Part shown: one piece after another, positions 1 to 64,000 of the stretch | Position numbering within the stretch: the first letter of the stretch is position 1 | Layout of the letters: every line of letters begins with the position of its first letter | Assembly: GCF_045037415.1 (NCBI RefSeq) | Contig: NZ_CP173438.1 | Origin: Escherichia coli | Lineage (GTDB): Bacteria; Pseudomonadota; Gammaproteobacteria; Enterobacterales; Enterobacteriaceae | Direction: 5' to 3' (one strand) | Length of the DNA stretch: 64,000 nucleotides | Position numbers and translations under genes: made by a program | Notes under the pieces: model-generated | The model's input: the letters and a program-made list of their open reading frames with translations, nothing else | Told to the model about the DNA's origin: nothing | Databases searched by the model: none

Positions 1-504
1 ACCTTTATTGCCGATACCTACGTCAATGATGAGCCTGATGCAGAAGAGCTGGCGGAGATCACCTTGATGGCGGCAGAAACTGTTCGTCGTTTTGGTATTG
101 AGCCGCGTGTGGCTCTGTTGTCGCACTCCAACTTTGGTTCTTCTGACTGCCCGTCGTCGAGCAAAATGCGTCAGGCGCTGGAACTGGTCAGGGAACGTGC
201 GCCAGAACTGATGATTGATGGTGAAATGCACGGCGATGCAGCGCTGGTGGAAGCGATTCGCAACGACCGTATGCCGGACAGCCCTTTGAAAGGTTCCGCT
301 AATATTCTGGTGATGCCGAACATGGAAGCTGCCCGCATTAGTTACAACTTACTGCGTGTTTCCAGCTCGGAAGGTGTGACTGTCGGCCCGGTGCTGATGG
401 GGGTGGCGAAGCCGGTTCACGTGTTAACGCCGATCGCATCGGTACGTCGTATCGTCAACATGGTGGCGCTGGCCGTGGTTGAAGCGCAAACCCAACCGCT
501 GTAA
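1..504 (+). CDS. maeB: NADP-dependent malic enzyme, C-terminal phosphotransacetylase-like domain (5' end lies outside window)
   Basis: Open frame from window edge to stop at 504; PTA-like C-terminal sequence; position upstream of eut operon as in E. coli. Confidence 0.85.
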   Translation, partial: TFIADTYVNDEPDAEELAEITLMAAETVRRFGIEPRVALLSHSNFGSSDCPSSSKMRQALELVRERAPELMIDGEMHGDAALVEAIRNDRMPDSPLKGSANILVMPNMEAARISYNLLRVSSSEGVTVGPVLMGVAKPVHVLTPIASVRRIVNMVALAVVEAQTQPL

Positions 505-796
505 TTCTTTTTTAACTCTCACGCTTACCCTGAATATTCAGGGTAAGCGGTTTAGCTGCAATATATTAGTAAAGTTTATTACTGAGTTTGCGAATAATAA
601 AAAAATCAGTATATAAAATATCTCGATATTATTTTATTTATATTCATGCGTTGTATATGAAAATTTATGCACCACAGCAAATATCTCTCCATTCTTAGTG
701 ATCTACCTCACCTTTTAAACGCGCTTGCCGAATTTTGTTATTTACTCTGACGAAAAATTGTCACGATACACGAAAGTTTTTCACAGGCGGCGACTC
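505..796 (+). promoter_or_regulatory. AT-rich leader/promoter region upstream of eutS (expected main eut promoter)
   Basis: 290-bp AT-rich non-coding region directly upstream of first eut gene; exact -35/-10 not assigned. Confidence 0.3.
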
Positions 797-1132
797 ATGG
801 ATAAAGAACGCATCATTCAGGAATTTGTGCCCGGTAAACAGGTCACACTGGCGCATCTCATCGCGCATCCCGGCGAGGAACTGGCGAAGAAAATCGGCGT
901 TCCGGATGCGGGCGCAATCGGCATTATGACGCTAACTCCCGGAGAAACGGCGATGATCGCCGGTGATTTAGCGTTGAAAGCCGCCGATGTGCATATCGGT
1001 TTTCTCGATCGTTTTAGTGGCGCGCTGGTGATTTATGGCTCGGTGGGCGCAGTAGAAGAAGCGTTATCACAAACCGTCAGTGGTTTAGGACGCTTATTAA
1101 ATTATACGCTTTGTGAAATGACCAAAAGTTAA
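797..1132 (+). CDS. eutS: ethanolamine utilisation microcompartment shell protein EutS (BMC domain)
   Basis: 111-aa product from internal ATG ([10 protein letters not shown]...); first gene of eut cluster. Confidence 0.9.
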
Positions 1133-1144
1133 TACGAGGCATTC

Positions 1145-1624
1145 ATGAAACGAATTGCGTTTGTGGGTACCGTCGGGGCAGGAAAAACAACGTTATTTAA
1201 TGCGTTGCAGGGGAATTATACCCTCGCAAGAAAAACACAGGCCGTGGAATTTAATGATAATGGCGATATTGATACGCCGGGTGAATATTTTAGCCATCCC
1301 CGCTGGTATCACGCCTTAATTACCACGCTACAGGATGTGGATATGCTGATCTATGTCCACGGCGCGAATGACCCGGAAAGTCGGTTGCCTGCCGGGTTGC
1401 TGGATATTGGCGTCAGCAAACGGCAAATCGCCGTCATCAGTAAAACGGACATGCCAGATGCTGACGTCGCCGCAACGCGAAAGTTATTGCTTGAGACGGG
1501 CTTCGAAGAGCCGATTTTCGAGCTAAACAGCCACGACCCGCAAAGCGTGCAGCAACTGGTGGATTATCTGGCATCTCTCACCAAACAGGAGGAAGCAGGT
1601 GAAAAAACTCATCACAGCGAATGA
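1145..1624 (+). CDS. eutP: EutP, P-loop GTPase/acetate kinase-like protein
   Basis: 159 aa, Walker A GTVGAGKTT; eut synteny. Confidence 0.9.
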   Translation: MKRIAFVGTVGAGKTTLFNALQGNYTLARKTQAVEFNDNGDIDTPGEYFSHPRWYHALITTLQDVDMLIYVHGANDPESRLPAGLLDIGVSKRQIAVISKTDMPDADVAATRKLLLETGFEEPIFELNSHDPQSVQQLVDYLASLTKQEEAGEKTHHSE

Positions 1625-2300
1625 TATTCGTGAAGCACACGCGCGCGGCGAACTGGCAATGTCCGTGGTTCTGCGCGCCAGCATTATTACCCCGGAAGCT
1701 CGTGAAGTGGCTGATCTGTTGGGTTTTACCATCACCGAATGTGATGAATCGATCCCGGTAACGGCGTCTGTTCCCGCCAGCGCATCAGCCGATAAAACCG
1801 AAAGCCAGCGCATCCGTGAAACCATTATCGCCCAACTGCCGGAAGGTCAGTTTACCGAAAGCCTGGTCGCGCAGCTGATGGAAAAAGTGATGAAGGAAAA
1901 ACAGTCGCTGGAACAGGGTGCACTGCAGCCGAGCTTTAAATCGGTGACCGGCAAAGGCGGCATCAAAGTTATTGATGGCAGCAGCGTCAAGTTTGGTCGT
2001 TTCGATGGCGCGGAACCGCACTGCGTAGGCTTGACTGATCTCGTGACCGGAGACGACGGCAGCAGTATGGCCGCTGGTTTCATGCAGTGGGAGAACGCCT
2101 TCTTTCCGTGGACCCTGAACTACGACGAAATCGACATGGTGCTGGAAGGGGAGCTGCATGTTCGCCACGAAGGCGAAACTATGATCGCCAAAGCGGGCGA
2201 TGTGATGTTTATCCCGAAAGGCTCCAGCATCGAATTTGGTACGACATCCAGCGTGAAATTCCTGTATGTCGCCTGGCCGGCTAACTGGCAATCCTTATGA
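1599..2300 (+). CDS. eutQ: EutQ, cupin-domain ethanolamine utilisation protein
   Basis: 233 aa; 26-bp overlap with eutP; eut synteny. Confidence 0.9.
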   Translation: MKKLITANDIREAHARGELAMSVVLRASIITPEAREVADLLGFTITECDESIPVTASVPASASADKTESQRIRETIIAQLPEGQFTESLVAQLMEKVMKEKQSLEQGALQPSFKSVTGKGGIKVIDGSSVKFGRFDGAEPHCVGLTDLVTGDDGSSMAAGFMQWENAFFPWTLNYDEIDMVLEGELHVRHEGETMIAKAGDVMFIPKGSSIEFGTTSSVKFLYVAWPANWQSL

Positions 2301-3100
2301 AAGATTTCATCACCGAAGCATGGCTAAGAGCGAACCATACGCTCAGCGAAGGCGCAGAGATCCATCTCCCTGCGGACAGTCGCCTGACGCCCTCTGCCCG
2401 GGAGTTACTGGAAAGCCGCCATCTGCGCATCAAGTTTATTGACGAGCAGGGCCGCCTGTTTGTTGACGATGAACAGCAGCAGCCGCAGCCCGTTCACGGG
2501 CTGACCAGTAGCGATGAACATCCGCAGGCGTGCTGCGAACTGTGCCGCCAGCCGGTGGCAAAAAAGCCGGATACGCTGACTCACCTGTCGGCGGAAAAAA
2601 TGGTTGCCAAAAGCGATCCGCGTCTGGGTTTTCGCGCTGTTCTCGACAGCACCATTGCGCTGGCAGTGTGGCTGCAAATTGAACTGGCAGAACCGTGGCA
2701 GCCGTGGCTGGCGGACATCCGCTCGCGTCTTGGCAACATTATGCGTGCCGATGCGCTGGGGGAACCGCTGGGCGAGCAAGCGATTGTCGGGCTTTCTGAC
2801 GAAGATCTGCATCGGCTTTCTCACCAGCCGCTGCGTTATCTCGACCACGATCATCTGGTGCCGGAAGCCAGCCACGGGCGCGATGCGGCGTTGCTCAATC
2901 TGCTACGCACCAAAGTGCGGGAAACAGAAACCGTAGCGGCGCAGGTCTTTATCACCCGCAGCTTTGAAGTATTACGCCCGGACATTTTGCAGGCGCTGAA
3001 CCGCCTTTCCAGCACGGTCTACGTGATGATGATCCTGAGCGTAACGAAGCAGCCGCTAACGGTGAAGCAGATCCAACAACGACTGGGGGAAACGCAATGA
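2297..3100 (+). CDS. eutT: EutT, ethanolamine utilisation cob(I)alamin adenosyltransferase
   Basis: 267 aa; 4-bp start/stop overlap with eutQ; synteny. Confidence 0.9.
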
Positions 3101-4113
3101 TTATTAAACGTTGTCGTGAACTGGCGTTGCGAGCGCCCGCCAGAGTAGTTTTTCCGGATGCGTTAGATCAACGTGTGCTGAAAGCTGCGCAATATTTACA
3201 TCAACAAGGTCTGGCAACGCCCATTCTGGTCGCCAATCCGTTTGAACTTCGTCAGTTTGCGCTCAGTCACGGCGTGGCGATGGACGGGCTACAGGTGATA
3301 GATCCGCATGGCAACCTCGCAATGCGGGAAGAATTTGCTCATCGCTGGCTGGCCCGCGCGGGCGAAAAAACGCCGCCGGATGCGCTGGAAAAACTTACCG
3401 ATCCGCTGATGTTCGCCGCTGCAATGGTCAGCGCCGGTAAAGCGGATGTCTGTATCGCGGGCAACCTCTCTTCCACGGCGAATGTGCTGCGTGCCGGATT
3501 ACGCATTATCGGCTTGCAGCCAGGCTGTAAAACGCTCTCATCCATTTTCCTGATGCTGCCACAGTACAGCGGTCCGGCGTTGGGTTTTGCCGATTGCAGC
3601 GTGGTGCCACAGCCGACGGCGGCACAACTGGCGGATATCGCGCTTGCCAGCGCCGAAACCTGGCGCGCCATCACCGGAGAAGAACCGCGCGTGGCGATGC
3701 TGTCGTTTTCCAGCAACGGTAGTGCCCGTCACCCCTGTGTTGCCAACGTCCAGCAGGCGACAGAAATCGTCCGTGAGCGCGCACCAAAGCTGGTTGTCGA
3801 TGGCGAGTTGCAGTTTGACGCCGCCTTCGTGCCGGAAGTGGCGGCGCAAAAAGCGCCTGCCAGCCCGTTACAGGGCAAAGCTAATGTGATGGTTTTTCCG
3901 TCGCTGGAAGCCGGAAATATTGGCTACAAAATCGCACAACGACTTGGCGGATATCGTGCCGTCGGGCCATTGATACAAGGACTTGCCGCGCCGATGCACG
4001 ATCTCTCTCGTGGTTGTAGCGTGCAGGAAATTATCGAACTGGCGCTGGTGGCAGCTGTGCCGCGTCAGACAGAAGTGAACCGCGAAAGCAGTTTACAAAC
4101 ACTGGTTGAATGA
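3097..4113 (+). CDS. eutD: EutD, phosphotransacetylase
   Basis: 338 aa PTA-family sequence; overlaps eutT stop. Confidence 0.9.
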
Positions 4114-4151
4114 ACGGTCCCGTTCTGGACCCTGATAAAGAGGAAAGCACA

Positions 4152-4445
4152 ATGGAAGCATTAGGAATGATCGAAACCCGGGGCCTGGTTGCACTGATTG
4201 AGGCTTCTGACGCGATGGTTAAAGCTGCGCGCGTCAAGCTGGTTGGTGTTAAGCAGATTGGCGGCGGCCTGTGTACTGCCATGGTTCGTGGTGATGTTGC
4301 AGCCTGTAAAGCCGCGACCGATGCAGGTGCCGCAGCGGCACAGCGTATCGGCGAGCTGGTATCTGTACACGTTATCCCGCGTCCGCACGGCGACCTGGAA
4401 GAAGTCTTCCCGATCGGCCTGAAAGGCGATAGCAGCAACCTGTAA
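4152..4445 (+). CDS. eutM: EutM, major BMC shell protein
   Basis: 97 aa from internal ATG ([11 protein letters not shown]...), canonical BMC-domain sequence. Confidence 0.9.
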
Positions 4446-4454
4446 TCACCCTGT

Positions 4455-4490
4455 GTGACGTCGATTCGGGCGTCACGCTCTCTCCTTTTT
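4455..4490 (+). terminator. stem-loop (gtgacg..cgtcac) followed by T-rich tract between eutM and eutN; possible intra-operon attenuator
   Basis: Inverted repeat read directly; T-run about 10 nt downstream, so only a weak intrinsic-terminator-like structure. Confidence 0.25.
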
Positions 4491-4551
4491 CATTTTACCT
4501 TCTGCGGAGGGTAGGGGGAGCTTTTACCTGAAATACGCCACGGAGGCGGGT

Positions 4552-4839
4552 ATGAAACTGGCAGTCGTCACTGGACAAATTGTTTGTACCGTACGCCATC
4601 ACGGACTGGCGCATGACAAATTGCTGATGGTGGAAATGATTGATCCACAAGGTAATCCTGACGGGCAATGCGCCGTCGCCATCGACAATATTGGCGCGGG
4701 AACCGGGGAGTGGGTGTTACTGGTGAGTGGCAGTTCCGCCCGCCAGGCGCATAAAAGCGAAACGTCACCGGTCGATCTGTGCGTGATTGGCATTGTCGAT
4801 GAGGTGGTGTCTGGCGGTCAGGTCATTTTCCACAAATAA
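4552..4839 (+). CDS. eutN: EutN, BMC vertex (pentamer-type) protein
   Basis: 95 aa; synteny after eutM. Confidence 0.9.
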   Translation: MKLAVVTGQIVCTVRHHGLAHDKLLMVEMIDPQGNPDGQCAVAIDNIGAGTGEWVLLVSGSSARQAHKSETSPVDLCVIGIVDEVVSGGQVIFHK

Positions 4840-4850
4840 GGCAGAACATC

Positions 4851-6254
4851 ATGAATCAACAGGATATTGAACAGGTGGTGAAAGCGGTACTGCTGAAAAT
4901 GCAAAGCAGTGACACGCCGCCCGCCGCCGTTCATGAGATGGGCGTTTTCGCGTCCCTGGATGACGCCGTTGCGGCAGCCAAAGTCGCCCAGCAAGGGTTA
5001 AAAAGCGTGGCAATGCGCCAGTTAGCCATTGCTGCCATTCGTGAAGCAGGCGAAAAACACGCCAGAGATTTAGCGGAACTTGCCGTCAGTGAAACCGGCA
5101 TGGGGCGCGTTGAAGATAAATTTGCCAAAAACGTCGCTCAGGCGCGCGGCACACCAGGCGTTGAGTGCCTCTCTCCGCAAGTGCTGACTGGCGACAACGG
5201 CCCGACCCTGATTGAAAACGCACCCTGGGGCGTGGTGGCTTCAGTGACGCCTTCCACTAACCCGGCGGCAACCGTAATTAACAACGCCATCAGCCTGATT
5301 GCCGCGGGCAACAGCGTCATTTTTGCCCCGCATCCGGCGGCGAAAAAAGTCTCCCAGCGGGCGATTACGCTGCTCAACCTGGCGATTGTTGCCGCAGGCG
5401 GGCCGGAAAACTTACTGGTTACCGTAACAAATCCGGATATCGAAACCGCGCAACGCTTGTTCAAGTTTCCGGGCATCGGCCTTTTGGTGGTGACCGGCGG
5501 CGAAGCGGTAGTAGAAGCGGCGCGTAAACACACCAATAAACGTCTGATTGCCGCAGGCGCTGGCAACCCGCCGGTAGTGGTGGATGAAACCGCCGACCTC
5601 GCCCGTGCTGCTCAGTCCATCGTCAAAGGCGCTTCTTTCGATAACAACATCATTTGTGCCGACGAAAAGGTACTGATTGTTGTTGATAGCGTAGCCGATG
5701 AACTGATGCGTCTGATGGAAGGCCAGCATGCGGTGAAACTGACCGCAGAGCAGGCGCAGCAACTGCAATCGGTGTTGCTGAAAAATATCGACGAGCGCGG
5801 AAAAGGCACCGTCAGCCGTGACTGGGTTGGTCGCGATGCGGCGAAAATCGCGGCGGCAATCGGCCTTAAAGTTCCGGAACAAACGCGACTGCTGTTTGTA
5901 GAAACCACCGCAGAACATCCGTTTGCCGTGACCGAACTGATGATGCCGGTGCTGCCCGTCGTGCGCGTCGCCAACGTGGCGGATGCCATTGCGCTGGCGG
6001 TGAAACTGGAAGGCGGTTGCCACCACACGGCGGCAATGCACTCGCGCAATATCGAAAACATGAACCAGATGGCGAACGCCATTGATACCAGCATTTTCGT
6101 TAAGAACGGACCGTGTATTGCCGGGCTGGGGCTGGGCGGGGAAGGCTGGACCACGATGACCATCACCACGCCAACCGGTGAAGGGGTAACCAGCGCGCGG
6201 ACGTTTGTCCGTCTGCGTCGCTGTGTATTAGTCGATGCGTTTCGCATTGTTTAA
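4851..6254 (+). CDS. eutE: EutE, CoA-acylating acetaldehyde dehydrogenase
   Basis: 467 aa aldehyde dehydrogenase-family sequence; synteny. Confidence 0.9.
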   Translation: MNQQDIEQVVKAVLLKMQSSDTPPAAVHEMGVFASLDDAVAAAKVAQQGLKSVAMRQLAIAAIREAGEKHARDLAELAVSETGMGRVEDKFAKNVAQARGTPGVECLSPQVLTGDNGPTLIENAPWGVVASVTPSTNPAATVINNAISLIAAGNSVIFAPHPAAKKVSQRAITLLNLAIVAAGGPENLLVTVTNPDIETAQRLFKFPGIGLLVVTGGEAVVEAARKHTNKRLIAAGAGNPPVVVDETADLARAAQSIVKGASFDNNIICADEKVLIVVDSVADELMRLMEGQHAVKLTAEQAQQLQSVLLKNIDERGKGTVSRDWVGRDAAKIAAAIGLKVPEQTRLLFVETTAEHPFAVTELMMPVLPVVRVANVADAIALAVKLEGGCHHTAAMHSRNIENMNQMANAIDTSIFVKNGPCIAGLGLGGEGWTTMTITTPTGEGVTSARTFVRLRRCVLVDAFRIV

Positions 6255-6264
6255 GGAGTAACCG

Positions 6265-7101
6265 ATGGCGCACGATGAACAATGGCTCACCCCACGTCTG
6301 CAAACGGCGGCAACGCTGTGTAACCAGACGCCCGCCGCGACGGAATCTCCGCTGTGGCTGGGGGTGGATCTGGGCACCTGCGATGTGGTGTCGATGGTTG
6401 TCGACCGCGACGGTCAGCCGGTGGCGGTATGCCTCGACTGGGCCGATGTGGTCCGCGACGGCATCGTCTGGGATTTCTTCGGTGCGGTCACCATTGTTCG
6501 TCGCCATCTCGACACCCTTGAGCAGCAATTCGGTCGCCGTTTTAGCCATGCGGCGACCTCATTTCCTCCTGGTACGGACCCGCGTATTTCCATCAACGTG
6601 CTGGAGTCTGCCGGACTGGAAGTGAGCCATGTGCTGGATGAGCCAACCGCAGTTGCGGATCTGCTGCAACTGGACAACGCCGGTGTAGTGGATATCGGCG
6701 GCGGCACTACCGGCATTGCCATCGTGAAAAAGGGCAAAGTGACGTACTCGGCGGATGAAGCCACCGGCGGACATCACATCTCTCTGACTCTCGCCGGAAA
6801 TCGCCGTATTTCGCTGGAAGAGGCAGAGCAGTACAAACGCGGTCACGGTGACGAGATTTGGCCCGCGGTGAAACCGGTGTACGAAAAAATGGCGGACATT
6901 GTGGCCCGTCATATTGAAGGGCAGGGCATTACGGATTTATGGCTGGCGGGCGGTTCCTGTATGCAACCGGGCGTAGCGGCGCTGTTTTGCAAACAATTTC
7001 CGGCGTTACAGGTGCATTTACCGCAGCACAGTTTGTTTATGACCCCGCTGGCAATCGCCAGTAGTGGGCGAGAGAAAGCGGAGGGGCTATATGCAAAATG
7101 A
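6265..7101 (+). CDS. eutJ: EutJ, Hsp70/actin-fold chaperone-like protein
   Basis: 278 aa; actin-like ATPase motifs (VDLGT, DIGGGTTG). Confidence 0.9.
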   Translation: MAHDEQWLTPRLQTAATLCNQTPAATESPLWLGVDLGTCDVVSMVVDRDGQPVAVCLDWADVVRDGIVWDFFGAVTIVRRHLDTLEQQFGRRFSHAATSFPPGTDPRISINVLESAGLEVSHVLDEPTAVADLLQLDNAGVVDIGGGTTGIAIVKKGKVTYSADEATGGHHISLTLAGNRRISLEEAEQYKRGHGDEIWPAVKPVYEKMADIVARHIEGQGITDLWLAGGSCMQPGVAALFCKQFPALQVHLPQHSLFMTPLAIASSGREKAEGLYAK

Positions 7102-8278
7102 ATTGCAGACCGCGCTCTTTCAGGCGTTCGATACCCTGAATCTGCAACGGGTAAAAACATTTAGCGTTCCACCGGTGACGCTTTGCGGTCCGGGCGCGGT
7201 GAGCAGTTGTGGGCAGCAAGCGCAAACGCGTGGGTTGAAACATCTGTTCGTGATGGCAGACAGCTTTTTGCATCAGGCAGGGATGACCGCTGGGCTGACG
7301 CGTAGCCTGGCCGTTAAAGGTATCGCCATGACGCTCTGGCCATGTCCGGTGGGCGAACCGTGCATCACCGACGTGTGTGCAGCCGTGGCGCAGTTGCGTG
7401 AATCAGGTTGTGACGGGGTGATCGCGTTTGGCGGCGGCTCGGTGCTGGATGCGGCGAAAGCCGTGGCGTTGCTGGTGACGAACCCGGATAGCACGCTGGC
7501 AGAAATGTCAGAAACCAGCGTTCTGCAACCGCGCCTGCCGTTGATTGCCATTCCAACGACCGCCGGAACCGGCTCTGAAACCACCAACGTGACGGTGATT
7601 ATCGATGCGGTAAGCGGGCGCAAACAGGTGTTAGCCCATGCCTCGCTGATGCCGGATGTCGCGATTCTCGACGCTGTGCTAACCGAAGGCGTGCCGTCGC
7701 ATGTCACGGCGATGACTGGCATTGATGCGTTAACCCATGCCATTGAAGCGTACAGCGCGCTGAACGCTACACCGTTTACCGACAGCCTGGCGATTGGCGC
7801 CATTGCGATGATTGGTCAATCGCTGCCGAAAGCGGTGGGCTACGGTCACGACCTTGTCGCCCGCGAGAGCATGTTGCTGGCTTCATGTATGGCGGGAATG
7901 GCGTTTTCCAGCGCCGGGCTTGGGTTATGCCACGCGATGGCGCATCAGCCAGGGGCGGCGCTGCATATTCCGCACGGTCTGGCGAACGCCATGTTGCTGC
8001 CAACGGTGATGGAATTTAACCGGATGGTTTGTCGTGATCGGTTTAGTCAGATTGGTCGGGCGCTGCGAACTAAAAAATCCGACGATCGTGACGCTATTAA
8101 TGCGGTAAGTGAGCTGATAGCGGAAGTTGGGATCAACAAGCGGCTGGCTGATGTGGGTGCAACAACCGGGCATTACGGTGCATGGGCGCAGGCCGCGCAG
8201 GAAGATATTTGTCTGCGCAGTAACCCGCGTACCGCCAGCCTCGAGCAGATTGTCGGCCTGTACGCAGCGGCGCAATAA
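7091..8278 (+). CDS. eutG: EutG, iron-containing alcohol dehydrogenase
   Basis: 395 aa from internal ATG (MQNELQ...), Fe-ADH family; 11-bp overlap with eutJ. Confidence 0.9.
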   Translation: MQNELQTALFQAFDTLNLQRVKTFSVPPVTLCGPGAVSSCGQQAQTRGLKHLFVMADSFLHQAGMTAGLTRSLAVKGIAMTLWPCPVGEPCITDVCAAVAQLRESGCDGVIAFGGGSVLDAAKAVALLVTNPDSTLAEMSETSVLQPRLPLIAIPTTAGTGSETTNVTVIIDAVSGRKQVLAHASLMPDVAILDAVLTEGVPSHVTAMTGIDALTHAIEAYSALNATPFTDSLAIGAIAMIGQSLPKAVGYGHDLVARESMLLASCMAGMAFSSAGLGLCHAMAHQPGAALHIPHGLANAMLLPTVMEFNRMVCRDRFSQIGRALRTKKSDDRDAINAVSELIAEVGINKRLADVGATTGHYGAWAQAAQEDICLRSNPRTASLEQIVGLYAAAQ

Positions 8279-8280
8279 AT

Positions 8281-8464
<184 letters not shown>

Positions 8465-8494
8465 ATAAATAACAACTAACAGGGAGTAAAGGCG

Positions 8495-9721
8495 ATGGGA
8501 ATTAACGAAATCATCATGTACATCATGATGTTCTTTATGCTGATAGCTGCCGTAGACAGGATCCTGTCGCAGTTCGGCGGTTCTGCTCGTTTCCTCGGTA
8601 AGTTCGGTAAAAGTATCGAAGGATCCGGCGGTCAGTTCGAAGAAGGCTTTATGGCAATGGGCGCTCTGGGCCTGGCTATGGTCGGTATGACCGCACTGGC
8701 ACCGGTACTGGCCCACGTTCTCGGACCGGTGATTATCCCGGTTTACGAAATGCTCGGCGCAAACCCGTCAATGTTCGCCGGAACACTGCTGGCGTGCGAT
8801 ATGGGCGGCTTCTTCCTCGCCAAAGAGCTGGCGGGCGGTGACGTAGCAGCGTGGCTATACTCTGGGTTAATTCTCGGGTCGATGATGGGGCCAACGATTG
8901 TGTTTTCCATTCCGGTGGCGCTCGGCATTATCGAACCTTCTGACCGTCGTTATCTGGCGCTCGGCGTGCTGGCGGGCATAGTGACCATTCCGATTGGCTG
9001 TATCGCTGGTGGTCTGGTAGCGATGTACTCCGGTGTGCAGATCAACGGCCAGCCTGTTGAATTCACCTTTGCGCTGATCCTGATGAACATGATCCCGGTA
9101 CTTATCGTTGCGGTGCTGGTGGCGCTGGGGCTGAAATTCATCCCGGAAAAAATGATCAACGGCTTCCAGATCTTCGCCAAATTCCTCGTTGCATTGATCA
9201 CCCTCGGTCTTGCCGCTGCGGTAGTGAAATTCCTCCTTGGCTGGGAACTGATCCCGGGCCTTGATCCTATCTTTATGGCCCCTGGCGATAAACCCGGTGA
9301 AGTGATGCGCGCCATTGAAGTTATCGGCTCGATCTCCTGCGTTCTGTTAGGGGCGTATCCAATGGTACTGCTGCTGACTCGCTGGTTTGAAAAACCGCTG
9401 ATGAGCGTCGGTAAGGTGCTGAATATGAACAATATCGCGGCAGCCGGCATGGTGGCAACGCTTGCCAACAACATTCCGATGTTTGGCATGATGAAGCAGA
9501 TGGATACCCGCGGCAAAGTCATCAACTGTGCCTTCGCCGTTTCCGCTGCTTTCGCGCTGGGCGACCATTTAGGCTTCGCCGCTGCCAACATGAACGCCAT
9601 GATCTTCCCGATGATTGTCGGCAAATTGATCGGCGGCGTAACGGCAATTGGCGTGGCGATGATGCTGGTGCCAAAAGAAGACGCGAGCGCGGCTAAAACC
9701 GAAGCGGAGGCGCAATCGTGA
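8495..9721 (+). CDS. eutH: EutH, ethanolamine permease
   Basis: 408 aa polytopic membrane protein; synteny. Confidence 0.9.
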   Translation: MGINEIIMYIMMFFMLIAAVDRILSQFGGSARFLGKFGKSIEGSGGQFEEGFMAMGALGLAMVGMTALAPVLAHVLGPVIIPVYEMLGANPSMFAGTLLACDMGGFFLAKELAGGDVAAWLYSGLILGSMMGPTIVFSIPVALGIIEPSDRRYLALGVLAGIVTIPIGCIAGGLVAMYSGVQINGQPVEFTFALILMNMIPVLIVAVLVALGLKFIPEKMINGFQIFAKFLVALITLGLAAAVVKFLLGWELIPGLDPIFMAPGDKPGEVMRAIEVIGSISCVLLGAYPMVLLLTRWFEKPLMSVGKVLNMNNIAAAGMVATLANNIPMFGMMKQMDTRGKVINCAFAVSAAFALGDHLGFAAANMNAMIFPMIVGKLIGGVTAIGVAMMLVPKEDASAAKTEAEAQS

Positions 9722-11121
9722 ACACTCGCCAGCTACTGAGCGTCGGTATCGATATCGGCACCACCACCACCCAGGTGATCTTCTCCCACCTGGAGCTGGT
9801 TAACCGTGCGGCGGTGTCGCAGGTGCCGCGCTACGAATTCATCAAACGCGAAATTAGCTGGCAAAGCCCGGTGTTCTTTACCCCTGTCGATAAACAGGGT
9901 GGTTTAAAAGAAGCGGAACTGAAAACCTTAATCCTCGAGCAATATCAGGCTGCGGGCATTGCGCCGGAAAGCGTTGATTCTGGTGCCATCATCATCACCG
10001 GTGAAAGCGCGAAAACCCGCAACGCTCGCCCGGCGGTGATGGCGCTCTCTCGGTCGCTGGGCGATTTTGTCGTCGCCAGCGCCGGGCCGCATCTCGAATC
10101 CGTGATCGCCGGTCACGGTGCCGGGGCGCAAACCCTTTCTGAACAACGGCTGTGTCGGGTACTGAATATCGACATCGGCGGTGGCACCGCGAACTACGCC
10201 CTGTTCGATGCCGGAAAAATCAGCGGCACTGCCTGCCTCAACGTCGGCGGTCGCCTGCTGGAAACCGACAGCCAGGGGCGCGTGGTTTACGCTCATAAAC
10301 CGGGGCAGATGATTGTGGATGAGTGCTTCGGCCCAGGCACTGACGCCCGTTCGCTGACCGGCGCGCAATTGGCGCAGGTTACCCGCCGGATGGCGGAACT
10401 GATTGTCGAAGTGATTGACGGAACGCTCTCGCCGCTCGCGCAGGCATTGATGCAAACCGGTTTGCTGCCCGCAGGTGTTACGCCCGAAATCATTACGCTT
10501 TCTGGCGGGGTAGGCGAATGTTATCGCCACCAGCCCGCCGACCCGTTCTGTTTTGCCGATATCGGCCCGCTTCTGGCAACGGCGCTGCATGACCATCCGC
10601 GTCTGCGTGAGATGAACGTGCAGTTTCCGGCGCAAACCGTGCGCGCCACGGTGATTGGCGCGGGTGCACATACCCTTTCGCTCTCTGGCAGCACAATATG
10701 GCTGGAGGGCGTACAACTGCCGCTGCGCAATTTGCCGGTGGCGATCCCGATTGATGAAACGGATCTGGTCAGTGCCTGGCAACAGGCGCTGATTCAACTG
10801 GATCTTTGCCCCAAAACTGACGCGTACGTGCTGGCGCTTCCCGCCTCGCTGCCTGTGCGTTACGCCGCGGTACTGACGGTCATCAACGCGCTGGTCGATT
10901 TCGTCGCGCGTTTTCCGAATCCGCATCCCCTGCTGGTGGTGGCCGGGCAGGACTTTGGTAAAGCTCTGGGCATGTTGTTGCGCCCACAGCTACAACAACT
11001 CCCGTTGGCAGTCATTGACGAAGTGATTGTCCGCGCGGGGGACTATATCGACATTGGTACGCCTCTTTTTGGCGGATCGGTTGTGCCGGTGACGGTGAAA
11101 TCACTCGCATTTCCTTCCTGA
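9718..11121 (+). CDS. eutA: EutA, ethanolamine ammonia-lyase reactivating factor
   Basis: 467 aa; overlaps eutH stop; synteny. Confidence 0.9.
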   Translation: MNTRQLLSVGIDIGTTTTQVIFSHLELVNRAAVSQVPRYEFIKREISWQSPVFFTPVDKQGGLKEAELKTLILEQYQAAGIAPESVDSGAIIITGESAKTRNARPAVMALSRSLGDFVVASAGPHLESVIAGHGAGAQTLSEQRLCRVLNIDIGGGTANYALFDAGKISGTACLNVGGRLLETDSQGRVVYAHKPGQMIVDECFGPGTDARSLTGAQLAQVTRRMAELIVEVIDGTLSPLAQALMQTGLLPAGVTPEIITLSGGVGECYRHQPADPFCFADIGPLLATALHDHPRLREMNVQFPAQTVRATVIGAGAHTLSLSGSTIWLEGVQLPLRNLPVAIPIDETDLVSAWQQALIQLDLCPKTDAYVLALPASLPVRYAAVLTVINALVDFVARFPNPHPLLVVAGQDFGKALGMLLRPQLQQLPLAVIDEVIVRAGDYIDIGTPLFGGSVVPVTVKSLAFPS

Positions 11122-11132
11122 GGGAACGACTT

Positions 11133-24913: not shown

Positions 24914-25746
24914 TGTTTGCAGTTTCTTCAAGACGCGTGCTGCCGGGCTTTACCTTAAGCCTCGGCACCAGTCTGCTGTTTGTGTGCCTGATTTTGCTGC
25001 TGCCGCTCTCCGCGCTGGTGATGCAACTGGCCCAGATGAGCTGGGCGCAGTACTGGGAGGTGATCACCAACCCGCAGGTGGTCGCAGCCTATAAAGTGAC
25101 GCTGCTGTCGGCGTTTGTGGCATCGATTTTTAACGGCGTTTTCGGTCTGCTGATGGCGTGGATCTTAACCCGCTATCGCTTTCCGGGTCGCACGCTGCTT
25201 GATGCGCTGATGGATTTACCCTTTGCGCTGCCAACGGCAGTCGCCGGTTTAACGCTGGCCTCGCTCTTTTCCGTGAACGGTTTTTACGGTGAATGGCTGG
25301 CGAAGTTTGATATCAAAGTCACCTATACCTGGCTGGGGATTGCGGTGGCGATGGCCTTTACCAGCATTCCGTTTGTGGTGCGCACCGTGCAGCCGGTGCT
25401 GGAAGAGTTAGGCCCGGAATATGAAGAGGCGGCAGAAACGCTCGGCGCAACACGCTGGCAGAGTTTTCGCAAAGTGGTGCTGCCGGAACTATCTCCGGCA
25501 CTGGTGGCGGGTGTGGCGCTGTCGTTTACCCGCAGCCTCGGTGAGTTTGGCGCGGTGATTTTTATCGCCGGGAATATCGCCTGGAAAACAGAAGTGACGT
25601 CGCTGATGATCTTTGTTCGCTTACAGGAGTTTGATTACCCGGCGGCGAGCGCGATTGCCTCGGTGATCCTCGCGGCATCGCTGCTGTTGCTGTTCTCAAT
25701 TAACACTCTGCAAAGTCGCTTTGGTCGGCGTGTGGTAGGTCATTAA
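24913..25746 (+). CDS. cysU: sulfate/thiosulfate ABC transporter permease
   Basis: 277 aa; start overlaps cysP stop. Confidence 0.9.
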   Translation: MFAVSSRRVLPGFTLSLGTSLLFVCLILLLPLSALVMQLAQMSWAQYWEVITNPQVVAAYKVTLLSAFVASIFNGVFGLLMAWILTRYRFPGRTLLDALMDLPFALPTAVAGLTLASLFSVNGFYGEWLAKFDIKVTYTWLGIAVAMAFTSIPFVVRTVQPVLEELGPEYEEAAETLGATRWQSFRKVVLPELSPALVAGVALSFTRSLGEFGAVIFIAGNIAWKTEVTSLMIFVRLQEFDYPAASAIASVILAASLLLLFSINTLQSRFGRRVVGH

Positions 25747-26621
25747 TGGCGGAAGTGACACAATTGAAGCGTTATGACGCGCGCCCGATTAACTGGGGCA
25801 AATGGTTTCTGATTGGCATCGGGATGCTGGTATCGGCGTTCATCCTGCTGGTGCCGATGATTTATATCTTCGTACAGGCGTTCAGCAAAGGACTGATGCC
25901 GGTGTTACAAAATCTGGCCGATCCGGACATGCTGCACGCCATCTGGCTGACGGTGATGATCGCGCTGATTGCCGTACCGGTAAACCTGGTGTTCGGCATT
26001 CTGCTGGCCTGGCTGGTGACGCGCTTTAACTTCCCCGGACGCCAGCTATTGCTGACGCTGCTGGACATTCCGTTTGCCGTGTCGCCGGTGGTTGCTGGTC
26101 TGGTGTATCTGCTGTTCTACGGCTCTAACGGCCCGCTGGGCGGCTGGCTGGATGAACATAATCTGCAAATTATGTTCTCCTGGCCGGGTATGGTGCTGGT
26201 CACCATCTTCGTGACGTGTCCGTTTGTGGTGCGCGAACTGGTACCGGTAATGTTAAGTCAGGGCAGCCAGGAAGACGAAGCGGCGATTTTACTTGGCGCG
26301 TCCGGCTGGCAGATGTTCCGTCGCGTCACGCTGCCGAACATCCGCTGGGCGCTGCTTTACGGCGTGGTGCTGACCAACGCCCGCGCGATTGGCGAGTTTG
26401 GCGCGGTATCGGTGGTTTCCGGCTCGATTCGTGGCGAAACCCTGTCGCTGCCGTTACAGATTGAATTGCTGGAGCAGGACTACAACACCGTCGGCTCCTT
26501 TACCGCCGCCGCGTTGTTGACGCTGATGGCGATTATCACCCTGTTTTTAAAGAGTATGTTGCAGTGGCGCCTGGAAAATCAGGAAAAACGCGCGCAGCAG
26601 GAGGAACATCATGAGCATTGA
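25746..26621 (+). CDS. cysW: sulfate/thiosulfate ABC transporter permease
   Basis: 291 aa; start overlaps cysU stop. Confidence 0.9.
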
Positions 26622-27708
26622 GATTGCCAATATTAAGAAGTCTTTTGGTCGCACCCAGGTGCTGAACGATATCTCACTGGATATTCCTTCTGGTCAGATG
26701 GTCGCGTTGCTTGGGCCGTCCGGTTCCGGAAAAACTACGCTGCTGCGCATTATCGCCGGGCTGGAGCATCAAACCAGTGGGCATATTCGCTTTCACGGTA
26801 CCGACGTGAGCCGTCTGCACGCGCGGGACCGTAAAGTCGGTTTCGTGTTCCAGCATTACGCGCTGTTTCGCCATATGACGGTGTTTGACAATATCGCTTT
26901 TGGCCTGACGGTGTTGCCACGGCGTGAACGCCCGAATGCGGCGGCGATCAAAGCGAAAGTGACAAAATTGCTGGAGATGGTGCAGCTTGCTCATCTGGCG
27001 GATCGTTATCCGGCGCAGCTTTCCGGCGGTCAGAAACAGCGTGTGGCGCTTGCACGCGCGCTGGCTGTGGAACCGCAAATTTTGCTGCTTGATGAACCGT
27101 TTGGCGCGCTGGATGCGCAGGTGCGTAAAGAGCTGCGTCGCTGGCTGCGTCAACTGCATGAAGAACTGAAATTCACCAGCGTGTTCGTGACCCACGACCA
27201 GGAAGAGGCGACCGAAGTAGCTGATCGTGTAGTGGTGATGAGTCAGGGCAATATTGAACAAGCTGACGCACCGGATCAGGTATGGCGTGAACCGGCGACT
27301 CGTTTTGTGCTGGAGTTTATGGGCGAGGTAAACCGCCTGCAGGGAACCATTCGCGGCGGGCAGTTCCACGTTGGCGCACATCGCTGGCCGCTGGGATACA
27401 CCCCCGCGTATCAGGGGCCGGTGGATCTCTTCCTGCGCCCGTGGGAAGTGGATATCAGCCGCCGTACCAGCCTCGATTCGCCGCTACCCGTACAGGTACT
27501 GGAAGCCAGCCCGAAAGGTCACTACACCCAATTAGTGGTGCAGCCGCTGGGGTGGTACAACGAACCGCTGACGGTCGTGATGCATGGCGACGATGCCCCG
27601 CAGCGTGGCGATCGTTTATACGTTGGTCTGCAACATGCGCGGCTGTATAACGGCGATGAGCGTATTGAAACCCGCGATGAGGAACTTGCTCTCGCACAAA
27701 GCGCCTGA
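26611..27708 (+). CDS. cysA: sulfate/thiosulfate ABC transporter ATP-binding protein
   Basis: 365 aa; Walker [10 protein letters not shown] and ABC signature LSGGQKQR. Confidence 0.9.
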
Positions 27709-27730
27709 TAGGTTGAGTGAATGTTAAACG

Positions 27731-27761
27731 CCCGGAGGCGCTTCCCGCGATCCGGGTTTTT
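27731..27761 (+). terminator. hairpin (cccgga...tccggg) plus T6 between cysA and cysM; possible partial terminator
   Basis: Inverted repeat with T-run read directly; inside the cys operon so probably attenuating rather than fully terminating. Confidence 0.35.
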
Positions 27762-27783
27762 TAATGGCAAGGTTTTGTAACCT

Positions 27784-27820
27784 GTAGGTCTGATAAGACG
27801 CGTAAGCGTCGCATCAGGCA
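27784..27820. repeat. REP element
   Basis: gtaggtctgataagacgcgtaagcgtcgcatcaggca, canonical REP palindrome. Confidence 0.8.
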
Positions 27821-27842
27821 ACACCACGTATGGACAGAGATC

Positions 27843-28754
27843 GTGAGTACATTAGAACAAACAATAGGCAATACGCCTCTGGTGAAGTTGCAGCGAATGG
27901 CGCCGGATAACGGCAGTGAAGTGTGGTTAAAACTGGAAGGCAATAACCCGGCGGGATCGGTAAAAGACCGTGCGGCGCTTTCGATGATTGTCGAGGCGGA
28001 AAAGCGCGGCGAGATTAAACCGGGTGATGTGCTGATCGAAGCCACCAGTGGTAACACCGGCATTGCGCTGGCAATGATTGCGGCGCTTAAAGGCTATCGC
28101 ATGAAATTGCTGATGCCCGACAACATGAGCCAGGAACGCCGTGCGGCGATGCGTGCCTACGGTGCAGAACTGATTCTGGTCACCAAAGAACAGGGCATGG
28201 AAGGCGCACGCGATCTGGCGCTGGAGATGGCGAATCGCGGCGAAGGAAAGTTGCTCGATCAGTTCAATAATCCCGATAACCCTTACGCCCATTACACCAC
28301 TACCGGGCCGGAAATCTGGCAGCAAACTGGCGGGCGTATTACCCATTTTGTCTCCAGCATGGGAACAACCGGCACTATCACCGGCGTGTCACGCTTTATG
28401 CGCGAACAATCCAAACCGGTGACCATTGTTGGCCTGCAGCCGGAAGAAGGCAGCAGTATTCCCGGCATTCGCCGCTGGCCTGCGGAATATCTGCCGGGGA
28501 TTTTCAATGCTTCTCTGGTGGATGAGGTGCTGGATATTCATCAGCGCGATGCGGAAAACACCATGCGCGAACTGGCAGTGCGGGAAGGGATTTTCTGCGG
28601 CGTAAGCTCCGGCGGCGCGGTTGCCGGAGCACTGCGGGTGGCAAAAGCTAACCCTGGCGCGGTGGTGGTGGCGATCATCTGCGATCGTGGCGATCGCTAC
28701 CTTTCTACCGGGGTGTTTGGGGAAGAGCATTTTAGCCAGGGGGCGGGGATTTAA
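27843..28754 (+). CDS. cysM: cysteine synthase B (O-acetylserine sulfhydrylase B)
   Basis: 303 aa PLP-dependent family. Confidence 0.9.
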   Translation: MSTLEQTIGNTPLVKLQRMAPDNGSEVWLKLEGNNPAGSVKDRAALSMIVEAEKRGEIKPGDVLIEATSGNTGIALAMIAALKGYRMKLLMPDNMSQERRAAMRAYGAELILVTKEQGMEGARDLALEMANRGEGKLLDQFNNPDNPYAHYTTTGPEIWQQTGGRITHFVSSMGTTGTITGVSRFMREQSKPVTIVGLQPEEGSSIPGIRRWPAEYLPGIFNASLVDEVLDIHQRDAENTMRELAVREGIFCGVSSGGAVAGALRVAKANPGAVVVAIICDRGDRYLSTGVFGEEHFSQGAGI

Positions 28755-28756
28755 GA

Positions 28757-29188
<432 letters not shown>

Positions 29189-29229
29189 CTGGAATACGAT
29201 GAGGATCATCGGCAAGGAGAAAAAATTAA

Positions 29230-30081
29230 ATGAGTAGTTTGTTGTTGTTTAACGATAAGAGCAGGGCACTGCAGGCGGATATCGTCGCCGTGCAGTCGCA
29301 GGTAGTGTACGGCAGCGTAGGCAACAGCATTGCGGTGCCTGCTATAAAGCAGAACGGCCTGAATGTCTTTGCCGTGCCGACGGTATTGCTGAGCAATACG
29401 CCGCATTATGACACTTTCTACGGTGGTGCGATTCCGGATGAATGGTTTAGCGGTTATTTGCGTGCGCTTCAGGAGCGTGATGCGCTGCGCCAACTTCGTG
29501 CTGTAACCACGGGCTATATGGGAACGGCATCGCAAATCAAAATCCTTGCCGAGTGGCTGACTGCGCTACGCAAAGACCATCCTGACCTATTGATCATGGT
29601 CGATCCGGTGATTGGCGATATTGATAGCGGAATTTATGTCAAACCTGACCTTCCCGAGGCGTATCGACAATATTTACTGCCGCTGGCACAGGGAATTACC
29701 CCCAATATCTTTGAGCTGGAAATCCTGACCGGTAAAGATTGCCGCGATCTCGACAGTGCCATTGCTGCCGCAAAAAGTCTGCTTTCAGACACATTAAAGT
29801 GGGTGGTGATTACCAGCGCCTCCGGCAATGAAGAAAATCAGGAGATGCAGGTTGTGGTGGTCAGTGCCGACAGCGTGAATGTCATTTCCCATTCCCGGGT
29901 TAAAACTGACCTGAAAGGGACTGGCGACCTGTTTTGTGCTCAGCTTATCAGTGGTTTGCTGAAAGGGAAGGCGTTAACCGATGCGGTGCACCGCGCGGGG
30001 TTGCGCGTACTGGAAGTGATGCGCTATACCCAGCAGCATGAGAGCGATGAATTGATTTTGCCGCCTCTGGCTGAAGCATAA
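29230..30081 (+). CDS. pdxK: pyridoxal/pyridoxine/pyridoxamine kinase
   Basis: 283 aa; ribokinase-like fold. Confidence 0.9.
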
Positions 30082-30110
30082 AAAAATGGCGCCGATGGGC
30101 GCCATTTTTC
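30080..30110. terminator. bidirectional intrinsic terminator between convergent pdxK and crr
   Basis: atggcgcc gatg ggcgccat hairpin flanked by A-run and T-run. Confidence 0.75.
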
Positions 30111-30123
30111 ACTGCGGCAAGAA

Positions 30124-30633
30124 TTACTTCTTGATGCGGATAACCGGGGTTTCACCTACGGTTACGCTACCGGACAGTTTGATCAGTTCTTTGATTTCGT
30201 CCATGTTGGAGATAACAACCGGAGTCAGGGTAGACTTGGCTTTCTCTTCCAGCAGCGGCAGATCAAATTCAATGACAGTATCACCAACTTTCACGCGCTG
30301 ACCTTCTTCAGCAATACGCTTGAAGCCTTCGCCTTTCAGTTCAACGGTGTCGATACCGAAGTGGACGAACAGCTCAACGCCGCTATCAGATTCGATAGAG
30401 AACGCGTGGTTGGTTTCAAAGATTTTACCAATGGTGCCGTCTACAGGCGCGACCATTTTGTTACCCGTTGGTTTGATAGCAATGCCATCACCAACGATTT
30501 TTTCCGCAAAAACGACATCCGGCACGTCTTCGATATTGACGATCTCGCCAGAGAGCGGAGCAATGATCTCAATAGTTCCGGTATCCTTCTTGTCGTCGGA
30601 AACCAGAGATTTCAGTTTATCGAACAAACCCAT
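30124..30633 (-). CDS. crr: PTS glucose-specific EIIA component
   Basis: 169 aa; matches EIIA-Glc sequence as recalled. Confidence 0.95.
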
Positions 30634-30673
30634 GATCTTCTCCTAAGCAGTAAATTGGGCCGCATCTCGTGGA

Positions 30674-32401
30674 TTAGCAGATTGTTTTTTCTTCAATGAA
30701 CTTGTTAACCAGCGTCATTAACTCGTCCGTTGTCGGTTGAGCAAGAGCCTGCTCTGCTAACACCTTCGCATCTTCGAAGTTCGTGTTACGGATAATCTTC
30801 TTAATGCGCGGGATAGAAATGGCGCTCATAGAGAATTCGTCCAGACCCATCCCCAGCAACAGAAGTGTAGCACGTTCATCGCCAGCAAGCTCACCACACA
30901 TGCCAGTCCATTTGCCTTCAGCATGAGAAGCATCAATAACTTGCTTGATCAAGTTCAGCACGGACGGTGACATTGGCTGGTAAAGGTGTGAAATCATATC
31001 ATTACCACGGTCAACTGCCAGAGTGTACTGCGTTAAATCATTGGTGCCGATACTAAAGAAATCAACTTCTTTGGCTAAATGACGTGCAATTGTTGCGGCA
31101 GCCGGTGTTTCCACCATTACGCCGATTTCAATTGACTCGTCAAACGCTTTACCTTCGTCGCGCAGTTCCTGTTTGTAGATTTCGATCTCTTTGCGCAGTG
31201 CACGCACTTCTTCAACAGAGATGATCATCGGGAACATGATGCGCAATTTACCGAAAGCAGAGGCACGCAGGATAGCACGGAGCTGATCGCGCAGGATCTC
31301 TTTACGATCCATCGCGATACGGATAGCGCGCCAGCCGAGGAACGGGTTCTCTTCTTTCGGGAAGTTCATGTATGGCAGCTCTTTGTCGCCGCCGATGTCC
31401 ATGGTACGAACGATAACCGCCTGCGAGCCACACGCTTCAGCCACTGCTTTGTAAGCAGCAAACTGTTCTTCTTCAGTGGGCAACGCGTCGCGGTCCATGA
31501 ACAGGAACTCAGTACGATACAGACCAACGCCTTCAGCGCCGTTACGCTCTGCACCTTCAACGTCACGAACCGTACCAATGTTAGCGCACACTTCTACCTG
31601 GTGACCGTCCAGCGTAATAGCTGGCAGATCTTTCAGTTTAGCAAGCTCTGCTTTTTCAGAAGCCACTTGCTCCTGAACAGCGCGCATTTTATCAATAACT
31701 TCGTTGGTTGGATTGACGTAAACCTGATTATTTACGGCATCCAGAATCAGATAGTCGTCATTTTTCACCTGAGAGGTGACGCTACCGGTACCCACGATAG
31801 CAGGCAGTTCCAGAGAACGCGCCATGATAGAGGTGTGGGAAGTACGGCCACCCGCGTCGGTGATGAAACCCAGCACCTTCTTCAGGTTCAGCTGTGCGGT
31901 TTCGGACGGCGTCAGGTCAGCGGCAACCAGAATGACTTCATCCTGAATGGCGCTCAGGTCGATAATCTTCAGGCCCAGGATGTTGCGCAGCAGGCGCTTA
32001 CCGATATCACGTACGTCAGCCGCACGTTCTTTCAGGTATTCATCATCCAGCTCTTCCAGGGCAGAAGCCTGACCTTCGATAACTTCATGAGCAGCTGCGT
32101 CAGCTGTCATGTGCTTATCTTTAATCAGGGCTATGATTTCCTGCTCCAGCTCCTCATCTTCGAGCAGCATAATATGCCCTTCAAAGATGGCTTCTTTTTC
32201 TTCACCGAACGTTTCACCAGCTTTCGTTTTGATCGTTTCCAGCTGGGCTGATGCCTTGGCACGACCGCTCAGAAAACGTTCAACTTCCTGATCAACCTGG
32301 TCGGCAGAAATTTTTTTCCGGTCAATGATAATTTCGTCTTCTTTCAGAAGCAGAGCTTTACCGAAAGCGATACCCGGGGATGCTAAAATGCCTGAAATCA
32401 T
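30674..32401 (-). CDS. ptsI: PTS enzyme I (phosphoenolpyruvate-protein phosphotransferase)
   Basis: 575 aa. Confidence 0.95.
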
Positions 32402-32445
32402 AACCCTACCTTACTTGTGACTGATTTTTAAAAGAACCCGGGAAA

Positions 32446-32703
32446 TTACTCGAGTTCCGCCATCAGTTTAACCAGATGTTCAACCGCTTTCTGCTCGTCT
32501 TCGCCTTCTGCGGAGATAGTCACAACGGTACCTTGAGTCAGGCCCAGAGTCTGCAGTTTAAACAGGCTTTTCGCGCTGGCGCTTTTGCCGTTGGAAGTCA
32601 CAGTAATTTCAGAAGTGAAGCCCTTAGCTTCTTTTACAAACTGGGCAGCAGGGCGGGTGTGCAGACCGTTCGGAGCGGTAATGGTAACTTCTTGCTGGAA
32701 CAT
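32446..32703 (-). CDS. ptsH: PTS phosphocarrier protein HPr
   Basis: 85 aa ([22 protein letters not shown]...), His15 motif. Confidence 0.95.
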
Positions 32704-33036
32704 TGTATTTCCCCAACTTATAGGTTTAGTGTTGTGGAACTAAAGTCTAGCCTGGCGGTTCGACTTTAGCCTGTATTGTTAGCGCCAGTTTTTAACAGAC
32801 GCGACGCACGAAGAGCGTAATACAGTCCATTGCTGGCGGGTGTTGACCGCTGACGTTTCGTACGTCATTAAACATTATGCCGCTAAAGGAAGAATTGAAC
32901 CAAATCATAAAATCGATTCAGCTTTGGCTTTTCCTGTAACGATTAATTTCGCGCATCAAAATAATTAGTCTGGTTAAATACCAGTTCCGACAGGCTGAAT
33001 CAATGCCAGGAGGGGCGAAAGTTTGAAGCAGGCCAC

Positions 33037-33064
33037 AAAAAAGCACCTAAAAAGGTGCTTTTTT
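33037..33064 (-). terminator. intrinsic terminator downstream of cysK
   Basis: gcacc...ggtgc hairpin with flanking A/T runs. Confidence 0.7.
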
Positions 33065-33086
33065 ACGCATTTTTTACAAGCTGGCA

Positions 33087-34058
33087 TTACTGTTGCAATT
33101 CTTTCTCAGTGAAGAGATCGGCAAACAATGCAGTGCTTAAATAACGCTCACCCGATGACGGCAGAATAACCACAATATTCTTATTGGTAAAGCTTTCATC
33201 TTCTTGTAGTTTCAACGCCGCAGCAACAGCTGCTCCAGAAGAGATACCAGCAAGAATGCCTTCTTCTTCCATCAGACGACGTGCGGTAGAAATGGCTTCT
33301 TCATTGGTGATGCCAATGACTTTGTCGACCAGCTTGAGATCAAGGTTAGCCGGGATAAAACCAGCGCCAATACCCTGAATTTTATGCGGACCAGGTTTAA
33401 TCTCTTCACCTGCCAGCGCCTGGGCGATAACTGGAGAATCGGTTGGCTCAACGGCGACAGAGATAAGATCGGTCTTGCCTTTGGTGCCTTTAATGTAGCG
33501 GCTGACGCCAGTCAGCGTACCGCCAGTCCCAACGCCAGCAATAAATACATCAACCTGACCGTCGGTATCTTCCCAGATCTCCGGACCGGTGGTTTTTTCA
33601 TGAATTTCAGGGTTTGCCGGATTGCTGAATTGTTGCAGCAGCAGGTATTTCTCTGGATTGCTGGCGACAATTTCTTCTGCTTTTTGGATTGCGCCTTTCA
33701 TGCCTTTAGCACCTTCGGTCAGCACCAGGTTTGCACCTAACGCTTTCAGCAGCTTGCGGCGTTCAATACTCATGGTTTCTGGCATGGTCAGGGTAAGTTT
33801 GTAACCGCGAGCGGCAGCTACATAGGCCAGTGCAATCCCGGTATTACCGCTGGTTGGTTCAACCAGTTCAACGCCTGGTTTCAGCACGCCGCGCTTTTCG
33901 GCATCCCAAATCATGTTGGCACCGATACGGCACTTAACGCTGAAGCTGGGGTTACGAGATTCCACCTTCGCCAGAATGCGTCCGTTACCGATGCGATTCA
34001 GGCGAACCAGCGGCGTGTGACCGATAGTCAGCGAGTTATCTTCAAAAATCTTACTCAT
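33087..34058 (-). CDS. cysK: cysteine synthase A (O-acetylserine sulfhydrylase A)
   Basis: 323 aa. Confidence 0.95.
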
Positions 34059-34242
34059 GGCCTGTCCTTAACTGTATGAAATTGGGATACAACAGGTAGC
34101 ATACCCGCTCAGAGAATATGCGGAAGTAAGGATTTAGCATATCTATATGCAGAAGGGAAATAATGACATGCAAGATGGAATAAGGGGCGGCATAAGCCAC
34201 CCCTGTTTCACACAAACGGTTTACAAAATAACCGGTAGATTG

Positions 34243-35004
34243 TTACCGCCACATGGCGTGTTTATCGCGATAGCAATCAACCCACATCGCCGTCGCGCCA
34301 CAAACGGCAACGGGCATAATGAACAGATTAAGCAGCGGGATCATCGTAAACAGGCTGGTTAAAGCACCAAACTGCATATTGGTGATTTTGCGTGTGCGCA
34401 GGGCGGTGCGCATCTCTTTAAACGGCACTTTGTGGTTATCGAAGGGGTAATCACAATACTGGATGGCTAACATCCAGGCGCTAAACAGGAACCACAGTAC
34501 CGGCGCGACGGTTTGCCCAATGCCAGGGATGAAGTAAAGAATTAGCAATACAATTGCGCGCGGCAGATACCAGGCAAATTTTTGCCATTCGCGTTTCATG
34601 ATTCGCGGCACATCTTTCATGATACCGAAAATTCCGGTATCTGGCGGTGTAGCGCCAGTCAGTCTTGCTTCCAGTTGTTCAGCCAATAAACCGTTGAACG
34701 GAGCAGCAATCCAGTTAGCAATCGTTGAGAAGAAATAGCCAAACACTAACAGCACAGAGATGACAGCCAGGGGCCACAACAGATAGCTCAGCCATTGTAA
34801 CCAGTCCGGAACATAACTCATGAGAGTCGGGATCCAGACATCGAGTTGCGTAAAGAGCCACCAGAATGCGCCCCCCATCAACAAAATATTGACCAGCAGC
34901 GGTAAAATAACGAAACGCCGAATCCCAGGTTGCGAGACGAGCTTCCAGCCTTGCGCAAAATAGTAAAAACCGCTGCGTGGGGCAGATGTGAATGATGAAA
35001 CCAT
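34243..35004 (-). CDS. cysZ: sulfate transporter CysZ
   Basis: 253 aa polytopic membrane protein. Confidence 0.9.
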
Positions 35005-35233
35005 AATCAGGATGAGCTCCTTTTGACCAATCCCAGGAAAATTCTGCGTATTTTACCGGGTAATTGCGCAATGGACAGTTAGGATATGTTCGAAAAAACA
35101 GCAAAAAGCACGATTTCATCTATCTTTGTGCTGTGAAAGTTAATAGTGCACTTGCACTTGAGGTAATCGGCAAATACTCTTAGTGAGTAAATGTTTGCCG
35201 TGGTGGCAAGGTGTTAGAACAACAGAGAATATA

Positions 35234-36232
35234 ATGATGCAGGATTTGCGTCTGATATTAATCATTGTTGGCGCGATCGCCATAATCGCTTTACTGGTAC
35301 ATGGTTTCTGGACCAGCCGTAAAGAACGATCTTCTATGTTCCGCGATCGGCCATTAAAACGAATGAAGTCAAAACGTGACGACGATTCTTATGACGAGGA
35401 TGTCGAAGATGATGAGGGCGTTGGTGAGGTTCGTGTTCACCGCGTGAATCATGCCCCGGCTAACGCCCAGGAGCATGAGGTTGCTCGTCCGTCGCCGCAA
35501 CACCAGTACCAACCGCCTTATGCGTCTGCGCAGCCGCGTCAACCGGTCCAGCAGCCGCCTGAAGCGCAGGTACCGCCGCAACATGCTCCGCGTCCAACGC
35601 AGCCGGTGCAGCAACCCGTGCAGCAGCCTGCCTATCAGCCGCAGCCTGAACAGCCGTTGCAGCAGCCAGTTTCGCCACAGGTCGCGTCAGCGCCGCAGCC
35701 AGTGCATTCAGCACCGCAACCGGCACAACAGGCTTTCCAGCCTGCAGAACCCGTAGCGGCACCACAGCCTGAGCCTGTTGCGGAACCGGCTCCAGTTATG
35801 GATAAACCGAAGCGCAAAGAAGCGGTGATTATCATGAACGTCGCGGCGCATCACGGTAGCGAGTTAAACGGTGAACTGCTTCTTAACAGCATTCAACAAG
35901 CGGGCTTCATTTTTGGTGATATGAACATTTACCATCGTCATCTTAGCCCGGATGGCAGCGGCCCGGCGTTATTCAGCCTGGCGAATATGGTGAAACCGGG
36001 AACCTTTGATCCTGAAATGAAGGATTTCACTACTCCGGGTGTCACTATCTTTATGCAGGTACCGTCTTACGGTGACGAGCTGCAGAACTTCAAGCTGATG
36101 CTGCAATCTGCGCAGCATATTGCCGATGAAGTGGGTGGTGTAGTGCTTGACGATCAGCGCCGTATGATGACTCCGCAGAAATTGCGCGAGTACCAGGACA
36201 TCATCCGCGAAGTCAAAGACGCCAACGCCTGA
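35234..36232 (+). CDS. zipA: cell division protein ZipA (FtsZ-binding)
   Basis: 332 aa from [18 protein letters not shown]-terminal TM anchor, P/Q-rich linker, C-terminal FtsZ-binding domain. Confidence 0.9.
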
Positions 36233-36262
36233 TACACTTAAGGCAAATTAACTCCTTTTCGA

Positions 36263-36285
36263 ACCCCCGCTTGTCGGGGGTTTTT
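36263..36285 (+). terminator. intrinsic terminator downstream of zipA
   Basis: cccccg cttgt cggggg hairpin followed by TTTTT. Confidence 0.7.
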
Positions 36286-36293
36286 AGCATTGA

Positions 36294-38318
<2,025 letters not shown>

Positions 38319-38319
38319 G

Positions 38320-38538
38320 ATGGAAAAAGAGCAGCTGATTGAAATAGCCAATACGATAATGCCGTTTGGCAAGTACAAAGGGCGTCGCTTAATCGACCTG
38401 CCGGAGGAGTATCTGCTGTGGTTTGCCCGCAAAGATGAGTTCCCGGCAGGGAAGCTCGGTGAGCTAATGCAAATCACGCTGCTGATTAAAATCGAGGGGC
38501 TGACGCAACTGGTCCAGCCCCTGAAACGTCCGCTTTAA
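38320..38538 (+). CDS. ypeB: small protein YpeB (DUF3820)
   Basis: 72 aa from internal ATG (MEKEQLIEIANTIMPFGKYKGRRL...); ATG 1 nt after ligA stop. Confidence 0.8.
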   Translation: MEKEQLIEIANTIMPFGKYKGRRLIDLPEEYLLWFARKDEFPAGKLGELMQITLLIKIEGLTQLVQPLKRPL

Positions 38539-39533
38539 GCTTTATCGGCGCTGCTTTCCTGCTGCGCCTGTAACTGTTCGGTCTGGCGTTTGTATCGACG
38601 CGCCAGCACCGCACAGACCATCAATTGGATCTGATGGAAAATCATCAGGGGCAGCACCATCATACCGATCACCGATGTGGGGAACAGAATGTTTGCCATC
38701 GGGATGCCATTTGCCAGACTCTTTTTCGAACCACAAAAGACGATAGTAATTTCATCTGCCTTATTGAAGCCCAGTCGGCGTGCCATAAAGACGTTAACTA
38801 CAATCACGATAGCCAGAAGAACGCAACTGACCACCACGATAAACAGCAATGATCCCCAGCCAACTTTGTGCCAGATACCGTTAACGACGGCTTCGCTGAA
38901 TGCCGTATAAACTACCAACAGAATGGACGTCTGGTCAGTTTTCGCAATCCATTTTTTATTACGCGACACCCAGTCACCAATCCACGGCCGGGAAAGATGC
39001 CCCAACACAAATGGCAGCAACAGTTGCAGCATAATTTTACCGACCTGCTCAAGGCTGCCCCCTGCACCGTGAACATTCATCACCAGACCAACCAGCAATG
39101 GTGAAAGGAAAATCCCCAGCAGGCTGGATGCTGACGCAGAACAAACCGCCGCCGCGACGTTACCGCCCGCCATTGACGTGAAGGCGATTGCAGACTGCAC
39201 GGTCGCGGGGAGAATGCACAAGTAGAGAAAACCGGAGTAGAGCATCGGGTCGACATTTACCGGTTTCCACCAGGCAAACAGCACGCCCAGAATCGGAAAC
39301 AGCACGAAGGTGCTGCACATTACCCACAAATGCAGTCGCCAGTGGCCACCGCCAGCAATAATCGCCTCACGCGATAACTTCGCGCCGTGCATAAAAAACA
39401 GCAGGGCTATCACTGCGGTGGTCAGATTTTCAAAGAAGGGGACGAAATCGCCTCTGGCCGGAAAGAAAGAGGCCAGCAACACCACCGTGATCAGGGTTAA
39501 GGTGAAAGGATCGAGGATACGAAAAAGTTTCAT
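38535..39533 (-). CDS. yfeH: bile acid:sodium symporter-family membrane protein YfeH
   Basis: 332 aa polytopic. Confidence 0.85.
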   Translation of the reverse strand: MKLFRILDPFTLTLITVVLLASFFPARGDFVPFFENLTTAVIALLFFMHGAKLSREAIIAGGGHWRLHLWVMCSTFVLFPILGVLFAWWKPVNVDPMLYSGFLYLCILPATVQSAIAFTSMAGGNVAAAVCSASASSLLGIFLSPLLVGLVMNVHGAGGSLEQVGKIMLQLLLPFVLGHLSRPWIGDWVSRNKKWIAKTDQTSILLVVYTAFSEAVVNGIWHKVGWGSLLFIVVVSCVLLAIVIVVNVFMARRLGFNKADEITIVFCGSKKSLANGIPMANILFPTSVIGMMVLPLMIFHQIQLMVCAVLARRYKRQTEQLQAQQESSADKA

Positions 39534-39622
39534 AAAGACTCCAGATGATCGATGGTTCTATTGTGCGTCTTCCAGTTTGAGAAATAAAATTGATTTATTG
39601 CATCCATTCATGAAAAAAACAG

Positions 39623-40549
39623 ATGAATTATTCTTTAAAGCAATTAAAGGTTTTCGTCACAGTAGCGCAGGAGAAAAGTTTTAGTCGTGCAGGAGAGCGT
39701 ATCGGCCTGAGCCAGTCGGCAGTGAGTCACAGTGTGAAGGAGCTGGAAAATCATACTGGTGTTCGCCTGCTGGACAGAACCACGCGTGAAGTGGTGCTTA
39801 CAGATGCAGGGCAGCAGTTGGCTTTGCGTCTTGAGCGACTGCTGGATGAACTTAACAGCACGTTGCGCGATACCGGGCGTATGGGGCAACAACTGAGCGG
39901 AAAAGTTCGGGTCGCTGCCAGCCAGACCATTTCCGCGCATCTTATTCCGCAATGCATTGCTGAAAGCCATCGCCGCTATCCAGATATTCAGTTTGTCCTG
40001 CACGATCGTCCGCAGCAGTGGGTGATGGAAAGTATTCGCCAGGGAGATGTCGATTTTGGCATCGTCATCGATCCTGGCCCAGTGGGCGATCTGCAATGTG
40101 AAGCGATTCTTTCCGAGCCTTTCTTTCTGCTTTGCCATCGCGATAGCGCTTTGGCCGTGGAAGATTATGTCCCCTGGCAGGCATTACAGGGAGCGAAATT
40201 GGTGTTGCAGGATTACGCGTCAGGCAGCCGACCGCTGATTGACGCAGCGCTGGCGCGCAACGGTATTCAGGCGAATATTGTGCAGGAGATTGGACATCCG
40301 GCGACGCTGTTCCCGATGGTAGCCGCAGGCATCGGCATCAGTATTCTTCCCGCACTGGCGCTACCATTGCCTGAAGGTAGCCCACTGGTGGTAAAGCGCA
40401 TTACGCCAGTGGTTGAACGCCAGTTGATGCTGGTGCGCAGGAAGAACCGTTCACTTTCCACCGCCGCTGAAGCGTTATGGGACGTAGTACGAGACCAGGG
40501 CAATGCGCTAATGGCTGGGCGGGAAGGGGATCCGTTGTATCAGATATAG
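39623..40549 (+). CDS. yfeR: LysR-family transcriptional regulator YfeR
   Basis: 308 aa; N-terminal LysR HTH. Confidence 0.85.
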
Positions 40550-40560
40550 AGTGAATTCAT

Positions 40561-40581
40561 ACTGCCGGGAGCTCCGGCAGT
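40561..40581. terminator. perfect palindrome between convergent yfeR and yfeN; putative bidirectional terminator
   Basis: actgccgggagctccggcagt inverted repeat; no strong T-run. Confidence 0.3.
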
Positions 40582-40587
40582 AATCAA

Positions 40588-41352
40588 TCAGAAATTAAAT
40601 TTGATGGAGTAGATTATCGCATCCTGGTAAAAATCTTCGCCCAGTTTGTCATCCGCATAACGATACTGAATCCCTGTGGTGATGTGTGAAGTTGCATTCC
40701 ACCAAAGTGCGACGGCACCGTTCAGACCTTCTTTGCCGCCATTACCTGCCGCGTAGGTGGCATCACGATCAAACTCGTACTCGTTCCAGTTGGTGAGGGT
40801 GAATTTCTCACTGCCCAGCATAAAGCTGTAACCTGCAACCCAACCGGCGACATAACCGTTATCGCCGGTATAATAGGTTTGGTCTGTATAGCGTTTTGCA
40901 AAGAACGGTTTGAACCACCAACCGCTGCCGGTGAAATTGTAGCCGATCCCGTAAAGGAACATATCGTCATGGAAATTTACACGATTCGCAGAACCGTAGG
41001 TGCCATACGCATGCAAGTAGAGATTAAATCCGGTGTCACCCAGGTAAATACGGTTGGTATTTTTAAATGTATAACGCTGCTCGCTACCCGGTTTATCATG
41101 ACGATCATTATAAAAGTTTTCCCAGTCGAAGAACCCGTACATTTCTCCCCAACTAAAGTTAGCGCCGCCTTCCAGTTCCAGATATCCAAAATCATCTTTG
41201 TGTGATTTGGTCGACGATTTCTCAGTGGTTCTGCTAGTCCAGTCAAGATAATGAATACCTATATCAGCAAAACCGCCTTTAAATTCTGCATGGGATACTG
41301 CTGGTATCGCCAATACAGAAGAGAGTGTCAGAGTAAAAAGATGTTTTTTCAT
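40588..41352 (-). CDS. yfeN: Tsx-like outer-membrane nucleoside channel protein YfeN
   Basis: 254 aa; signal peptide, aromatic-rich beta-barrel-like sequence ending in F. Confidence 0.85.
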   Translation of the reverse strand: MKKHLFTLTLSSVLAIPAVSHAEFKGGFADIGIHYLDWTSRTTEKSSTKSHKDDFGYLELEGGANFSWGEMYGFFDWENFYNDRHDKPGSEQRYTFKNTNRIYLGDTGFNLYLHAYGTYGSANRVNFHDDMFLYGIGYNFTGSGWWFKPFFAKRYTDQTYYTGDNGYVAGWVAGYSFMLGSEKFTLTNWNEYEFDRDATYAAGNGGKEGLNGAVALWWNATSHITTGIQYRYADDKLGEDFYQDAIIYSIKFNF

Positions 41353-41600
41353 AGCATAATTCCCTATGCCGATCGTTATTAGTTGATTGCTTAATAAAAA
41401 GGTTGATTAAAAGCGGCATATTGTTAATGCAAGGGAAAGGAGAGTACCAATACAGTTTTTTCAGCCTATTAATAGTGAAAAAATATAAATATATCGATAT
41501 CGAATAACTATCGGATACATGAAAAAAGTGTATTGGTATGAGGTAGGGCAATCTCGTTATAAAAAGGCGTTAGATTCCCCCCTACAAAAAAAGGATATAT

Positions 41601-42434
41601 ATGTATCAGGCTCAGTTTTCTCATAACCCACTGTATTGCGTAGATATTATCAAGACTTATAAACCTGATTTCACGCCACGAGTGGCCTTTATTTTAGGTT
41701 CCGGGCTGGGCGCGCTGGCCGATCAGATTGAGAACGCGGTCGCAATTTCCTACGAAAAGCTGCCTGGGTTCCCGGTAAGTACCGTACACGGTCATGCGGG
41801 TGAGCTGGTGCTGGGGTATCTCCAGGGGGTGCCAGTGGTGTGCATGAAAGGTCGCGGACATTTCTACGAAGGTCGTGGGATGACCATCATGACGGATGCA
41901 ATCCGTACCTTTAAGTTGCTGGGCTGCGAGTTGCTGTTCTGCACCAATGCGGCTGGCTCACTGCGCCCTGAAGTGGGGGCCGGCAGTCTGGTCGCATTGA
42001 AAGATCACATCAACACCATGCCGGGAACGCCGATGGTGGGTCTTAATGATGAACGTTTTGGTGAGCGCTTCTTCTCGCTGGCGAATGCCTACGATGCGGA
42101 ATACCGCGCACTGTTACAAAAAGTGGCGAAAGAAGAGGGGGTCCCTCTGACGGAGGGCGTGTTCGTCTCGTATCCGGGGCCGAATTTCGAGACTGCGGCG
42201 GAAATTCGCATGATGCAAATTATTGGTGGGGATGTTGTTGGTATGTCTGTGGTGCCTGAGGTTATTTCAGCTCGCCATTGCGAACTTAAAGTCGTTGCGG
42301 TCTCTGCGATTACCAACATGGCGGAAGGTCTGAGTGACGTGAAGCTTTCTCATGCCCAAACGCTGGCAGCAGCGGAACTCTCAAAGCAAAACTTTATTAA
42401 TCTTATTTGCGGCTTTCTGCGCAAAATTGCCTGA
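41601..42434 (+). CDS. xapA: xanthosine phosphorylase (purine nucleoside phosphorylase II)
   Basis: 277 aa PNP family. Confidence 0.9.
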   Translation: MYQAQFSHNPLYCVDIIKTYKPDFTPRVAFILGSGLGALADQIENAVAISYEKLPGFPVSTVHGHAGELVLGYLQGVPVVCMKGRGHFYEGRGMTIMTDAIRTFKLLGCELLFCTNAAGSLRPEVGAGSLVALKDHINTMPGTPMVGLNDERFGERFFSLANAYDAEYRALLQKVAKEEGVPLTEGVFVSYPGPNFETAAEIRMMQIIGGDVVGMSVVPEVISARHCELKVVAVSAITNMAEGLSDVKLSHAQTLAAAELSKQNFINLICGFLRKIA

Positions 42435-42494
42435 GTAAAACAACAATAAACGGCCTTACTGAGTGAGGCCATATGATGCGACAAGGAAACGATT

Positions 42495-43751
42495 ATGAGC
42501 ATCGCTTTGCGCTTAAAGGTAATGTCCTTTTTGCAATATTTTATCTGGGGGAGCTGGCTGGTTACCCTCGGTTCTTACATGATTAATACCCTTCATTTCA
42601 CCGGCGCTAATGTTGGCATGGTTTACAGTTCCAAAGGGATCGCCGCGATTATTATGCCTGGTATAATGGGGATCATCGCAGACAAATGGCTGCGTGCAGA
42701 ACGTGCATACATGCTGTGTCACCTGGTGTGTGCGGGCGTACTTTTTTATGCGGCATCCGTAACTGATCCGGATATGATGTTTTGGGTGATGTTAGTCAAT
42801 GCGATGGCGTTTATGCCGACTATTGCGTTATCGAACAGCGTCTCTTATTCCTGTCTTGCCCAGGCAGGGCTTGACCCGGTGACCGCTTTCCCGCCCATTC
42901 GCGTTTTTGGTACGGTGGGGTTCATTGTCGCCATGTGGGCAGTAAGCTTGCTGCATCTGGAATTGAGTAGTCTGCAACTGTATATCGCGTCCGGTGCGTC
43001 ATTGCTGCTGTCGGCTTATGCGCTGACTTTGCCGAAGATTCCGGTTGCGGAGAAAAAAGCGACTACATCGCTTGCCAGCAAGCTGGGTCTGGATGCCTTC
43101 GTGCTGTTTAAAAATCCACGCATGGCTATCTTTTTCCTCTTCGCCATGATGCTGGGTGCGGTGCTGCAAATTACCAACGTTTTTGGCAACCCGTTCCTGC
43201 ATGATTTCGCCCGTAATCCTGAGTTTGCTGATAGCTTCGTGGTGAAATACCCGTCCATTTTACTGTCAGTTTCACAGATGGCTGAAGTCGGTTTCATTCT
43301 GACGATACCGTTCTTTTTGAAGCGTTTCGGTATTAAAACCGTCATGCTGATGAGTATGGTGGCGTGGACGCTGCGCTTTGGCTTCTTTGCCTATGGCGAT
43401 CCATCACCAACCGGGTTTATTTTGCTGTTGCTGTCGATGATTGTTTACGGTTGTGCATTCGATTTCTTCAATATTTCTGGTTCGGTCTTTGTCGAACAGG
43501 AAGTTGATTCCAGCATTCGTGCCAGCGCCCAGGGCCTTTTTATGACGATGGTAAATGGCGTCGGCGCATGGGTTGGCTCGATTCTGAGCGGTATGGCAGT
43601 GGATTACTTCTCGGTGGATGGCGTAAAAGATTGGCATACCATTTGGCTGATGTTTGCAGGGTATGCTCTTTTCCTCGCAGTGATATTTTTCTTTGGGTTT
43701 AAATATAACCATGACCCTGAAAAGATAACGCATCGTTCAGTTACACATTAA
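42495..43751 (+). CDS. xapB: xanthosine/nucleoside MFS permease
   Basis: 418 aa, 12-TM-type. Confidence 0.9.
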   Translation: MSIALRLKVMSFLQYFIWGSWLVTLGSYMINTLHFTGANVGMVYSSKGIAAIIMPGIMGIIADKWLRAERAYMLCHLVCAGVLFYAASVTDPDMMFWVMLVNAMAFMPTIALSNSVSYSCLAQAGLDPVTAFPPIRVFGTVGFIVAMWAVSLLHLELSSLQLYIASGASLLLSAYALTLPKIPVAEKKATTSLASKLGLDAFVLFKNPRMAIFFLFAMMLGAVLQITNVFGNPFLHDFARNPEFADSFVVKYPSILLSVSQMAEVGFILTIPFFLKRFGIKTVMLMSMVAWTLRFGFFAYGDPSPTGFILLLLSMIVYGCAFDFFNISGSVFVEQEVDSSIRASAQGLFMTMVNGVGAWVGSILSGMAVDYFSVDGVKDWHTIWLMFAGYALFLAVIFFFGFKYNHDPEKITHRSVTH

Positions 43752-43803
43752 AAGGATTCGCAGCTCTGTTCCTTGGGGCTGCTTTTATGATAAAGGTTAA
43801 TTA

Positions 43804-43962
43804 GTGAAAGATATTTTATTTTCTTCTGGCGTTGGTTTTGGCATTGGTGCTTTGTTTACAATCGTGCGATTACCTATTCCTGTTCCAAATGTATTGCCGG
43901 GTATATTATCCATCGTGTTTATGTATGTCGGATATCTGGTGGTGAAATACTTTATGCCATGA
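43804..43962 (+). CDS. putative small two-helix membrane protein (XapX-like) between xapB and xapR
   Basis: 52-codon ORF with GTG start (VKDILFSSGVGFGIGALFTIVRLPIPVPNVLPGILSIVFMYVGYLVVKYFMP), two hydrophobic segments; below ORF-track size cut-off; identified by reading the sequence. Confidence 0.4.
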   Translation: MKDILFSSGVGFGIGALFTIVRLPIPVPNVLPGILSIVFMYVGYLVVKYFMP

Positions 43963-44002
43963 TAATTTAATACGATGTATTTATTATATGGAGCACTTAA
44001 TT

Positions 44003-44887
44003 ATGGAACGCGTATATAGAACAGATCTTAAGTTGCTCCGTTATTTTCTTGCCGTAGCGGAAGAGTTGCATTTTGGTCGCGCAGCAGCGCGTTTAAATAT
44101 GTCTCAGCCTCCGCTCAGTATTCATATTAAAGAGCTGGAAAATCAACTCGGCACGCAGCTTTTTATTCGCCATTCGCGCAGCGTCGTACTGACACACGCG
44201 GGCAAAATCTTGATGGAAGAATCGCGTCGATTGCTGGTGAATGCAAATAATGTATTGGCTCGGGTTGAACAAATAGGTCGGGGAGAAGCAGGGCGGATTG
44301 AACTCGGGGTTGTGGGAACGGCAATGTGGGGACGGATGCGCCCGGTTATGCGGCGATTCCTTAGAGAAAATCCTAACGTTGAAGTTCTGTTTCGCGAAAA
44401 GATGCCCGCGATGCAAATTGCCTTGCTGGAACGCCGCGAACTTGATGCCGGGATCTGGCGAATGGCGACAGAACCACCGACTGGTTTTACCAGCTTACGG
44501 TTGCATGAATCGGCGTTTCTGGTGGCGATGCCTGAAGAGCATCATCTCTCATCATTTTCCACCGTCCCGCTGGAAGCGCTACGTGACGAGTATTTCGTTA
44601 CAATGCCGCCCGTGTACACTGACTGGGATTTTTTGCAGCGAGTTTGCCAGCAGGTGGGATTTTCACCGGTTGTTATTCGCGAAGTTAATGAACCGCAAAC
44701 GGTACTCGCCATGGTCAGTATGGGTATTGGTATCACATTGATAGCGGACAGCTACGCGCAGATGAACTGGCCCGGTGTCATATTCCGTCCGCTCAAAGAA
44801 CGCATCCCGGCAGACTTATATATTGTTTATGAAACGCAGCAGGTGACGCCCGCGCTGGTTAAACTGCTGGCGGCGTTGGCGCAGTAG
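44003..44887 (+). CDS. xapR: LysR-family activator of xapAB
   Basis: 294 aa from internal ATG (MERVYRTDLKLLRYFLAV...). Confidence 0.9.
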   Translation: MERVYRTDLKLLRYFLAVAEELHFGRAAARLNMSQPPLSIHIKELENQLGTQLFIRHSRSVVLTHAGKILMEESRRLLVNANNVLARVEQIGRGEAGRIELGVVGTAMWGRMRPVMRRFLRENPNVEVLFREKMPAMQIALLERRELDAGIWRMATEPPTGFTSLRLHESAFLVAMPEEHHLSSFSTVPLEALRDEYFVTMPPVYTDWDFLQRVCQQVGFSPVVIREVNEPQTVLAMVSMGIGITLIADSYAQMNWPGVIFRPLKERIPADLYIVYETQQVTPALVKLLAALAQ

Positions 44888-44916
44888 ATGAGAGGCACGG
44901 GAACTGCCGGACATAG

Positions 44917-44946
44917 TTGGTCTGATAAGCGAAGCGCATCAGGCAA
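44917..44946. repeat. REP-like palindromic element
   Basis: ttggtctgataagcgaagcgcatcaggcaa. Confidence 0.6.
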
Positions 44947-44966
44947 TTTCGCAAATTGCAGATAGC

Positions 44967-44995
44967 AAAAAAACGCCTTTAGGGCGCTTTTTTAC
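44967..44995 (-). terminator. intrinsic terminator downstream of the tRNA Val-Val-Lys operon
   Basis: cgccctaaaggcg hairpin flanked by A7 and T6. Confidence 0.7.
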
Positions 44996-44997
44996 AT

Positions 44998-45073
44998 TGG
45001 TGGGTCGTGCAGGATTCGAACCTGCGACCAATTGATTAAAAGTCAACTGCTCTACCAACTGAGCTAACGACCC
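44998..45073 (-). tRNA. lysV: tRNA-Lys (anticodon UUU)
   Basis: Reverse complement matches the canonical E. coli tRNA-Lys sequence (GGGTCGTTAGCTCAGTTGGTAGAGCAG...CCA). Confidence 0.95.
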
Positions 45074-45077
45074 GAAG

Positions 45078-45153
45078 TGGTGGGTGATGACGGGATCGAA
45101 CCGCCGACCCCCTCCTTGTAAGGGAGGTGCTCTCCCAGCTGAGCTAATCACCC
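45078..45153 (-). tRNA. tRNA-Val (anticodon UAC)
   Basis: Reverse complement matches canonical tRNA-Val(UAC) (GGGTGATTAGCTCAGCTGGGAGAGCACCTCCCTTACAAGGAGG...). Confidence 0.95.
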
Positions 45154-45199
45154 ACTTCGGTACTTCACATTGTTACAAGAAATCTAGCTGGCGAGAAAG

Positions 45200-45275
45200 T
45201 GGTGGGTGATGACGGGATCGAACCGCCGACCCCCTCCTTGTAAGGGAGGTGCTCTCCCAGCTGAGCTAATCACCC
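45200..45275 (-). tRNA. tRNA-Val (anticodon UAC), second identical copy
   Basis: Identical to the copy at 45078..45153. Confidence 0.95.
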
Positions 45276-45533
45276 CCGCTGTGTGGAGTCGCATTATAGG
45301 GAGAGTTCAAAATGAGTCAACGCATTTTCTAAAGAAATTGTTCGTTCGTCGTAAATTTAAGCAAGATGATCGCAAAACAGACCGTGTTGCGCAATTTGTC
45401 AACGAAAACAATAATGCGTAAGGTTGCAACCCGAACTACATTGAGGAATCAGGCGGGAGTGATAGAATATCGCCCACTCAATTTTTCCAGGATTTGCCGG
45501 TTGTCGGCATCTTTCTAAACGTAAGGCCATTTC

Positions 45534-46949
45534 ATGAAAATCAAAACTCGCTTCGCGCCAAGCCCAACAGGCTATCTGCACGTTGGCGGCGCGCGTACTG
45601 CTCTTTACTCCTGGCTTTTTGCACGTAACCACGGCGGTGAGTTCGTGCTGCGTATTGAAGACACCGATCTTGAGCGTTCCACGCCGGAAGCTATCGAAGC
45701 CATTATGGATGGCATGAACTGGCTGAGCCTGGAGTGGGATGAAGGTCCGTACTACCAGACCAAACGTTTTGATCGCTACAACGCGGTGATCGATCAGATG
45801 CTGGAAGAGGGCACAGCTTATAAATGCTATTGCTCTAAAGAGCGCCTGGAAGCGCTGCGCGAAGAGCAAATGGCGAAAGGTGAGAAGCCGCGTTATGACG
45901 GTCGCTGCCGCCACAGTCATGAGCATCACGCTGATGATGAGCCGTGTGTCGTACGTTTTGCTAACCCGCAGGAAGGTTCTGTTGTTTTTGACGATCAGAT
46001 CCGTGGTCCGATCGAGTTCAGCAACCAGGAGCTGGATGATCTGATTATCCGCCGTACCGATGGTTCCCCAACCTATAACTTCTGTGTGGTTGTCGATGAC
46101 TGGGATATGGAAATCACCCACGTTATCCGTGGCGAAGACCATATCAACAACACACCGCGCCAGATTAACATTCTTAAGGCTCTGAAAGCGCCGGTACCGG
46201 TTTATGCGCACGTTTCTATGATCAACGGCGATGACGGTAAAAAACTGTCCAAACGTCACGGGGCGGTCAGCGTAATGCAGTATCGTGATGATGGTTATCT
46301 GCCAGAAGCACTGCTGAACTATCTGGTGCGTCTGGGCTGGTCCCACGGCGATCAGGAAATCTTCACTCGTGAAGAGATGATTAAATACTTCACTCTGAAT
46401 GCCGTCAGCAAATCTGCCAGTGCGTTCAACACCGACAAGCTGCTGTGGCTGAACCATCACTACATTAACGCGTTGCCGCCGGAGTATGTTGCTACTCACT
46501 TACAGTGGCACATTGAGCAGGAAAATATCGATACCCGTAACGGCCCGCAGCTGGCTGATCTGGTGAAACTGTTGGGCGAACGCTGCAAGACGCTGAAAGA
46601 GATGGCACAGAGCTGCCGTTATTTCTACGAAGATTTTGCTGAGTTCGATGCCGACGCCGCGAAAAAACATCTGCGTCCGGTAGCGCGCCAGCCGCTGGAA
46701 GTGGTTCGTGACAAACTGACTGCGATTACTGACTGGACCGCTGAAAACGTTCATCACGCTATTCAGGCGACGGCGGATGAGCTGGAAGTGGGTATGGGTA
46801 AAGTTGGTATGCCGCTGCGTGTCGCCGTAACCGGTGCGGGGCAGTCTCCGGCGCTGGATGTTACCGTTCACGCAATCGGTAAGACCCGCAGTATCGAGCG
46901 TATCAACAAAGCGCTGGCTTTTATTGCTGAACGCGAAAATCAGCAGTAA
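45534..46949 (+). CDS. gltX: glutamyl-tRNA synthetase
   Basis: 471 aa; class I HIGH motif ([12 protein letters not shown]) and KMSKS-like KLSKR. Confidence 0.95.
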
Positions 46950-46966
46950 TTAGCGCATAAAAGATA

Positions 46967-46998
46967 AACGGCAGGAGAGATACCCCTGCCGTTTTTTA
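46967..46998. terminator. bidirectional intrinsic terminator between gltX and yfeD
   Basis: ggcagg...cctgcc hairpin followed by TTTTTT. Confidence 0.7.
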
Positions 46999-46999
46999 T

Positions 47000-47392
47000 T
47001 TATGCTGATTCATCTATGTCGAGACGAGCAAGAAAATTACGAATTCCTTCGCGTGACAAAAATTGCGCAACTTTTTCTTGCTCACTGTGAGTCATGTTGT
47101 CTATTGCGCTGATGATTTGCCGATAAGCAGGAGTGCGAATACCCGGTGCGTATTCGGCAAGGGGTTCTTCGGCTTCCAGAAGCATCGGTGTGTTATGGAA
47201 GGCTGGCGTGTTCTGAATAAACTCGCAAACTTGCGTATCGACCAGAATAAGTCTGGCACGACCGCCTTTCACGCCGGGAAATTTTTCCGTTTTCCAGCCT
47301 TTTTCTCTGATCCAACGGTTAACAGTTTGTTTAGCCACACCGAGGCATTCAGCCAGTTCTTCGGTGGTCATTTTATTGCGTAATCTTTTCAT
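47000..47392 (-). CDS. yfeD: putative DNA-binding protein YfeD (HTH, DUF1323 family)
   Basis: 130 aa; N-terminal HTH-like region paralogous to the adjacent ORF; symbol by synteny next to gltX. Confidence 0.75.
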   Translation of the reverse strand: MKRLRNKMTTEELAECLGVAKQTVNRWIREKGWKTEKFPGVKGGRARLILVDTQVCEFIQNTPAFHNTPMLLEAEEPLAEYAPGIRTPAYRQIISAIDNMTHSEQEKVAQFLSREGIRNFLARLDIDESA

Positions 47393-47393
47393 A

Positions 47394-47738
47394 TTATTTG
47401 CTATCGCGAATCCCTAAGCGTTGTAACAATCCGATAATCCCTTCCCGCAGAAGCAAGGATGTAAACTGTTTTTGTTCAACTGGCGTCATCTCTTTCGCCA
47501 GTGTCACCAGCAACACTTCAAGCGGCGCATCACCAGAAAGGGCTGGCGCTTCTCCCTGACCTTCTGGACGTTCAGCATTGCGAATATATTCACGAACCTG
47601 TTCATTGACGTGAACCAGTCGAGCCTTGCCACCCTGGACGCCTGGTTTTGGTGACGTTGTCCAGCCTTCCTTGCGTACCCATTTATTAATGGTCTGGCGG
47701 CTATAGCCGGTCAGTCTGGCAAGTTCATCTGGCGTCAT
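47394..47738 (-). CDS. yfeC: putative DNA-binding protein YfeC (HTH, DUF1323 family)
   Basis: About 114 aa from internal ATG (MTPDELARLTGYSRQTINKWVRKEGW...); ORF-track start at 47753 is an alternative. Confidence 0.75.
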   Translation of the reverse strand: MTPDELARLTGYSRQTINKWVRKEGWTTSPKPGVQGGKARLVHVNEQVREYIRNAERPEGQGEAPALSGDAPLEVLLVTLAKEMTPVEQKQFTSLLLREGIIGLLQRLGIRDSK

Positions 47739-47973
47739 CCTCTCCTTGAACATAACAATTCCCTGAATGTATGTGGGTCTATTAGTAGTTCATTTTATAA
47801 CACCACTTTACAGGAAACCGTGACATGAATAACTACTGAATGCGAGCGGTTTTCCAAAATTGTTCATTTGCCTGATTTTTCAGCGATTGAAACTACACGT
47901 GGCAATTTGCCGTTGACACATTCGGGCGGAATTCATATGATGCCGCCCGTCAACTCGACAAGCTTTACGTGAT

Positions 47974-48049
<76 letters not shown>

Positions 48050-48088
48050 AATTTTGCACCCAGCAAATTTGGTACGTAAACGACTCGT

Positions 48089-48164
<76 letters not shown>

Positions 48165-48171
48165 AATTTCA

Positions 48172-48199
48172 AACCCTCGCTGCAAAGCGGGGGTTTTTT
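48172..48199 (+). terminator. intrinsic terminator after the tRNA-Ala pair
   Basis: ccctcgc..gcggggg imperfect hairpin followed by TTTTTT. Confidence 0.5.
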
Positions 48200-48370
48200 G
48201 TCTCTGCCTTTTGCCGCTTTTGTAATACAGTCTACATCCTGGCAGTGCCGTGTGGTGAATGCATCACTGACTGCAAAAACAGCAACAGGCTGGCCCCTGT
48301 TTGCTTCGCGATGCGAATAAACTTATTATTTGTGTGCCTGAAAACCCCGATCAGTGAGAGTAGTGTACTC

Positions 48371-50560
48371 ATGTTTGTGGAGCATAACCTGATAAAAAAT
48401 ATCAAGATATTCACACTAGCGTTTACGCTCACCGTGGTACTTATTCAGCTATCCCGTTTAATTTCGCCACTTGCTGTTATCCATTCCAATTATATCTTTC
48501 TGGCGTGGATGCCACTGTGCGTAATGCTGTCAATCTTGTTTATCTTTGGCTGGCGTGGTGTCGTTCCCATTTTATGTGGGATGTTTTGCACCAATCTGTG
48601 GAACCTTCATCTCACTTTTTTACAGACCGCCGTCATGATCGGCAGCCAGGCGTTTGCAGTCCTGTGTGCCTGTGCAATATTACGCTGGCAATTGGGGACG
48701 CGTTGGCGTTATGGATTGACCAGCCGATACGTCTGGCAACGTCTGTTCTGGCTTGGTTTGGTGGCGCCGATTGGCATCAAATGCAGCATGTATCTTGTGG
48801 GAAATTTCTTTGATTTTCCGCTAAAGATATCTACCTTTTTCGGCGATGCGGATGCCATTTTCACGGTCGTTGATTTGCTAAGCCTTTTCACCGCAGTGCT
48901 GATTTACAACATGCTTTTTTACTATCTCACCCGCATGATTGTAAGTCCCCACTTTGCACAGATATTGTGGCGTAGGGATATCGCTCCGTCGTTGAGCAAA
49001 GAGAAACGCGCATTTACCTTAAGCTGGCTGGCAGCTCTTAGCGTGCTGCTACTTCTGATGTGCACACCGTATGAAAATGACTTTATTGCCGGTTACTTGG
49101 TACCTGTTTTCTTTATCATCTTTACCCTCGGTGTCGGTAAGCTTCGCTATCCGTTTTTAAATCTCACCTGGGCTGTTTCAACGCTTTGCCTGCTGAATTA
49201 CAACCAGAACTTTTTGCAAGGGGTACTAACCGAATATTCGCTGGCATTTATTCTCGCAGTACTGATTTCCTTTAGTGTTTGTCTGCTCTATATGGTGCGT
49301 ATTTATCATCGTAGTGAATGGCTTAACCGCCGCTGGCATTTGCAGGCGCTGACCGATCCGTTAACGCTCCTACCCAACTTTCGTGCGTTGGAACAAGCAC
49401 CGGAGCAAGAGGCGGGCAAGAGTTTTTGCTGCCTGCGCATTGATAATCTTGAGTTTATGAGTCGTCATTACGGCTTAATGATGCGCGTTCACTGTATCCG
49501 CTCAATTTACCGTACGTTGCTGCCGTTGATGCAGGAAAACGAAAAGTTGTATCAATTGCCGGGTAGTGAACTGCTGTTAGTGCTGAGCGGGCCGGAAACG
49601 GAAGGGCGACTCCAGCATATGGTTAACATCCTGAATAGTCGGCAAATTCACTGGAACAATACCGGGCTGGATATGGGCTATGGTGCTGCCTGGGGGCATT
49701 TTGATGGAAATCAGGAAACCCTGCAACCCTTGTTGGGGCAGTTAAGCTGGCTGGCAGAGCAATCCTGCGCACATCATCATGTGCTGGCGCTGGATAGCAG
49801 AGAGGAGATGGTTTCCGGGCAAACCACTAAACAGGTGCTATTGCTGAATACCATTCGCACGGCGTTAGATCAGGGTGATTTGCTGCTCTACGCCCAGCCA
49901 ATTCGCAACAAAGAGGGTGAAGGTTATGATGAGATCCTCGCGCGACTGAAGTATGACGGCGGCATTATGACCCCGGATAAGTTTCTGCCCCTTATTGCTC
50001 AGTTTAACCTTAGCGCGCGTTTTGATTTGCAAGTGCTGGAATCCTTGTTGAAGTGGCTGGCAACACACCCTTGCGACAAAAAAGGTCCACGATTTTCAGT
50101 CAATTTAATGCCGCTCACGCTGCTGCAAAAGAATATTGCCGGGCGGATTATTCGTCTGTTTAAGCGTTATTACATCTCCCCGCAGGCGGTCATTCTTGAG
50201 ATCACCGAGGAGCAGGCGTTTTCTAACGCAGAAAGCAGCATGTACAACATCGAGCAGCTGCATAAGTTTGGTTTCCGGATTGCGATTGATGACTTTGGCA
50301 CCGGATATGCCAACTACGAACGGTTAAAGCGTTTGCAGGCTGATATCATCAAAATTGATGGCGTCTTTGTGAAAGATATCGTCACGAACACGCTGGATGC
50401 GATGATTGTGAGATCAATTACCGATCTGGCGAAAGCGAAGTCATTGAGTGTGGTCGCGGAGTTTGTCGAGACGCAACAGCAGCAGGCGCTATTGCATAAG
50501 CTCGGGGTGCAATATCTGCAAGGGTATTTGATTGGTCGCCCGCAGCCATTAGCCGATTAA
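48371..50560 (+). CDS. pdeA: c-di-GMP phosphodiesterase PdeA (YfeA): MASE-type membrane domain, degenerate GGDEF, EAL
   Basis: 729 aa from internal ATG (MFVEHNLIKN...); EAL motifs in C-terminal third; the ORF-track N-terminal extension (TTG at 48116) runs through tRNA-Ala and is rejected. Confidence 0.85.
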   Translation: MFVEHNLIKNIKIFTLAFTLTVVLIQLSRLISPLAVIHSNYIFLAWMPLCVMLSILFIFGWRGVVPILCGMFCTNLWNLHLTFLQTAVMIGSQAFAVLCACAILRWQLGTRWRYGLTSRYVWQRLFWLGLVAPIGIKCSMYLVGNFFDFPLKISTFFGDADAIFTVVDLLSLFTAVLIYNMLFYYLTRMIVSPHFAQILWRRDIAPSLSKEKRAFTLSWLAALSVLLLLMCTPYENDFIAGYLVPVFFIIFTLGVGKLRYPFLNLTWAVSTLCLLNYNQNFLQGVLTEYSLAFILAVLISFSVCLLYMVRIYHRSEWLNRRWHLQALTDPLTLLPNFRALEQAPEQEAGKSFCCLRIDNLEFMSRHYGLMMRVHCIRSIYRTLLPLMQENEKLYQLPGSELLLVLSGPETEGRLQHMVNILNSRQIHWNNTGLDMGYGAAWGHFDGNQETLQPLLGQLSWLAEQSCAHHHVLALDSREEMVSGQTTKQVLLLNTIRTALDQGDLLLYAQPIRNKEGEGYDEILARLKYDGGIMTPDKFLPLIAQFNLSARFDLQVLESLLKWLATHPCDKKGPRFSVNLMPLTLLQKNIAGRIIRLFKRYYISPQAVILEITEEQAFSNAESSMYNIEQLHKFGFRIAIDDFGTGYANYERLKRLQADIIKIDGVFVKDIVTNTLDAMIVRSITDLAKAKSLSVVAEFVETQQQQALLHKLGVQYLQGYLIGRPQPLAD

Positions 50561-50566
50561 CAGGCG

Positions 50567-50600
50567 TAAAAAAGCCGGGGAATTATCCCCGGCTTTTTTA
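50567..50600. terminator. bidirectional intrinsic terminator between convergent pdeA and nupC
   Basis: gccgggg aattat ccccggc hairpin flanked by A6 and T6. Confidence 0.8.
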
Positions 50601-50609
50601 TGTATGGTC

Positions 50610-51812
50610 TTACAGCACCAGTGCTGCGATTGACGCAGACAGCACACTCACCAGGGTAGAGCCGTAAACCAGTTTCAGACCGAAGCGAGAAACCACGTTA
50701 CCTTGCTCTTCATTCAGGCCTTTAACCGCACCCGCGATAATCCCGATTGAAGAGAAGTTAGCGAAGGAAACCAGGAACACAGAGATGATGCCTTCCGCAC
50801 GCGGAGAGAGCGTGGAAGCAATTTTCTGCAGATCCATCATCGCAACGAATTCGTTGGAAACCAGTTTGGTCGCCATGATACTGCCCACTTGCAGTGCTTC
50901 ACTGGAAGGAACACCCATCACCCATGCAATCGGATAGAAGATGTAACCCAGGATGCCCTGGAAGGAGATGCTGTAGCCAAACCAGCCAGTCACGGTGGCA
51001 AACAGTGCGTTCAGCGCGGCGATCAGGGCGATAAAGCCGATCAGCATCGCCGCAACGATAATGGCAACCTTGAAACCTGCCAGAATGTATTCACCCAGCA
51101 TTTCGAAGAAGCTCTGACCTTCGTGCAGGTTGGACATCTGAATATTTTCTTCACTGGCATCAACACGGTAAGGGTTGATCAGCGACAGCACGATAAAGGT
51201 GCTGAACATGTTCAGTACCAGCGCCGCAACGACGTATTTCGGCTCCAGCATGGTCATGTATGCACCAACGATGGACATCGACACGGTGGACATCGCCGTT
51301 GCTGCCATGGTGTACATACGATTGCGGGAGATTTTGCCGAGGATATCTTTATAGGCAATAAAGTTTTCAGACTGACCCAGAATCAGGGAGCTGACGGCGT
51401 TAAAGGATTCCAGTTTGCCCATGCCGTTGACTTTGGAGAGCAGGAAACCAATTGCGCGGATAATCACCGGCAACACGCGAATGTGCTGGAGAATACCGAT
51501 CAGTGCAGAGATAAAGACGATTGGGCACAGCACTTTCAGGAAGAAGAATGCCAGGCCTTGATCATTCATGCTACCAAAGACGAAGTTAGTCCCTTCGTTG
51601 GCAAAACCGAGCAGTTTTTCGAACATTTCGGAGAAGCCTTTCACGAAGCCCAGACCAACGTCGGAGTTCAGGAAGAACCACGCCAGTAACACTTCGATAA
51701 CAAGCAGTTGAATAACATAACGGATACGAATTTTTTTGCGGTCGCTGCTTACCAGCAGTGCGAGAATCGCAACAACGGCAAGTGCCAGTACAAAATGAAG
51801 GACGCGGTCCAT
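50610..51812 (-). CDS. nupC: nucleoside:H+ symporter NupC
   Basis: 400 aa from internal ATG ([13 protein letters not shown]...); ORF-track start is an upstream GTG. Confidence 0.9.
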
Positions 51813-52087
51813 ATTTGCTCCAAATATGAGGCAGGTTAAATTTCCGTGCACATTCTATGTAACATGGTTAAGGAAAACGAGATCTTGACACACACTATAA
51901 TGACGTCCTGTGACAAGCTTAAGCAAAAATAGTGATTCTGTCATACATTTCTGCTATGTTGTGTATGGAAGCGGAAGGTTATGTAAATGTGCTAATATTA
52001 AACATAACCATAACATTCGAGTCATCTATCTTTTCGTAGTCATAATCCTGGTCTATCAGAGAAATCATCACAACCCATTTAAATGAA

Positions 52088-52106
52088 TTTGATAATCATT
52101 CTCATT
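52088..52106 (+). promoter_or_regulatory. Fur box in mntH promoter
   Basis: tttgataatcattctcatt closely matches the Fur consensus GATAATGATAATCATTATC; about 50 bp upstream of mntH ATG. Confidence 0.6.
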
Positions 52107-52118
52107 TAACGTAGCATG

Positions 52119-52140
52119 AAACATAGCAAAGGCTATGTTT
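52119..52140 (+). promoter_or_regulatory. MntR operator palindrome in mntH promoter
   Basis: aaacatagc aaa ggctatgttt, near-perfect inverted repeat of the MntR-box type, 13 bp upstream of mntH ATG. Confidence 0.65.
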
Positions 52141-52143
52141 TAG

Positions 52144-53391
<1,248 letters not shown>

Positions 53392-53419
53392 TTGAATGAG
53401 CGTCGCATTTGGCACCATT

Positions 53420-53508
53420 GGCGGATGCGGCGTAAATGCTTTATCCGCCCTACGCGTTAAAGAGCTGGTTTGTAGGCCTGATAAGACGCGCTAGCGTCGC
53501 ATCAGGCA
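53420..53508. repeat. BIME (pair of REP palindromes) downstream of mntH
   Basis: ggcggatgcggcgtaaatgctttatccgccctacg and gtaggcctgataagacgcgctagcgtcgcatcaggca. Confidence 0.8.
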
Positions 53509-53531
53509 TTGTGCTCCATTGGCGAATGTGT

Positions 53532-53858
53532 TTAATGGCGGTGTCCATGTCCGCGGCCTTTTCCACGATGATCGTCACGATCGCGCCAGCCTTCACGATA
53601 GCCACGCTCATACGCTTTACGCTTATCCCAGCCACGATGGTAGCCATTATCATGACGCCACCAGCGGTTTTTACGCCATTCATAATTGCGGTGCCAGTAG
53701 TCACGGTCGCGCCAGTGACCACCGTCCCAGTAATTACCGTAATGATCGCGATCGCCAATTTGTAATTTGATTGATGGCAGTAGGGTGATTTCACCTGCGT
53801 TTGCCGCAAGCGGGGTAAATGCCATCAGGGCGGCCGCCAGAAACAGTGACCTGAACAT
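53532..53858 (-). CDS. ypeC: secreted His/Arg/Trp-rich protein YpeC (DUF2502)
   Basis: 108 aa; signal peptide then repetitive R/D/H/W/Y-rich sequence. Confidence 0.8.
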
Positions 53859-53972
53859 TGTTATTCTCCTTCACGATCGAAGCCGTCAGCGGCCTGTTAA
53901 CGCAATATTACGGGGAGGTAAAGCGCCGTATCATCGCCATAACTCTTAAATCATAAAGGAGAGCATTTTTTG

Positions 53973-55229
53973 CTAAACGTTATCGTGGGGTGGCTGTTGC
54001 TTCGGACGATTGACCATCATCATCGGCTTACCTGCTAATAACAGCCATGCCGGGAGCATGACGATACAGAGCAGCGGTAGCAATGTGGTATTGGGTACAA
54101 CGACTGCCGCCATAAAAAGACTTAACCAGCCATCACGTGTTACCACCAGCACGATGCCGAGAATAGCGCAGGAAACGGTTATTGCCGCTGGAACGGCGGG
54201 TACGTGCTCATGCAGCATCAACCCTAATGCCACGCCGACAAACACTGCCGGGAAGATTCGCCCACCGCGAAAGCCACTGGCGGCAGCAACGACCAGGGCG
54301 GCAAGTTTTATCACCGCCAGCAAAAAGTAATCGCTGGTGCTGAAAGCCTGATTTGCCACCATCTGCTGCATCTCATCCAGCCCTTTAAACAGCGAAACCG
54401 GTCCACCAATAACCCCCAGAATACCGAGAATAAATCCGCCAATACCCAGCACGAACACCGGATTTTTCATTTGATGCATCATCGCGTGCAACCGTGGTAA
54501 GCACCATACGGCGACCATCCCTGCTGCGATGGCAATCGCCGCGACAATTGCACCGCTGAGAATATCGGTCATTTCCATCTGTCCGTAATGCGCAATGGGC
54601 AGTGAAAAATGAGGATGGAAAAATAATCCGGTAGTAAGTGCACCAGCTGCTGCCGCCATTAACGGCGCAAAGAGACGATCCCATAGCGGAACTTCATTAC
54701 TGCCATTTAAGGTTTGCGAAAATATCAATGCCGCCGCAACAGGTGTGCCAAACAGCGCGCCGATGGTTCCGGCAGAGGCTAAAATAGTCCACTCCATTCG
54801 GTTGACGCGCGGTAACAGACGAGCGCCAATGGCGACGGCAAGGGCGATATTGACGGTCATGATCGGATGTTCCGGCCCCAGGCTGACGCCGCCAGCAAGA
54901 CCGAGAATTAATGCTACGATAAGTCCTGGTAGCGCAGAGGGCGGAACCGGTGCGCCGATCAGCGGTTCACAGGCGGGGTCTGGTCCGGCATGACCCTGGC
55001 TGAAACGGATAACCAACCCCACCGCAATACCCGTTAGCGTTAATACACCGATGATCCAGAGAGGTGAATCCTGGGCTATCCCCAGAGTTCCCGGCAGTCG
55101 TTGCCAGAGCAAATTCTGTAATACCGAGGCGATTTTCATCACCACAATCAGAATAAGACTGGACGCAATCCCAATTGCCACGGCGGGGAGCGATAATAAC
55201 AACATGGTTCTGGCTCGCGGATGGAGCAT
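53973..55229 (-). CDS. yfeO: ClC-family voltage-gated chloride channel-like protein YfeO
   Basis: 418 aa polytopic. Confidence 0.85.
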
Positions 55230-55432
55230 GTTCTATTCCTTATGCGGGGTCAGATACTTAGTTTGCCCAGCTTGCAAAAAGGCATCGCTGCAATTGGTGC
55301 TGAAACGATAAAGTAATTGTGTGACCCAGATCGATATTTACAGGGAGCCTGCCTTTCCGGCGTTGTTGTTATGCCCCCAGGTATTTACAGTGTGAGAAAG
55401 AATTATTTTGACTTTAGCGGAGCAGTTGAAGA

Positions 55433-56398
55433 ATGACAAAGTATGCATTAGTCGGTGATGTGGGCGGCACCAACGCACGTCTTGCTCTGTGTGATATTGC
55501 CAGTGGTGAAATCTCGCAGGCTAAGACCTATTCAGGGCTTGATTACCCCAGCCTCGAAGCGGTCATTCGCGTTTATCTTGAAGAACATAAGGTCGAGGTG
55601 AAAGACGGCTGTATTGCCATCGCTTGCCCAATTACCGGTGACTGGGTGGCAATGACCAACCATACCTGGGCGTTCTCAATTGCCGAAATGAAAAAGAATC
55701 TCGGTTTTAGCCATCTGGAAATTATTAACGATTTTACTGCTGTGTCGATGGCGATCCCGATGCTGAAAAAAGAGCATCTGATTCAGTTTGGTGGCGCAGA
55801 ACCGGTAGAAGGTAAGCCTATTGCGGTTTACGGTGCCGGAACAGGGCTTGGGGTTGCGCATCTGGTCCATGTCGATAAGCGTTGGGTAAGCTTGCCAGGA
55901 GAAGGCGGTCACGTTGATTTTGCGCCGAATAGTGAAGAAGAGGGCATTATCCTCGAAATATTGCGTGCGGAAATTGGTCATGTTTCGGCGGAACGCGTGC
56001 TTTCTGGCCCTGGGCTGGTGAATTTGTATCGCGCAATTGTTAAAGCCGACAACCGCCTGCCAGAAAATCTCAAGCCAAAAGATATTACCGAACGCGCGCT
56101 GGCTGACAGCTGCACCGATTGCCGCCGCGCGTTGTCGCTGTTTTGCGTCATTATGGGCCGTTTTGGCGGCAATCTGGCGCTCAATCTCGGGACATTTGGC
56201 GGCGTGTTTATTGCGGGTGGTATCGTGCCGCGCTTTCTTGAGTTCTTCAAAGCCTCTGGTTTCCGCGCCGCATTTGAAGATAAAGGGCGCTTTAAGGAAT
56301 ATGTCCATGATATTCCGGTATATCTCATCGTCCATGACAATCCGGGTCTTCTCGGTTCCGGTGCACATTTACGCCAGACCTTAGGTCACATTCTCTAA
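55433..56398 (+). CDS. glk: glucokinase
   Basis: 321 aa; N-terminal ATP-binding motif ([14 protein letters not shown]). Confidence 0.95.
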
Positions 56399-56410
56399 AT
56401 CCTTCCTGTT

Positions 56411-56444
56411 ATATCGGGAGGTAACTCTCCCGATAATCTTTTAA
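56411..56444 (+). terminator. intrinsic terminator downstream of glk
   Basis: atcgggag gtaact ctcccgat hairpin followed by T-rich tract. Confidence 0.55.
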
Positions 56445-56616
56445 ATCATACAGTTAATTAAATTTTTCTTTGTGTCCCCTCACAAGGCCGACCTGCGTCA
56501 CACTTCCGTACAGCGGGATTAATTCTCCAGTAAATGCATTATTTGTCTGGTAACGGCGATTTGTTTTGCACGTTCATAATTTCACTCGTCAACTATCACT
56601 GAACGAGGAATTAACG

Positions 56617-56943
56617 ATGAGTAAGAAACTGATTGCCTTATGTGCCTGCCCAATGGGCCTGGCTCACACTTTTATGGCCGCTCAGGCGCTGGAAGAAGCG
56701 GCGGTAGAAGCCGGTTATGAAGTGAAAATTGAAACCCAGGGCGCGGACGGTATCCAGAATCGCCTGACGGCGCAGGATATCGCCGAAGCGACCATCATCA
56801 TCCACTCCGTGGCAGTTACCCCGGAAGATAACGAGCGTTTCGAATCACGCGACGTTTATGAAATCACTTTGCAGGACGCAATTAAAAACGCTGCGGGAAT
56901 CATCAAAGAAATCGAAGAGATGATTGCCTCTGAACAACAGTAA
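56617..56943 (+). CDS. fryB: PTS fructose-like EIIB component
   Basis: 108 aa from internal ATG (MSKKLIALCACPMGLAHTFMAA...), EIIB cysteine motif. Confidence 0.85.
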   Translation: MSKKLIALCACPMGLAHTFMAAQALEEAAVEAGYEVKIETQGADGIQNRLTAQDIAEATIIIHSVAVTPEDNERFESRDVYEITLQDAIKNAAGIIKEIEEMIASEQQ

Positions 56944-56964
56944 TATTCGACAGGGATAATTGTT

Positions 56965-58212
56965 ATGGCCATTAAAAAACGCAGTGCAACCGTTGTGCAT
57001 GGCGCATCCGGTGCGGCAGCGGCAGTTAAGAATCCGCAGGCCTCTAAATCCAGCTTCTGGGGTGAACTCCCGCAGCATGTGATGTCAGGGATTTCACGCA
57101 TGGTGCCGACCTTAATTATGGGCGGTGTGATCCTCGCTTTCAGTCAGCTGATTGCTTATAGCTGGCTTAAAATTCCTGCTGATATCGGCATCATGGATGC
57201 TCTTAATAGCGGGAAATTCTCCGGTTTCGACCTCTCCTTACTTAAATTTGCCTGGCTGTCGCAGTCCTTCGGCGGCGTGTTGTTTGGTTTTGCAATTCCG
57301 ATGTTTGCTGCTTTTGTGGCGAACTCTATCGGTGGCAAACTGGCGTTCCCGGCTGGTTTTATCGGCGGCTTGATGTCTACCCAGCCGACGCAACTGCTGA
57401 ACTTCGATCCCAGCACTATGCAATGGGCGACCTCTTCGCCGGTGCCGTCCACCTTCATTGGTGCGCTGATTATTTCTATCGTTGCCGGTTACCTTGTGAA
57501 ATGGATGAACCAGAAAATCCAGTTACCGGATTTCCTGTTAGCGTTCAAAACCACATTTTTGCTACCGATTCTTTCCGCCATTTTTGTCATGCTGGCGATG
57601 TACTACGTCATCACCCCCTTTGGTGGCTGGATCAACGGCGGTATCCGTACCGTGCTGACCGCTGCAGGTGAGAAGGGCGCACTGATGTACGCAATGGGGA
57701 TCGCCGCGGCGACAGCAATCGACCTTGGTGGCCCGATCAACAAAGCGGCAGGTTTCGTTGCCTTCAGCTTTACCACTGACCACGTATTACCGGTCACTGC
57801 ACGTTCTATCGCTATCGTTATTCCGCCGATTGGTCTGGGTCTGGCGACCATTATTGACCGTCGTTTAACCGGCAAACGCTTGTTCAACGCCCAGCTTTAT
57901 CCGCAGGGTAAAACCGCCATGTTCCTGGCGTTTATGGGGATCAGTGAGGGTGCGATTCCGTTTGCACTGGAAAGCCCTATCACCGCCATTCCGTCGTATA
58001 TGGTCGGCGCGATTGTCGGCTCAACCGCCGCTGTCTGGCTGGGCGCAGTGCAATGGTTCCCGGAGTCCGCTATCTGGGCATGGCCGCTGGTCACTAACCT
58101 CGGCGTCTACATGGCGGGGATCGCGCTGGGGGCAGTCATAACTGCGCTGATGGTGGTGTTCCTGCGTCTGATGATGTTCCGTAAAGGCAAATTGTTAATC
58201 GATAGCCTGTAA
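56965..58212 (+). CDS. fryC: PTS fructose-like EIIC permease
   Basis: 415 aa polytopic. Confidence 0.85.
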
Positions 58213-58226
58213 GAAGGACAATCCTG

Positions 58227-59312
58227 ATGACATTACTCGCTTCGCTGCGCGACTGGCTTAAGGCGCAACAACTGGATGCGGTGCTTCTCTCCTCACGGCA
58301 GAACAAACAGCCGCATCTGGGGATCTCCACCGGATCAGGTTATGTGGTGATTAGCCGTGAAAGTGCGCACATTCTGGTGGATTCGCGCTATTACGCGGAT
58401 GTAGAAGCCCGCACGCAAGGTTACCAGCTGCATTTGCTCGACGCGATGCACACGCTTGCCACCATCGTCAGACAAATCATTGCCGATGAGCAGTTGCAAA
58501 CGCTCGGTTTTGAAGGCCAGCAGGTGAGTTGGGAAACCGCGCACCGCTGGCAGTCCGAACTCAATGCGAAACTGGTGAGCGCCACGCCGGATGTGCTGCG
58601 GCAAATCAAAACGCCAGAAGAGGTGGAGAAAATCCGCCTTGCCTGCGGGATTGCCGATCGTGGCGCAGAGCATATTCGCCGCTTTATTCAGGCGGGAATG
58701 AGCGAATGCGAGATAGCCGCTGAACTGGAGTGGTTTATGCGCCAGCAGGGCGCAGAAAAAGCCTCTTTTGACACCATTGTCGCCAGCGGCTGGCGTGGGG
58801 CGCTGCCGCACGGCAAAGCCAGCGACAAGATTGTTGCAGCGGGCGAGTTTGTCACTCTCGATTTCGGTGCGCTGTATCAGGGCTACTGCTCTGATATGAC
58901 GCGCACCTTGCTGGTGAATGGCGAAGGGGTGAGCGCCGAATCTCATCCGCTGTTTAACGTCTATCAGATTGTCCTGCAGGCACAGCTCGCGGCAATCTCT
59001 GTAATTCGCCCCGGCGTGCGCTGCCAGCAGGTTGACGATGCCGCGCGCCGCGTGATTACCGAGGCCGGTTATGGCAAGTTTTTCGGCCATAACACCGGTC
59101 ATGCTATCGGTATTGAAGTCCATGAAGAACCGCGTTTTTCACCGCGGGACACCACGACGCTACAGCCAGGTATGTTACTGACCGTGGAGCCAGGGATTTA
59201 TTTGCCAGGGCAAGGGGGCGTGCGCATCGAAGATGTCGTGCTGGTCACCCCGCAAGGCGCAGAAGTGCTCTACGCCGTGCCGAAAACAGTGTTGCTCACG
59301 GGAGAGGCATAA
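58227..59312 (+). CDS. ypdF: Xaa-Pro aminopeptidase (M24 family) YpdF
   Basis: 361 aa; pita-bread fold metal ligands region. Confidence 0.85.
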
Positions 59313-60349
59313 TGGATTTATCGCTCTTAAAAGCGTTGAGCGAGGCAGATGCGATCGCCTCCTCAGAACAGGAAGTACGGCAGATCCTGCGGGAAGAAGC
59401 GGATCGCCTGCAAAAAGAAGTGCGATTTGACGGCCTGGGATCGGTGCTGATCCGACTCAATGAGTCGACAGGTCCGAAGGTGATGATCTGTGCGCATATG
59501 GACGAAGTGGGATTTATGGTGCGCAGCATCTCCCGCGAAGGGGCGATCGATGTGTTGCCGGTTGGCAATGTACGCATGGCTGCCCGCCAGCTTCAGTCGG
59601 TGCGTATCACTACCCGTGAAGAGTGCAAAATTCCAGGCCTGCTTGACAGCGACCGGCAGGGGAATGACGTCAGCGCCATGCGCGTGGACATTGGCGCGCG
59701 CTCCTGTGACGAAGTGATGCAGGCAGGAATTCGTCCAGGCGATCGCGTCACCTTCGATACCACTTTTCAGGTTCTCCCTCACCAGCGGGTGATGGGGAAA
59801 GCCTTTGATGACCGCCTCGGTTGCTATCTGCTGGTGACGTTACTGCGTGAGCTGCACGACGCCGAACTGCCTGCGGAAGTGTGGCTGGTGGCAAGTTCCA
59901 GCGAAGAGGTGGGATTACGCGGCGGGCAAACTGCCACCCGCGCGGTGTCGCCGGATGTCGCCATTGTGCTTGATACTGCCTGCTGGGCGAAAAACTTTGA
60001 TTATGGCGCAGCTAACCATCGCCAGATTGGTAACGGGCCGATGCTGGTGTTAAGCGACAAGTCACTGATTGCGCCGCCAAAACTTACCGCCTGGATCGAA
60101 ACCGTGGCGGCAGAAATTGGCGTACCGTTGCAGTCAGATATGTTCAGCAATGGCGGCACGGACGGTGGGGCGGTGCACTTAACCGGCACTGGCGTACCCA
60201 CAGTGGTGATGGGGCCTGCAACCCGCCACGGACATTGCGCCGCATCGATTGCTGACTGCCGTGACATTTTGCAGATGGAGCAACTTTTATCTGCCCTTAT
60301 TCAACGTCTTACGCGTGAGACGGTTGTTCAACTGACGGATTTCAGATGA
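59312..60349 (+). CDS. ypdE: M42-family aminopeptidase YpdE
   Basis: 345 aa; start overlaps ypdF stop. Confidence 0.85.
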
Positions 60350-60373
60350 TCTCCTGATTAACCCGGAGCGGTT

Positions 60374-62869
60374 ATGTTAACGATTCAATTTCTCTGTCCT
60401 TTGCCTAACGGTCTACATGCTCGTCCGGCGTGGGAACTTAAAGAGCAGTGCAGCCAGTGGCAAAGCGAAATCACTTTTATTAACCATCGCCAGAACGCAA
60501 AGGCCGATGCGAAAAGCTCGCTGGCGCTGATTGGCACTGGCACTTTATTTAATGACAGTTGCAGCCTGAACATTAGCGGTAGCGATGAAGAGCAGGCGCG
60601 GCGAGTGCTGGAAGAGTATATCCAGGTGCGCTTTATCGACAGCGATAGCGTCCAGCCGACGCTGGCAGAACTGACGGCGCATCCGCTGCCGCGTTCATTA
60701 AGCCGCCTGAACCCGGATTTACTGTACGGCAACGTGCTGGCAAGCGGCGTTGGCGTGGGTACACTGACCCTGTTACAGAGCGACAGCCTCGACAGTTATC
60801 GGGTGATCCCTGCGAGTGCGCAAGATTCCACCCTACTGGAGCACAGTCTGGCAACGCTTGCCGAGCAACTGAACCAGCAATTGCGTGAGCGTGACGGCGA
60901 AAGCAAAACTATCCTCAGCGCCCATTTGTCGCTGATTCAGGATGATGAATTTGCAGGCAATATCCGTCACCTGATGGCAGAACAGCATCAGGGGCTGGGG
61001 GCGGCGATCATCAGCAATATGGAGCAGGTTTGTGCCAAACTTTCTGCTTCTGCCAGCGATTATCTGCGCGAGCGGGTCAGCGACATTCGCGATATCAGCG
61101 AACAGTTGCTGCATATCACCTGGCCGGAACTAAAACCGCGCAATAATCTGGTGCTTGAAAAACTGACCATTCTGGTGGCTGAAGATTTAACCCCAAGCCA
61201 GTTTTTGAGCCTCGATTTAAAAAATCTTGCGGGCATGATTCTGGAGAAAACCGGGCGCACCTCGCATACCCTGATCCTGGCCCGCGCTTCGGCGATCCCG
61301 GTACTGAGCGGACTGCCGCTGGATGCGATTGCCCGTTATGCCGGGCAACCTGCAGTGCTTGACGCCCAGTGCGGCGTGCTGGCGATTAACCCGAATGACG
61401 CGGTGAGCGGTTATTATCAGGTCGCGCAGACGCTGGCGGATAAACGCCAAAAACAACAGGCGCAAGCTGCCGCGCAGCTGGCCTATTCCCGTGATAACAA
61501 ACGTATTGATATTGCGGCGAATATTGGCACCGCTCTGGAAGCCCCAGGCGCGTTTGCTAACGGCGCGGAAGGCGTTGGGCTGTTTCGTACCGAAATGCTC
61601 TATATGGATCGCGACAGCGCGCCGGACGAGCAGGAACAGTTTGAAGCGTACCAGCAGGTGCTATTGGCGGCGGGCGACAAGCCGATTATCTTCCGCACGA
61701 TGGACATCGGTGGCGATAAAAGCATTCCTTACCTCAACATTCCCCAGGAAGAGAACCCGTTCCTCGGCTATCGCGCGGTACGTATTTACCCGGAATTTGC
61801 TGGCCTGTTCCGCACTCAATTGCGGGCGATTTTGCGCGCTGCCAGTTTCGGCAACGCCCAGTTGATGATCCCAATGGTCCACAGTCTCGATCAGATCTTA
61901 TGGGTGAAGGGTGAGATCCAAAAAGCGATCGTTGAGCTTAAGCGCGATGGCCTGCGTCATGCAGAGACGATTACGCTGGGTATCATGGTGGAAGTGCCGT
62001 CGGTGTGCTACATCATCGACCACTTCTGCGATGAGGTCGATTTCTTCAGTATCGGTTCTAACGATATGACCCAGTATCTGTATGCAGTCGATCGTAATAA
62101 CCCGCGCGTATCGCCGCTGTATAACCCGATTACGCCATCGTTCCTGCGCATGTTGCAGCAGATTGTTACCGCTGCGCATCAGCGCGGCAAATGGGTAGGT
62201 ATTTGCGGTGAACTGGGCGGTGAAAGTCGTTATCTGCCGCTACTGCTAGGGCTGGGGCTGGATGAGCTAAGCATGAGTAGCCCGCGTATTCCGGCAGTGA
62301 AAAGCCAGCTTCGTCAACTGGATAGCGAGGCGTGTCGGGAACTGGCGCGTCAGGCGTGCGAGTGCCGCAGCGCGCAGGAAATTGAAGCGTTACTTACCGC
62401 GTTTGCGCCGGAAGAAGACGTTCGCCCACTGCTGGCACTAGAGAATATCTTTGTTGATCAGTCCTTTAGTAATAAAGAGCAGGCGATCCAGTTCCTGTGC
62501 GGTAACCTCGGTGTTAACGGGCGTACTGAACATCCGTTCGAGCTGGAAGAAGATGTCTGGCAGCGGGAAGAGATTGTTACTACTGGCGTTGGTTTTGGCG
62601 TGGCGATCCCGCACACCAAATCACAGTGGATCCGTCATTCCAGTATCAGCATTGCCCGGTTGGTGAAACCGGTTGACTGGCAGTCAGAAATGGGCGAAGT
62701 CGAACTGGTGATCATGCTGACGCTGGGCGCTAACGAAGGGATGAATCATGTGAAAGTCTTCTCGCAGCTGGCGCGTAAACTGGTGAATAAAAACTTCCGC
62801 CAGTCGCTGTTTGCCGCGCAAGATGCACAAAGTATTCTGACGCTGCTGGAAACGGAATTAACCTTCTGA
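60374..62869 (+). CDS. fryA: PTS multiphosphoryl transfer protein FryA (HPr-like, EI-like and EIIA-Fru-like domains)
   Basis: 831 aa; N-terminal HPr-like (LHARPA), central EI-like, C-terminal EIIA. Confidence 0.85.
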   Translation: MLTIQFLCPLPNGLHARPAWELKEQCSQWQSEITFINHRQNAKADAKSSLALIGTGTLFNDSCSLNISGSDEEQARRVLEEYIQVRFIDSDSVQPTLAELTAHPLPRSLSRLNPDLLYGNVLASGVGVGTLTLLQSDSLDSYRVIPASAQDSTLLEHSLATLAEQLNQQLRERDGESKTILSAHLSLIQDDEFAGNIRHLMAEQHQGLGAAIISNMEQVCAKLSASASDYLRERVSDIRDISEQLLHITWPELKPRNNLVLEKLTILVAEDLTPSQFLSLDLKNLAGMILEKTGRTSHTLILARASAIPVLSGLPLDAIARYAGQPAVLDAQCGVLAINPNDAVSGYYQVAQTLADKRQKQQAQAAAQLAYSRDNKRIDIAANIGTALEAPGAFANGAEGVGLFRTEMLYMDRDSAPDEQEQFEAYQQVLLAAGDKPIIFRTMDIGGDKSIPYLNIPQEENPFLGYRAVRIYPEFAGLFRTQLRAILRAASFGNAQLMIPMVHSLDQILWVKGEIQKAIVELKRDGLRHAETITLGIMVEVPSVCYIIDHFCDEVDFFSIGSNDMTQYLYAVDRNNPRVSPLYNPITPSFLRMLQQIVTAAHQRGKWVGICGELGGESRYLPLLLGLGLDELSMSSPRIPAVKSQLRQLDSEACRELARQACECRSAQEIEALLTAFAPEEDVRPLLALENIFVDQSFSNKEQAIQFLCGNLGVNGRTEHPFELEEDVWQREEIVTTGVGFGVAIPHTKSQWIRHSSISIARLVKPVDWQSEMGEVELVIMLTLGANEGMNHVKVFSQLARKLVNKNFRQSLFAAQDAQSILTLLETELTF

Positions 62870-62871
62870 CG

Positions 62872-63729
62872 TTAGCCCTGAAAACGTGCGCTATACTCTC
62901 CCGGCGTCAGACCAAACTGACGCCGGAAAACGCGACAAAAATAGTCGCTATCCGGAAACCCGCAACGCTGCGCCACTTCATGAATCGACAGATGATATTT
63001 TTGCAAAATCATCCTCGCTTTTGCCATTCGTACCCAGCGAACATACTCGATAAAACGCATTGTTCCATGCTGAGCAAACAGTTTTGACAGATGATTTGGC
63101 GTGATATTAAAAAACTGCGCCACGCTCTCGCGGGTGAGCAGCTGGGCATAATTATCCTGAATCCAGTTACAAATGCTGTGATAGAGAAAATCGCCGCGCG
63201 GTTGCGAATTGCCCGGCGGCATATTCACCACGTTGCGGCAAAGATGCAGCAAACTTAACACCAGTGGCTGAATGATATTCTGCTCCAGCGGCGAACGGCT
63301 AAGATGGGTGAGGGCGGTAAGCATCGCTTCACCTTCACCGCGTTGCAGGCTGGGAAGCTGGATCTGGCGAGCAGGATGTAACAACGACGTGGTGCGGCTA
63401 TCGTAAAACGATAACCCAAGCCAGGTCGGTGCGAACACCAGGCTTAACAGCAGCACCGGTTTGTTGTTGACCGGTAAATTAGCCGCGCGTGCTGGAATAA
63501 ACAGCATTTCTCCTTCCACCATACGTTGCTGCTTTGCTTCCAGCAGATTGCCGTATTCGCCGCGTAGCACGATATCCAGACGGGGAAAATCAATACATAA
63601 ACTGCCCACTGGCAATGAGGTAGGCTGGCTGGCAAACCAGACGCGCCCCAGTAGTTGCGGGTTAAGCACCAGGCCGCTGAACAGATCGGCGAAAAATTGT
63701 TGATCGGCGGGCAAGCCTGGTGCTTTCAT
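62872..63729 (-). CDS. ypdC: AraC-family transcriptional regulator YpdC
   Basis: 285 aa; C-terminal AraC HTH; convergent with fryA (2-bp gap). Confidence 0.85.
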   Translation of the reverse strand: MKAPGLPADQQFFADLFSGLVLNPQLLGRVWFASQPTSLPVGSLCIDFPRLDIVLRGEYGNLLEAKQQRMVEGEMLFIPARAANLPVNNKPVLLLSLVFAPTWLGLSFYDSRTTSLLHPARQIQLPSLQRGEGEAMLTALTHLSRSPLEQNIIQPLVLSLLHLCRNVVNMPPGNSQPRGDFLYHSICNWIQDNYAQLLTRESVAQFFNITPNHLSKLFAQHGTMRFIEYVRWVRMAKARMILQKYHLSIHEVAQRCGFPDSDYFCRVFRRQFGLTPGEYSARFQG

Positions 63730-63741
63730 GAAAGTTCCCGA

Positions 63742-64000
63742 TTAAAGATGCATTAACTGGCGGAATTCTTTAACTTTGCTGCAGCTGACCGGCACTTCAA
63801 AATCCAGATCTTTCAGCCGCAGAATATAGGTGTTATTAAACCACGGTTCGATCTCGCGGATTTTGTTCAGATTGACACAAAATGAGCGATGGCAGCGGAA
63901 AAAATGCGACGGCGGCAGCTTGCTGCAAAACTCGGTAATGTTCATCGGCATTACGTAGGATTCACGCCGCGTATAGACAAAGGTCATTTTCTCATGCGCT
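63742..64000 (-). CDS. ypdB: LytTR-family response regulator YpdB, C-terminal part (N-terminus lies beyond window end)
   Basis: Open frame runs to the window edge; LytTR-like C-terminal sequence; synteny next to ypdC. Confidence 0.75.
   Translation of the reverse strand, partial: AHEKMTFVYTRRESYVMPMNITEFCSKLPPSHFFRCHRSFCVNLNKIREIEPWFNNTYILRLKDLDFEVPVSCSKVKEFRQLMHL

What the first reader, a model, noticed from the sequence alone, without database searches (positions are those of the whole stretch)
4455..4490. Hairpin plus T-tract directly after eutM (major shell protein) inside the operon
A 6-bp stem (gtgacg/cgtcac) with a T-rich tract lies in the 106-bp eutM-eutN spacer. A partial terminator or RNA-processing site here could raise EutM stoichiometry relative to downstream enzymes, as proposed for other microcompartment operons.
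Basis: seen in the sequence. Interest (0 to 1): 0.2.

Follow-up and report, generated by a model that had tools for sequence, protein, structure and literature searches.

The report
Conserved RNA hairpin after eutM gene
The hairpin after the E. coli shell-protein gene eutM is real and conserved, but it looks like a poor transcription terminator and more like an RNA-stability or translation-uncoupling element inside the operon, an ordinary kind of feature not yet described at this site.

Summary
The window is the E. coli eut operon. The hairpin sits where stated, in the 106-nt eutM-eutN spacer, but it is stronger than described: 10 bp (4453-4462/4469-4478), -17.4 kcal/mol, z = -5.3. The T-run (4486-4490) starts 8 nt after the stem and lies in the bulge of a second hairpin (4480-4520).

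The element is single-copy and present in 5,407 of 5,426 E. coli genomes. The core stem arms (TGACG/CGTCA) are invariant across six genera, where fourfold-degenerate sites are only 44-67% identical.

In Salmonella, Klebsiella and some Citrobacter the same slot holds REP elements. A stable hairpin (-14 kcal/mol or better) starts within 15 nt of the eutM stop in 32 of 40 distinct spacers, against 27.5% of shuffles.

A U-tract adjacent to the stem is not conserved. Only one Buttiauxella looks like a real terminator. Published K-12 proteomics give EutM 96, EutN 1 and EutE 27, which argues against strong termination.

My best reading (confidence about 0.4) is an intercistronic exonuclease barrier and processing module. 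Translational uncoupling of eutN is nearly as likely, and weak partial termination is not excluded. No transcript data exist. This is a new member of a known kind, of low to moderate interest.

The parts
4152..4445 (+). eutM, the major hexameric shell protein gene; stop codon TAA at 4443-4445
   Evidence: NCBIfam NF012018 EutM equivalog, E = 4e-64. Annotated as eutM in E. coli RefSeq genomes.
4453..4478 (+). Hairpin 1: 10-bp stem (4453-4462/4469-4478) with loop GAUUCG, starting 8 nt after the eutM stop.
   Evidence: dG -17.4, z = -5.3. Core 8 bp invariant in 19 sequences with U-G/C-G variation at one pair. Compensatory G-C to A-U changes in K. spallanzanii and Yokenella, and U-A in Buttiauxella. 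Single copy per E. coli genome. No SNP in the stem in five divergent E. coli variants.
4479..4496 (+). 4480-4486 form the 5' strand of the lower stem of hairpin 2, and 4487-4495 form its 9-nt bulge.
   Evidence: Sequence and folds. CTCTCTCC and TTTT are invariant in Escherichia and Citrobacter, but U-richness next to hairpin 1 is absent in Yokenella and Entomohabitans.
4480..4520 (+). Hairpin 2: lower stem 4480-4486/4514-4520, upper stem 4496-4502/4507-4513, loop UGCG.
   Evidence: dG -17.3, z = -2.2. Two upper-stem pairs carry compensatory changes (A-U to G-C, C-G to U-A) in the Citrobacter R56 group and K. spallanzanii. The lower stem is broken by SNPs in O157:H7 EDL933 (C4485A) and TUM13867 (G4518C). 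Absent in Buttiauxella, Yokenella and Entomohabitans.
4521..4535 (+). Predicted single-stranded linker CUUUUACCUGAAAUA. Candidate RNase E entry site (GC|UUU) and the only U-run directly abutting a hairpin.
   Evidence: Unpaired in all folds. TTTTACCTGAAA is invariant in 19 of 19 sequences, and UACCUGAA is retained in Buttiauxella and Entomohabitans. An IS911 is inserted here in strain 90-1. The cleavage role is inference only.
4536..4554 (+). eutN translation-initiation region: SD GGAGG at 4542-4546 and ATG at 4552.
   Evidence: CACGGAGGCG is nearly invariant, even in REP-class spacers. It has the lowest predicted unpaired probability (0.18) of the 17 eut start regions and pairs with eutN codons 13-22. 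That local fold is not better than shuffles, z = -0.67.
4552..4839 (+). eutN, the pentameric vertex protein gene
   Evidence: NCBIfam NF011992 EutN equivalog, E = 3e-63.

Best explanation
The hairpin is the first of two tandem stem-loops of a conserved, locus-specific RNA element in the eutM-eutN spacer. I think it most likely partitions expression at the RNA level rather than terminating transcription. RNA polymerase reads through. The polycistronic mRNA is cut in the conserved single-stranded U/A-rich linker after hairpin 2, or further downstream. Hairpins 1 and 2 then block 3'-to-5' exonucleases, so the upstream segment ending with an intact eutM ORF and stop codon outlives the downstream segment. 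The same structured 106-nt gap also separates eutN from the heavy ribosome traffic on eutM. What is shown: the structure, its statistical strength, its sequence conservation, some covariation, its fixed position 6-10 nt after the stop, and its replacement by REP elements in other genera. What is inferred: the cleavage, the exonuclease block, the longer half-life and any effect on protein ratios.
For: Hairpin 1 has dG -17.4 and z = -5.3. The sense strand folds better than the antisense strand, -43 against -31.8 kcal/mol, because of G-U pairs. The arms are invariant across Escherichia, Citrobacter, K. spallanzanii, Buttiauxella and Entomohabitans, while fourfold-degenerate sites are 44-67% identical. 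The loop varies in length (4-14 nt by the single-sequence folds) and in sequence. Compensatory changes occur at the stem ends and in the upper stem of hairpin 2. In Salmonella, Klebsiella, C. amalonaticus, C. koseri, C. sedlakii, Pseudocitrobacter and Pluralibacter the same slot holds REP/BIME elements. REP elements are the classical intercistronic exonuclease barrier, as at malE-malF (Newbury et al. 1987, Cell 48:297, from my own knowledge). In 32 of 40 distinct spacers a hairpin of -14 kcal/mol or better starts within 15 nt of the eutM stop, against 110 of 400 shuffles. The only other long spacer of this operon, eutG-eutH, is a four-REP BIME. EutM is the most abundant shell protein (96 on a scale where EutQ is 100; PMC11334477). 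The linker after hairpin 2 contains GC|UUU, which fits the RNase E motif RN|WUU (Chao et al. 2017, from my own knowledge).
Against: No transcript end, processing site or half-life has been measured here. The operon is off in the one 3'-end data set I could search. Differential decay cannot explain why EutN (1) is 27-fold below EutE (27), which is on the same downstream RNA. EutD, EutS and EutP lie upstream of the hairpin and are low (7-11), so any stabilised segment does not by itself set protein levels. Predicted start-site accessibility correlates with abundance (Spearman rho -0.60, p = 0.04, n = 12). REP elements insert wherever intergenic space is tolerated, so their presence here may reflect tolerance rather than equivalent function. 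An exonuclease barrier needs only stability and does not explain why the TGACG/CGTCA core never covaries.
Confidence: 0.4

Rival explanations
1. Translational insulator of eutN. The structured gap, with a hairpin at the leading edge of the ribosome that terminates on eutM, prevents coupling and post-termination re-initiation. eutN is then translated only from its own partly occluded start site, which gives roughly 1 vertex subunit per 100 hexamer subunits. This is not exclusive of the best explanation.
For: EutN is 1 against EutM 96 and EutE 27, a dip that only a translational or protein-level effect can produce. The eutN start region has the lowest unpaired probability of the 17 eut genes (0.18) and an opening cost of 14.8 kcal/mol, against 7.7 for eutM. 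It pairs with eutN codons 13-22. The hairpin always starts 2-13 nt, mostly 6-10 nt, after the stop. That is about where mRNA enters a ribosome with the stop codon in its A site (Takyar et al. 2005, from my own knowledge). Every genus keeps a spacer of 52 nt or more here, and in the window most other eut junctions are 12 nt or shorter or overlap.
Against: The start-site fold is no better than shuffles, z = -0.67, and differs between species. The SD GGAGG with 5-nt spacing is strong. The low EutN value could reflect poor detection or instability of a 95-aa protein. No reporter data exist.
Confidence: 0.28
2. Partial intrinsic terminator. A fraction of polymerases stop at hairpin 1 plus UCUCUCCUUUUU, or at hairpin 2 plus CUUUUA, which lowers all downstream transcripts.
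For: Hairpin 1 is GC-rich with a 6-nt loop, and it was the top hit of the terminator scan. In Buttiauxella the same hairpin is followed directly by UUUCUUUAA or CUUCUUUUA, and B. noackiae scores as a terminator (d = +4.5 to +20.6). That suggests descent from a terminator, or residual activity as one. UUUUA after hairpin 2 is invariant in 19 of 19 sequences.
Against: Only 4 of the first 8 nt after hairpin 1 are U, none adjacent to another, and the U5 run starts at +8. E. coli scores d = +0.6 or -20, and Citrobacter, Yokenella and Entomohabitans score -8 to -64. The tail is not conserved, whereas the stem is. Hairpin 2 has a 9-nt bulge and only four U. Terminator-like hits occur at chance frequency. 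EutE (27) exceeds three of the four quantified upstream proteins. eutR at the far end of the operon needs read-through for autoinduction (Roof and Roth 1992, from my own knowledge).
Confidence: 0.17
3. Tolerated relic with no present function. The spacer is simply a permissive gap that collects palindromes, either an old hairpin or REP elements.
For: REP elements invade it repeatedly. The lower stem of hairpin 2 is broken in the O157:H7 and TUM13867 lineages. An IS911 sits in the spacer in one strain. Whole-spacer z-scores are modest, median -2.1.
Against: The hairpin 1 arms, TTTTACCTGAAA and CTCTCTCC are invariant where synonymous sites are 33-56% diverged. Hairpin 1 is identical in at least 5,193 of 5,408 E. 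coli records over 34 nt. Hairpins near the stop occur in 80% of spacers against 27.5% of shuffles.
Confidence: 0.1
4. Recognition site for a sequence-specific factor, such as an RNA chaperone like ProQ, RNase III, or the nucleic-acid-binding C-terminal domain of EutK. It would be read as an RNA stem or as the DNA palindrome GTGACGTCAC.
For: The TGACG/CGTCA core never covaries in 25 sequences from six genera. The 5' arm alone is a perfect DNA palindrome in several species.
Against: The distance between the arms changes with the variable loop, which is hard to reconcile with a fixed-geometry DNA site. REP-class species lack the motif altogether. Salmonella, one of them, still has EutK (from my own knowledge; not checked here). 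The pattern occurs once in the 64-kb window and the element once per genome. There is no Rfam match.
Confidence: 0.05

Closest known systems
Intercistronic REP stabiliser of malE-malF (Newbury et al. 1987) and REP/BIME elements in general
   Same: A stable stem-loop between a highly expressed upstream cistron and less expressed downstream ones. The orthologous slot in Salmonella, Klebsiella and several Citrobacter is occupied by REP elements, as is the eutG-eutH spacer in this window.
   Different: It has no REP consensus. It is single-copy and specific to this locus in E. coli. It is paired with a second, unrelated hairpin.
Intercistronic hairpins of the Rhodobacter capsulatus puf operon (pufBA versus pufLMX segmental mRNA stability; Belasco, Klug and colleagues, from my own knowledge)
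   Same: Hairpins directly after the genes whose products are needed in excess, inside one operon, setting the stoichiometry of a multi-subunit assembly through segmental decay.
   Different: There is no sequence relation. For puf the decay intermediates and half-lives were measured. Here nothing has been measured.
Canonical Rho-independent terminators and operon-internal attenuators
   Same: GC-rich stem of 10 bp, short loop, pyrimidine- and U-rich 3' flank. The Buttiauxella orthologue looks canonical.
   Different: The U-tract is interrupted by C and displaced by 8 nt, and it is not conserved. The site is inside an operon whose distal genes are well expressed.
EutV/ANTAR-controlled terminators inside the eut loci of Firmicutes (reviewed in PMC5821096)
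   Same: RNA hairpins inside a eut locus that modulate expression of downstream genes.
   Different: ANTAR targets have two hexaloop hairpins with A at loop position 1 and G at position 4, overlapping a terminator. Here the loops are GAUUCG and UGCG and vary between genera. Regulation in enterobacteria is by EutR, and no EutV/EutW is expected (from my own knowledge). There is no Rfam hit.
REP within 15 nt of a stop codon causing ribosome stalling and trans-translation (Liang, Rudd and Deutscher 2015, Mol Cell 58:431, from my own knowledge)
   Same: A stable hairpin starting less than 15 nt after a stop codon. Here it starts at +8, and at +2 to +13 in other taxa.
   Different: That mechanism lowers the upstream protein, whereas EutM is among the most abundant Eut proteins. 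It was not tested here.

Membership tests
Rho-independent (intrinsic) terminator | GC-rich stem of about 5-14 bp with a 3-8 nt loop | tested here: met
   10 bp, 6 G-C pairs, 6-nt loop, dG -17.4.
Rho-independent (intrinsic) terminator | U-tract of about 7-9 nt directly (0-2 nt) after the stem, with U-rich proximal positions | tested here: not met
   The tail is UCUCUCCUUUUU: 4 U in the first 8 nt, none consecutive, and the U5 run starts at +8. The tail is not conserved across genera.
Rho-independent (intrinsic) terminator | Transcript 3' ends about 7-9 nt after the stem, in vivo and in vitro | not testable with these tools
   The one searchable E. coli 3'-end data set lists no sense-strand end here, but the operon is uninduced in it. 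No other data were found.
REP/BIME repeat family | REP consensus (GCCGGATG...CTTATCCGGCCTAC) and many copies per genome | tested here: not met
   No consensus match. There is one place per E. coli genome and one pattern match in 64 kb. True REP elements are seen at 8279-8494 and in other genera.
Any curated Rfam family (riboswitch, leader, sRNA, ANTAR target) | Covariance-model match | tested here: not met
   cmscan of 3500-5500, both strands, E up to 10: no matches.
ANTAR-regulated terminator (Firmicute eut) | Two hairpins with hexaloops carrying A at position 1 and G at position 4, the second overlapping a terminator | tested here: not met
   The loops are GAUUCG (6 nt) and UGCG (4 nt). The loop of hairpin 1 varies in length (4-14 nt by the folds) and in sequence between genera.
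Intercistronic mRNA stabiliser (functional class) | Stable stem-loop between a highly expressed upstream cistron and lower-expressed downstream cistrons, conserved as a structure | tested here: met
   and EutM 96 against EutN 1 and EutE 27.
Intercistronic mRNA stabiliser (functional class) | Upstream RNA segment ends at the hairpin and has a longer half-life | not testable with these tools
   Needs Northern blots, 3' RACE and rifampicin chase on induced cells.

The most novel reading that the evidence does not exclude
A stable hairpin at the mRNA entrance of the ribosome terminating on eutM, starting 6-10 nt past the stop, is a conserved device for setting stoichiometry. It fixes the ratio of hexameric facet protein to pentameric vertex protein at about 100:1 by blocking re-initiation and coupling. 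On this reading evolution has refilled the slot several times with unrelated hairpins: the TGACG hairpin, captured REP elements, and GC-rich hairpins in Pseudomonas and Rhodocyclaceae.
Probability: 0.2. Interest if true: 0.45.

Novelty: new member of a known kind. Interest (0 to 1): 0.25.

Why it matters
Microcompartment shells need many hexamers and very few pentamers, and both are encoded side by side in one operon. How that ratio is set is not established for Eut. A defined, mutable RNA element at exactly this junction gives a direct handle on the question. It would also matter for engineered Eut shells, where eutM and eutN are often cloned with or without the native spacer. Mechanistically it would be another case of a well-known principle, so the expected gain is modest.

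Tried and rejected
- **Rfam.** A scan at E up to 10 found nothing.
- **Repeat-family membership.** Rejected: one copy per E. coli genome and one pattern match in the window.
- **CRP or MetJ-type DNA site.** The arm spacing is wrong and varies between genera (inspection).
- **ANTAR target.** The loops do not fit.
- **Stop-codon read-through giving an EutM-EutN fusion.** This was prompted by the fused 690-bp ORF in S. Typhi (PMC3548604) and by open in-frame spacers in several Citrobacter. The eutM frame is stop-free in 13 of 40 spacers, against 9 and 10 of 40 for the other two frames. The E. coli spacer is out of frame and has a TAG. Rejected as a conserved feature.
- **Long-range pairing of the spacer 5' end (ACCC) with GGGU before the eutN ATG.** It appears in the 106-nt fold, disappears when eutN codons are included, and uses a different register in Citrobacter.
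- **Rho loading site.** C/G is only about 1.1-1.16 over the spacer, against an operon 95th percentile of 1.375, and eutN is G-rich. Not indicated.
- **Antisense promoter in the spacer.** None found by the scan.
- **Literature.** Searches for eutM with stem-loop, Term-seq, RNase E or REP found nothing relevant. Kofoid et al. 1999 (PMC94038) is not held. No supplements are held for Dar and Sorek 2018.
- **Terminator score.** It was written from memory of d'Aubenton-Carafa 1990 and TransTermHP, and one control (rrnB T1) behaved poorly. I use it only as a ranking between species.

Full report
**Identity of the locus.** The window carries the E. coli eut operon. The genes are eutT 2297-3100, eutD 3097-4113, eutM 4152-4445, eutN 4552-4839 and eutE 4851-6254, all with equivalog-level NCBIfam matches. 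An 801-nt stretch across the site is at least 95% identical in 5,406 of 5,426 complete E. coli genomes. K-12 MG1655 is identical to the window over 4431-4566 and has nothing annotated in the spacer.

**The observation.**
- The helix is 10 bp (4453-4462/4469-4478) with loop GAUUCG. Its dG is -17.4 kcal/mol and z = -5.3, with 0 of 200 shuffles as good.
- The full spacer folds at -43 kcal/mol (z = -3.2) into this hairpin plus a second one. The second has a lower stem 4480-4486/4514-4520, a 9-nt bulge 4487-4495, an upper stem 4496-4502/4507-4513 and loop UGCG. Its dG is -17.3 and z = -2.2.
It starts 8 nt after the stem and belongs to the 5' side of hairpin 2.
- The sense strand folds much better than the antisense strand, -43 against -31.8 kcal/mol, because several pairs are G-U. 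That points to an RNA-level feature of the eut transcript.
- Rfam has no match.

**Conservation within E. coli.**
- A 34-nt query covering hairpin 1 finds one place in nearly every genome (median 1, highest 2). It is identical in 5,193 of 5,408 records, so this is not a dispersed repeat.
- In five divergent variants the SNPs fall in the flanks, the bulge, the loop of hairpin 2 or its lower stem, never in hairpin 1. Examples are C4485A in O157:H7 EDL933 and G4518C in TUM13867.

**Conservation across genera.** A scan of species-representative genomes with EutN gave 48 loci. In 42 of them I could extract the eutM-eutN spacer (40 distinct sequences), and it is always long, 52-211 nt. In the window most other eut junctions are 12 nt or shorter or overlap; the exceptions besides this one are eutD-eutM (38 nt), eutC's and eutK's downstream gaps of up to 45 nt, and the 216-nt eutG-eutH gap. 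Two classes of spacer appear.
- **Class a** covers Escherichia, the C. freundii group, the Citrobacter R56 group, K. spallanzanii, Buttiauxella, Yokenella and Entomohabitans.
  - It has a hairpin with arms (G/A)TGACG(T/C)C and G(A/G)CGTCA(C/T).
  - The single-sequence folds give it a terminal loop of 4-14 nt, and the region between the conserved arms varies much more in length and sequence.
  - Only the first four of these groups also have hairpin 2.
- **Class b** covers Salmonella, K. pneumoniae, K. oxytoca, K. michiganensis, K. grimontii, C. amalonaticus, C. koseri, C. sedlakii, Pseudocitrobacter and Pluralibacter. It has REP/BIME elements instead and no trace of hairpin 1 or 2.
- Pseudomonas nitroreducens and two Rhodocyclaceae have unrelated GC-rich hairpins in the same place.

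**Evidence for selection.**
- In the 19-sequence alignment the 8 core pairs of hairpin 1 are invariant apart from U-G/C-G at one pair. CTCTCTCC, TTTTACCTGAAA and GCCACGGAGGCG are also invariant.
- Fourfold-degenerate sites of eutM and eutN are only 57-67% identical between E. coli and Citrobacter or K. spallanzanii. The figure is 44-55% for Buttiauxella, Yokenella and Entomohabitans. The arms are therefore under purifying selection.
- Covariation is modest but real.
  - Pair 8-49 is G-C in Escherichia and A-U in K. spallanzanii.
  - The pair at the start of the core is G-C in most sequences and A-U in Yokenella.
  - One pair takes U-G, C-G and U-A.
  - Two upper-stem pairs of hairpin 2 change on both sides in two lineages.
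  - The observed structure pairs 93.5% of cells, against 48-58% when the partner columns are slid.
- In 32 of 40 distinct spacers a simple hairpin of -14 kcal/mol or better starts within 15 nt of the eutM stop, mostly at +6 to +10. The figure for dinucleotide shuffles is 110 of 400.

**Is it a terminator?** The evidence is weak.
- The tail after hairpin 1 is UCUCUCCU. By a d'Aubenton-Carafa-type score, which I wrote from memory and use only for ranking, the results are as follows:
  - E. coli scores +0.6 or -20, depending on how the tail is summed.
  - The Citrobacter groups score -10 to -64.
  - Yokenella scores -20 or -47.
  - Entomohabitans scores -8 or -31.
  - Only Buttiauxella noackiae, with tail UUUCUUUAA directly after the stem, is positive on both variants.
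- Hairpin 2 is followed by an invariant CUUUUA, but it is a bulged helix with only four U.
- The generic scan finds 21 terminator-like sites in 18 kb, against 21.5 expected.
- Quantitative proteomics of E. coli K-12 grown on ethanolamine gives EutQ 100, EutM 96, EutL 39, EutB 37, EutE 27, EutC 24, EutS 11, EutD 10, EutK 8, EutG 7, EutP 7 and EutN 1 (PMC11334477).
  - EutE is encoded immediately after eutN and exceeds three of the four quantified upstream proteins.
  - The geometric means upstream and downstream of the site are 23.6 and 19.3.
  - K-12 carries the CPZ-55 prophage between eutA and eutB (my own knowledge; yffM and yffN appear in that interval). The values for EutB, EutC, EutL and EutK may therefore not report read-through.
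- A strong terminator is excluded. A weak one, up to about two- to three-fold, is not.

**What the data do require.** The EutN-specific dip (1, against 96 before it and 27 after it) cannot be produced by termination or segmental decay alone.
- The eutN start region has the lowest predicted unpaired probability of the 17 eut genes, 0.18. It pairs with eutN codons 13-22.
- Opening energy correlates with protein abundance across the operon (rho -0.60, p = 0.04, n = 12).
- That fold is not better than shuffles (z = -0.67) and is not uniform between species.

**Interpretation.** The element belongs to the familiar class of intercistronic stem-loops that partition expression within an operon.
- I rank an exonuclease barrier and processing role first, at about 0.4. 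The reasons are the interchange with REP elements, the tandem stable hairpins, and the conserved single-stranded U/A-rich linker with an RNase-E-like GC|UUU right after hairpin 2.
- Translational uncoupling of eutN is close behind at about 0.28, and the two are not exclusive.
- Partial intrinsic termination is at about 0.17. It is supported mainly by the Buttiauxella orthologues.
- A functionless relic is at about 0.1.
- A sequence-specific binding site is at about 0.05. It is suggested only by the invariant TGACG/CGTCA core.

**Literature.** I found no description of this hairpin or of eutM-eutN transcript ends. The Term-seq study I could search lists only an antisense 3' end inside eutM.

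**Verdict.** It is a new member of a known kind, of low to moderate interest.

Noticed in passing
window 8279-8494: The 216-nt eutG-eutH spacer is a BIME of four REP elements (tgccggatgcgacgc...cttatccggcctac, repeated in alternating orientation). It is the only other long spacer inside this eut operon.
   Followed up: partly
window about 4385, minus strand (K-12 NC_000913.3 position 2572217, plus strand): Adams et al. 2021 (PMC7815308, supplementary file 1) list a low-scoring antisense RNA 3' end inside the eutM 3' region. Such a transcript would run through the reverse complement of the spacer. The consensus scan found no antisense promoter in the spacer.
   Followed up: partly
L053:395-694 (E. 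coli strain 90-1, NZ_CP050047.1), equivalent to window about 4525: An IS911 is inserted in the spacer just after hairpin 2, within CTTT|TACCTG, and cuts the eut operon between eutM and eutN.
   Followed up: no
L007, L008, L009, L010, L012, L013, L017, L020, L022, L026, L032 (spacers upstream of position 1501, or 1053 in L022): In several Citrobacter, Pseudocitrobacter, Pluralibacter and Intestinirhabdus genomes the spacer is a multiple of 3 with no in-frame stop. Read-through or loss of the eutM stop would fuse EutM to EutN, as annotated in S. Typhi (PMC3548604). Frame statistics do not show selection for this.
   Followed up: yes
window 11121-11133: eutA and eutB are adjacent with an 11-nt gap, so this genome lacks the CPZ-55 prophage that interrupts the operon at this point in K-12. 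The eutM-eutN spacer is nevertheless identical to that of K-12.
   Followed up: no
window 15682-15688: eutR (plus strand, ends at 15682) and a 300-aa ORF on the minus strand, presumably hemF, whose stop-codon end is at 15688, converge with only 5 nt between them. That leaves no room for a conventional terminator at the end of the eut operon.
   Followed up: no
window 4493-4500 and 4522-4529: TTTTACCT occurs twice, once in the bulge and upper stem of hairpin 2 and once right after hairpin 2. In Buttiauxella sp. A111 (L037) CTTTTACCTGA follows hairpin 1 directly. Hairpin 2 may therefore have arisen by a local duplication or insertion in the Escherichia/Citrobacter lineage.
   Followed up: partly

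Follow-up and report, generated by a model that had tools for sequence, protein, structure and literature searches.

In E. coli, ampC is transcribed from a promoter located within the frd operon, whose terminator serves as the ampC attenuator (PMC11838884). The promoter of the downstream gene is placed in the 3' end of the upstream operon, and the intrinsic terminator of this operon falls between the transcription start and the start codon of the downstream gene. The same layout is seen in the cysPUWA-cysM cluster, with a candidate promoter in the end of cysA and a terminator-like hairpin in the cysM leader (51 of 68 loci). The geometry is nearly identical, with the ampC attenuator at +17 to +37 and the cys hairpin at +10 to +37, and by analogy the latter may also act as an attenuator. 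In contrast to frdD-ampC, the cys units are functionally related and cysM is also counted as the last gene of the operon. Moreover, the cys promoter takes the TG of its extended -10 element from the upstream stop codon, and the E. coli cys leader has an extra REP element.

Two further systems resemble parts of this locus. Intra-operon Rho-independent terminators with partial read-through also combine a GC-rich stem with a U-tract just past a stop codon, the downstream gene still being expressed, and pervasive read-through of terminators has been documented genome-wide (PMC6131387). Unlike the usual terminators of this kind, the cys stem is interrupted (7 bp plus 3 bp, with bulges) and has a promoter immediately upstream. 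The second system is formed by the REP/BIME elements (Z-type PU; malE-malF), with which the cys REP shares a 36-bp imperfect palindrome, a GTAG tail, an extragenic position, a multicopy nature and a stable RNA hairpin. It differs from these elements in being single, with no BIME pair, and in its lack of conservation outside Escherichia. In addition, it is located past the terminator U-tract, in a 5' UTR, where it cannot protect the terminated upstream mRNA. Each component of the cysA-cysM architecture is a known kind of element in an arrangement with textbook precedent, and no known principle is overturned by these findings.

In the standard annotation, cysPUWAM is one CysB-controlled operon. 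It is given as such in PMC3082872 and PMC12800425, and cysPUWA and cysM are listed separately in PMC4705995. The analysis presented here suggests that the cysA-cysM spacer probably joins two overlapping transcription units, comprising a cysM promoter of its own, a terminator/attenuator, a passenger REP and a weakly translated cysM.

The cysA-cysM spacer and its terminator-like hairpin

The window, a stretch of 64,000 nucleotides of E. coli DNA, carries the cysPUWA-cysM cluster on its plus strand, with 100% identity to several E. coli chromosomes and ~97% to K-12 MG1655. Gene names follow the RefSeq annotation of E. coli records that are identical or nearly so. According to the list of open reading frames, the cluster starts with cysP (23897-24913), the first gene of the operon, annotated as a thiosulfate/sulfate-binding protein. 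It is followed by cysU (24913-25746), cysW (25746-26621) and the sulfate/thiosulfate ABC transporter ATPase gene cysA (26611-27708, with the TGA stop at 27706-27708). These four genes overlap or abut, and the sole gap in the cluster separates cysA from cysM (27843-28754), which encodes cysteine synthase B and begins with GTG; RefSeq agrees with the list for both of these genes.

The initial annotation described this gap as a 134-bp spacer containing a terminator-like hairpin and a REP, a description borne out by the coordinates (27709-27842), the predicted folds and the match to the REP consensus. The whole spacer is present at a coverage of at least 80% in 5,421 of 5,426 complete E. coli genomes, and the sampled E. 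coli alleles differ by point changes only. At its end, a weak purine-rich Shine-Dalgarno-like stretch (GGACAGAG) can be read from the sequence, which together with the gap to the cysM start occupies 27832-27842 (plus strand). For comparison, 80 loci encoding CysM relatives were collected from species-representative genomes, and spacers were taken from the 59 loci in which cysA was found upstream. Among the extracted loci, no spacer is shorter than 50 nt, and lengths of 66-72 nt are the most common. The cysM start codon is GTG in nearly all related loci.

The hairpin is located at 27730-27757 on the plus strand and has the form GCCCGGA-GGCGCUUCCCGCGA-UCCGGGU, in which a 7-bp stem and an inner 3-bp stem are interrupted by bulges. 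Its folding energy is about -16 to -17 kcal/mol. A T-run follows directly 3' of the hairpin (27757-27762, plus strand), being T6 in this strain and a C plus T5 in K-12, where the C at 27757 provides one extra G-C pair in the hairpin and leaves a U5 tract. The five T columns of this run are invariant across 14 aligned sequences. The built-in terminator scan of the window did not call the hairpin, because its formal loop measures 14 nt. Taken alone, the fold is ordinary for its composition (z = -1.7), as 13 of 200 shuffled sequences fold equally well. The significance of the hairpin is based on its conservation, not on its stability.

This conservation is extensive. A single hairpin of at most -12 kcal/mol with a T-run directly after it, counted in spacers of up to 240 nt, precedes the cysM start in 47 of 54 Enterobacterales spacers versus 63 of 1080 dinucleotide shuffles (5.8%). 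In spacers free of insertions, the hairpin ends 17-40 nt upstream of the cysM GTG. No variation in the stem arms GCCCGG/CCGGGC is seen among Escherichia, Pseudocitrobacter, Citrobacter and Lelliottia, and at least ten unrelated stem sequences occupy the same spacer position in the loci studied. Among these are GCCCGG..CCGGGC in Escherichia, Citrobacter and Enterobacter, GCGGCC..GGCCGC in Cedecea, Siccibacter and Shimwellia, GGGCGGG..CCCGCCC in Pantoea and Mixta, GGCAACCC..GGGTTGCC in Serratia and CAGCCTGG..CCAGGCTG in Tatumella, further stems being present in other lineages. Judged from these alignments, it is the structure and position of the hairpin that are conserved, not its sequence. The element has the characteristics of a Rho-independent terminator, namely a GC-rich stem-loop followed by a U-tract, with the structure kept at the same position in relatives, and transcription is inferred to end at the U-tract.

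An anti-terminator pairing of the last cysA codons (27692-27706) with the hairpin loop (27736-27750), used in the minimum free energy structure, was considered and rejected, the complementary bases not being kept in Citrobacter. The hairpin is present as a single copy within the window, and its Citrobacter and Enterobacter homologs have no further copies within their 7-kb loci. These homologs resemble the local REP type, with CTAC/GTAG tails and inverted pairs, and the single Citrobacter hairpin, GCCCGGTGGCGCTACGCTTACCGGGC, equals the second Enterobacter REP-like element minus its tail. The sequence likeness suggests that the terminator may be derived from a REP, or else may be a target of REP insertion.

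Larger insertions are also found at this site. The spacers of two Yersinia loci (L035 and L038) and of Serratia plymuthica (L051) measure 227-233 nt and contain an insert of ~150 nt with a common core, ..GGGCGCTCCG.CGGC..GCCG.TACGACCC.. In S. plymuthica, a copy of the terminator hairpin, GGCAACCCCAGGGTTGCC, stands on either side of the insert. A small mobile element may thus have entered at the terminator.

A candidate cysM promoter across the cysA stop codon

A candidate promoter for cysM was identified at 27686-27714. Its -35-like hexamer, TTGCTC (27686-27691, plus strand), is embedded in the last cysA codons and is separated by exactly 17 bp from an extended -10 element, TG-a-TAGGTT (27706-27714, plus strand). 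The TG of the latter is provided by the cysA TGA stop and its hexamer occupies 27709-27714. A TGn preceding a hexamer with T1, A2 and T6, with a -35-like hexamer at 17 bp, is the signature of a sigma-70 extended -10 promoter, and the site is therefore considered a candidate for such a promoter, overlapping the cysA stop. The reported interval of 27731-27820 does not contain it, as the candidate is situated upstream of the hairpin. In genera that lack the REP, the start codon follows the T-run after only ~20 nt, too short a stretch for a promoter downstream of the terminator.

The aligned cysA 3' ends show the conserved pattern xTT GCx xTx GCx xAx xCx GCC TGA / TA[GAT][GCT]TT. Of 36 genus representatives, 27 retain TTG at the -35 offset, or TAGACC in lineages of the Cedecea type, and 26 have all three promoter elements at the exact spacing. 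The TAnnTT directly after the stop is the only conserved non-coding block in these representatives. Its non-coding T, A, T and T carry 1.1-1.2 bits each, compared to at most 0.43 for any of the next 34 positions. Three genus representatives use a TAA stop (Proteus, Hafnia and Moellerella), and all of them are without the -10 motif. A tandem stop or a stop-codon context was rejected as the cause of TAnnTT: the TAT of Pantoea, Erwinia and Tatumella is not a stop, and T5 and T6 are conserved too.

In 51 of 68 loci, the composite motif falls within the 400 nt preceding cysM, the window background being 9e-5 per position. It is also present in five loci where another gene than cysA is located upstream (L010, L019, L020 and the Rahnella loci L032 and L034). 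The hairpin and T-run still follow the motif in four of these five, the four in which the upstream sequence was read. As the motif is present where cysA is not upstream, a coding constraint on CysA cannot explain its conservation.

In L010 (Kluyvera genomosp. 1), L019 (Enterobacter sp. ENT03) and L020 (Enterobacteriaceae RIT691), cysA is replaced upstream of cysM by an alpha-L-rhamnosidase gene with Pfam Bac_rhamnosid domains (237-2927, 3-2339 and 141-2930 of these loci, respectively). The last rhamnosidase codons of L010 and L020, GTAGACCTGACC.ACG.AGAC TGA, continue into the promoter motif and may preserve a remnant of the old cysA 3' end.

The core hexamers of the E. coli site each match the consensus in three of six positions. 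The built-in promoter scan made no call at 27686-27714, because these hexamers are too weak for its rule. Using an approximate position weight matrix, the candidate scores 5.66, and the best scores of random 560-nt tiles drawn from the window have a higher median. A text search of the literature retrieved no described cysM promoter for E. coli or Salmonella.

Based on the motif, a start at 27720-27722 (~2539704 in K-12) was predicted before transcript data were examined. SMRT-Cappable-seq (Yan et al. 2018, PMC6131387, Supplementary Data 2) lists cysM alone as operon 'b2421', of class 'novel', with its transcription start at 2539704 on the reverse strand of NC_000913.3. The predicted base and the observed start coincide exactly, 2539704 being window position 27721 (plus strand), the A and first base of an ATG. 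This 5'-triphosphate start, from a single dataset, is positioned 7 nt past the -10 hexamer, within the 6-8 nt of sigma-70 promoters. The operons of this study are derived from full-length, 5'-triphosphate-enriched reads of MG1655 grown in M9 and rich medium. In the same table, cysPUWA ('b2425|b2424|b2423|b2422', start at 2543558) is assigned to the class 'ShorterEnd', in which the first gene is that of the RegulonDB operon, cysPUWAM, and the end is inside the operon. A full-length cysPUWAM unit is not among its cys operon rows. The 'ShorterEnd' class is indirect support for termination at the U-tract, but it could reflect the under-sampling of 5-kb molecules.

Yan et al. 2018 also contains a ucpA-cysP unit (b2426|b2425) from the ucpA start site (K-12 NC_000913.3, 2544664), which implies read-through from ucpA into the cys operon. 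A different start was assigned to cysM by Kim et al. 2012 (PMC3415461, supplement), at 2537789(-) in U00096.2 coordinates and with four reads. It maps to window position 27658, and 27721 is absent from their list of start sites. This minor start is found 7 nt after the TATAAC of a weak secondary promoter-like site within cysA (27623-27658, plus strand; TTGGTC, 17 bp, TATAAC), the top match of the approximate weight matrix scan and not above the window background.

A search of published supplements for RNA 3' ends at the U-tract gave none: cysA and cysM are missing from those of Adams 2021, and the termination site table of Yan 2018 is empty at 25396xx-25397xx. The searched supplements of Ettwiller 2016 list nothing for the cysA-cysM locus. 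In the transcriptome of an APEC lsrR mutant, cysUWA are up ~9-fold and cysM is unchanged (PMC13393413). The same data show cysP to be unchanged as well, which is odd for an operon-wide effect.

According to the initial annotation, attenuation and/or a promoter of its own would partly uncouple cysM from the cysPUWA genes. This interpretation is partly supported: its core is correct, and its anatomy is not. The cysM-only unit with its own 5' end, the 'ShorterEnd' cysPUWA unit, the APEC data and the conserved hairpin all point in its direction. It was to fall if read-through across the spacer were equal and cysM had no independent 5' end; the end provided by SMRT-Cappable-seq speaks against such a refutation.

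Two probable overlapping transcription units and competing readings

In the arrangement proposed here, the promoter formed by the last cysA codons and the TGA stop would start the cysM transcript at A27721, resulting in a 5' UTR of 122 nt in this strain. The hairpin and U-tract (27730-27762), beginning 9 nt past this start, would end most CysB-dependent transcripts from the cysP promoter, yielding the cysPUWA mRNA. Since the cysM start is upstream of the hairpin, cysM transcripts must read through the terminator too. Any cysM transcript has to pass the hairpin in every lineage, and the hairpin within the cysM leader would act as an attenuator for transcripts of both promoters. The output of cysM would then equal the sum of the cysP-promoter flux and the cysM-promoter flux, multiplied by the read-through. 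Its input would be composed of a basal, promoter-specific part and a fraction of the induced operon flux. The weak Shine-Dalgarno sequence and the GTG start would hold cysM translation modest. The module of a promoter over the stop, a proximal terminator and cysM is conserved in the Enterobacteriaceae, Erwiniaceae and Yersiniaceae.

The same elements could also be read within a single operon, cysPUWAM, as given in RegulonDB and in the two studies cited above for it. The hairpin and REP would then be only post-transcriptional barriers to 3'-to-5' exonucleases, following the malE-malF paradigm, with the cysPUWA segment outliving cysM and the start at 27721 representing noise. Both hairpins are stable, the promoter hexamers are weak, and REP-containing malEF RNA is known to need RhlB for its degradation by PNPase (PMC4705995). 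However, an exonuclease barrier needs no U-tract, yet the T-run is conserved. The REP is missing from most genera and, being located past the T-run, is not present on terminated transcripts. Furthermore, the -10 motif is conserved in non-coding DNA and travels with cysM where cysA is not upstream, and the mapped 5'-triphosphate end coincides with the predicted base. Altogether, a single operon with such barriers seems unlikely.

The two overlapping units could, in addition, be under a more elaborate control. The module might constitute a dedicated, regulated cysM attenuator, in which read-through is set by the promoter that fired, in E. coli possibly via ribosome loading on the 5' AUG, and which gives cysM a programme independent of CysB. 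We regard this as distinctly unlikely. Its stricter form, in which the hairpin works as a regulated attenuator of the cysM-promoter transcript alone and is melted by ribosomes on the 5'-terminal AUG at 27721, making read-through a function of the start site, or responds to a factor or to NTP sensing, is highly improbable. The mapped start is indeed the A of an ATG whose reading frame runs through the hairpin, the order of promoter, terminator and cysM is kept where cysA is not upstream, and start-site-dependent read-through has been described in the same dataset (PMC6131387). Against this, the ATG is replaced by ATC in E. albertii and by ATA in C. werkmanii and E. cloacae, meets an immediate stop in P. 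faecalis (ATG-TAA), and is absent in Cedecea, Pantoea and Serratia. The end of the reading frame varies among E. coli alleles by an indel, and the leader before the hairpin is unconserved and only 4-20 nt long, leaving no room for a sensor. Attenuation by a leader peptide or a leaderless reading frame involves a conserved leader ORF over the terminator, whereas the start-site ATG is found in E. coli only. In the window, the ATG at 27721 opens a 19-codon reading frame across the hairpin, MLNARRRFPRSGFFNGKVL (27721-27780), which has 21 codons in K-12 (1-nt indel).

A distinct role of CysM in thiosulfate assimilation had been offered as the rationale for the uncoupling of cysM. This rationale is weak, because cysP is annotated as thiosulfate/sulfate-binding and CysM uses thiosulfate.

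If cysM indeed has a conserved promoter of its own behind a leaky terminator, the activity of the cysP promoter does not predict cysM expression. Polar effects and operon-level engineering, e.g., in cysteine or methionine production strains, would then need re-thinking, and there would be a simple explanation for reports in which cysM behaves unlike cysUWA. The locus would also represent a second, widely conserved case of operon overlap of the frd-ampC type. As far as we found, the cysM start is known solely as a row in a supplementary table, and the conservation of the promoter and attenuator in three enterobacterial families is apparently undescribed.

The REP element in the cysM leader

A single Z-type REP is located at 27784-27819 on the minus strand, its GTAG tail being visible on the plus strand at 27784-27787. 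Over 34 specified bases, it has one mismatch to the Z-type REP/PU consensus, and no match was obtained in 100 shuffles. Its hairpin is the most stable local structure (-20.4 kcal/mol, z = -5.3). The consensus match including the GTAG/CTAC tail, the multicopy nature and the extragenic position between two coding sequences all correspond to a Z-type REP. A BIME would consist of two inverted REPs with a defined linker, whereas both E. coli and E. albertii have one REP. In an Rfam search, the REP gave a half-length, sub-threshold match to the REP-derived naRNA4; this was the sole relevant match, and no known sRNA or riboswitch was detected. A megablast of the spacer hit a median of two, and up to 11, places per genome.

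The number of REPs at this site is 0, 1 or 2, depending on the genus. E. coli and E. albertii share one fixed Z-type copy. Citrobacter and Lelliottia possess the E. coli hairpin and no REP, the whole block of 66-68 nt being missing. Pseudocitrobacter faecalis has two REPs that differ in type and orientation. This variable copy number places the REP outside the conserved design, and its presence appears incidental. It is best read, on comparative grounds, as a lineage-specific insertion into a permissive site in the cysM 5' UTR. Since it is downstream of the U-tract, it would be missing from terminated cysPUWA RNA and confined to the cysM 5' UTR. As an insertion of the Escherichia lineage, it most probably is a near-neutral passenger, and at most it would be an RNA-stability hairpin on read-through transcripts. 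REPs can thus apparently settle in terminator-proximal leaders, outside the conserved logic.

In the predicted fold of the cysM leader (z = -3.8), both hairpins are retained and the start-codon region is paired. At 27823-27848, CCACGUAU, just 3' of the REP, is modelled to pair with AUCGUGAG, which includes the GUG start, and this pairing could dampen cysM translation. That the REP is a functional cysM regulator in E. coli, through Rho-dependent attenuation, protein binding or the pairing of its right flank with the cysM start, is nevertheless very doubtful: its fixation in the E. coli genomes counted above and in E. albertii, its stability and the modelled pairing of the start region fit such a role, but an old neutral insertion is also expected to be fixed within one species, and in other genera the same promoter-terminator module is accompanied at this site by two REPs, by REPs differing in type and orientation, or by none, which indicates turnover and not a conserved role.

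The Escherichia-specific block that contains the REP (27763-27834) is bounded by AATGG (27763-27767) and TATGG (27830-27834), and in relatives without the REP, one A(A/T)TGG-like site stands in place of the block. The two motifs may be a target-site duplication, or may be due to chance. The left flank of the REP is predicted to form a small 5-bp hairpin, AGGUU-UUGU-AACCU (27770-27783, plus strand), which falls within the block absent from Citrobacter and Lelliottia. Spacers of the Enterobacter type contain an inverted REP-like pair with CTAC and GTAG tails, the second member of which forms, together with the T-run, the terminator-like hairpin. Such pairs were found in L014, L015, L016, L018 and L050 (at about 2900-2985), and L003, L011 and L017 are similar. 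Elsewhere in the window, a second Z-type REP is present at 53472-53507 on the minus strand, with a perfect match to the consensus.

Follow-up and report, generated by a model that had tools for sequence, protein, structure and literature searches.

The window analysed here, a stretch of 64,000 nucleotides of Escherichia coli DNA (NCBI RefSeq assembly GCF_045037415.1, contig NZ_CP173438.1), contains the convergent genes cysM and yfeK, whose stop codons lie 2 nt apart. The following features define this junction and its surroundings, all positions being those of the window:

27843..28754, plus strand: cysM, encoding cysteine synthase B (303 aa), the last gene of the cysPUWAM cluster (open reading frame; Pfam PALP, E=5.6e-75)
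28755..28756: GA, the 2 nt that separate the two convergent stops (sequence)
28756..28762: ATTATTG, the 7 nt specific to the allele without yfeS, here called the empty allele, covering the stop codon of yfeK and the Gln codon before it (breakpoint mapping)
28757..29125, minus strand: yfeK, 122 aa, with a GTG start, a signal-peptide-like N-terminus and the C-terminus ...TVPAQ (open reading frame; Pfam DUF5329)
28759..28792: an imperfect palindrome, ATTGCGCAGGC / 12-nt loop / GTCTGCGCAAT, with an 11-bp stem (fold)
29159..29186, minus strand: a sigma-E-type promoter motif upstream of yfeK, GAAACTT, 16 nt, TCAAA (motif search)
29230..30081, plus strand: pdxK, encoding pyridoxal kinase (283 aa), the divergent neighbour of yfeK (open reading frame, Pfam, RefSeq)

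The assignment of cysM is based on its PALP domain, its orthologous position after cysA and the RefSeq annotation of identical DNA. Its stop codon is TAA (28752..28754) and that of yfeK reads TTA on the plus strand (28757..28759), so that the sequence and its open reading frames bear out the initial annotation of the window, in which the two stops had been placed 2 nt apart with GA between them. The yfeK product matches DUF5329 (PF17263) with E=1.8e-31 and 108.7 bits (cut-off 27), residues 24-115 aligning to positions 2-94 of a 95-position model, and it is further identified by its orthologous position between pdxK and cysM and its high identity to YfeK of K-12. Identical DNA from strain SK1144 is annotated in RefSeq as cysM, yfeK ('yfeK: YfeK family protein') and pdxK, and over the 2.3-kb region as a whole several E. 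coli genomes, SK1144 among them, show 100% identity and the uropathogenic strain 536 shows 99.3%, which places the window in a 536-like lineage of E. coli. As a side observation, cysA is frameshifted in the RefSeq record of SK1144 (locus L003, 1..409) and intact in the window (26611..27708, 365 aa), a difference that must fall outside the compared 2.3-kb stretch.

A spacing of 2 nt is not statistically unusual for convergent genes in this window, where genes packed as closely as this are common: among the eight convergent pairs measured, four have a gap of 5 nt or less. Apart from cysM/yfeK these are the following, all of which are found in K-12 as well:

15680..15690: eutR/hemF, 5-nt gap
38535..38538: ypeB/yfeH, 4-nt overlap
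62867..62874: fryA/ypdC, 2-nt gap

These three pairs share with cysM/yfeK the same convergent architecture, with abutting or overlapping stops. In contrast to the other convergent pairs of the window, cysM/yfeK alone shows an insert polymorphism among E. coli genomes in the examined data.

The order pdxK (b2418), yfeK (b2419, 124 aa), yfeS (b2420, 244 aa), cysM (b2421) in K-12 had been correctly given in the initial annotation, and comparison with K-12 confirms that yfeS is absent from the cysM-yfeK junction of the window. The order and orientation of pdxK, yfeK and cysM are otherwise the same in K-12 MG1655, the flanks have 95-97% DNA identity and the sigma-E-type motif is conserved. Breakpoints derived by exact matching indicate that the two sequences are collinear through the cysM stop (...GGGGATTTAAG, up to window position 28755) and resume at CGCAGGCACCG (window 28763), and that between these points K-12 has 966 bp where the window has 7 nt (ATTATTG). 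This K-12 cassette has a GC content of about 40% (39% for yfeS itself), against 56% for cysM and 46% for yfeK. Its only open reading frame is yfeS, with a ribosome-binding site of its own (ACAGGAGGTAACATG) and a product that matches Pfam in a WGR domain only. On the cysM side the cassette carries an inverted repeat of the REP type (repetitive extragenic palindrome; 8556-8618 of the K-12 locus, L001) with strong folding (z=-2.2), the sole inverted repeat found within it.

The cassette also supplies the last codons of yfeK, so that the protein ends in ...TVPAEGN in K-12 and in ...TVPAQ in the window (EGN for Q); K-12 YfeK has 124 aa and an ATG start, the window protein 122 aa and a GTG start. 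Upstream of this tail the two differ by five substitutions as read by eye (V9I, A17V, D54Y, M96I and the GTG/ATG start). The sequence ATTAATCC is present at both ends of the K-12 cassette and the empty site reads CAATAATC; because the 8-bp ATTAATCC repeats do not rebuild the empty site, the boundaries are not those of a clean target-site duplication. Judged from these ends, simple excision or integration cannot interconvert the two alleles. Neither an integrase or transposase gene nor terminal inverted repeats nor a clean target-site duplication was found in the yfeS cassette, which on these grounds does not qualify as a mobile element.

The distribution of the two alleles was determined in 5426 complete E. 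coli genomes, using for the compact junction a full-length match to an 86-nt probe (28716..28801) and for the yfeS cassette the presence of at least 80% of the K-12-specific segment. The compact junction is present in 4008 of these genomes (about 74%) and the cassette in 1381, which makes the allele of the window the more common one and that of K-12 the rarer. The two alleles jointly account for 99.3% of the genomes, and the examples inspected outside both simple classes carry IS insertions, namely IS150 in yfeK (ECCTRSRTH03) and IS1 in yfeS (LR-03), both strains still having yfeS. At the junction, TTTAAG/ATTATTG/CGCAGG is identical in seven yfeS-free E. coli lineages with flanks 95-100% identical to the window; the seven genomes sampled include an O111:H8 strain, 2013C-4187, 536 and two (L008 and L009) that are yfeS-free although their YfeK and PdxK are of the K-12 type. 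The yfeS-free references SK1144, 536, O111:H8 strain 7-32 9A and 2013C-4187 share both the junction sequence and the 2-nt spacing with the window, yfeK being placed next to cysM in their RefSeq annotation. This spacing is annotated in seven diverse E. coli genomes and also in 536, whose yfeK is a pseudogene owing to a frameshift. The ...TVPAQ tail is encoded by each of the six intact copies examined from yfeS-free E. coli, save for one P-to-S change (L010).

Two further observations concern yfeK itself. Its frameshift in strain 536 (locus L004, 958..1327) is due to one extra base and leaves the cysM junction unchanged. The start codon (29123..29125) is GTG in the window, in strain 1428 and also in 536, and ATG in K-12 and the other sampled lineages.

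Relatives of YfeK outside E. coli were examined in a scan of one genome per species, which gave 22 loci, Salmonella, Klebsiella and Shigella not being among them, and onto which YfeK, CysM, YfeS, PdxK, Crr and CysA were mapped. The yfeK-cysM intervals that bear on the direction of change are as follows:

Cryptic Escherichia lineage, about 91% identical in DNA (L013): 2-nt junction with the same 19 nt, one base differing just beyond
Pseudocitrobacter faecalis (L014): 2-nt junction with one base different, the ...PAQ tail being encoded (read from DNA)
UBA5654 (L016): 1-nt gap
Escherichia sp. E1V33 (L012): 12-nt overlap
Citrobacter amalonaticus (L021), Superficieibacter (L018) and Entomohabitans (L024): 31-57 nt

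In none of these loci does yfeS lie between yfeK and cysM. In E1V33 (1417..1428 of its locus) yfeK extends into the sequence antisense to the end of cysM, its product ending in PSNP, and the 12-nt overlap is a further 7-nt contraction of the cysM-yfeK junction. Since these outgroups are without yfeS, the compact state would be ancestral and the K-12 state a gain; on a modest set of outgroups (22 loci), parsimony thus favours gain over loss as the direction of change. An uncultured Pseudocitrobacter MAG (L015) has yfeS at exactly the two boundaries seen in K-12, which shows that the polymorphism crosses genus borders, so that an exchange of the empty allele, too, is conceivable in principle.

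Comparison of K-12 with this MAG is informative as to how the cassette may have spread. DNA identity reaches 94.8% over the cassette and 95.9% over yfeS alone, against 85.5% for yfeK, 89.6% for cysM and 68.6% for pdxK. As the cassette is far more similar than its flanks, its transfer must be later than the divergence of the hosts, and these identities indicate that the yfeS cassette arrived by horizontal transfer. Relatives of YfeS are patchily distributed: a 70%-identical copy is encoded on one E. coli plasmid, copies of about 40% identity occur in Fusobacterium records, and elsewhere there are WGR-domain matches only. A search for yfeS on phages gave just weak, partial matches in Listeria phage records.

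The same site is occupied by other genes in other lineages, and the following cargoes, all unrelated to yfeS, were found between yfeK and cysM:

Escherichia albertii (locus L019, 4331..6149): 1819 bp, 35% GC, with two open reading frames (280 and 175 aa) in the orientation of cysM
Citrobacter sedlakii: 3819 bp, with two open reading frames of about 630-650 aa, one of them with TPR repeats (weak Pfam match)
Superficieibacter electus: 516 bp

The 280-aa open reading frame of E. albertii has no Pfam match and the 175-aa one a sub-threshold DKNYY match. It was also observed that the E. albertii insert is preceded, right after yfeK, by a terminator-like hairpin (GGGGCAG...CTGCCCC, then a T-rich run). 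The cysM-side boundary of the cargo is the cysM stop itself in every case; towards yfeK, the boundary lies within the final few codons of that gene, past the conserved ...DKT, and the YfeK tail therefore varies with the cargo (PAQ, PAEGN, ELKNK, PSNP and others). No integrase, transposase, tRNA or terminal repeats, shared or otherwise, were found with the cargoes at this site, and PADLOC defence models gave no match at E<=0.01 for YfeS, the E. albertii open reading frames, those of C. sedlakii or YfeK.

Hotspots for the insertion of accessory genes between conserved core genes are a general concept, known as regions of genome plasticity. The yfeK/cysM site resembles them in that a fixed core pair flanks alternative, unrelated, AT-rich cargo depending on the lineage. 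On the other hand, it is very small (0.5-3.8 kb) and without mobility genes or known defence systems. The likeliest reason for the persistence of cargo here would be that insertion between two convergent 3' ends disrupts nothing. It could further be speculated that the junction is a cross-genus integration hotspot at which short, promoterless-looking, AT-rich cassettes (yfeS, the pairs of E. albertii and C. sedlakii, the S. electus open reading frame) are captured, at or near the palindrome, without an element-encoded recombinase, and that at least those on the yfeK strand (yfeS and the C. sedlakii pair) are read through from the sigma-E promoter. This proposal is to be regarded as a long shot; if it is true, foreign genes would be put under envelope-stress control at this site.

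With regard to transcription, no intrinsic (Rho-independent) terminator was detected in a scan of positions 28400..29300 on both strands, in line with the initial annotation, which had reported none between the convergent genes. The palindrome at 28759..28792 begins 4 nt past the cysM stop and overlies the last yfeK codons, its left arm being in part the 7 nt specific to the empty allele. An intrinsic terminator has a GC-rich stem, a loop of 3-8 nt and a U-tract after it; the palindrome, the loop of which measures 12 nt and which lacks a U-tract on both strands, does not have these features, and the folding of its 81-nt context is not distinguishable from that of shuffled sequences (z=-0.5 and -0.4). 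A terminator at the junction was accordingly rejected, the scan having found none and the palindrome folding no better than shuffles. Because no intrinsic terminator fits in the gap, the transcripts would have to overlap or be stopped by Rho; in the empty allele, those of cysM and yfeK would probably end inside or beyond the opposite gene, through Rho-dependent or non-canonical termination.

Upstream of yfeK, the motif GAAACTT, 16 nt, TCAAA, which we take to follow the sigma-E consensus, is the single exact match in the window, and none was obtained in 100 shuffles. In published work yfeK has been treated as a gene with a sigma-E promoter,(PMC3326320) and yfeKS has been described as an operon of the sigma-E regulon in K-12.(PMC2685091, PMC11502571) Following this operon literature, the yfeS cassette, where present, appears to be expressed from the yfeK promoter.(PMC2685091, PMC11502571)

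Taken as a whole, these data are best explained, and with considerable confidence, by an ancestral empty allele in the window and a derived, horizontally acquired yfeS cassette in a K-12-type minority. In this explanation the window would represent the ancestral empty state of a small accessory-gene insertion site between the 3' end of cysM and yfeK, the gene of a sigma-E-regulated periplasmic protein. In the derived allele, carried by K-12 and about a quarter of E. coli, a 966-bp AT-rich cassette would have replaced 7 nt. The cassette, which would have come by horizontal transfer, consists in this scheme of the WGR-domain gene yfeS, with its own ribosome-binding site and no promoter of its own described, and of the REP-type repeat beside cysM. 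Through it the last codon of yfeK, Q, would have been exchanged for the three codons EGN, and yfeS would be co-transcribed with yfeK from the sigma-E promoter, as the literature has it.

The reading implicit in the initial annotation was the reverse, namely that yfeS is ancestral and was deleted in the lineage of the window, which would leave the cysM and yfeK 3' ends fused and the yfeK tail chimeric. K-12 does have yfeS at this site, as does the Pseudocitrobacter MAG, and the direct repeat GATTAAT / ATTAATCC that flanks the K-12 cassette could in principle mediate a deletion. However, a deletion between these direct repeats predicts TTTAAGGATTAATTTCCTTCCGCAGG and the observed sequence is TTTAAGATTATTGCGCAGG; this route was rejected, as its predicted product does not fit the junction. 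Moreover, the same junction occurs in 74% of E. coli, in the approximately 91%-identical Escherichia lineage and in P. faecalis, more distant genera have short spacers without yfeS, and the cassette is AT-rich and much more conserved between genera than its flanks. Deletion of an ancestral yfeS is thus considered very unlikely. What the initial annotation had observed stands, and its interpretation is partly supported: the description of yfeS as 'missing' from the window is not sustained, yfeS being a gain in the K-12-type minority; yfeK directly abutting cysM, the arrangement in reference genomes that it had itself named as contrary evidence, is what was found in 4008 of 5426 E. coli and in other genera; and the chimeric 3' end that it suspected in the 122-aa open reading frame belongs to K-12 instead, ...TVPAQ being the widespread form.

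It might also be argued that the 2-nt spacing is kept by selection, with the palindrome acting as a shared bidirectional terminator or as a 3'-end stabiliser of the cysPUWAM and yfeK mRNAs. This would agree with the 11-bp stem predicted right after the cysM stop, with the near identity of junction and palindrome in E. coli, cryptic Escherichia and P. faecalis, and with the observation that in K-12 the cassette leaves a stem of about 5 bp and carries REP hairpins of its own (z=-2.2). Such a function is nevertheless unlikely, given that there is no U-tract on either strand, that the scan gave no terminator and that the fold energy is no better than that of shuffles (z=-0.5, -0.4). The palindrome also lies within the yfeK coding sequence, and its conservation may be due simply to that of the protein; E1V33, UBA5654 and Citrobacter lack it, and a quarter of E. 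coli genomes manage without it. An assembly or sequencing artefact, finally, can be dismissed outright: the 2.3-kb region has matches of at least 99% in about 1000 complete genomes and the junction probe in 1274, and both open reading frames are intact with full-length Pfam domains.

Alignment of the whole window to K-12 revealed other segments of K-12 that are absent from it. The initial annotation had pointed to several compact junctions lacking K-12 genes, and this fits the alignment, in which yfeW, murR, CPZ-55 and IS186C are missing as well as yfeS. The murR gene, which encodes the murQP repressor (about 917 nt in K-12), is replaced by 47 nt (22759..22805); as murQ and murP are present, the MurNAc operon would be without its cognate repressor gene. 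The yfeW segment (PBP4B; 1409 nt including flank) is absent at 20219..20258, with a residual match at 20255..20341, and the yfeW-like remnant after murP comprises only the first 29 codons. The cryptic prophage CPZ-55, which in K-12 occupies 6.8 kb between eutB and eutA, is absent at about 11099..11121, and the eut operon is therefore uninterrupted in the window; its empty junction shows a 23-nt alignment overlap, consistent with an attachment-site repeat. IS186C is absent at about 50578..50589, with a 12-nt alignment overlap at the empty site, as is a 142-nt K-12 segment of the cysP-ucpA intergenic region at about 23781. Overlapping or repeated alignments across the valU-valX-valY-lysV tRNA cluster (44957..45275) suggest that the tRNA-Val copy number differs from that of K-12.

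In conclusion, the cysM/yfeK junction of the window is an ordinary, already annotated majority allele of an accessory-gene polymorphism, and neither a deletion, nor a chimera, nor an artefact; as such it is of little importance in itself. Its meaning lies rather in the use of K-12 as a baseline: K-12 is not the ancestral reference, and a gene 'missing' relative to it is here one that K-12 has gained, a caution that the other K-12 segments absent from the window suggest as well. For annotation, the polymorphism explains the two lengths of YfeK, 122 and 124 aa. In K-12-based screens yfeS figures as a 'conserved protein of unknown function', and it is an accessory gene that about 74% of complete E. 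coli genomes lack. With variable cargo in several genera, the site illustrates on a small scale how convergent core genes can flank an insertion hotspot.

Follow-up and report, generated by a model that had tools for sequence, protein, structure and literature searches.

The ligA gene, which encodes NAD-dependent DNA ligase, and the small gene ypeB probably make up a two-gene operon of Escherichia coli in which translation of ypeB is coupled to that of ligA by termination and reinitiation, and whose second product may be a stand-alone adaptor resembling the C-terminal tail of the exonuclease ExoX. Public annotation already contains the gene pair with its spacing and assigns YpeB to the DUF3820 family. 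What we add here is a comparative picture of the locus, a compensation between start codon and Shine-Dalgarno (SD) strength, and the link between YpeB and the ExoX tail. The junction by itself is of little import, since E. coli operons commonly contain stop-start junctions this tight. The hypothesis can be sharpened, however: YpeB may be a strongly conserved, stand-alone ExoX C-terminal module located behind an essential ligase throughout Enterobacterales. Once identified, the partner of this module would provide a function for YpeB, for the ExoX tail, and for many proteins of phages and bacteria in which the module occurs.

The ligA-ypeB locus of E. coli

The stretch of DNA that we analyzed, hereafter the window, consists of 64,000 nucleotides of one strand of an E. 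coli genome. The junction and its surroundings comprise the following features:

36303..38318, + strand: ligA, NAD-dependent DNA ligase of 671 aa, including the TGA stop at 38316-38318 (ORF, Pfam domains, RefSeq)
38309..38314, + strand: weak SD-like GGGTAG in the final ligA codons, 5 nt 5′ of the ypeB ATG
38316..38322, + strand: junction TGA-G-ATG, i.e., ligA stop, 1-nt spacer and ypeB start (direct read)
38320..38538, + strand: ypeB, 72-aa DUF3820 protein (PF12843), with ATG at 38320 and TAA at 38536-38538 (ORF, Pfam, RefSeq)
38535..39533, - strand: yfeH, SBF-like transporter, convergent with ypeB (ORF, Pfam, annotation)

The Pfam domains of LigA are adenylation, OB, Zn-finger, HhH and BRCT. 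Bases 38310-38325 read GGT AGC TGA G ATG GAA, with a single G at 38319, which places ypeB in the +1 reading frame relative to ligA. This direct read confirmed an earlier note on this DNA in that ypeB starts 1 nt past the ligA stop, within TGAGATG. The title of that note spoke of an overlap of the two codons, which is incorrect, as they are separated by the 1-nt spacer and share no base.

The RefSeq record of strain SK1144 places ligA, ypeB and the convergent yfeH at identical coordinates, and a 701-nt query spanning the junction was 100% identical to that strain. The ligA-ypeB segment was present at ≥95% identity in 5425 of 5426 complete E. coli genomes, where the annotation is always ligA / ypeB / yfeH. 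E. coli K-12 has these genes (b2411-b4546) in identical order and likewise 1 nt apart, an arrangement that the literature calls the 'ligA-ypeB cluster'. Two synonymous changes in a sigma-54 site within ligA distinguish the window strain from K-12, and otherwise nothing of substance. Upstream, a gap of 70 nt separates zipA from ligA; the mechanically called zipA ORF reaches back to a GTG at 35183 (35183-36232, 349 aa), and the RefSeq start is at 35303. Elsewhere in the window, cysA (26681-27777) is a frameshifted pseudogene according to the RefSeq record of SK1144.

Over the 50 kb of annotation that match the window, approximately 14 of 36 co-directional adjacent CDS pairs are at most 5 nt apart or overlap, members of the eut and cys operons among them. 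The 1-nt stop-start spacer of ligA-ypeB recurs in yfeD-yfeC (47120-47873, - strand), showing that the arrangement is common. The ligA-ypeB junction is thus an ordinary operon junction, with a spacing typical of E. coli operons.

Several lines of evidence point to ypeB as a real gene under strong purifying selection. Its product matched the PF12843 profile at 101.3 bits (cutoff, 22; E = 2.6e-29), residues 3-68 aligning with profile positions 2-66 of 66. An exhaustive search at E ≤ 0.001 yielded 894 family representatives (50% identity), of which 190 reached E ≤ 1e-10. Stand-alone proteins of 45-136 aa make up nearly all of the best 150 relatives. The motif MPFGKYxGR..LPExYLxWF..FPxGxLG..NGL was kept in 33 diverse members of the family, among which residues P15, G17, P28, W34, P42, G47 and G60 of YpeB were invariant and M14, Y19, G21, E29 and Y31 were at least 90% conserved. 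For orthologues from 27 Enterobacterales with unsaturated dS, the median dN/dS relative to E. coli was 0.072. Summed variability at codon positions 1, 2 and 3 amounted to 11.6, 6.8 and 28.4, i.e., it was concentrated at the third. The proposal of the earlier note would fall if ypeB were unconserved or untranslated; as far as the sequence tells it is neither, with a dN/dS of 0.07 and a conserved start site.

A spurious ORF was ruled out by this same ratio and by the number of family representatives. We also rejected a longer ypeB of 103 aa starting at GTG 38227, as proposed by some annotators, because in most relatives the frame is closed by a stop codon 3-48 nt before the aligned start, with no alternative start available. 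As to names, DUF3820 is called QSregVF_b in Pfam, where quorum-sensing-regulated virulence factor is a 'putative' label, and the literature on DUF3820/QSregVF merely lists the family name. Most publications that mention 'ypeB' deal with an unrelated Bacillus spore protein.

YpeB and the C-terminal module of ExoX

The similarity of YpeB to proteins outside its own family involves its N-terminal core:

38353..38424, + strand: conserved ypeB core TIMPFGKYKGRRLIDLPEEYLLWF, codons 12-35, common to the ExoX-like C-terminal module

YpeB and the ExoX tail share the core pattern FGKY(K/R)G-x-x-x-D-...-YL-x-W. ExoX is composed of an RNase_T domain and an ExoX-like_C domain at residues 174-203, the latter matching PF20600 with an E value of 1.7e-13. 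By BLASTP, residues 4-35 of YpeB aligned with residues 159-198 of E. coli ExoX (E = 8e-5), and hhalign matched the YpeB family profile to ExoX 172-201 (E = 8e-5, 61% probability). The comparison of YpeB with PF20600 itself gave 14.4 bits, which is below the cutoff of 26.5 (E = 0.025; residues 16-24 aligned) and thus a match at a lenient threshold. Residues 10-42 of YpeB also matched the C-terminal part of the NCBIfam models PRK06309 and PRK06310, which represent DNA polymerase III epsilon, DnaQ-like exonucleases.

A metagenomic protein, P0124, connects the two families. It matched PF20600 at an E value of 6.8e-54 and YpeB at 1e-27, and one of its repeats bridges them, with matches to YpeB 12-34 (E = 2e-7) and to ExoX 172-217 (E = 3e-8). 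This protein (L085:3-1895) is 630 aa long, is truncated at the 5′ end of its gene, and contains ten tandem ExoX-like_C/DUF3820 repeats of approximately 62 aa; it is encoded on a lone 2.2-kb JGI contig.

The AlphaFold2 (AF2) model of YpeB has a pLDDT of 95.6. A search for solved structural relatives of this model returned none, and weak structural matches were to phage proteins, including an exonuclease of the DnaQ type, a Rad52-like one and one with ExoX-like_C. In ExoX and DnaQ-type exonucleases, the module is found C-terminal to the nuclease domain, whereas YpeB stands alone with no nuclease domain. Residues 36-72 of YpeB are specific to DUF3820 and lie outside the coverage of PF20600. Crystallized ExoX 1-167 keeps its activity without the C-terminal module (PMC3753628), so the module is non-catalytic in ExoX. 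Altogether, the sequence comparisons identify the YpeB core as a stand-alone relative of the non-catalytic tail of ExoX/DnaQ-type 3′-5′ exonucleases.

Gene order in Enterobacterales and the link to DNA metabolism

We scanned one genome per species with an alignment of eight query sequences, which yielded 80 loci. With the window strain added, the comparison covered 57 loci of Enterobacterales (including the window strain) and 24 outside the order, from Vibrio, Photobacterium, Pseudomonas, Microbulbifer, Tolumonas, Dasania and Cellvibrionales. The conservation of the pair across Enterobacterales, which the earlier note had proposed as a check, was complete with respect to order: ligA was upstream of ypeB on the same strand at 57 of 57 loci. 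The spacing ranged from -8 to +6 nt at 42 of these, with a peak at +1 (19 loci) and the others at -8 (3 loci), -1 (7), 0 (5), +2 (4) and +3 to +6 (4). The bases of these tight junctions vary and include TGAGATG, TGAAATG, TAAATG, TGATG and TAACGTG, among others. It is the persistence of tight spacing despite changing junction bases that goes beyond chance.

At the remaining 15 of the 57 loci, 32 nt to 1.6 kb separate ligA from ypeB. The spacer measures 32-236 nt at six of them, in Hafnia, Morganella, two Yersinia, Pectobacterium zantedeschiae and Acerihabitans. Strong GC-rich hairpins in the long spacers of Morganella and Yersinia scored as terminators only on the opposite strand, and our scan of the Hafnia spacer detected no strong hairpin or terminator. 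At the nine others, found in Photorhabdus, Xenorhabdus, Arsenophonus, Providencia and one MAG, a gene for a 400-aa nucleoside transporter of the NupC family lies between ligA and ypeB:

L028:3673-4875, with equivalents in L025, L027, L034, L041, L044, L046, L049 and L052: NupC-family insertion that breaks the tight junction and keeps the gene order

Outside Enterobacterales, ligA was not found within 5 kb of ypeB at any of the 24 loci. Their ypeB neighborhoods show no conservation, and the neighboring genes are variable and unrelated to DNA. A Photobacterium DUF3820 gene adjoins NUDIX and LRR genes. The ligA-ypeB linkage is thus a synteny specific to Enterobacterales, usually tight and breakable. 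The attachment of ypeB to ligA arose in that order, and YpeB can do without it.

It is nearly an even call whether this adjacency is a mere historical accident in the ancestor of Enterobacterales, with YpeB having nothing specific to do with the ligase. The outside loci, with neither a nearby ligA nor conserved neighbors, are what such an accident would leave, and so are the NUDIX and LRR neighbors in Photobacterium and the transporter gene that has come between the pair in Photorhabdus, Xenorhabdus, Arsenophonus and Providencia. However, the synteny was retained at every one of the Enterobacterales loci. In addition, homology of the YpeB core to a module attached to exonucleases suggests a DNA function, which would make a meaningful pairing with a ligase likelier than it would be for a random small protein.

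The earlier note had surmised a DNA-metabolism role for YpeB from its coupling to ligA. The ligA linkage itself does not support such a role, since it is confined to one order and the outside loci have no ligA nearby; the homology to the ExoX/DnaQ module lends the role modest support of an independent kind. We put forward a role of YpeB in DNA metabolism tentatively, then, as somewhat less than an even prospect, and on the grounds of module homology rather than of adjacency to ligA. If YpeB has such a role, it would most plausibly serve DNA repair or replication as an adaptor that binds a partner or DNA ends.

Transcription and translation of ypeB

We found no sigma-70-like promoter and no intrinsic-terminator-like site on the + strand from ligA to the end of ypeB. 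In antibiotic-resistant E. coli strains, ligA and ypeB belong to one co-expression module, together with soxS, soxR, rob, zwf, nfo, sodA, fpr and fldA (PMC11446759). Co-transcription of the pair, as implied in the earlier note, is supported by this shared module, by the lack of an intervening promoter- or terminator-like site and by the adjacency of the genes in all but one of the E. coli genomes, and we regard it as very likely. The other genes named from the module, which we take to be Sox/Mar/Rob-type stress genes, hint at oxidative-stress regulation of the ligA-ypeB operon. In such a bicistronic operon, synthesis of YpeB would depend on the ligA mRNA and, probably to some extent, on the translation of ligA.

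The ypeB start is preceded by weak initiation signals in E. coli, where the best anti-SD duplex upstream of it has an energy of -3.7 kcal/mol. Among the tight loci, the nine with a GTG start have a GGAG-type SD in the last ligA codons (median, -7.7 kcal/mol), whereas the 31 with an ATG start have a weak SD (median, -3.7 kcal/mol; Mann-Whitney p = 0.001, without phylogenetic correction). This compensation between start codon and SD strength indicates that initiation at the exact ypeB start codon is under selection, and it is equally compatible with re-initiation and with de novo, SD-led initiation. Folding of the RNA at the junction showed no extra stability relative to shuffled sequence (z = -0.53), and we discarded the idea that RNA structure there masks the start site.

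The 1-nt spacer and the weak SD lead us to favor, by a slight preference, translational coupling from ligA to ypeB. The pair resembles known coupled pairs with adjacent or overlapping codons in that both genes are on the same strand, stop and start are a few nucleotides apart, and a weak SD for the downstream gene lies inside the upstream one. The UGAUG junctions of the trp operon are translationally coupled pairs; ligA-ypeB differs from them in having a 1-nt spacer rather than an overlap, and in that its coupling is predicted. Ribosomes terminating on ligA would keep the RNA around the ypeB start from folding, and some of them might re-initiate at the adjacent ATG with the assistance of the weak SD. 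YpeB output would thereby be tied to both the ligA mRNA and its translation. Coupling is dispensable at the 15 non-tight Enterobacterales loci, because 32-236 nt or a whole NupC-family gene intervenes there.

Alternatively, the co-transcribed ypeB might be translated independently, with the 30S subunit binding de novo at the SD-like 3′ end of ligA, and the 1-nt spacing might merely reflect genome compaction. The pairing of GTG with GGAG and of ATG with weak SDs suggests that SD strength matters, and lineages with spacers of 32-236 nt do have recognizable SDs, such as GGAGGGG in Yersinia (-10.0 kcal/mol). The absence of significant masking structure at the junction also fits independent initiation. 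We nevertheless consider it rather unlikely, as the E. coli SD is weak for a gene under strong purifying selection, and the tight spacing has been retained at most Enterobacterales loci while the junction bases turned over. The SD/start-codon compensation does not discriminate between the two mechanisms, because SD motifs enhance re-initiation too.

The transcription of ypeB might also owe less to the ligA mRNA than we propose. A sigma-54 site, IS30 (TTGGCATTGTCGTTGCA), was mapped by ChIP-seq in K-12 inside ligA, on the same strand and 343 bp upstream of ypeB (PMC4591121). The window strain carries a degenerate copy of it:

37957..37973, + strand: degenerate IS30 copy TTGGAATTGTCGTTGCC, 347-363 nt upstream of the ypeB ATG

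If most ypeB expression came from a separate promoter within ligA, for which this site is a candidate, the mRNA would have a long 5′ UTR, and the case would resemble nagB-nagE and yqeC-yqeB. The position and orientation of IS30, with ypeB downstream, agree with this scenario, and the same study validated other intragenic sigma-54 sites as promoters; IS30 is not among the validated ones (PMC4591121). Furthermore, the window copy differs from the K-12 site by two synonymous changes and matches 9 of the 11 specified positions of the ChIP-bound K-12 site (-24/-12 element, TGGCA-N7-TTGCW), and none of 56 Enterobacterales loci exceeded this score or showed a full match. The copy retains the GG and GC dinucleotides of the site, but Gly and Ala codons leave no choice at these bases. 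The sigma-54 site in ligA thus resembles intragenic sigma-54 promoters in being a K-12 ChIP-seq site oriented toward ypeB, and is unlike the validated ones in being unvalidated, altered in the window strain and unconserved in other Enterobacterales. With no sigma-70-like promoter found either, we regard a main promoter inside ligA as improbable and see in the non-conserved sigma-54 site a minor competing source of ypeB mRNA.

A LigA-YpeB fusion produced by +1 frameshifting or stop readthrough at the end of ligA is in keeping with the +1 frame of ypeB, which in E. coli has no stop codon over the 99 nt that precede the ATG, but it is effectively refuted by the change of frame relation from species to species (spacings of -8, -1, 0, +1, +2 and more), by an upstream open stretch of just 3-48 nt in most species, and by the absence of a visible slippery or prfB-like motif at the junction.

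At the other end of the ligA-ypeB operon, the stop codons of ypeB and yfeH share a palindromic TTAA (38535-38538), so that the two coding sequences overlap by 4 nt. Among the 165 convergent excludons listed for MG1655 is yfeH-ypeB, with transcription units that overlap in half or more of the analyzed RNA-seq sets (PMC12288877). This fits both the 4-nt overlap and the missing + strand terminator after ypeB. RNA from 38500 to 38640 on the + strand, which extends past the ypeB stop and is antisense to the yfeH 3′ end, was much more stable than shuffled sequence (z = -2.86) and forms GC-rich hairpins without a U-tract. The ligA-ypeB transcript might end non-canonically at these hairpins.

Follow-up and report, generated by a model that had tools for sequence, protein, structure and literature searches.

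Next to the genes for xanthosine use in Escherichia coli lies yfeN, a gene for an outer membrane protein of the Tsx type, and the question raised by this arrangement is whether YfeN provides the route by which xanthosine crosses the outer membrane. The xapABR xanthosine system itself has reportedly been described by Seeger in 1995 and by Jorgensen and Dandanell in 1999. The window analyzed here, a stretch of 64,000 nucleotides of E. coli DNA, holds the locus (Table 1) in the order yfeH (-), yfeR (+), yfeN (-), a 248-bp spacer, xapA-xapB-xapX-xapR (+), tRNA-Lys/Val and gltX. With yfeN on the minus strand and the xapA start at 41601 on the plus strand, the two genes form a divergent pair across the 248-bp spacer. 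The first-pass annotation had recorded a Tsx-like gene, yfeN, divergent from xapAB, and its coordinates, gene name, family and orientation agree with the open reading frames, Pfam and the RefSeq annotation. It had also regarded the regulation and substrate of yfeN as not established, and neither is published in the searchable literature, in which no functional work and no substrate, regulation, expression, binding or transport data were found for this gene. Searches on b2408, on xapAB Sort-Seq, on xanthosine in combination with Tsx and on the XapR iModulon yielded nothing bearing on yfeN, and an S121P mutation of yfeN, reported from a study of evolution on cellobiose, was without phenotype. 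The XapR targets described in the searchable literature are xapA, xapB and xapR only, with yfeN and xapX unmentioned. That this gene exists and belongs to the Tsx family is already known, while the XapR regulon membership and the role proposed below appear unpublished within that literature.

Table 1. Positions of genes, predicted promoter elements and other features of the yfeN-xap locus in the window.
Feature	Position	Strand	Basis and remarks
Hairpin, 9 bp, GC-rich	40560..40582	none	between convergent yfeR and yfeN; RNA fold -17.9 kcal/mol, z=-4.3
yfeN CDS	40588..41352	-	254 aa, Tsx/OmpK-family outer-membrane beta-barrel, C-terminus ...KFNF; ORF, Pfam, NCBIfam, RefSeq annotation
Signal peptide of YfeN, predicted Sec, codons 1-22	41287..41352	-	MKKHLFTLTLSSVLAIPAVSHA then EF, cleavage after SHA; by eye from sequence
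yfeN -10, predicted, AACAAT	41420..41425	-	21 nt downstream of GTATTGG
yfeN-side XapR-type box (candidate)	41445..41493	-	ATTTATAT 41483-41490, TATTAAT 41468-41474, AAAACTGTATTGGTA 41445-41459
xapA-side XapR-type box (candidate)	41490..41538	+	dyad ATCGATAT 41493-41500 and CTATCGGAT 41508-41516, plus AAAAGTGTATTGGTA 41524-41538
xapA -10, TATAAA	41558..41563	+	ATAA invariant in 8/8 taxa (alignment A3)
xapA, xanthosine phosphorylase	41601..42434	+	ORF, Pfam PNP_UDP_1, RefSeq annotation
xapB, xanthosine:H+ symporter	42495..43751	+	ORF, Pfam Nuc_H_symport E=4e-189, RefSeq annotation
xapX, 52-aa small hydrophobic protein (TIGR03510 / DUF1427)	43804..43962	+	NCBIfam XapX domain E=5.8e-18; RefSeq CDS in strain 4/1-1
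xapR, LysR-type activator of xapAB	44003..44887	+	Pfam HTH_1 + LysR_substrate, RefSeq annotation

With a dN/dS of 0.026 against K-12, yfeN is a real annotated gene rather than a chance open reading frame, and its ATG (41352-41350) follows an AGGGAA Shine-Dalgarno sequence located 7 nt upstream. The protein shares 97% identity with K-12 YfeN (b2408, 'putative outer membrane porin YfeN'), from which it differs at 8 amino acids, and identical copies are named 'outer membrane protein OmpK' or 'nucleoside-specific channel-forming Tsx family protein' in RefSeq. The segment 40400-41700 is 100% identical in many RefSeq E. coli genomes, and the flanks of the yfeN region are present in 5,416 of 5,426 complete E. 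coli genomes. IS1 is inserted in yfeN in some E. coli genomes, resulting in two annotated fragments. At its downstream end, yfeN converges with yfeR (+), leaving 38 bp between the two stop codons; a hairpin with a perfect 9-bp stem (TACTGCCGG/CCGGCAGTA) fills most of this gap and is likely the transcript end for both genes. The stem is not followed by a T-run and was for this reason missed in the terminator scan. On the far side of the spacer, the xapX open reading frame is intact in MG1655 (98%, tblastn), though the MG1655 record has no CDS at this place, and xapX is absent from the xap loci of Enterobacter and Lelliottia, which are also without yfeN. Between xapR and gltX (44998-45275, minus strand), three tRNA genes are found (Lys-UUU, Val-UAC, Val-UAC) where K-12 has four (valU, valX, valY, lysV); an Rfam scan returned tRNAs only.

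The assignment of YfeN to the Tsx/OmpK family relies on several features. The protein matches the Pfam profile PF03502 (Channel_Tsx) with E=4.1e-44 and 151.6 bits (cut-off 27.2), residues 34-254 aligning with positions 2-244 of 244, and it also matches the NCBIfam equivalog PRK11528. Targeting to the outer membrane is indicated by the predicted signal peptide together with the terminal Phe of ...YSIKFNF, an aromatic beta-signal likewise recognized by eye. An AlphaFold2 model generated with 25 homologues (pLDDT 89.2, pTM 0.83) displays 12 strands, with a low-confidence N-terminal helix and a barrel that starts at residue 24; as a model, not a solved structure, it conforms to the 12-stranded, antiparallel, monomer-sized barrel of the family. 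The top PDB match of this model in Foldseek is Tsx bound to thymidine (1tlw_B, E=2.9e-8, TM 0.67/0.68), and the barrels of other kinds that rank below it have far lower TM scores. The profile match, the modeled fold, the signal peptide and the terminal Phe together show YfeN to be, by prediction, a monomeric 12-stranded outer-membrane channel. Orthology to Tsx itself was considered and rejected: the two proteins share 14% identity in the structural alignment, a phmmer search of YfeN against the PDB gave no match at E<=1, and tsx (b0411) occupies a different locus in K-12, between yajD and yajI. Alignment of the YfeN profile with Tsx by hhalign extended over 82 N-terminal columns only, the N-terminal third, with 72% probability. 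The missing phmmer match, the low identity and the restricted profile alignment place YfeN in an OmpK-type branch and argue against a tsx orthologue.

How yfeN might be controlled can be read from the spacer that it shares with xapA, for which a generic sigma-70 and terminator scan gave nothing useful. The spacer contains an inverted repeat that matches at 18 of 19 positions, TACCAATACAGTTTTTTCA (41445-41463) versus TGAAAAAAGTGTATTGGTA (41520-41538), and its two arms account for the only two exact AAAANTGTATTGGTA matches in the window. The GTATTGG on the yfeN side is the complement of 41447-41453, and the core, CCAATAC/GTATTGG, does not vary among the eight taxa aligned. A common layout was found in the 13 xapA promoters compared, consisting of ATCGATAT, ~8-9 nt, (C/A/G)TAT(T/C)GAT, ~11 nt, AAAnTGTATTGG, 21 nt and TATAAA, and in all 13 of them TATAAA, TATAAG or TATAAC is located 21 nt downstream of GTATTGG. 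Read on the yfeN strand, 15 yfeN promoters present the same layout. In every xap-type promoter compared, a -10-like hexamer of the form nAnnnT (AACAAT, AATAAT, TAAAAT, TATTAT or TACCAT) lies exactly 21 nt after GTATTGG or ATATTGG, with no conservation of the sequence between the motif and the -10. A gapless 49-nt matrix, for which only xapA promoters from 12 other taxa or strains served as training set, was then applied to the 64-kb window (127,904 positions): the xapA site scored 38.3 bits, the yfeN site (41445-41493, minus strand) was second with 26.6 bits, and the next hit reached 3.5 bits. Within the locus, the yfeN-side site is also the second-best match of the matrix in four other taxa, and it is the best match in the Rahnella locus. 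In Budviciaceae, Phytobacter and Entomohabitans, the spacing between dyad and GTATTGG shifts by 1-2 nt and the matrix therefore scores poorly; a spacing-tolerant pattern was used in its place for distant taxa. This pattern has 12 matches in 3.27 Mb of collected loci, all of them upstream of yfeN and on the yfeN strand.

The xapA-side elements can be compared with what has been reported for this promoter. In PMC7205307, one XapR site is described as overlapping the xapAB -35 and another as lying further upstream, with loss of the upstream site crippling induction; the positions of the xapA-side elements fit that account of two sites, and the supplement of the paper provides no operator sequences. 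From their position and from this one secondary description, we infer that the conserved spacer elements are XapR sites. An operator-type box, to which XapR would bind judging by its position, is also placed at yfeN's own promoter, as expected for a member of the XapR regulon. Two other regulators were set aside. YfeR was discarded as a regulator of yfeN, yfeR being convergent and absent from both C. sedlakii (L007) and the variant E. coli L085, each of which carries yfeN. For HusR (YnfL), a gSELEX peak was reported in the K-12 spacer, with RT-qPCR results given for xapA, not yfeN. The K-12 site, between the -35 and -10 of xapA (41541-41556 in the window), changes from CGGGACAACCTCGCTA to TAGGGCAATCTCGTTA here, with 4 of 16 positions differing; control of yfeN through this site was put aside on account of the xapA-only RT-qPCR and the poor conservation in this strain.

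On balance, although with only a slight lean, we favor a reading in which YfeN is a Tsx/OmpK nucleoside pore that would belong to the XapR regulon and serve as the accessory xanthosine channel of a yfeN-xap block. According to this proposal, yfeN would be transcribed leftwards from its own promoter, predicted as the mirror image of the xapA promoter with an LTTR-type dyad, AAAAnTGTATTGG overlapping the -35, 21 nt and a -10. The mirrored promoters suggest that xanthosine-bound XapR could switch on YfeN as outer-membrane pore, XapB as inner-membrane symporter and XapA as phosphorylase together. YfeN would let xanthosine, and perhaps other substrates of XapA and XapB, diffuse across the outer membrane at low external concentration, being accessory to the pathway and not obligatory. 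XapR binding, xanthosine induction of yfeN and xanthosine passage through YfeN are what we infer from promoter architecture, gene content and family.

The inheritance of the locus is in line with such a unit. Of the 5,426 complete E. coli genomes, 4,089 contain yfeN and 4,102 contain xapB-xapR; yfeR-yfeN-xapA is contiguous in 4,059, and ~1,350 others match the yfeR part only. An example of the latter arrangement is O157:H7 (L084, 9641-10177), in which yfeR is followed by an FlxA-like gene and tRNA-Lys, and the yfeN-xap block is absent in its entirety. The layout found in E. coli is common to Salmonella, Citrobacter, Pseudocitrobacter, Entomohabitans and Kluyvera, and yfeN is again paired with xap, at different chromosomal sites, in Phytobacter and Budviciaceae, in the latter beside modF/gal genes. 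In total, yfeN co-occurs with xapR in E. coli and nine other genera; exceptions are Budvicia and Rahnella, without xapR within 10 kb of yfeN, and conversely Enterobacter and Lelliottia, which possess xapABR without yfeN. Repeated co-transfer of xapR and xapA has already been reported (PMC2395238), and the pairing with yfeN extends that observation. The gene yfeN belongs with xapA-xapB-xapX-xapR to a self-contained, horizontally mobile xanthosine-utilization block.

Several variants of this region deserve mention in their own right. About one quarter of complete E. coli genomes are without yfeN-xapA-xapB-xapX-xapR; the interval from yfeR to tRNA-Lys holds an FlxA-like gene of 113 aa in its place, and in the O157:H7 genome an internal stop additionally interrupts yfeR. 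Kluyvera combines the FlxA-like gene with yfeN and xap, and Enterobacter combines it with xapABR only. A third layout is present in eight E. coli genomes (L085, 6954-13550; L005), where an ompK-like gene, 77% identical at the nucleotide level, is divergent from two inserted genes, one for an additional nucleoside permease and one for a nucleoside 2-deoxyribosyltransferase, that precede xapA-xapB and a LysR gene. In the variant E. coli L085, yfeR is missing.

A wider view of the family determines how closely YfeN can be tied to xanthosine. Gene context says that the OmpK-type subfamily is linked to nucleoside use: a Halomonas homologue (45% identical) is the first gene of a Tsx-like-nupC-type-deoC-deoA-deoB-deoD cluster divergent from deoR, a Shewanella homologue lies between nupC and deoCABD, and in Rahnella the next gene downstream of yfeN, in the same orientation, is a Nuc_H_symport gene whose product has 66% identity to XapB. 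In Limnobaculum and Pragia, the next gene upstream of yfeN, likewise in the same orientation, is a phosphopentomutase-like deoB that is divergent from xapA-xapB-xapX-xapR; a long spacer separates the deoB-like gene from yfeN, which has its own box there. A neighbor-joining tree, calculated without bootstrap, splits the homologues into a xap-type clade (Enterobacteriaceae, Budviciaceae, Rahnella) and a second clade, clade M, which comprises Morganellaceae, Yersinia and Wohlfahrtiimonas and whose members are 54-63% identical to YfeN. The homologues of Morganellaceae and Yersinia (L013-L082; e.g. Proteus mirabilis, L077, 4208-4966) occupy a fixed place, clpP-tig-bolA-yajG-ampG-X-cyoABCDE, without xap genes, and the Wohlfahrtiimonas homologue has a context that differs from ampG-cyoA. 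A Plesiomonas homologue (L096) also follows ampG, and the Halomonas nucleoside cluster that starts with the homologue abuts cyoABC as well, a hint that the link to cyo is old. Residues fixed in the xap-type clade in comparison to clade M are K153/R154 versus L/H, H34 versus N, E91 versus N and M131 versus N; we treat these apparent clade-specific differences as a lead only.

These homologues give room to a different reading, in which YfeN would be a nucleoside channel of general or other specificity, in effect a second Tsx, that neither answers to XapR nor selects xanthosine and owes its place beside xapA to shared island history. It would account for the homologues in general nucleoside (nupC-deoCABD) clusters and in housekeeping contexts, for the use of xapABR without yfeN in Enterobacter and Lelliottia, and for Proteus mirabilis, which carries a clade-M homologue although it has neither xapA nor xapR and is unable to use xanthosine (PMC13289894). 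It does not account for the distribution of the xapA-like promoter box, which is confined to the xap-type clade (the motif was found in none of the upstream spacers of the ampG-cyoA homologues of Morganellaceae and Yersinia), nor for the near-perfect match between the presence and absence of yfeN and xapABR in E. coli, and we judge it unlikely. What clade M does indicate, being without a xap link and including a Proteus unable to use xanthosine, is that the family is not intrinsically xanthosine-specific. The first-pass annotation had suggested that YfeN could be the dedicated entry route for xanthosine. Block inheritance, recurrent pairing and the mirrored promoter lend this idea indirect support, but 'dedicated' or 'required' is too strong given the xapABR loci of Enterobacter and Lelliottia that lack yfeN, the ~60%-identical homologues with neither xap genes nor the promoter, and Proteus mirabilis. 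An accessory, co-regulated channel fits better with the Enterobacter and Lelliottia loci and with a wider family that is not xanthosine-specific than a dedicated, required route.

The proposed co-regulation further depends on which gene the inverted GTATTGG arm (41445-41463) serves. It could act only as a far-upstream XapR site for xapA, for instance through DNA looping, with yfeN expressed independently or hardly at all; two XapR sites are indeed described at the xapAB promoter, with induction crippled when the upstream one is removed (PMC7205307), and a search for data on the transcription start of yfeN returned none. Three natural separations of the two genes speak against this. First, the xapA promoters of Enterobacter and Lelliottia, where yfeN does not adjoin, already hold the dyad and GTATTGG and have no inverted copy. 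Second, in the variant E. coli L085, xapA follows the deoxyribosyltransferase gene and has a single box, and the mirrored pair is located in the spacer between the ompK-like gene and the permease gene. Third, in Limnobaculum, Budvicia and Rahnella, the promoter unit stands alone in front of yfeN. In addition, the -10-like hexamer directed towards yfeN keeps its distance of 21 nt in every taxon despite the unconserved intervening sequence. The separations show that the predicted mirror unit belongs to yfeN and is not a distal site of xapA, and a role confined to xapA is accordingly quite improbable.

The divergence of the locus from K-12 (L001) completes the picture. Synonymous divergence peaks at yfeN (dS 0.55) and declines through xapA (0.36), xapB (0.24) and xapR (0.14) to the flanks (0.06-0.09), and the yfeN-xapA spacer is only 80% identical to that of K-12. 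The low dN/dS of yfeN and the dS peak at this gene point to strong purifying selection and to a history of the block distinct from that of its surroundings. The deep synonymous divergence covers 40590-43800, is centered on yfeN and the spacer, and indicates either two ancient classes of alleles or the import of a segment. That YfeN is chiefly a phage or colicin surface receptor, as Tsx and Vibrio OmpK are, or a largely silent relic, with phage pressure behind the polymorphism, would suit the presence/absence pattern, the unusually deep divergence centered on yfeN and the IS1 insertions, yet it is hardly probable at all, as a dN/dS of 0.026 with 8 amino-acid differences speaks against both diversifying selection and decay, yfeN was dispensable for every phage of the BASEL collection (PMC8594841), and the whole xap block, not yfeN alone, is lost.

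The favored reading, an accessory pore under XapR, can be taken further, at the price of lower confidence. In this extended form, which we put forward tentatively and consider possible at best, YfeN would be the missing pore of the xanthosine pathway, induced by XapR and specialized for xanthosine, which is largely anionic at neutral pH and hence ill-suited to cation-selective general porins; K153/R154 would be part of this adaptation, and the block would move between species as a unit, giving rise to the 75/25 polymorphism and the deep allelic split. In E. coli K-12, YfeN still counts among the outer-membrane proteins to which no function is assigned. A XapR-controlled role would have several consequences. 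The xapABR circuit, a model genetic switch, would gain a fourth regulated component that affects positive-feedback uptake at low xanthosine, the XapR regulon would grow from one promoter to two, and the OmpK-type branch of the Tsx family would receive a defined physiological role. The yfeN-xap block would represent a nutrient-utilization unit with its own outer-membrane pore that is gained and lost whole. The practical value of all this is modest.

Several known systems can be set beside this proposal. Tsx of E. coli (PDB 1TLY/1TLW) resembles YfeN as a member of PF03502 with a 12-stranded barrel of similar size. The nucleoside-binding sites of the Tsx pore are formed by aromatic pairs with flanking ionizable residues. 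The two differ in sequence (14% identity) and in genomic setting, as tsx resides at another locus and is under CytR/CRP control according to the literature, whereas yfeN lies in the xap block with a candidate XapR-type box. OmpK-type proteins, after which RefSeq names YfeN, are alike in length and Pfam family. In Vibrio, OmpK is the receptor for phage KVP40. For YfeN, by contrast, no phage that uses it is known, none in the BASEL collection having needed it (PMC8594841). Within the xapABR system of E. coli, yfeN occupies the same locus and the same promoter architecture is present on both sides of the spacer. The closest functional parallel is offered by LamB/mal, ScrY/scr, BglH/bgl, NanC/nan and ChiP/chb, in which substrate-specific outer-membrane channels are encoded and co-induced with catabolic genes. 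As proposed for YfeN, systems of the LamB/ScrY type place a pore, an inner-membrane transporter and the first enzyme under one substrate-sensing regulator, and the pore is dispensable at high substrate; YfeN differs from LamB and ScrY in its 12-stranded Tsx-type barrel, compared to 18 strands, and in that its co-induction is a prediction.

Follow-up and report, generated by a model that had tools for sequence, protein, structure and literature searches.

The tuning of transporters by small membrane proteins is well established. In Escherichia coli, AcrZ works with AcrB, KdpF belongs to KdpFABC, MgtS is paired with MgtA/PitA and SgrT with PtsG; all four are small accessory proteins of transporters, and AcrZ, KdpF and MgtS have one membrane helix each. 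The standard descriptions of nucleoside-utilisation operons do not, to our knowledge, include a small membrane component, and a literature search for one in these operons found none. The xap genes form a textbook inducible operon that has been used in quantitative models of genetic switches, and the curated E. coli K-12 xap locus consists of xapA, xapB and xapR only.

The gene analysed here, xapX, lies between xapB and xapR in a 64 000-nt stretch of an E. coli genome (contig NZ_CP173438.1), which we call the window. XapX shares with AcrZ, KdpF, MgtS and SgrT a very small size, a hydrophobic or membrane-acting character and a coding position in or beside a transporter operon. It has no sequence relationship to any of these four proteins and differs from AcrZ, KdpF and MgtS in having two predicted helices, and its adjacency to a transporter is one of gene order. 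With the TIGR03510/DUF1427 family it has in common the same length, two hydrophobic helices and a (K/R)LPIPxP turn. Genes of this family are embedded in nucleoside clusters (xapABR; deoCABD with nupC; cdd; add; tsx) in several lineages.

A 52-codon reading frame in the xapB-xapR spacer

The gene order in the window is yfeN (on the opposite strand), xapA, xapB, xapX and xapR, followed by tRNA genes and gltX (Table 1). The original prediction had placed a GTG-initiated ORF of 52 codons with two hydrophobic segments in the spacer between xapB and xapR, with an AG-rich stretch about 8 nt upstream. The ORF was found at 43804-43962, as predicted: it starts with GTG, ends with TGA after 52 codons and, according to the ORF list, encodes MKDILFSSGVGFGIGALFTIVRLPIPVPNVLPGILSIVFMYVGYLVVKYFMP, which contains both of the hydrophobic stretches that had been quoted. 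The spacer measures 251 nt, from the end of xapB at 43751 to the RefSeq-annotated start of xapR at 44003, and the AG-rich stretch is an AAAGG located 7 nt 5' of the GTG. There is an in-frame TAA at 43798-43800 and, therefore, the GTG is the only usable start for xapX. In MG1655 the ORF occupies complement 2,522,518-2,522,676.

The length of the ORF was considered as evidence for a gene and rejected. A complete ORF of at least 52 codons was present in 8.4% of shuffled spacers when only the forward strand was read and in 11.6% when both strands were read. Thus, since 8-12% of shuffled spacers equal it, the length of xapX is not beyond chance.

Table 1. Features of the xap region, in coordinates of the window
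Feature	Coordinates	Strand	Basis
yfeN, Tsx-family nucleoside-specific outer-membrane channel, divergent from xapA	40588..41352	-	ORF list, RefSeq
xapA, xanthosine phosphorylase, first gene of the cluster	41601..42434	+	ORF list, RefSeq
xapB, xanthosine/H+ symporter (MFS, nucleoside:H+ symporter type)	42495..43751	+	ORF list, RefSeq annotation of identical region
9-bp hairpin (43760-43782) followed by TTTT, weak terminator-like/attenuating element	43760..43786	+	Terminator scan, folding
Shine-Dalgarno-like AAAGG	43792..43796	+	Sequence; motif in all 7 orthologous loci
xapX CDS	43804..43962	+	ORF list, TIGR03510 match, RefSeq WP_000651752.1, dN/dS 0-0.13
xapX codons 2-20, predicted helix 1 (G9/G11/G13/G15, F18; glycine-rich)	43807..43863	+	AlphaFold2
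xapX codons 21-30, proline-rich turn R-L-P-I-P-V-P-N	43864..43893	+	Family frequencies; non-helical in AlphaFold2 model
xapX codons 31-50, predicted helix 2 (G33, G43 kept)	43894..43953	+	AlphaFold2, family frequencies, alignment
Sigma-70 promoter-like ATGATA-17-TATTAT, overlapping the xapX stop; candidate xapR promoter	43959..43987	+	Consensus match only
xapR, LysR-type activator, 40 nt 3' of the xapX stop	44003..44887	+	ORF list, RefSeq

Family membership and annotation status

The original prediction had noted a resemblance to small XapX-type proteins and proposed a search against the family model. This search was clearly positive, with XapX scoring 64.2 bits against the NCBIfam model TIGR03510 ('XapX'; cut-off 27.8 bits) at E = 5.8e-18, over positions 2-48 of the 49 in the model. 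The same model matched all 26 of the diverse relatives in our family alignment. A Pfam scan of E. coli XapX gave no family at E <= 1, and the gathering score of PF07235 (DUF1427) was not reached; PF07235 matched 21 of the 26 aligned relatives, with a best E-value of 1.6e-7. Because PF07235 was reached only through these relatives and through the DUF1427 name used by RefSeq, XapX was filed under TIGR03510 and PF07235 was treated as the same superfamily. The score, the ~50-residue two-helix form, the signature residues described below and the position between xapB and xapR all identify XapX as a XapX-domain protein. The family name presumably points to a gene beside the xap genes, that is, to the xapB-xapR position itself.

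The family is broad. A profile search of 1.84 billion representative proteins returned 75 clusters, and a word-indexed search returned 3,236 clusters at 90% identity, nearly all with members of 50-60 residues, from Firmicutes, Vibrionaceae, Endozoicomonas, Verrucomicrobia and others.

The ORF had been described as unlisted. This is correct for the curated K-12 MG1655 record, which has nothing between xapB (b2406) and xapR (b2405), so that the best-studied of all bacteria has no xapX in its reference annotation. It is not correct for RefSeq, where ~4,000 complete E. coli genomes carry the gene under the name 'DUF1427 family protein'. The query region was present in 4,064-4,084 of 5,426 complete E. 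coli genomes (~75%), and this label was found in all 29 of the sampled E. coli genomes that had the whole region. The exact XapX sequence occurs in at least 1,000 contigs, with UniRef and NCBI names of 'DUF1427 family protein' or 'XapX domain', and a 2024 survey of enterobacterial intergenic small ORFs listed the same peptide as 'xapX domain protein, TRANSMEMBRANE'. Neither the gene nor its family is therefore new, as both were already known as predictions. Our literature search found no functional study of XapX or DUF1427, and the sole paper that it found to discuss DUF1427 treats it as a family of unknown role. What is added here is a quantification of the purifying selection on the gene, and the recurrence of its relatives in independent nucleoside operons and in phage replication modules.

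Purifying selection on the xapX frame

Over a 551-bp region around xapX, the window and K-12 are ~94% identical, and the encoded XapX proteins are identical (WP_000651752.1). All seven differences inside xapX fall at third codon positions and are synonymous (7 synonymous, 0 non-synonymous); the chance of seven third-position differences out of seven is (1/3)^7, or ~5e-4. An Escherichia sp. genome adds five further differences within xapX, again all synonymous (5 and 0).

The order xapA-xapB-xapX-xapR is found in five genera, Escherichia, Pseudocitrobacter, Salmonella, Entomohabitans and Chimaeribacter. The six loci used for synteny came from a contig search by exact peptide words of one protein, XapX, and xapX was located between xapB and xapR in K-12, Escherichia sp., Pseudocitrobacter, Salmonella enterica, Entomohabitans and two Chimaeribacter species. 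yfeN is syntenic in the xap neighbourhoods of Salmonella, Pseudocitrobacter and Entomohabitans. In every locus compared the xapX orthologue is exactly 52 codons long; the start codon is GTG or ATG, and an AAGG or AAAGGAG lies 5' of it in 7/7 orthologous loci.

Nei-Gojobori dN/dS values, calculated with unsaturated synonymous sites, were 0.058 for Pseudocitrobacter, 0.129 for Salmonella and 0.057 for Entomohabitans, within an overall range of 0-0.13. The dN of XapX across orthologues (0.12-0.22) is similar to that of XapB (0.08-0.16) and below that of XapR (0.12-0.28). Among eight xapX orthologues, variable sites at codon positions 1, 2 and 3 numbered 18, 8 and 44, respectively, and the xapX frame was the only one to hold a single terminal stop in all eight. 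The other frames and the opposite strand were considered as coding alternatives and were ruled out by their stop-codon counts and by the codon-position pattern. An Rfam search of the xapB-xapR spacer gave no match, only one meaningless sub-threshold entry.

Conservation of the frame, on which the original prediction had been staked, came out in its favour: all five genera keep an open frame of 52 codons, at a dN/dS of 0-0.13. It is very likely that xapX is a genuine protein-coding gene and that it is translated. The family match, the variation within Escherichia and the variation across genera are three independent lines of evidence for a gene; as the main explanation, they exclude an ORF that arose by chance, an RNA element and a mere uORF.

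Predicted structure of XapX

XapX is strongly hydrophobic, with a GRAVY of 1.31 over its 52 residues. An AlphaFold2 model based on the 26-sequence alignment (mean pLDDT 88.4) has a helix at residues 2-20, a turn at 21-30 and a second helix at 31-50. XapX is thus modelled as two helices joined by a proline-rich R-L-P-I-P-V-P turn, and both helices would be inserted in the membrane. There is one conserved positive charge in the loop and a net charge of approximately one positive at the two ends combined, a distribution that favours neither orientation in the membrane. Neither a sequence-profile search of the PDB nor a Foldseek search of the PDB with the model found a related structure.

The family signature comprises G11, G15, F18, (K/R)22-L-P-I-P-A-P, G33, G36, I37, G39 and G43. 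Among 287 family members, G11, G15 and F18 are present in 98-99%, and the turn residues K/R22, L23 and P24/P26/P28 in 96%, 95% and 98% each. All of the signature residues found at 95-99% in these members (G11, G15, F18, the turn, G33, I37 and G43) are present in XapX of the window. In place of G36 and G39, which ~80% of the family have, it carries S and F, respectively. The enterobacterial xap-linked clade thus differs from the XapX/DUF1427 family at large by G36S, G39F and a change of A27 to V, with the other signature residues kept.

Some relatives showed weak Pfam similarity to other small membrane proteins. Eight of the 26 resembled SpoVAB (best E = 7.1e-5), a membrane protein that belongs to the dipicolinate channel complex of spores, and three of the 26 resembled the LydA holin family (E = 2.6e-4); other small membrane families were also hit. 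The SpoVAB and LydA similarities could be driven by composition.

Expression of xapX and elements of the spacer

Directly 3' of the xapB stop lies a 9-bp hairpin with a predicted stability of ~-13 kcal/mol and a following T-tract (Table 1). The window and K-12 differ on both arms of the hairpin, with all nine pairs kept. At the same position Salmonella has an unrelated 10-bp stem with a T-run and Chimaeribacter a GC-rich stem without one; in Entomohabitans no hairpin was found after the xapB stop. As compared between these loci, the element is conserved in position, not in sequence. Its coordinates in three further loci are 3159-3185 (K-12, L002), 4951-4976 (L028) and ~4950-4971 (L008).

The hairpin ends 21 nt before the xapX GTG, a gap that is too short for a promoter. 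Therefore, xapX is expected to be transcribed through the hairpin from upstream, together with xapA and xapB. The xapX transcript would be a read-through product, probably from the xanthosine-induced xapA promoter, and the weak hairpin would act as a partial stop that probably lowers the dose of xapX. A promoter scan of the spacer gave one sigma-70-like site against 1.8 expected by chance. This site, which overlaps the xapX stop and otherwise lies 3' of xapX, is a candidate that would serve xapR. The spacer between xapX and xapR is 100% identical in the window and K-12.

The locus is mentioned neither in the text of two E. coli small-ORF ribosome-profiling papers nor in one supplement of such a study, which is a weak negative. 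The operon would not be expected to be induced without xanthosine, and this may bear on its absence there.

Other features of the spacer were noted. A mini-ORF at 43787-43804 (ATG ATA AAG GTT AAT TAG) begins in the T-tract, and its stop overlaps the xapX GTG (TAGTG). Pseudocitrobacter (ATG ATA AAA GGT GTT CTG TGA) and Salmonella (ATG AAC AAG GAC ACA GCA TGA) have mini-ORFs that differ in sequence but share the same ATG and an end that likewise overlaps the xapX start. The overlap could reflect translational coupling or could be coincidence. A genomic SELEX study reported binding of the RpoN (sigma-54) holoenzyme in the xapB-xapR spacer. Inside xapX, at 43827-43843, the sequence TGGCGTTGGTTTTGGCA resembles the consensus TGGCAC-N5-TTGC with a G for the critical C, and is a candidate RpoN site only.

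Gene neighbourhoods of XapX relatives

A metagenome DNA-pattern scan for the family signature gave at least 120 loci, and 119 of those listed carry a family member. The sample is biased by the pattern chosen, so the proportions among the matches listed are indicative only: 64 of the 119 were phage-like, 13 lay after argS and 26 were other. After clustering and annotation of the neighbours, 18 loci among the matches listed had nucleoside genes beside the XapX-family gene (X).

Several distinct nucleoside arrangements were found. In Vibrio and Photobacterium the homologue lies between a CNT-type nupC and deoC-deoA-deoB-deoD, and the order tatD-nupC-X-deoC-deoA was found at ~10 metagenome loci among the matches listed. 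Also among these matches were two loci with the order add-X-deoD, one with nupC-add-X, in which the last two genes overlap by 1 nt, and three with a SorC/DeoR-type regulator followed by deoC-X-cdd, with spacers of 16-27 nt. Two further loci among the matches listed have a deoA-type thymidine phosphorylase gene on the contig of X, within ~1-2 kb of it. Enterobacteria have a second DUF1427 paralogue, MDIILSLIAGAIIGFIFTLIKLPIPAPAAWPGVFGIIGVLSGNQIFNYLFNK (L150-L152, 6001-6159), which is common in Citrobacter and was found in 1,253 blocks of the assembly collection; tblastn of this paralogue against plasmids gave no match. In Citrobacter and relatives it heads a cluster that encodes a DeoR-HTH/PfkB protein, a Tsx channel, an inosine-uridine nucleoside hydrolase and nupC. 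Altogether, at least five nucleoside arrangements besides xap carry X, or at least six when xapA-xapB-X-xapR is included. These designs combine different enzymes and two unrelated permease families, and all of them serve the uptake and breakdown of nucleosides.

The gene immediately 5' of X encodes a transporter in E. coli (xapB), in Vibrionaceae (nupC) and in Endozoicomonas (an RND pump). There is no adjacent transporter in add-X-deoD and deoC-X-cdd.

Beyond the nucleoside operons, X follows DUF1934-argS in Bacillales, and is found after an FMN reductase gene and near a CsoR-like repressor gene. XapX-family genes are common in phage genomes. In the phage-like loci X is part of modules for DNA metabolism, together with genes for RecA, SSB, a Cas4-like nuclease, QueC and MazG; at L053 (X at 2980-3135) and ~60 other metagenome loci among those listed (L030-L149), X sits between RecA/resolvase and Cas4-like nuclease genes. 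The L053 contig also carries the large terminase subunit and is clearly a tailed phage. In the archaeal Haloarcula californiae tailed virus 1 (HCTV-1), gene 83 (46369-46518), which lies beside the clamp loader, is a XapX homologue, and Geobacillus virus E3 has an unannotated XapX-family ORF at 75919-76077. Neither the bacterial nor the phage-borne members matched a PHROG family.

The functional evidence on XapX comes from these neighbourhoods, which support a link to nucleoside utilisation without singling out a transporter as the partner.

Possible roles of XapX

Our overall reading, which we consider probable, is that xapX is a genuine XapX/DUF1427 gene whose product is an inner-membrane part of nucleoside uptake or catabolism. 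The tie to nucleoside utilisation is likewise likely, judging by the recurrence of gene order. A point against it is that most of the sampled members, among the matches listed, lie outside nucleoside contexts.

Among the mechanisms considered, a specific partnership with a permease is the most likely, and we put it forward tentatively, as its probability is below one half. XapX would join a nucleoside permease in the inner membrane, XapB in this case and NupC-type carriers in relatives, and, in the manner of other very small membrane proteins, would adjust how stable or how active the permease is. A permease partner is favoured because the gene just before X is xapB, nupC or an RND pump gene in each of three lineages, and because of the small-protein precedent. 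Against a single binding interface, the transporters adjacent to X belong to unrelated families (MFS, CNT and RND); because these are structurally unrelated, one conserved permease-binding interface is hard to picture.

The absence of an adjacent transporter in add-X-deoD and deoC-X-cdd, where X stands among genes for cytosolic enzymes, fits better with a protein that acts alone. XapX might self-assemble through the small-residue faces of its helices into a conduit, for example for the free nucleobase (xanthine, hypoxanthine or uracil) that the phosphorylases, hydrolases and deaminases encoded nearby set free, or for nucleosides, without being a permease subunit. The regularly spaced glycines of the family, G11/G15 in helix 1 and G33/G36/G39/G43 in helix 2, would suit such an assembly. 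What is common to all of the nucleoside contexts is enzyme chemistry, not transporter type, and the phage copies lie in modules of nucleotide and DNA metabolism. However, two of the four helix-2 glycines have been lost in the E. coli clade, and the PDB searches by sequence and by fold returned no relative and hence no structure that supports a pore. We regard a conduit as the main alternative, but as unlikely.

It is also possible that the location of X in the xap operon is a historical accident and that XapX is a general-purpose small membrane protein, acting for example in membrane-protein biogenesis or lipid packing. The breadth of the family (3,236 clusters at 90% identity) is consistent with this, as are its contexts after argS in Bacillales, after FMN reductase and RND pump genes, near a CsoR-like repressor gene and in phages. 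However, X is found in at least five independent nucleoside architectures, far above expectation for genes that are estimated to make up well under 1% of a genome, and its position between xapB and xapR has been kept across Enterobacterales even though synonymous sites are saturated. A general-purpose role therefore seems to have only a small chance of being correct.

The spacer itself brings up a regulatory uORF, in which the act of translation alone would matter, for example by controlling read-through into or translation of xapR, and the peptide would be functionless. The xapX stop does lie 40 nt before the xapR start and overlaps the promoter-like site, and there is a hairpin 5' of xapX. 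Such a role does not account for the strong purifying selection on the amino acids (dN/dS 0-0.13) or for the occurrence of the family in many operons without xapR, and the xapX-xapR gap is ~110-120 nt in Entomohabitans and Chimaeribacter; we consider it very improbable.

Similarly small is the probability that XapX damages membranes as a holin-like protein or type I toxin. The suggestion draws on the weak LydA similarity of 3/26 relatives (E = 2.6e-4), on similar hits to other small membrane families and on the many phage-borne relatives. The phage copies, however, are located in replication/recombination modules rather than lysis cassettes and do not qualify as holins, there is no PHROG holin match, and the bacterial copies are fixed in catabolic operons, with xapX itself in ~75% of E. 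coli genomes.

Finally, a chance ORF in a non-coding spacer, conserved through DNA or RNA elements such as a terminator or the xapR promoter, would agree with the 8-12% of shuffled spacers that hold an ORF of equal length and with the curated K-12 annotation, but it is already contradicted by the codon-position pattern (18/8/44), by the 7/7 and 5/5 synonymous differences within Escherichia, and by the HMM match (E = 5.8e-18) in a spacer without an Rfam match, and is scarcely credible.

Returning to XapX as a membrane component of nucleoside utilisation, a more general form of the proposal is speculative and, in our estimation, on the doubtful side. XapX/DUF1427 may be a widespread and overlooked membrane module of nucleoside/nucleobase traffic that boosts or gates uptake or lets the base leave. 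Bacteria would have taken it up again and again, in xap, deo, add, cdd and nucleoside-hydrolase operons whose permeases are unrelated, and in tailed-phage replication modules it would feed DNA synthesis.

If XapX alters XapB activity or the flux of xanthosine or xanthine, then models and knockouts that consider only xapA, xapB and xapR are incomplete, and xapAB deletions may also remove or disturb xapX. The gene offers an entry point to the thousands of membrane proteins of ~50 residues, as it comes with a nucleoside-utilisation hypothesis and a phenotype in growth on xanthosine.

Variation of the xap locus

The xap locus of E. coli (41601-44887 in the window) exists in two classes of allele, with 1,395 genomes at 99% identity or more to the window and 2,425 at 90-95%. 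Synonymous divergence of the locus from K-12 is 0.13-0.36, which is high for one species. About 1,340 of the 5,426 complete E. coli genomes had no match to the query region. Strain RM14721 (L003) has an IS1-bounded deletion that extends from inside yfeN to inside xapR.

Downstream of xapR, K-12 has an annotated RtT-like sRNA repeat of 126 nt before the tRNA-Lys gene (L002, 4395-4520; compare ~44888-45000 in the window). In strain SK1144, which equals the window over the 551-bp query, this repeat is absent, and the gap from xapR to the tRNA gene is ~110 nt compared with ~265 nt in K-12.

In Pseudocitrobacter vendiensis (L006, 2798-6081), xapA and xapB are almost E. coli-like, with dS of 0.17-0.29, and divergence is much greater in xapX (dS 0.60) and xapR (dS 1.22). 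This pattern of divergence suggests a recombination or transfer breakpoint within the xap locus of this species, near the xapB-xapX junction.

Follow-up and report, generated by a model that had tools for sequence, protein, structure and literature searches.

The closest described counterpart of the locus analysed here is the valU operon of Escherichia coli K-12, annotated in MG1655 as valU-44 bp-valX-46 bp-valY-4 bp-lysV (b2401-b2404), that is, three tRNA-Val genes followed by a tRNA-Lys gene. It is transcribed polycistronically (PMC4176162), and valU, valX and valY together with valT and valZ make up the five tRNA-Val(UAC) genes of K-12. A difference of one copy, up or down, is seen between strains for many E. 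coli tRNA genes, and other tandem tRNA arrays, such as glyV-glyX-glyY and alaW-alaX, resemble the valU array in consisting of identical tandem genes whose number differs by one among strains, although they encode different tRNAs at different loci (PMC4539685). In E. coli, direct repeats that are closely spaced and shorter than about 200 bp show prominent RecA-independent deletion, with expansions and crossovers occurring alongside; template switching in post-replication gaps, or slippage, is given as the cause (PMC7145654). The tetA assays of the Lovett and Cox laboratories, with 101-bp repeats, are like the valU array in having close direct repeats below 200 bp that yield both deletion and expansion products; they differ in being plasmid selections, whereas the valU array is known here from natural end-products alone.

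We analysed a 64-kb stretch of an E. coli genome (hereafter the window; positions count from its first nucleotide). ARAGORN predicted five tRNA genes in it, one Lys(UUU), two Val(UAC) and two Ala(GGC), and found no further Val gene elsewhere in the 64 kb; the Rfam tRNA model confirmed the same five and gave no other credible match within 44000-49000. The first-pass annotation had reported two identical tRNA-Val(UAC) genes ahead of a tRNA-Lys gene, and both programs bear this out, 45078-45275 being the exact span of the two Val genes. All elements of the operon lie on the minus strand. Transcription is predicted to start from a single strong sigma-70 promoter at 45293..45320 (-35 TTGACT, 16-nt spacer, -10 TATAAT; 11 of 12 consensus positions). 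Some 18 nt separate it from the first Val gene downstream, and it is divergent from gltX. The promoter-proximal tRNA-Val(UAC), a valU/valX hybrid, occupies 45200..45275 and is separated by a 46-bp spacer (45154..45199), a homologue of the MG1655 valX-valY spacer with two substitutions, from the second tRNA-Val(UAC), the valY equivalent, at 45078..45153. Both scored 65.9 bits (E=3e-13) with Rfam, and they are identical over 76 of 76 nt, or over 79 bp if the 3 nt following CCA are counted. A 4-bp spacer, CTTC on the sense strand as in MG1655 (45074..45077), leads to the lysV equivalent, tRNA-Lys(UUU), at 44998..45073 (79.2 bits), directly after which an A-tract and a U-tract enclose a Rho-independent terminator hairpin (44965..44995; dG -16.7 kcal/mol, z -4.8). 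The divergent neighbour gltX, encoding glutamate--tRNA ligase (45534..46949, plus strand), served as the anchor of the orthologous locus across Enterobacterales, and the convergent downstream neighbour is annotated as xapR (44003..44887, plus strand). With its linkage to a divergently transcribed gltX, its tandem identical Val genes followed after 4 bp by Lys, and its single predicted promoter and terminator, the locus is identified as the E. coli valU tRNA operon. It departs from the canonical K-12 form, which has three Val genes with a 44-bp and a 46-bp spacer, in carrying two Val genes and the 46-bp spacer only, and is thus a contracted allele of this operon.

Pairwise alignment of the sense strand of the window with MG1655, the check proposed in the first-pass annotation, gave a single 120-bp gap within the array, which is one Val unit shorter than in K-12. 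The gap comprises one 76-bp Val gene and the 44-bp valU-valX spacer, exactly one repeat period; its endpoints fall inside identical sequence, and its flanks align perfectly with no foreign or scar sequence. The rest of the array (leader, 46-bp spacer, Val, CTTC and lysV) is collinear with MG1655, and the leader/promoter is essentially identical to the MG1655 valU upstream region. The 5′ flank of the promoter-proximal Val gene is of the valU type and its 3′ flank of the valX type; the crossover point between them is unmappable because the 76 bases are identical. The two operons thus share their position (in the order xapR, array, gltX, yfeD-yfeC, alaW-alaX), their promoter/leader, the sequences of their Val and Lys tRNAs, their 46- and 4-bp spacers and their terminator. 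Unlike the window, K-12 has the third Val gene with the 44-bp spacer, and an RtT repeat after the terminator. This repeat corresponds to a 156-bp insertion in MG1655 after the lysV terminator, which repeats the lysV 3′ end and the terminator and was identified as an RtT element by Rfam (3360-3485 of the extracted MG1655 locus, 47.3 bits). No RtT element was found by Rfam after the lysV terminator of the window (44888-44997). Some genomes are annotated with two RtT elements, a second repeat-unit polymorphism at the valU operon.

Several other features of the surroundings were recorded. Downstream of gltX, the two tRNA-Ala(GGC) genes alaW and alaX (47974-48049 and 48089-48164, plus strand) are intact according to ARAGORN and Rfam and form a second identical tandem tRNA pair in the window, with 82 bp of identity and a 115-bp period. 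On the other side of the array, we considered whether a deeply divergent xapR side might mark a recombination boundary between K-12 and the window, and rejected this, XapR being 98% identical and the DNA 94%. In some lineages, however, the sequence at this position suggests either a divergent allele or a replacement of the LysR gene adjoining the tRNA array: the LysR regulator found there in E. albertii and E. coli SCPM-O-B-8794 has only about 79% protein identity to XapR of the window, and IAI39 is, by annotation alone, assigned a different LysR-family protein (LysR/xapR-position genes in extracted-locus coordinates: L010 1093-1364; L013 3763-4644; L029 10093-10968). Further away, eutA and eutB are adjacent (9718-12494) and the eut operon of the window is uninterrupted; that of K-12 we take to carry the CPZ-55 prophage. 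Only an 87-bp pseudogene remnant lies beside murP (about 20255-20341), and murQ and ucpA have no gene between them (22669-22947); K-12 presumably has yfeW and murR at the murP-adjacent and murQ-ucpA positions. An 88-bp direct repeat with 96.6% identity in the eutG-eutH intergenic region (8277-8364 and 8377-8464) is probably a REP/BIME-type element.

The frequency of array alleles was assessed in 5426 complete E. coli genomes using queries that span diagnostic junctions. A 422-bp whole-array query, reaching from 24 bp past the lysV 3′ end to 120 bp of leader, matched at full length in 324 genomes (6.0%), which carry a two-copy array of either type; in canonical three-copy genomes its coverage was 72-76% only. 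A query consisting of the 44-bp spacer, Val, CTTC and Lys, specific for a second two-copy allele, matched 214 genomes, and its Val-44-Val-4-Lys structure was checked in O103:H2 12009, APEC IMT5155 and STEC17-183. Leader, Val and the 46-bp spacer were found joined in 132 genomes. Because this junction count includes three-copy arrays with two 46-bp spacers, of which DSM 30083 (the type strain) and the ST131-like AVS0533 are examples, the window-type two-copy allele was counted by subtraction (324 minus 214), giving about 110 genomes (about 2%). A single Val copy (leader, Val, CTTC and Lys) was detected in 26 genomes, among them the O157:H7 strain Xuzhou21. Two 46-bp spacers flanking a Val gene, indicative of four-copy or rearranged three-copy arrays, occurred in 79 genomes, and two 44-bp spacers flanking a Val gene, indicative of four-copy arrays (one example inspected), in 70, so that four-copy or rearranged three-copy arrays account for roughly 150 genomes; IAI39 and CP026085 were inspected as four-copy examples. 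Roughly 90% of the genomes are canonical three-copy and about 9% carry non-canonical alleles. Two other ways of counting were set aside. Long-query coverage counts (205 genomes with a 1601-bp query, 156 with a 25-kb query) are undercounts, possibly owing to xapR/RtT-side differences or other indels that lower coverage; by local megablast, two-copy loci do align at full length. An MG1655 three-copy query, matching 5311 genomes at a coverage of at least 80%, was contaminated by pieces from two-copy genomes that had been joined, and was not used.

The locus thus occurs with one, two (two types), three (two types) or four Val copies, including reciprocal or expanded as well as alternative contracted products, and the proposal that the window carries a copy-number variant of the K-12 valU-valX-valY-lysV array, one unit having been lost between identical repeats, agrees with this range of alleles. 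The other two-copy allele, found in O103:H2 12009, APEC IMT5155, ABU 83972 and the E. albertii type strain, concerns the same operon, the same copy number and the same kind of unit loss. It differs from the window in keeping the 44-bp spacer and having lost the 46-bp one, which corresponds to a misalignment of valX with valY (84 bp identity), and it is about twice as common.

Among close relatives, E. coli AR_0089 (NZ_CP032265.1) and the window are collinear, at 99.975% identity, with 11 mismatches and three small gaps in 64 kb, and the same two Val genes are annotated in AR_0089. The best 25-kb matches include records named O25b:H4-ST131, and the window is therefore assigned to an ST131-type strain. 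No record identical to the window was present in the genome collection searched; against the nearest complete genome, DETEC-E480, it has two private SNPs, at 39412 (in yfeH) and 44419 (in xapR), and, near 51.9 kb, three small insertions that are likewise private. These insertions lie in the nupC-mntH intergenic region upstream of mntH (+T at 51885, +AAG at 51921-51923, +T at 51936) and are absent from both AR_0089 and DETEC-E480; the best ST131-like matches span five bases less than the query, and two of the three insertions are located at GATC. They resemble errors of base calling or polishing, or else a variant of the promoter region that is private to the window.

Most of the nearest relatives with identical gltX are three-copy, as seen with a query of gltX, leader, Val and the 46-bp spacer, for which they give a span of 1967, the query plus 120. 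Among the top 25-kb matches, about ten ST131-like genomes share the allele of the window (DETEC-E480, DETEC-P622, ST131 strain 751, AREA_R485, 1324KP, EC-16-526, SURV0398, 21221, AR_0089 and KE50), although the 25-kb flank holds too few SNPs to group them as one subclade. The other two-copy allele was found in about 21 of these matches, which are 2 bp shorter, and one copy in about nine, which are about 122 bp shorter; three more ST131-like genomes carry the three-copy array with two 46-bp spacers. In the ST131-like strains TUM2826 and TUM14668 the span is 115 bp shorter still, equal to one alaW/alaX period, and they may lack one unit there, which would reflect either real instability or an assembly artefact. 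Array alleles thus coexist among near-identical ST131-like genomes as well as across phylogroups, and some of the calls may be assembly errors. Either the locus repeatedly changes state inside one recent clone, or some of the assemblies are wrong.

The source isolate of the window might itself have three Val genes, one 120-bp unit having been collapsed by the assembler. Very short reads or small k-mers can indeed mis-resolve a perfectly identical core of 76-84 bp, the private insertions and SNPs hint at imperfect polishing, and public low-copy calls could include artefacts, as the apparent loss of units from both the Val and the Ala arrays of TUM2826 and TUM14668 illustrates. K-12-derived laboratory strains point the same way in that their assemblies disagree, with one Val copy in TG1 (CP196935), three in JM109 (CP117962) and four in a record labelled 'DH5alpha' (CP026085), so that either the copy number changed as the strains were propagated in the laboratory, or assemblies or labels are at fault. 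Several points speak against a collapse. Ordinary reads of 100-250 nt exceed the identical core in length, and each spacer is unique, so that the array can normally be resolved; at least ten closely related complete genomes, from several projects, have the identical allele; and 324 of the complete genomes surveyed carry two-copy arrays of one type or the other. Moreover, ABU 83972 has two copies in both of two independent assemblies, and four-copy alleles are common to sets of clonal isolates, observations which support that contracted and expanded alleles are real. We therefore regard an assembly collapse in the window as unlikely.

The window very probably carries a contracted valU-operon allele that has two Val genes in place of an ancestral three and arose by loss of a 120-bp unit through misalignment of valU with valX. 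In the proposed sequence of events, the identical valU and valX genes would misalign, either during replication (template switching or slipped misalignment) or by unequal sister-strand exchange, and the unit made up of a 76-bp Val gene and the 44-bp spacer would be lost. The product would be a hybrid first Val gene joining the native leader to the valX-valY spacer. The first-pass annotation had attributed changes of this kind to homologous recombination, and the loss of a repeat unit between identical repeats stands; a classical RecA-dependent route is less fitting for repeats of 76-84 bp lying 120 bp apart, and from repeat length, spacing and the published behaviour of short direct repeats we infer that a RecA-independent route fits better (PMC7145654). 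The order of contraction frequencies, with valX-valY (84 bp identity, adjacent; 214 genomes) above valU-valX (76 bp, adjacent; about 110) and valU-valY (76 bp, 242 bp apart; 26) the rarest, matches the prediction from repeat length and proximity, but is confounded by shared ancestry and hence only suggestive. The low number of one-copy arrays, which would require pairing of the distant valU and valY, fits a proximity effect.

The contraction leaves all processing junctions unchanged (leader to Val, Val to spacer, spacer to Val, Val through CTTC to Lys, and the terminator). As every junction is native, normal transcription and RNase P maturation are expected, and each transcript would contribute two rather than three Val tRNAs. 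The number of tRNA-Val(UAC) genes would fall from five to four; the junction query hit three places in AR_0089 rather than the usual five, which is indirect evidence consistent with four Val(UAC) genes in that strain and no compensating copy. MG1655(DE3) has ten essential tRNA transcription units; the lysT operon is essential, whereas valUXY-lysV is not one of the ten (PMC11480407), and since the whole unit is dispensable in K-12, the two-copy allele is unlikely to matter much. The effect of the contraction on Val-tRNA supply is thus probably small and the two-copy variant probably near-neutral.

A broader functional reading would treat the valU array as a fast-mutating locus, ranging from one to four Val genes and changing repeatedly within single clones such as ST131, that acts as a reversible, selectable dosage knob for the major valine tRNA. 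We consider this improbable; if it held, the two-copy state of the window would be one setting of the knob and not a neutral accident, and rapid mutation of the array would at minimum provide a VNTR-like marker that resolves sublineages. Still less probable is that the contraction itself is a selected, adaptive adjustment of tRNA-Val(UAC) supply in the sublineage. Such an adjustment would draw on the fact that tRNA gene dosage generally tracks tRNA abundance, and repeated copy-number change within one clone would be in keeping with it. Mutations in valY/lysV were also enriched in one experimental-evolution background (PMC10195153). Set against this, contractions and expansions both occur at low frequency in all lineages without sign of fixation, and MG1655 can do without the entire transcription unit; a selected adjustment is accordingly given very little credence beside a near-neutral loss of one unit.

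The direction of the change was judged from the wider distribution of the array. A pattern scan for the Val-Lys junction with one genome per species gave 120 loci, of which 56 were gltX-linked with a complete array. Three Val copies were present in 43 of the 56 species, two in six (including the E. albertii type strain), one in two, four in two and five in three (Intestinirhabdus and Edwardsiella). Other Escherichia species, as well as Klebsiella, Kluyvera, Phytobacter and Pseudocitrobacter, have exactly the same 44/46/4 spacing. This majority and the spacing common to these genera indicate that three Val copies are the ancestral enterobacterial state and that the state of the window is a derived loss. 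The opposite polarity, with two copies ancestral and a third gained by duplication in K-12 and others, could appeal to the two copies of the E. albertii type strain and to the fact that expansions do occur, but is hardly credible given the three-copy arrays of identical spacing in other genera, their predominance among species, in E. coli and among most near-identical relatives of the window, and a hybrid Val gene that joins a valX-valY-type spacer straight to the operon leader, as at a deletion junction. Expansion was observed in some of the more distant arrays. In Intestinirhabdus alba the gltX-linked array has grown to five Val genes, and in Edwardsiella the gltX-linked array has an extra Val gene after Lys, together with four Ala(GGC) genes, not two.

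The two-copy array of the window is an ordinary polymorphism of a kind already known, in a tRNA operon that is itself known, and public genomes both contain it and annotate it. Taken alone it carries little weight: it lowers the number of tRNA-Val(UAC) genes by one, to four, and K-12 can dispense with the entire operon. The survey places it in a wider setting, showing instability of the valU array in E. coli, where about 9% of the genomes carry a non-canonical allele. It also shows that differences between assemblies at this array are to be read as ordinary repeat-unit slippage, occasionally as assembly error, and not as meaningful gene loss, and it provides a concrete expectation for the valU locus that is useful to annotators and to typing schemes.

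Follow-up and report, generated by a model that had tools for sequence, protein, structure and literature searches.

yfeC and yfeD: a conserved Enterobacteriaceae gene pair for paralogous DNA-binding proteins related to the phage Mu repressor

The chromosomal region between gltX and the tRNA-Ala genes of Escherichia coli contains two small adjacent genes on the minus strand, and the question raised by this locus is what the pair encodes and whether its position has a meaning for its function. In the window, which is the whole stretch of 64,000 nucleotides analysed, the pair corresponds to yfeC and yfeD. The best-supported reading, with a probability of about 0.75, is that yfeCD is an old, vertically inherited core operon of the Enterobacteriaceae for two paralogous regulators related to the Mu repressor, acting by the mechanism proposed below. 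Both genes, their paralogy and a DNA-binding role are already in databases, a regulon has been published for one of the two, and the pair, though real, is an ordinary one that was partly characterised before. The genes and their junction are the following:

47394-47753, minus strand: yfeC coding sequence, 119 aa from the ATG at 47753 (ORF list; PF07037 over the full length)
47000-47392, minus strand: yfeD coding sequence, 130 aa, the downstream paralogue (ORF list; named yfeD in E. coli genomes)
47390-47396, minus strand: junction of the yfeC stop and the yfeD start, TAA-T-ATG, a likely translational coupling site (read from the sequence)

The two open reading frames reported in the preliminary description are present between gltX (45534-46949, plus strand) and two tRNA-Ala(GGC) genes (47974-48049 and 48089-48164, both plus strand), and the peptides quoted from them are found. 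K-12 annotation identifies the upstream gene as yfeC and the downstream one as yfeD; orthology to K-12 yfeC (b2398) and yfeD (b2399) is seen in sequence and in position, with the same neighbours, and protein identity to K-12 is 100% for YfeC and 93.8% for YfeD. The minus strand of the junction reads ...AAA TAA T ATG AAA..., where nucleotide 47393 alone parts the yfeC stop from the yfeD ATG, which bears out the 1-nt spacing described earlier. In the K-12 annotation yfeC starts at the second ATG, 47738, giving 114 aa. Both ATGs are invariant across 17 genera, and codons 4-5 vary synonymously (GAG AGG, GAA CGG and GAA CGA, each encoding Glu-Arg), a pattern in favour of the 119-aa form.

The formal pairwise alignment that had been proposed as a check gives significant similarity between the two proteins: BLASTP shows 36% identity and 54% positives over 128 columns (E=6e-27), far beyond chance. 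Both belong to the Pfam family PF07037 (YfeC-like, formerly DUF1323), with 206.1 bits for YfeD (E=2e-61) and 173.0 bits for YfeC (E=3.6e-51) against a gathering score of 22.9 bits, and both matches span positions 1-122 of the 122 of the profile. The tandem duplication is upheld by this alignment and the common family, and the description of both products as small DNA-binding proteins is upheld as well. YfeD is the faster-evolving copy, with long branches in a neighbour-joining tree in which the YfeC and YfeD clades differ greatly in rate.

Among 5426 complete E. coli genomes, all but one (5425) carry the locus. Among the Enterobacteriaceae, all 80 species loci hold both copies in the order pdeA–tRNA-Ala–yfeC–yfeD, gltX adjacency is lost in the Kosakonia loci, and a more distant taxon shows a single-copy relative beside gltX and tRNA-Val/Lys. 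The placement by gltX and tRNA genes, which had been called intriguing, is plain conserved enterobacterial synteny in which gltX is not always adjacent.

Four features define the architecture of the two proteins:

47577-47741, minus strand: Mu-type winged HTH of YfeC, residues 5-59, with the wing PGVQGGKA
47418-47522, minus strand: C-terminal helical hairpin of YfeC, residues 78-112, the proposed dimerisation module (AF2; hhalign)
47210-47374, minus strand: winged HTH of YfeD, residues 7-61, with the wing PGVKGGRA (alignment with YfeC; HTH_17, 31.3 bits)
47024-47131, minus strand: C-terminal helical hairpin of YfeD, residues 88-123 (fused-hairpin AF2 model)

Each protein has an N-terminal Mu-type winged HTH, with a recognition helix and a GV(K/Q)GG(K/R)A wing, followed by a linker, disordered in the AF2 model, and by a short C-terminal helical hairpin. 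In YfeC, AF2 places the hairpin helices at residues 78-88 and 91-112 with a pLDDT of about 90, and hhalign aligns this segment to residues about 95-132 of the Mu repressor; its near-invariant residues are L101, R103, G105, L110, R112 and L113. In a fused YfeC-YfeD hairpin model, which has neither a homodimer control nor a contact map, the helices pack together with a pTM of 0.63, helices 76-86 and 90-111 of the model being YfeD 88-98 and 102-123. YfeC and YfeD probably dimerise via the C-terminal hairpin: two hairpins are predicted to pair into a helical bundle, and the resulting dimer would be suited to recognising inverted repeats.

At the profile level, PF07037 shows homology to phage Mu repressor c, over the N-terminal two thirds of the latter; this relationship is new here. 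Searched against the PDB, the family profile finds the I-alpha domain of MuA transposase (1TNS, E=2.2e-7) and the Mu repressor domain (1G4D/1QPM, E=1.6e-4), and the homology to both Mu repressor c and MuA I-alpha is reciprocal between profiles. A single-sequence search of PDB chains with YfeD gave only chance matches to pannexin, and the profile search was required. Aligned with full-length Mu c by hhalign, YfeC residues 5-109 fall on Mu c residues 16-132 with a probability of 94.9% and E=4.6e-8, and Mu c itself scores 23.1 bits on PF07037 (gathering 22.9) over residues 42-132. Mu c sits in phrog_7148, which YfeC and YfeD match weakly over residues about 20-121, and the bridging proteins P0361, P0370 and P0287 pass PF02316 and PF07037 alike. 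YfeC stays below the PF02316 gathering score (14.6 vs 23.3 bits, E=0.041) and YfeD has no listed PF02316 match; the relationship to Mu is therefore one of profile-level homology, and neither protein is filed as a PF02316 member.

Mu repressor c (Repc, 196 aa; 1QPM, 1G4D; PF02316; phrog_7148) has the Mu-type winged HTH, and YfeC and YfeD show this winged-helix fold with its GVKGGKA wing; in Mu c, as in YfeC and YfeD, a linker and then a leucine-rich helical segment come after the winged HTH, and both Mu c and, by published work, YfeC are repressors. YfeC and YfeD differ from Mu c in having 119 and 130 aa instead of about 196, without its C-terminal regulatory tail: the alignment stops at Mu c residue 132, and the last ~60 residues are absent. 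In Mu c these residues contain more oligomerisation determinants and a ClpXP-sensitive tail. The genomic setting differs too, yfeCD being core chromosomal genes in a context fixed in 80 species, with no adjoining ner, transposase or Mu-like prophage left end, and the reported TTCCGGAA-like YfeC motif differs from the Mu operator consensus. The I-alpha domain of MuA (1TNS/1TNT) is the best solved relative of the family profile over residues 3-51 and has the same wing motif; MuA is a 663-aa transposase whose I-alpha domain binds the Mu enhancer, whereas YfeC and YfeD contain no catalytic or other transposase domains.

Other HTH families were compared too. MerR regulators, the name given to YfeD by PGAP, have an N-terminal winged HTH that falls in the same broad superfamily and, as is likely here, bind DNA as dimers, but YfeC and YfeD show neither the long antiparallel coiled coil right after the HTH nor an effector-binding domain, and their scores on MerR_1 (PF13411) are 12.3 and 12.6 bits against a cutoff of 21.6. 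Among excisionase-type models, YfeD passes PF12728 HTH_17 (31.3 bits, cutoff 27) and is below TIGR01764 (27.5 bits, cutoff 28.8), whereas YfeC reaches neither cutoff; the locus shows conserved core-genome synteny, with no integrase near the pair in the window ORF list. The minimal MerR-like or excisionase-like winged-helix proteins BldC of Streptomyces (6AMA/6AMK), Pukovnik Xis (4J2N), pSK1 Par (8CSH), RacA (5I41) and TorI (1Z4H) share 10-21% identity with the family and have no C-terminal hairpin of the YfeC type; recombination by Xis and TorI and head-to-tail binding by BldC are known for those proteins and not for YfeC or YfeD. A defence role was also considered and rejected, since the PADLOC similarity to MADS Mad1 is at HTH level only.

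The transcription signals of the pair are the following:

47794-47802, minus strand: putative yfeCD promoter, extended -10 TGtTATAAA (conservation)
47804-47820, minus strand: imperfect palindrome CGGTTTCCTGTAAAGTG abutting the -10, a candidate operator (conservation)
46966-46994, minus strand: intrinsic terminator hairpin after yfeD, within the 50-nt spacer common to convergent gltX (terminator scan)

The operon, given as likely in the preliminary description, is very probable, with a 1-nt gap, no terminator found between the genes by the terminator scan and one after yfeD. Of the 80 other species loci, 46 likewise have a gap of 1 nt, and overall the gaps run from -20 to +22 nt. The hairpin after yfeD has a 12-bp stem with seven G-C pairs and a T-rich tail on the minus strand, and a T-run follows gltX on the plus strand as well. 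A generic promoter scan gave no sigma-70 match for yfeC, and the promoter was placed by conservation instead: in a set of 80 upstream regions, from the window and 79 species loci, TG.TATAA occurs in 79, and the T, the G and TATAA are invariant across 63 distinct promoter sequences. In the proposed mechanism, both genes would be transcribed together from this extended -10 promoter upstream of yfeC, their translation would be coupled through the 1-nt junction and transcription would stop at the hairpin common to gltX.

This putative promoter, as judged from sequence conservation, combines a conserved extended -10 with a covarying palindrome ahead of it, which is also new. The family consensus of the palindrome is C-n-n-TTTC-nnn-TAAAA-n-G, its core bases are invariant in the 63 distinct promoters, and the pair (13,27) is complementary in 34 of the 63 against about 20 expected (A-T in 16, G-C in 15, C-G in three); in E. 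coli only four of the six pairs are complementary. It is unlike the TTCCGGAA-type YfeC motif and may belong to a factor other than YfeC. A second inverted repeat, TTTCAgcgatTGAAA (about 47877-47893), was set aside as an operator candidate. Its conserved stretch sits immediately upstream of the alaW promoter of the tRNA gene, for which it more probably serves as a UP or Fis element. A further upstream palindrome, TGCGAG-N4-CTCGCA, was read by eye from the printed sequences.

The claim of uncharacterised targets no longer stands: Gao et al. (2021) mapped 50 sites for YfeC and 36 for YfeD by ChIP-exo, published RNA-seq data exist for a yfeC deletion, and YfeC binds a TTCCGGAA-like palindrome and mostly represses (PMC8464067); the K-12 RefSeq name for YfeC is "DNA-binding transcriptional dual regulator". 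The doubt whether only one of the two genes is expressed is settled by the same data, in which ChIP-exo signal was obtained from each of the two natively tagged proteins and the mRNAs of both genes were quantified. A Gibbs search of 18 YfeC ChIP sites gave a TTCC/GGAA-type motif, so that the published motif was recovered independently (as a crude PWM), and inspection of 10 ChIP sites by eye gave nothing convincing. The YfeC and YfeD lists overlap at one position, ispB/rplU, which is bound by YciT too; the site sets thus differ, and each protein appears to work for the most part on its own, with targets that have diverged.

In the published yfeC deletion, yfeD mRNA is up 20-fold (padj 5e-133), which speaks for the operon; for comparison, the gene downstream of the yidZ knockout in the same study is up 2.4-fold. 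YfeC would directly or indirectly hold down yfeD mRNA. Against direct autorepression, at the yfeC promoter the crude PWM finds no strong YfeC-type site (best rank 86), and no ChIP-exo peak is reported there (PMC8464067). The rise could also be read-through from the resistance cassette of the deletion strain, as the scar is not described in PMC8464067. The published RNA-seq is noisy, with many small genes shifting alike in an unrelated knockout; osmB in the yciT knockout was dropped as a polar-effect control because it is up in the yfeC knockout too, as part of the general small-gene bias. The YfeD target ybaQ is down 36-fold in the strain that has no YfeC and over-expresses yfeD, which suggests that YfeD is active without YfeC.

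These data bear on whether the two products form a single regulator, an obligate YfeC-YfeD heterodimer supplied in equal amounts by the tandem coupling. It is in keeping with the retention of both copies at every species locus, the 1-nt junction in most of them, the conservation of hairpin residues between YfeC and YfeD and the predicted packing of the fused hairpins, but is unlikely given the single shared ChIP-exo position, the fall of ybaQ without YfeC, the very different rates of the two clades and the presence of three copies in one species.

The relationship to Mu also allows YfeC and YfeD to be seen as a duplicated, domesticated Mu-type repressor, fixed in the core genome by the Enterobacteriaceae ancestor, that besides controlling host genes may still bind Mu-like operator or enhancer DNA and modulate the lysogeny or transposition of Mu-like phages. 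This is improbable. If it were true, it would amount to a host-encoded quasi-immunity in which the fast-evolving, dimorphic YfeD would be the arm under phage-driven selection.

Control of the neighbours as the purpose of yfeCD, that is of gltX, the tRNA-Ala or tRNA-Val/Lys operons or pdeA, is very improbable. One feature that speaks for it is:

48142-48175, no strand assigned: equivalent of the only peak in the vicinity of yfeC that the published YfeC ChIP-exo data show (site 33 of the YfeC list)

Site 33 (NC_000913.2 2516052-2516085) was placed on the window by an offset of +1978 and alignment, and contains the 3' end of the tRNA-Ala gene alaX and the start of the alaX terminator, about 200 bp upstream of pdeA; with a crude PWM from the other sites, 48158 on the minus strand ranks 7th of 127,974 positions. 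The conserved order pdeA-alaXW-yfeCD-gltX agrees with such a role, as do c-di-GMP genes among the ChIP targets (dgcC, pdeN and bluF for YfeC, pdeG and bcsC for YfeD). Against it, the peak is weak (S/N 12.8 vs 2057 at the top site) and may be an artefact, hyper-ChIPability being frequent at tRNA genes; the Kosakonia loci do not have gltX next to the pair; and gltX, alaW, pdeA, yfeA and b2395 are absent from all supplementary files searched (including the ChIP-exo site lists and differential-expression tables).

A present service to a tRNA-side mobile element, as an excisionase or recombination directionality factor or as a prophage immunity repressor, is hardly tenable and is not supported, although the pair may have come from a mobile element long ago. 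The gene order fixed in 80 species and the near-universal presence in E. coli argue against it, the GC content is ordinary, and tblastn against phages found no homologue of YfeC or YfeD, while the plasmid matches are mostly chromosomes mislabelled as plasmids. No integrase was seen in the window ORF list near yfeCD, nor an integrase or transposase in the gene tables of a few relatives, the tblastn and tRNA survey having covered yfeC, yfeD, gltX, pdeA and the tRNAs. The type II toxin-antitoxin module predicted by RASTA-Bacteria in 2007, which listed this small adjacent gene pair, one with an HTH, as a high-confidence new pair (PMC2374986), has a chance close to nil and is effectively refuted already, as both paralogues show the HTH and hairpin architecture and neither a toxin domain, the sole toxin-named Pfam match (YdaS_toxin) is far below cutoff, the PADLOC matches are weak and at HTH level, both proteins are DNA-bound in vivo and cells survive the deletion of yfeC.

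Within E. coli, yfeD has a divergent segment:

47000-47188, minus strand: divergent-allele segment of yfeD, codons 69-130 and the stop (comparison with K-12)

DNA identity to K-12 is 79% over this segment vs 100% over codons 1-68, with 25 synonymous and eight non-synonymous codon differences, and the divergence extends into the downstream spacer. The segment is bimodal in 5426 E. coli records, 2241 showing at least 95% identity and 3183 showing 80-90%. In E. coli the 3' half of yfeD falls into two sharply separated alleles, which is new here.

The follow-up makes three modest additions and changes no major question: the Mu-related identity, the warning on a confounded transcriptome and the yfeD dimorphism. 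The published yfeC-deletion transcriptome is confounded by the 20-fold over-expression of yfeD, and ybaQ is a likely YfeD target. The identity as a shortened relative of the Mu repressor gives a structural model for DNA binding and dimerisation and corrects the loose "MerR family" label, and the dimorphic 3' half of yfeD is usable for studying recombination or selection at the dimerisation region of a regulator.

The window shows two neighbouring minus-strand ORFs, the upstream yfeC and its downstream paralogue yfeD, whose junction reads TAA-T-ATG on the minus strand, a gap of 1 nt. The region contains the following features:

45534-46949, plus strand, gltX, flanking the pair on one side
46966-46994, minus strand, terminator-like hairpin 3' of yfeD, the sole such minus-strand hairpin near the pair
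47000-47392, minus strand, yfeD, 130 aa
47394-47753, minus strand, yfeC, 119 aa
47794-47802, minus strand, putative extended -10, TGnTATAA
47804-47820, minus strand, conserved palindrome C-n-n-TTTC-nnn-TAAAA-n-G, just upstream of the -10
47974-48049 and 48089-48164, plus strand, two tRNA-Ala(GGC) genes, flanking the pair on the other side
48142-48175, alaX 3' end, the sole nearby published YfeC peak, mapped from the K-12 ChIP-exo list (S/N 12.8)

Coordinates, junction and flanks, as read in the window, agree with the preliminary description, and the full-length similarity it reported was confirmed by pairwise alignment (BLASTP, E=6e-27, 36% identity, 128 columns). The Pfam family PF07037 (YfeC-like) covers both proteins end to end (E=3.6e-51 for YfeC and 2e-61 for YfeD), and excisionase-type HTH models (HTH_17, TIGR01764) match them more weakly. 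The 1.1-kb region shows a 100% match to several E. coli chromosomes and is present, annotated yfeC and yfeD, in 5425 of 5426 complete E. coli genomes. The K-12 counterparts are b2398 for the upstream gene (yfeC, now named 'DNA-binding transcriptional dual regulator YfeC') and b2399 for the downstream one (yfeD). Both genes were therefore known beforehand, together with their paralogy, their family and, for YfeC, the targets.

Few proteins belong to this family: its profile matches about 200 of 1.84 billion representative proteins at E<=0.001, of which just about 30 are full-length members, and relatives are encoded by 309 stretches in 100,044 species genomes. The 80 best species loci all belong to the Enterobacteriaceae and each shows a second paralogue directly downstream of yfeC, with a gap of exactly 1 nt in 46. 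Upstream, tRNA-Ala genes are found at all of these loci with enough flanking sequence and a pdeA-like gene in most of them; downstream, gltX comes next in opposite orientation, the exceptions being most Kosakonia loci and a few contigs that end early. Seemingly distant proteins of the profile search, such as P0248 and P0250, are fast-evolving second-position copies from other genera with the same arrangement. P0256, a relative further removed, is encoded by one gene only, which converges with gltX and has tRNA-Val and tRNA-Lys after it, an arrangement consistent with the state before duplication. By neighbour joining, the YfeC sequences group tightly and the YfeD branches are long. No phage homologues were found by tblastn, plasmid matches were mostly mislabelled chromosomes, and the GC content is ordinary. 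From distribution, synteny, tree, lack of phage homologues and GC content, the tandem duplication proposed earlier is an ancient one, fixed in the core genome, and the position beside gltX and tRNA genes, which had seemed intriguing, is inherited synteny; gltX, alaW and pdeA are absent from the supplementary files searched of the ChIP-exo study of Gao et al., 2021 (PMC8464067), including site lists and expression tables. Enterobacter sp. BIGb0383 (L051:5001-6138) has three tandem YfeC-like genes before gltX, one yfeC and two of yfeD type, a sign that tandem duplication still tends to occur here. The second copy of Atlantibacter (including a record titled Citrobacter freundii M-21) and of Entomohabitans scores nearer YfeC than YfeD.

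The neighbouring tRNA genes show features of their own. The alaW promoter is almost invariant (TTGACA, 17 nt, TATGAT, then a GC-rich discriminator), and about 20-45 nt upstream of its -35 (47913) there is a conserved block, TTCAATCGCTGAAAAA(G/T)CAGGCAA in minus-strand reading (47868-47893), probably serving the tRNA-Ala promoter as a UP or Fis element. Upstream of gltX, the window contains tRNA-Lys and two tRNA-Val(UAC) genes (44998-45275), the equivalent K-12 array contains three tRNA-Val genes (valU, valX, valY) and lysV, and other species loci contain two to five tRNA-Val copies; these differences are copy-number variation in a tandem tRNA array.

A family profile built from 64 sequences was searched by sequence against solved structures, and matched the I-alpha domain of MuA transposase (1TNS, E=2.2e-7) and the DNA-binding domain of the phage Mu repressor c (1G4D/1QPM, E=1.6e-4). 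With the full-length Mu c sequence (AF083977), hhalign aligned YfeC 5-109 to Mu c 16-132 (probability 94.9%, E=4.6e-8), a span containing the winged HTH and the following helical segment (YfeC MTPVEQKQFTSLLLREGIIGL, Mu c LEPDEARKALKLLSKGGLLAL). In the reverse test, Mu c scored above the PF07037 gathering score (23.1 vs 22.9 bits, residues 42-132). Mu c also belongs firmly to phrog_7148, to which YfeC and YfeD have weak matches (residues about 20-121), and three natural proteins (P0361, P0370 and P0287) pass both PF07037 and the Mu-type HTH family PF02316. At the level of profiles, the family is a homologue of the Mu repressor, matching the repressor's N-terminal two thirds; it is not assigned to the Mu repressor family, since YfeC alone is below the PF02316 threshold. 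No paper making this link was found; one paper terms yfeD 'MerR-like', and UniRef labels a Salmonella orthologue 'HTH Mu-type domain-containing', so the link is implicit in databases. The profile search also returned proteins of 300-1300 aa with 4-14 tandem repeats (P0296, P0298, P0310, P0325 and others), which match the YfeC-type HTH segment only (profile about 2-40).

The AlphaFold2 model of YfeC, with the family alignment supplied (mean pLDDT 79), shows a short strand, two helices, a beta-hairpin wing with PGVQGGKA and a third helix (residues 5-59), a disordered linker (60-77) and a confident helical hairpin (78-112, pLDDT about 90). An amphipathic hairpin of 35 residues would probably be unstable alone. 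To explore the heterodimerisation raised earlier, the YfeC and YfeD hairpins were fused by a 24-residue Gly-Ser linker and modelled with a species-paired alignment; the model reached pTM 0.63 even with its disordered linker, the helices having pLDDT 85-89, which we take as predicted packing of both hairpins into one bundle; hetero-association is plausible on this model.

A minus-strand scan near the pair found no terminator between yfeC and yfeD. In the tRNA-Ala/yfeC spacer aligned across 17 genera, the putative -10 and both candidate yfeC ATGs (5' end 47738-47753) are invariant, and AGGRAA is conserved upstream of the first ATG. The K-12 RefSeq start is the second ATG (114 aa). Since codons 4-5 vary synonymously across the 17 genera (GAG AGG, GAA CGG and GAA CGA, all Glu-Arg), the 119-aa form is probably the real product. 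The core of the promoter palindrome is invariant across 63 distinct promoters, and one arm position covaries with its partner (16 A-T, 15 G-C and 3 C-G): 34 are complementary, about 20 were expected and none of 10,000 shuffles reached 34, a significance overstated by the kinship of the sequences. In E. coli just four of the six arm pairs are complementary. Enterobacter, Leclercia and Yokenella carry a different, perfect palindrome, TGCGAG-N4-CTCGCA, at the equivalent of 47841-47859 (minus strand), some 40-60 nt before the yfeC -10. Salmonella, Citrobacter and Escherichia have a degenerate version, of which E. coli (TGGAAAACCGCTCGCA) retains just the right arm; the element may be another regulator's site, lost or changed in the Escherichia lineage.

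The targets, described earlier as uncharacterised, have been published: both genes were tagged at their native loci, giving 50 YfeC and 36 YfeD ChIP-exo sites, and YfeC, with a motif of TTC-rich inverted repeats, is mostly a repressor (16 of 20 direct targets) (PMC8464067). Both tagged proteins show signal and both mRNAs were measured, contrary to expression of only one gene. A Gibbs sampler run on 18 published sites in K-12 sequence independently recovered a TTCC/GGAA-type palindrome, as in mukF TTTCGGAAACTTCCGGAA, fdoG ATTCCGGAAAC and chaB-chaC GTCCGGAAG.

Among the specific changes in the yfeC deletion, the most significant is a 20-fold rise of yfeD mRNA (padj 5e-133; PMC8464067, Datasets S4 and S6), in keeping with negative operon control by YfeC. 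A possible alternative is read-through from the cassette, whose scar is undescribed in PMC8464067; in the yidZ knockout of the same study the gene after yidZ rises just 2.4-fold. Direct autorepression by YfeC is only inferred, because the yfeC promoter has no strong motif match (best rank 86 of about 128,000 positions by a crude PWM) and the nearest published peak, at alaX, may be an artefact, being weak and on a tRNA gene. The alaX 3' end ranks 7th by the crude PWM, and pdeA, about 200 bp downstream, is not differentially expressed.

The large specific effects of the deletion are loss of yfeC, the rise of yfeD and a 36-fold fall of ybaQ, which has a YfeD ChIP-exo site (S/N 29.7). The simplest reading is that surplus YfeD represses ybaQ, likely a direct target, so some of what is listed as the 'YfeC regulon' may be due to YfeD. 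On this reading YfeD is active in the absence of YfeC, which speaks against an obligate heterodimer. The two ChIP lists overlap at a single position, ispB/rplU, which is also bound by YciT and may be a generic ChIP hot spot. A toxin-antitoxin module, predicted by RASTA-Bacteria in 2007 (PMC2374986), is a poor fit, both partners being paralogous HTH proteins with no toxin domain. Many 'induced' genes of the yfeC deletion are very small (rpm, rps, small proteins), and lpp, fim, cusC, osmB and acrZ recur in the unrelated yciT knockout, which suggests transcript-size or batch bias. The published YfeC regulon is probably confounded by yfeD over-expression and transcript-size bias. The K-12 ChIP-exo targets include c-di-GMP/biofilm genes: dgcC/adrA (S/N 135), pdeN, bluF and fimH for YfeC, and pdeG and bcsC for YfeD; pdeA, the neighbour whose place is conserved, encodes a MASE1-GGDEF-EAL protein. 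Given that an earlier report linked extracellular DNA to a yfeC mutant, these targets are suggestive, but pdeA is not among the differentially expressed genes.

Compared with K-12, the window shows an identical YfeC protein and 100% DNA identity in yfeD codons 1-68, and only 79% in codons 69-130 (47000-47188) and 84% in the spacer beyond (46950-46999). The yfeD segment has 25 synonymous and 8 non-synonymous codon changes and the last 27 residues are unchanged, a pattern from which purifying selection is deduced. Identity of this segment to the window is bimodal in E. coli: 2241 records at 95% or more, 3183 at 80-90% and two between. The K-12-type allele is the one usual in Escherichia, with 97-98% identity to E. 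whittamii and to two further lineages. The window-type allele, 14-21% diverged from all Escherichia tested (E. albertii closest, 86%), looks imported or very old, with a sharp mid-gene breakpoint. The alaX-pdeA spacer (92%) and the 5' part of pdeA (94.5%) are also unusually diverged from K-12 (48165-49203, some 100-nt windows at 85-86%; gltX and yfeC about 98%), so mosaic ancestry reaches beyond yfeD.

The best-supported account of yfeCD is a probably co-transcribed pair of Mu-repressor-like winged-helix regulators, predicted to dimerise through C-terminal hairpins, with diverged targets.
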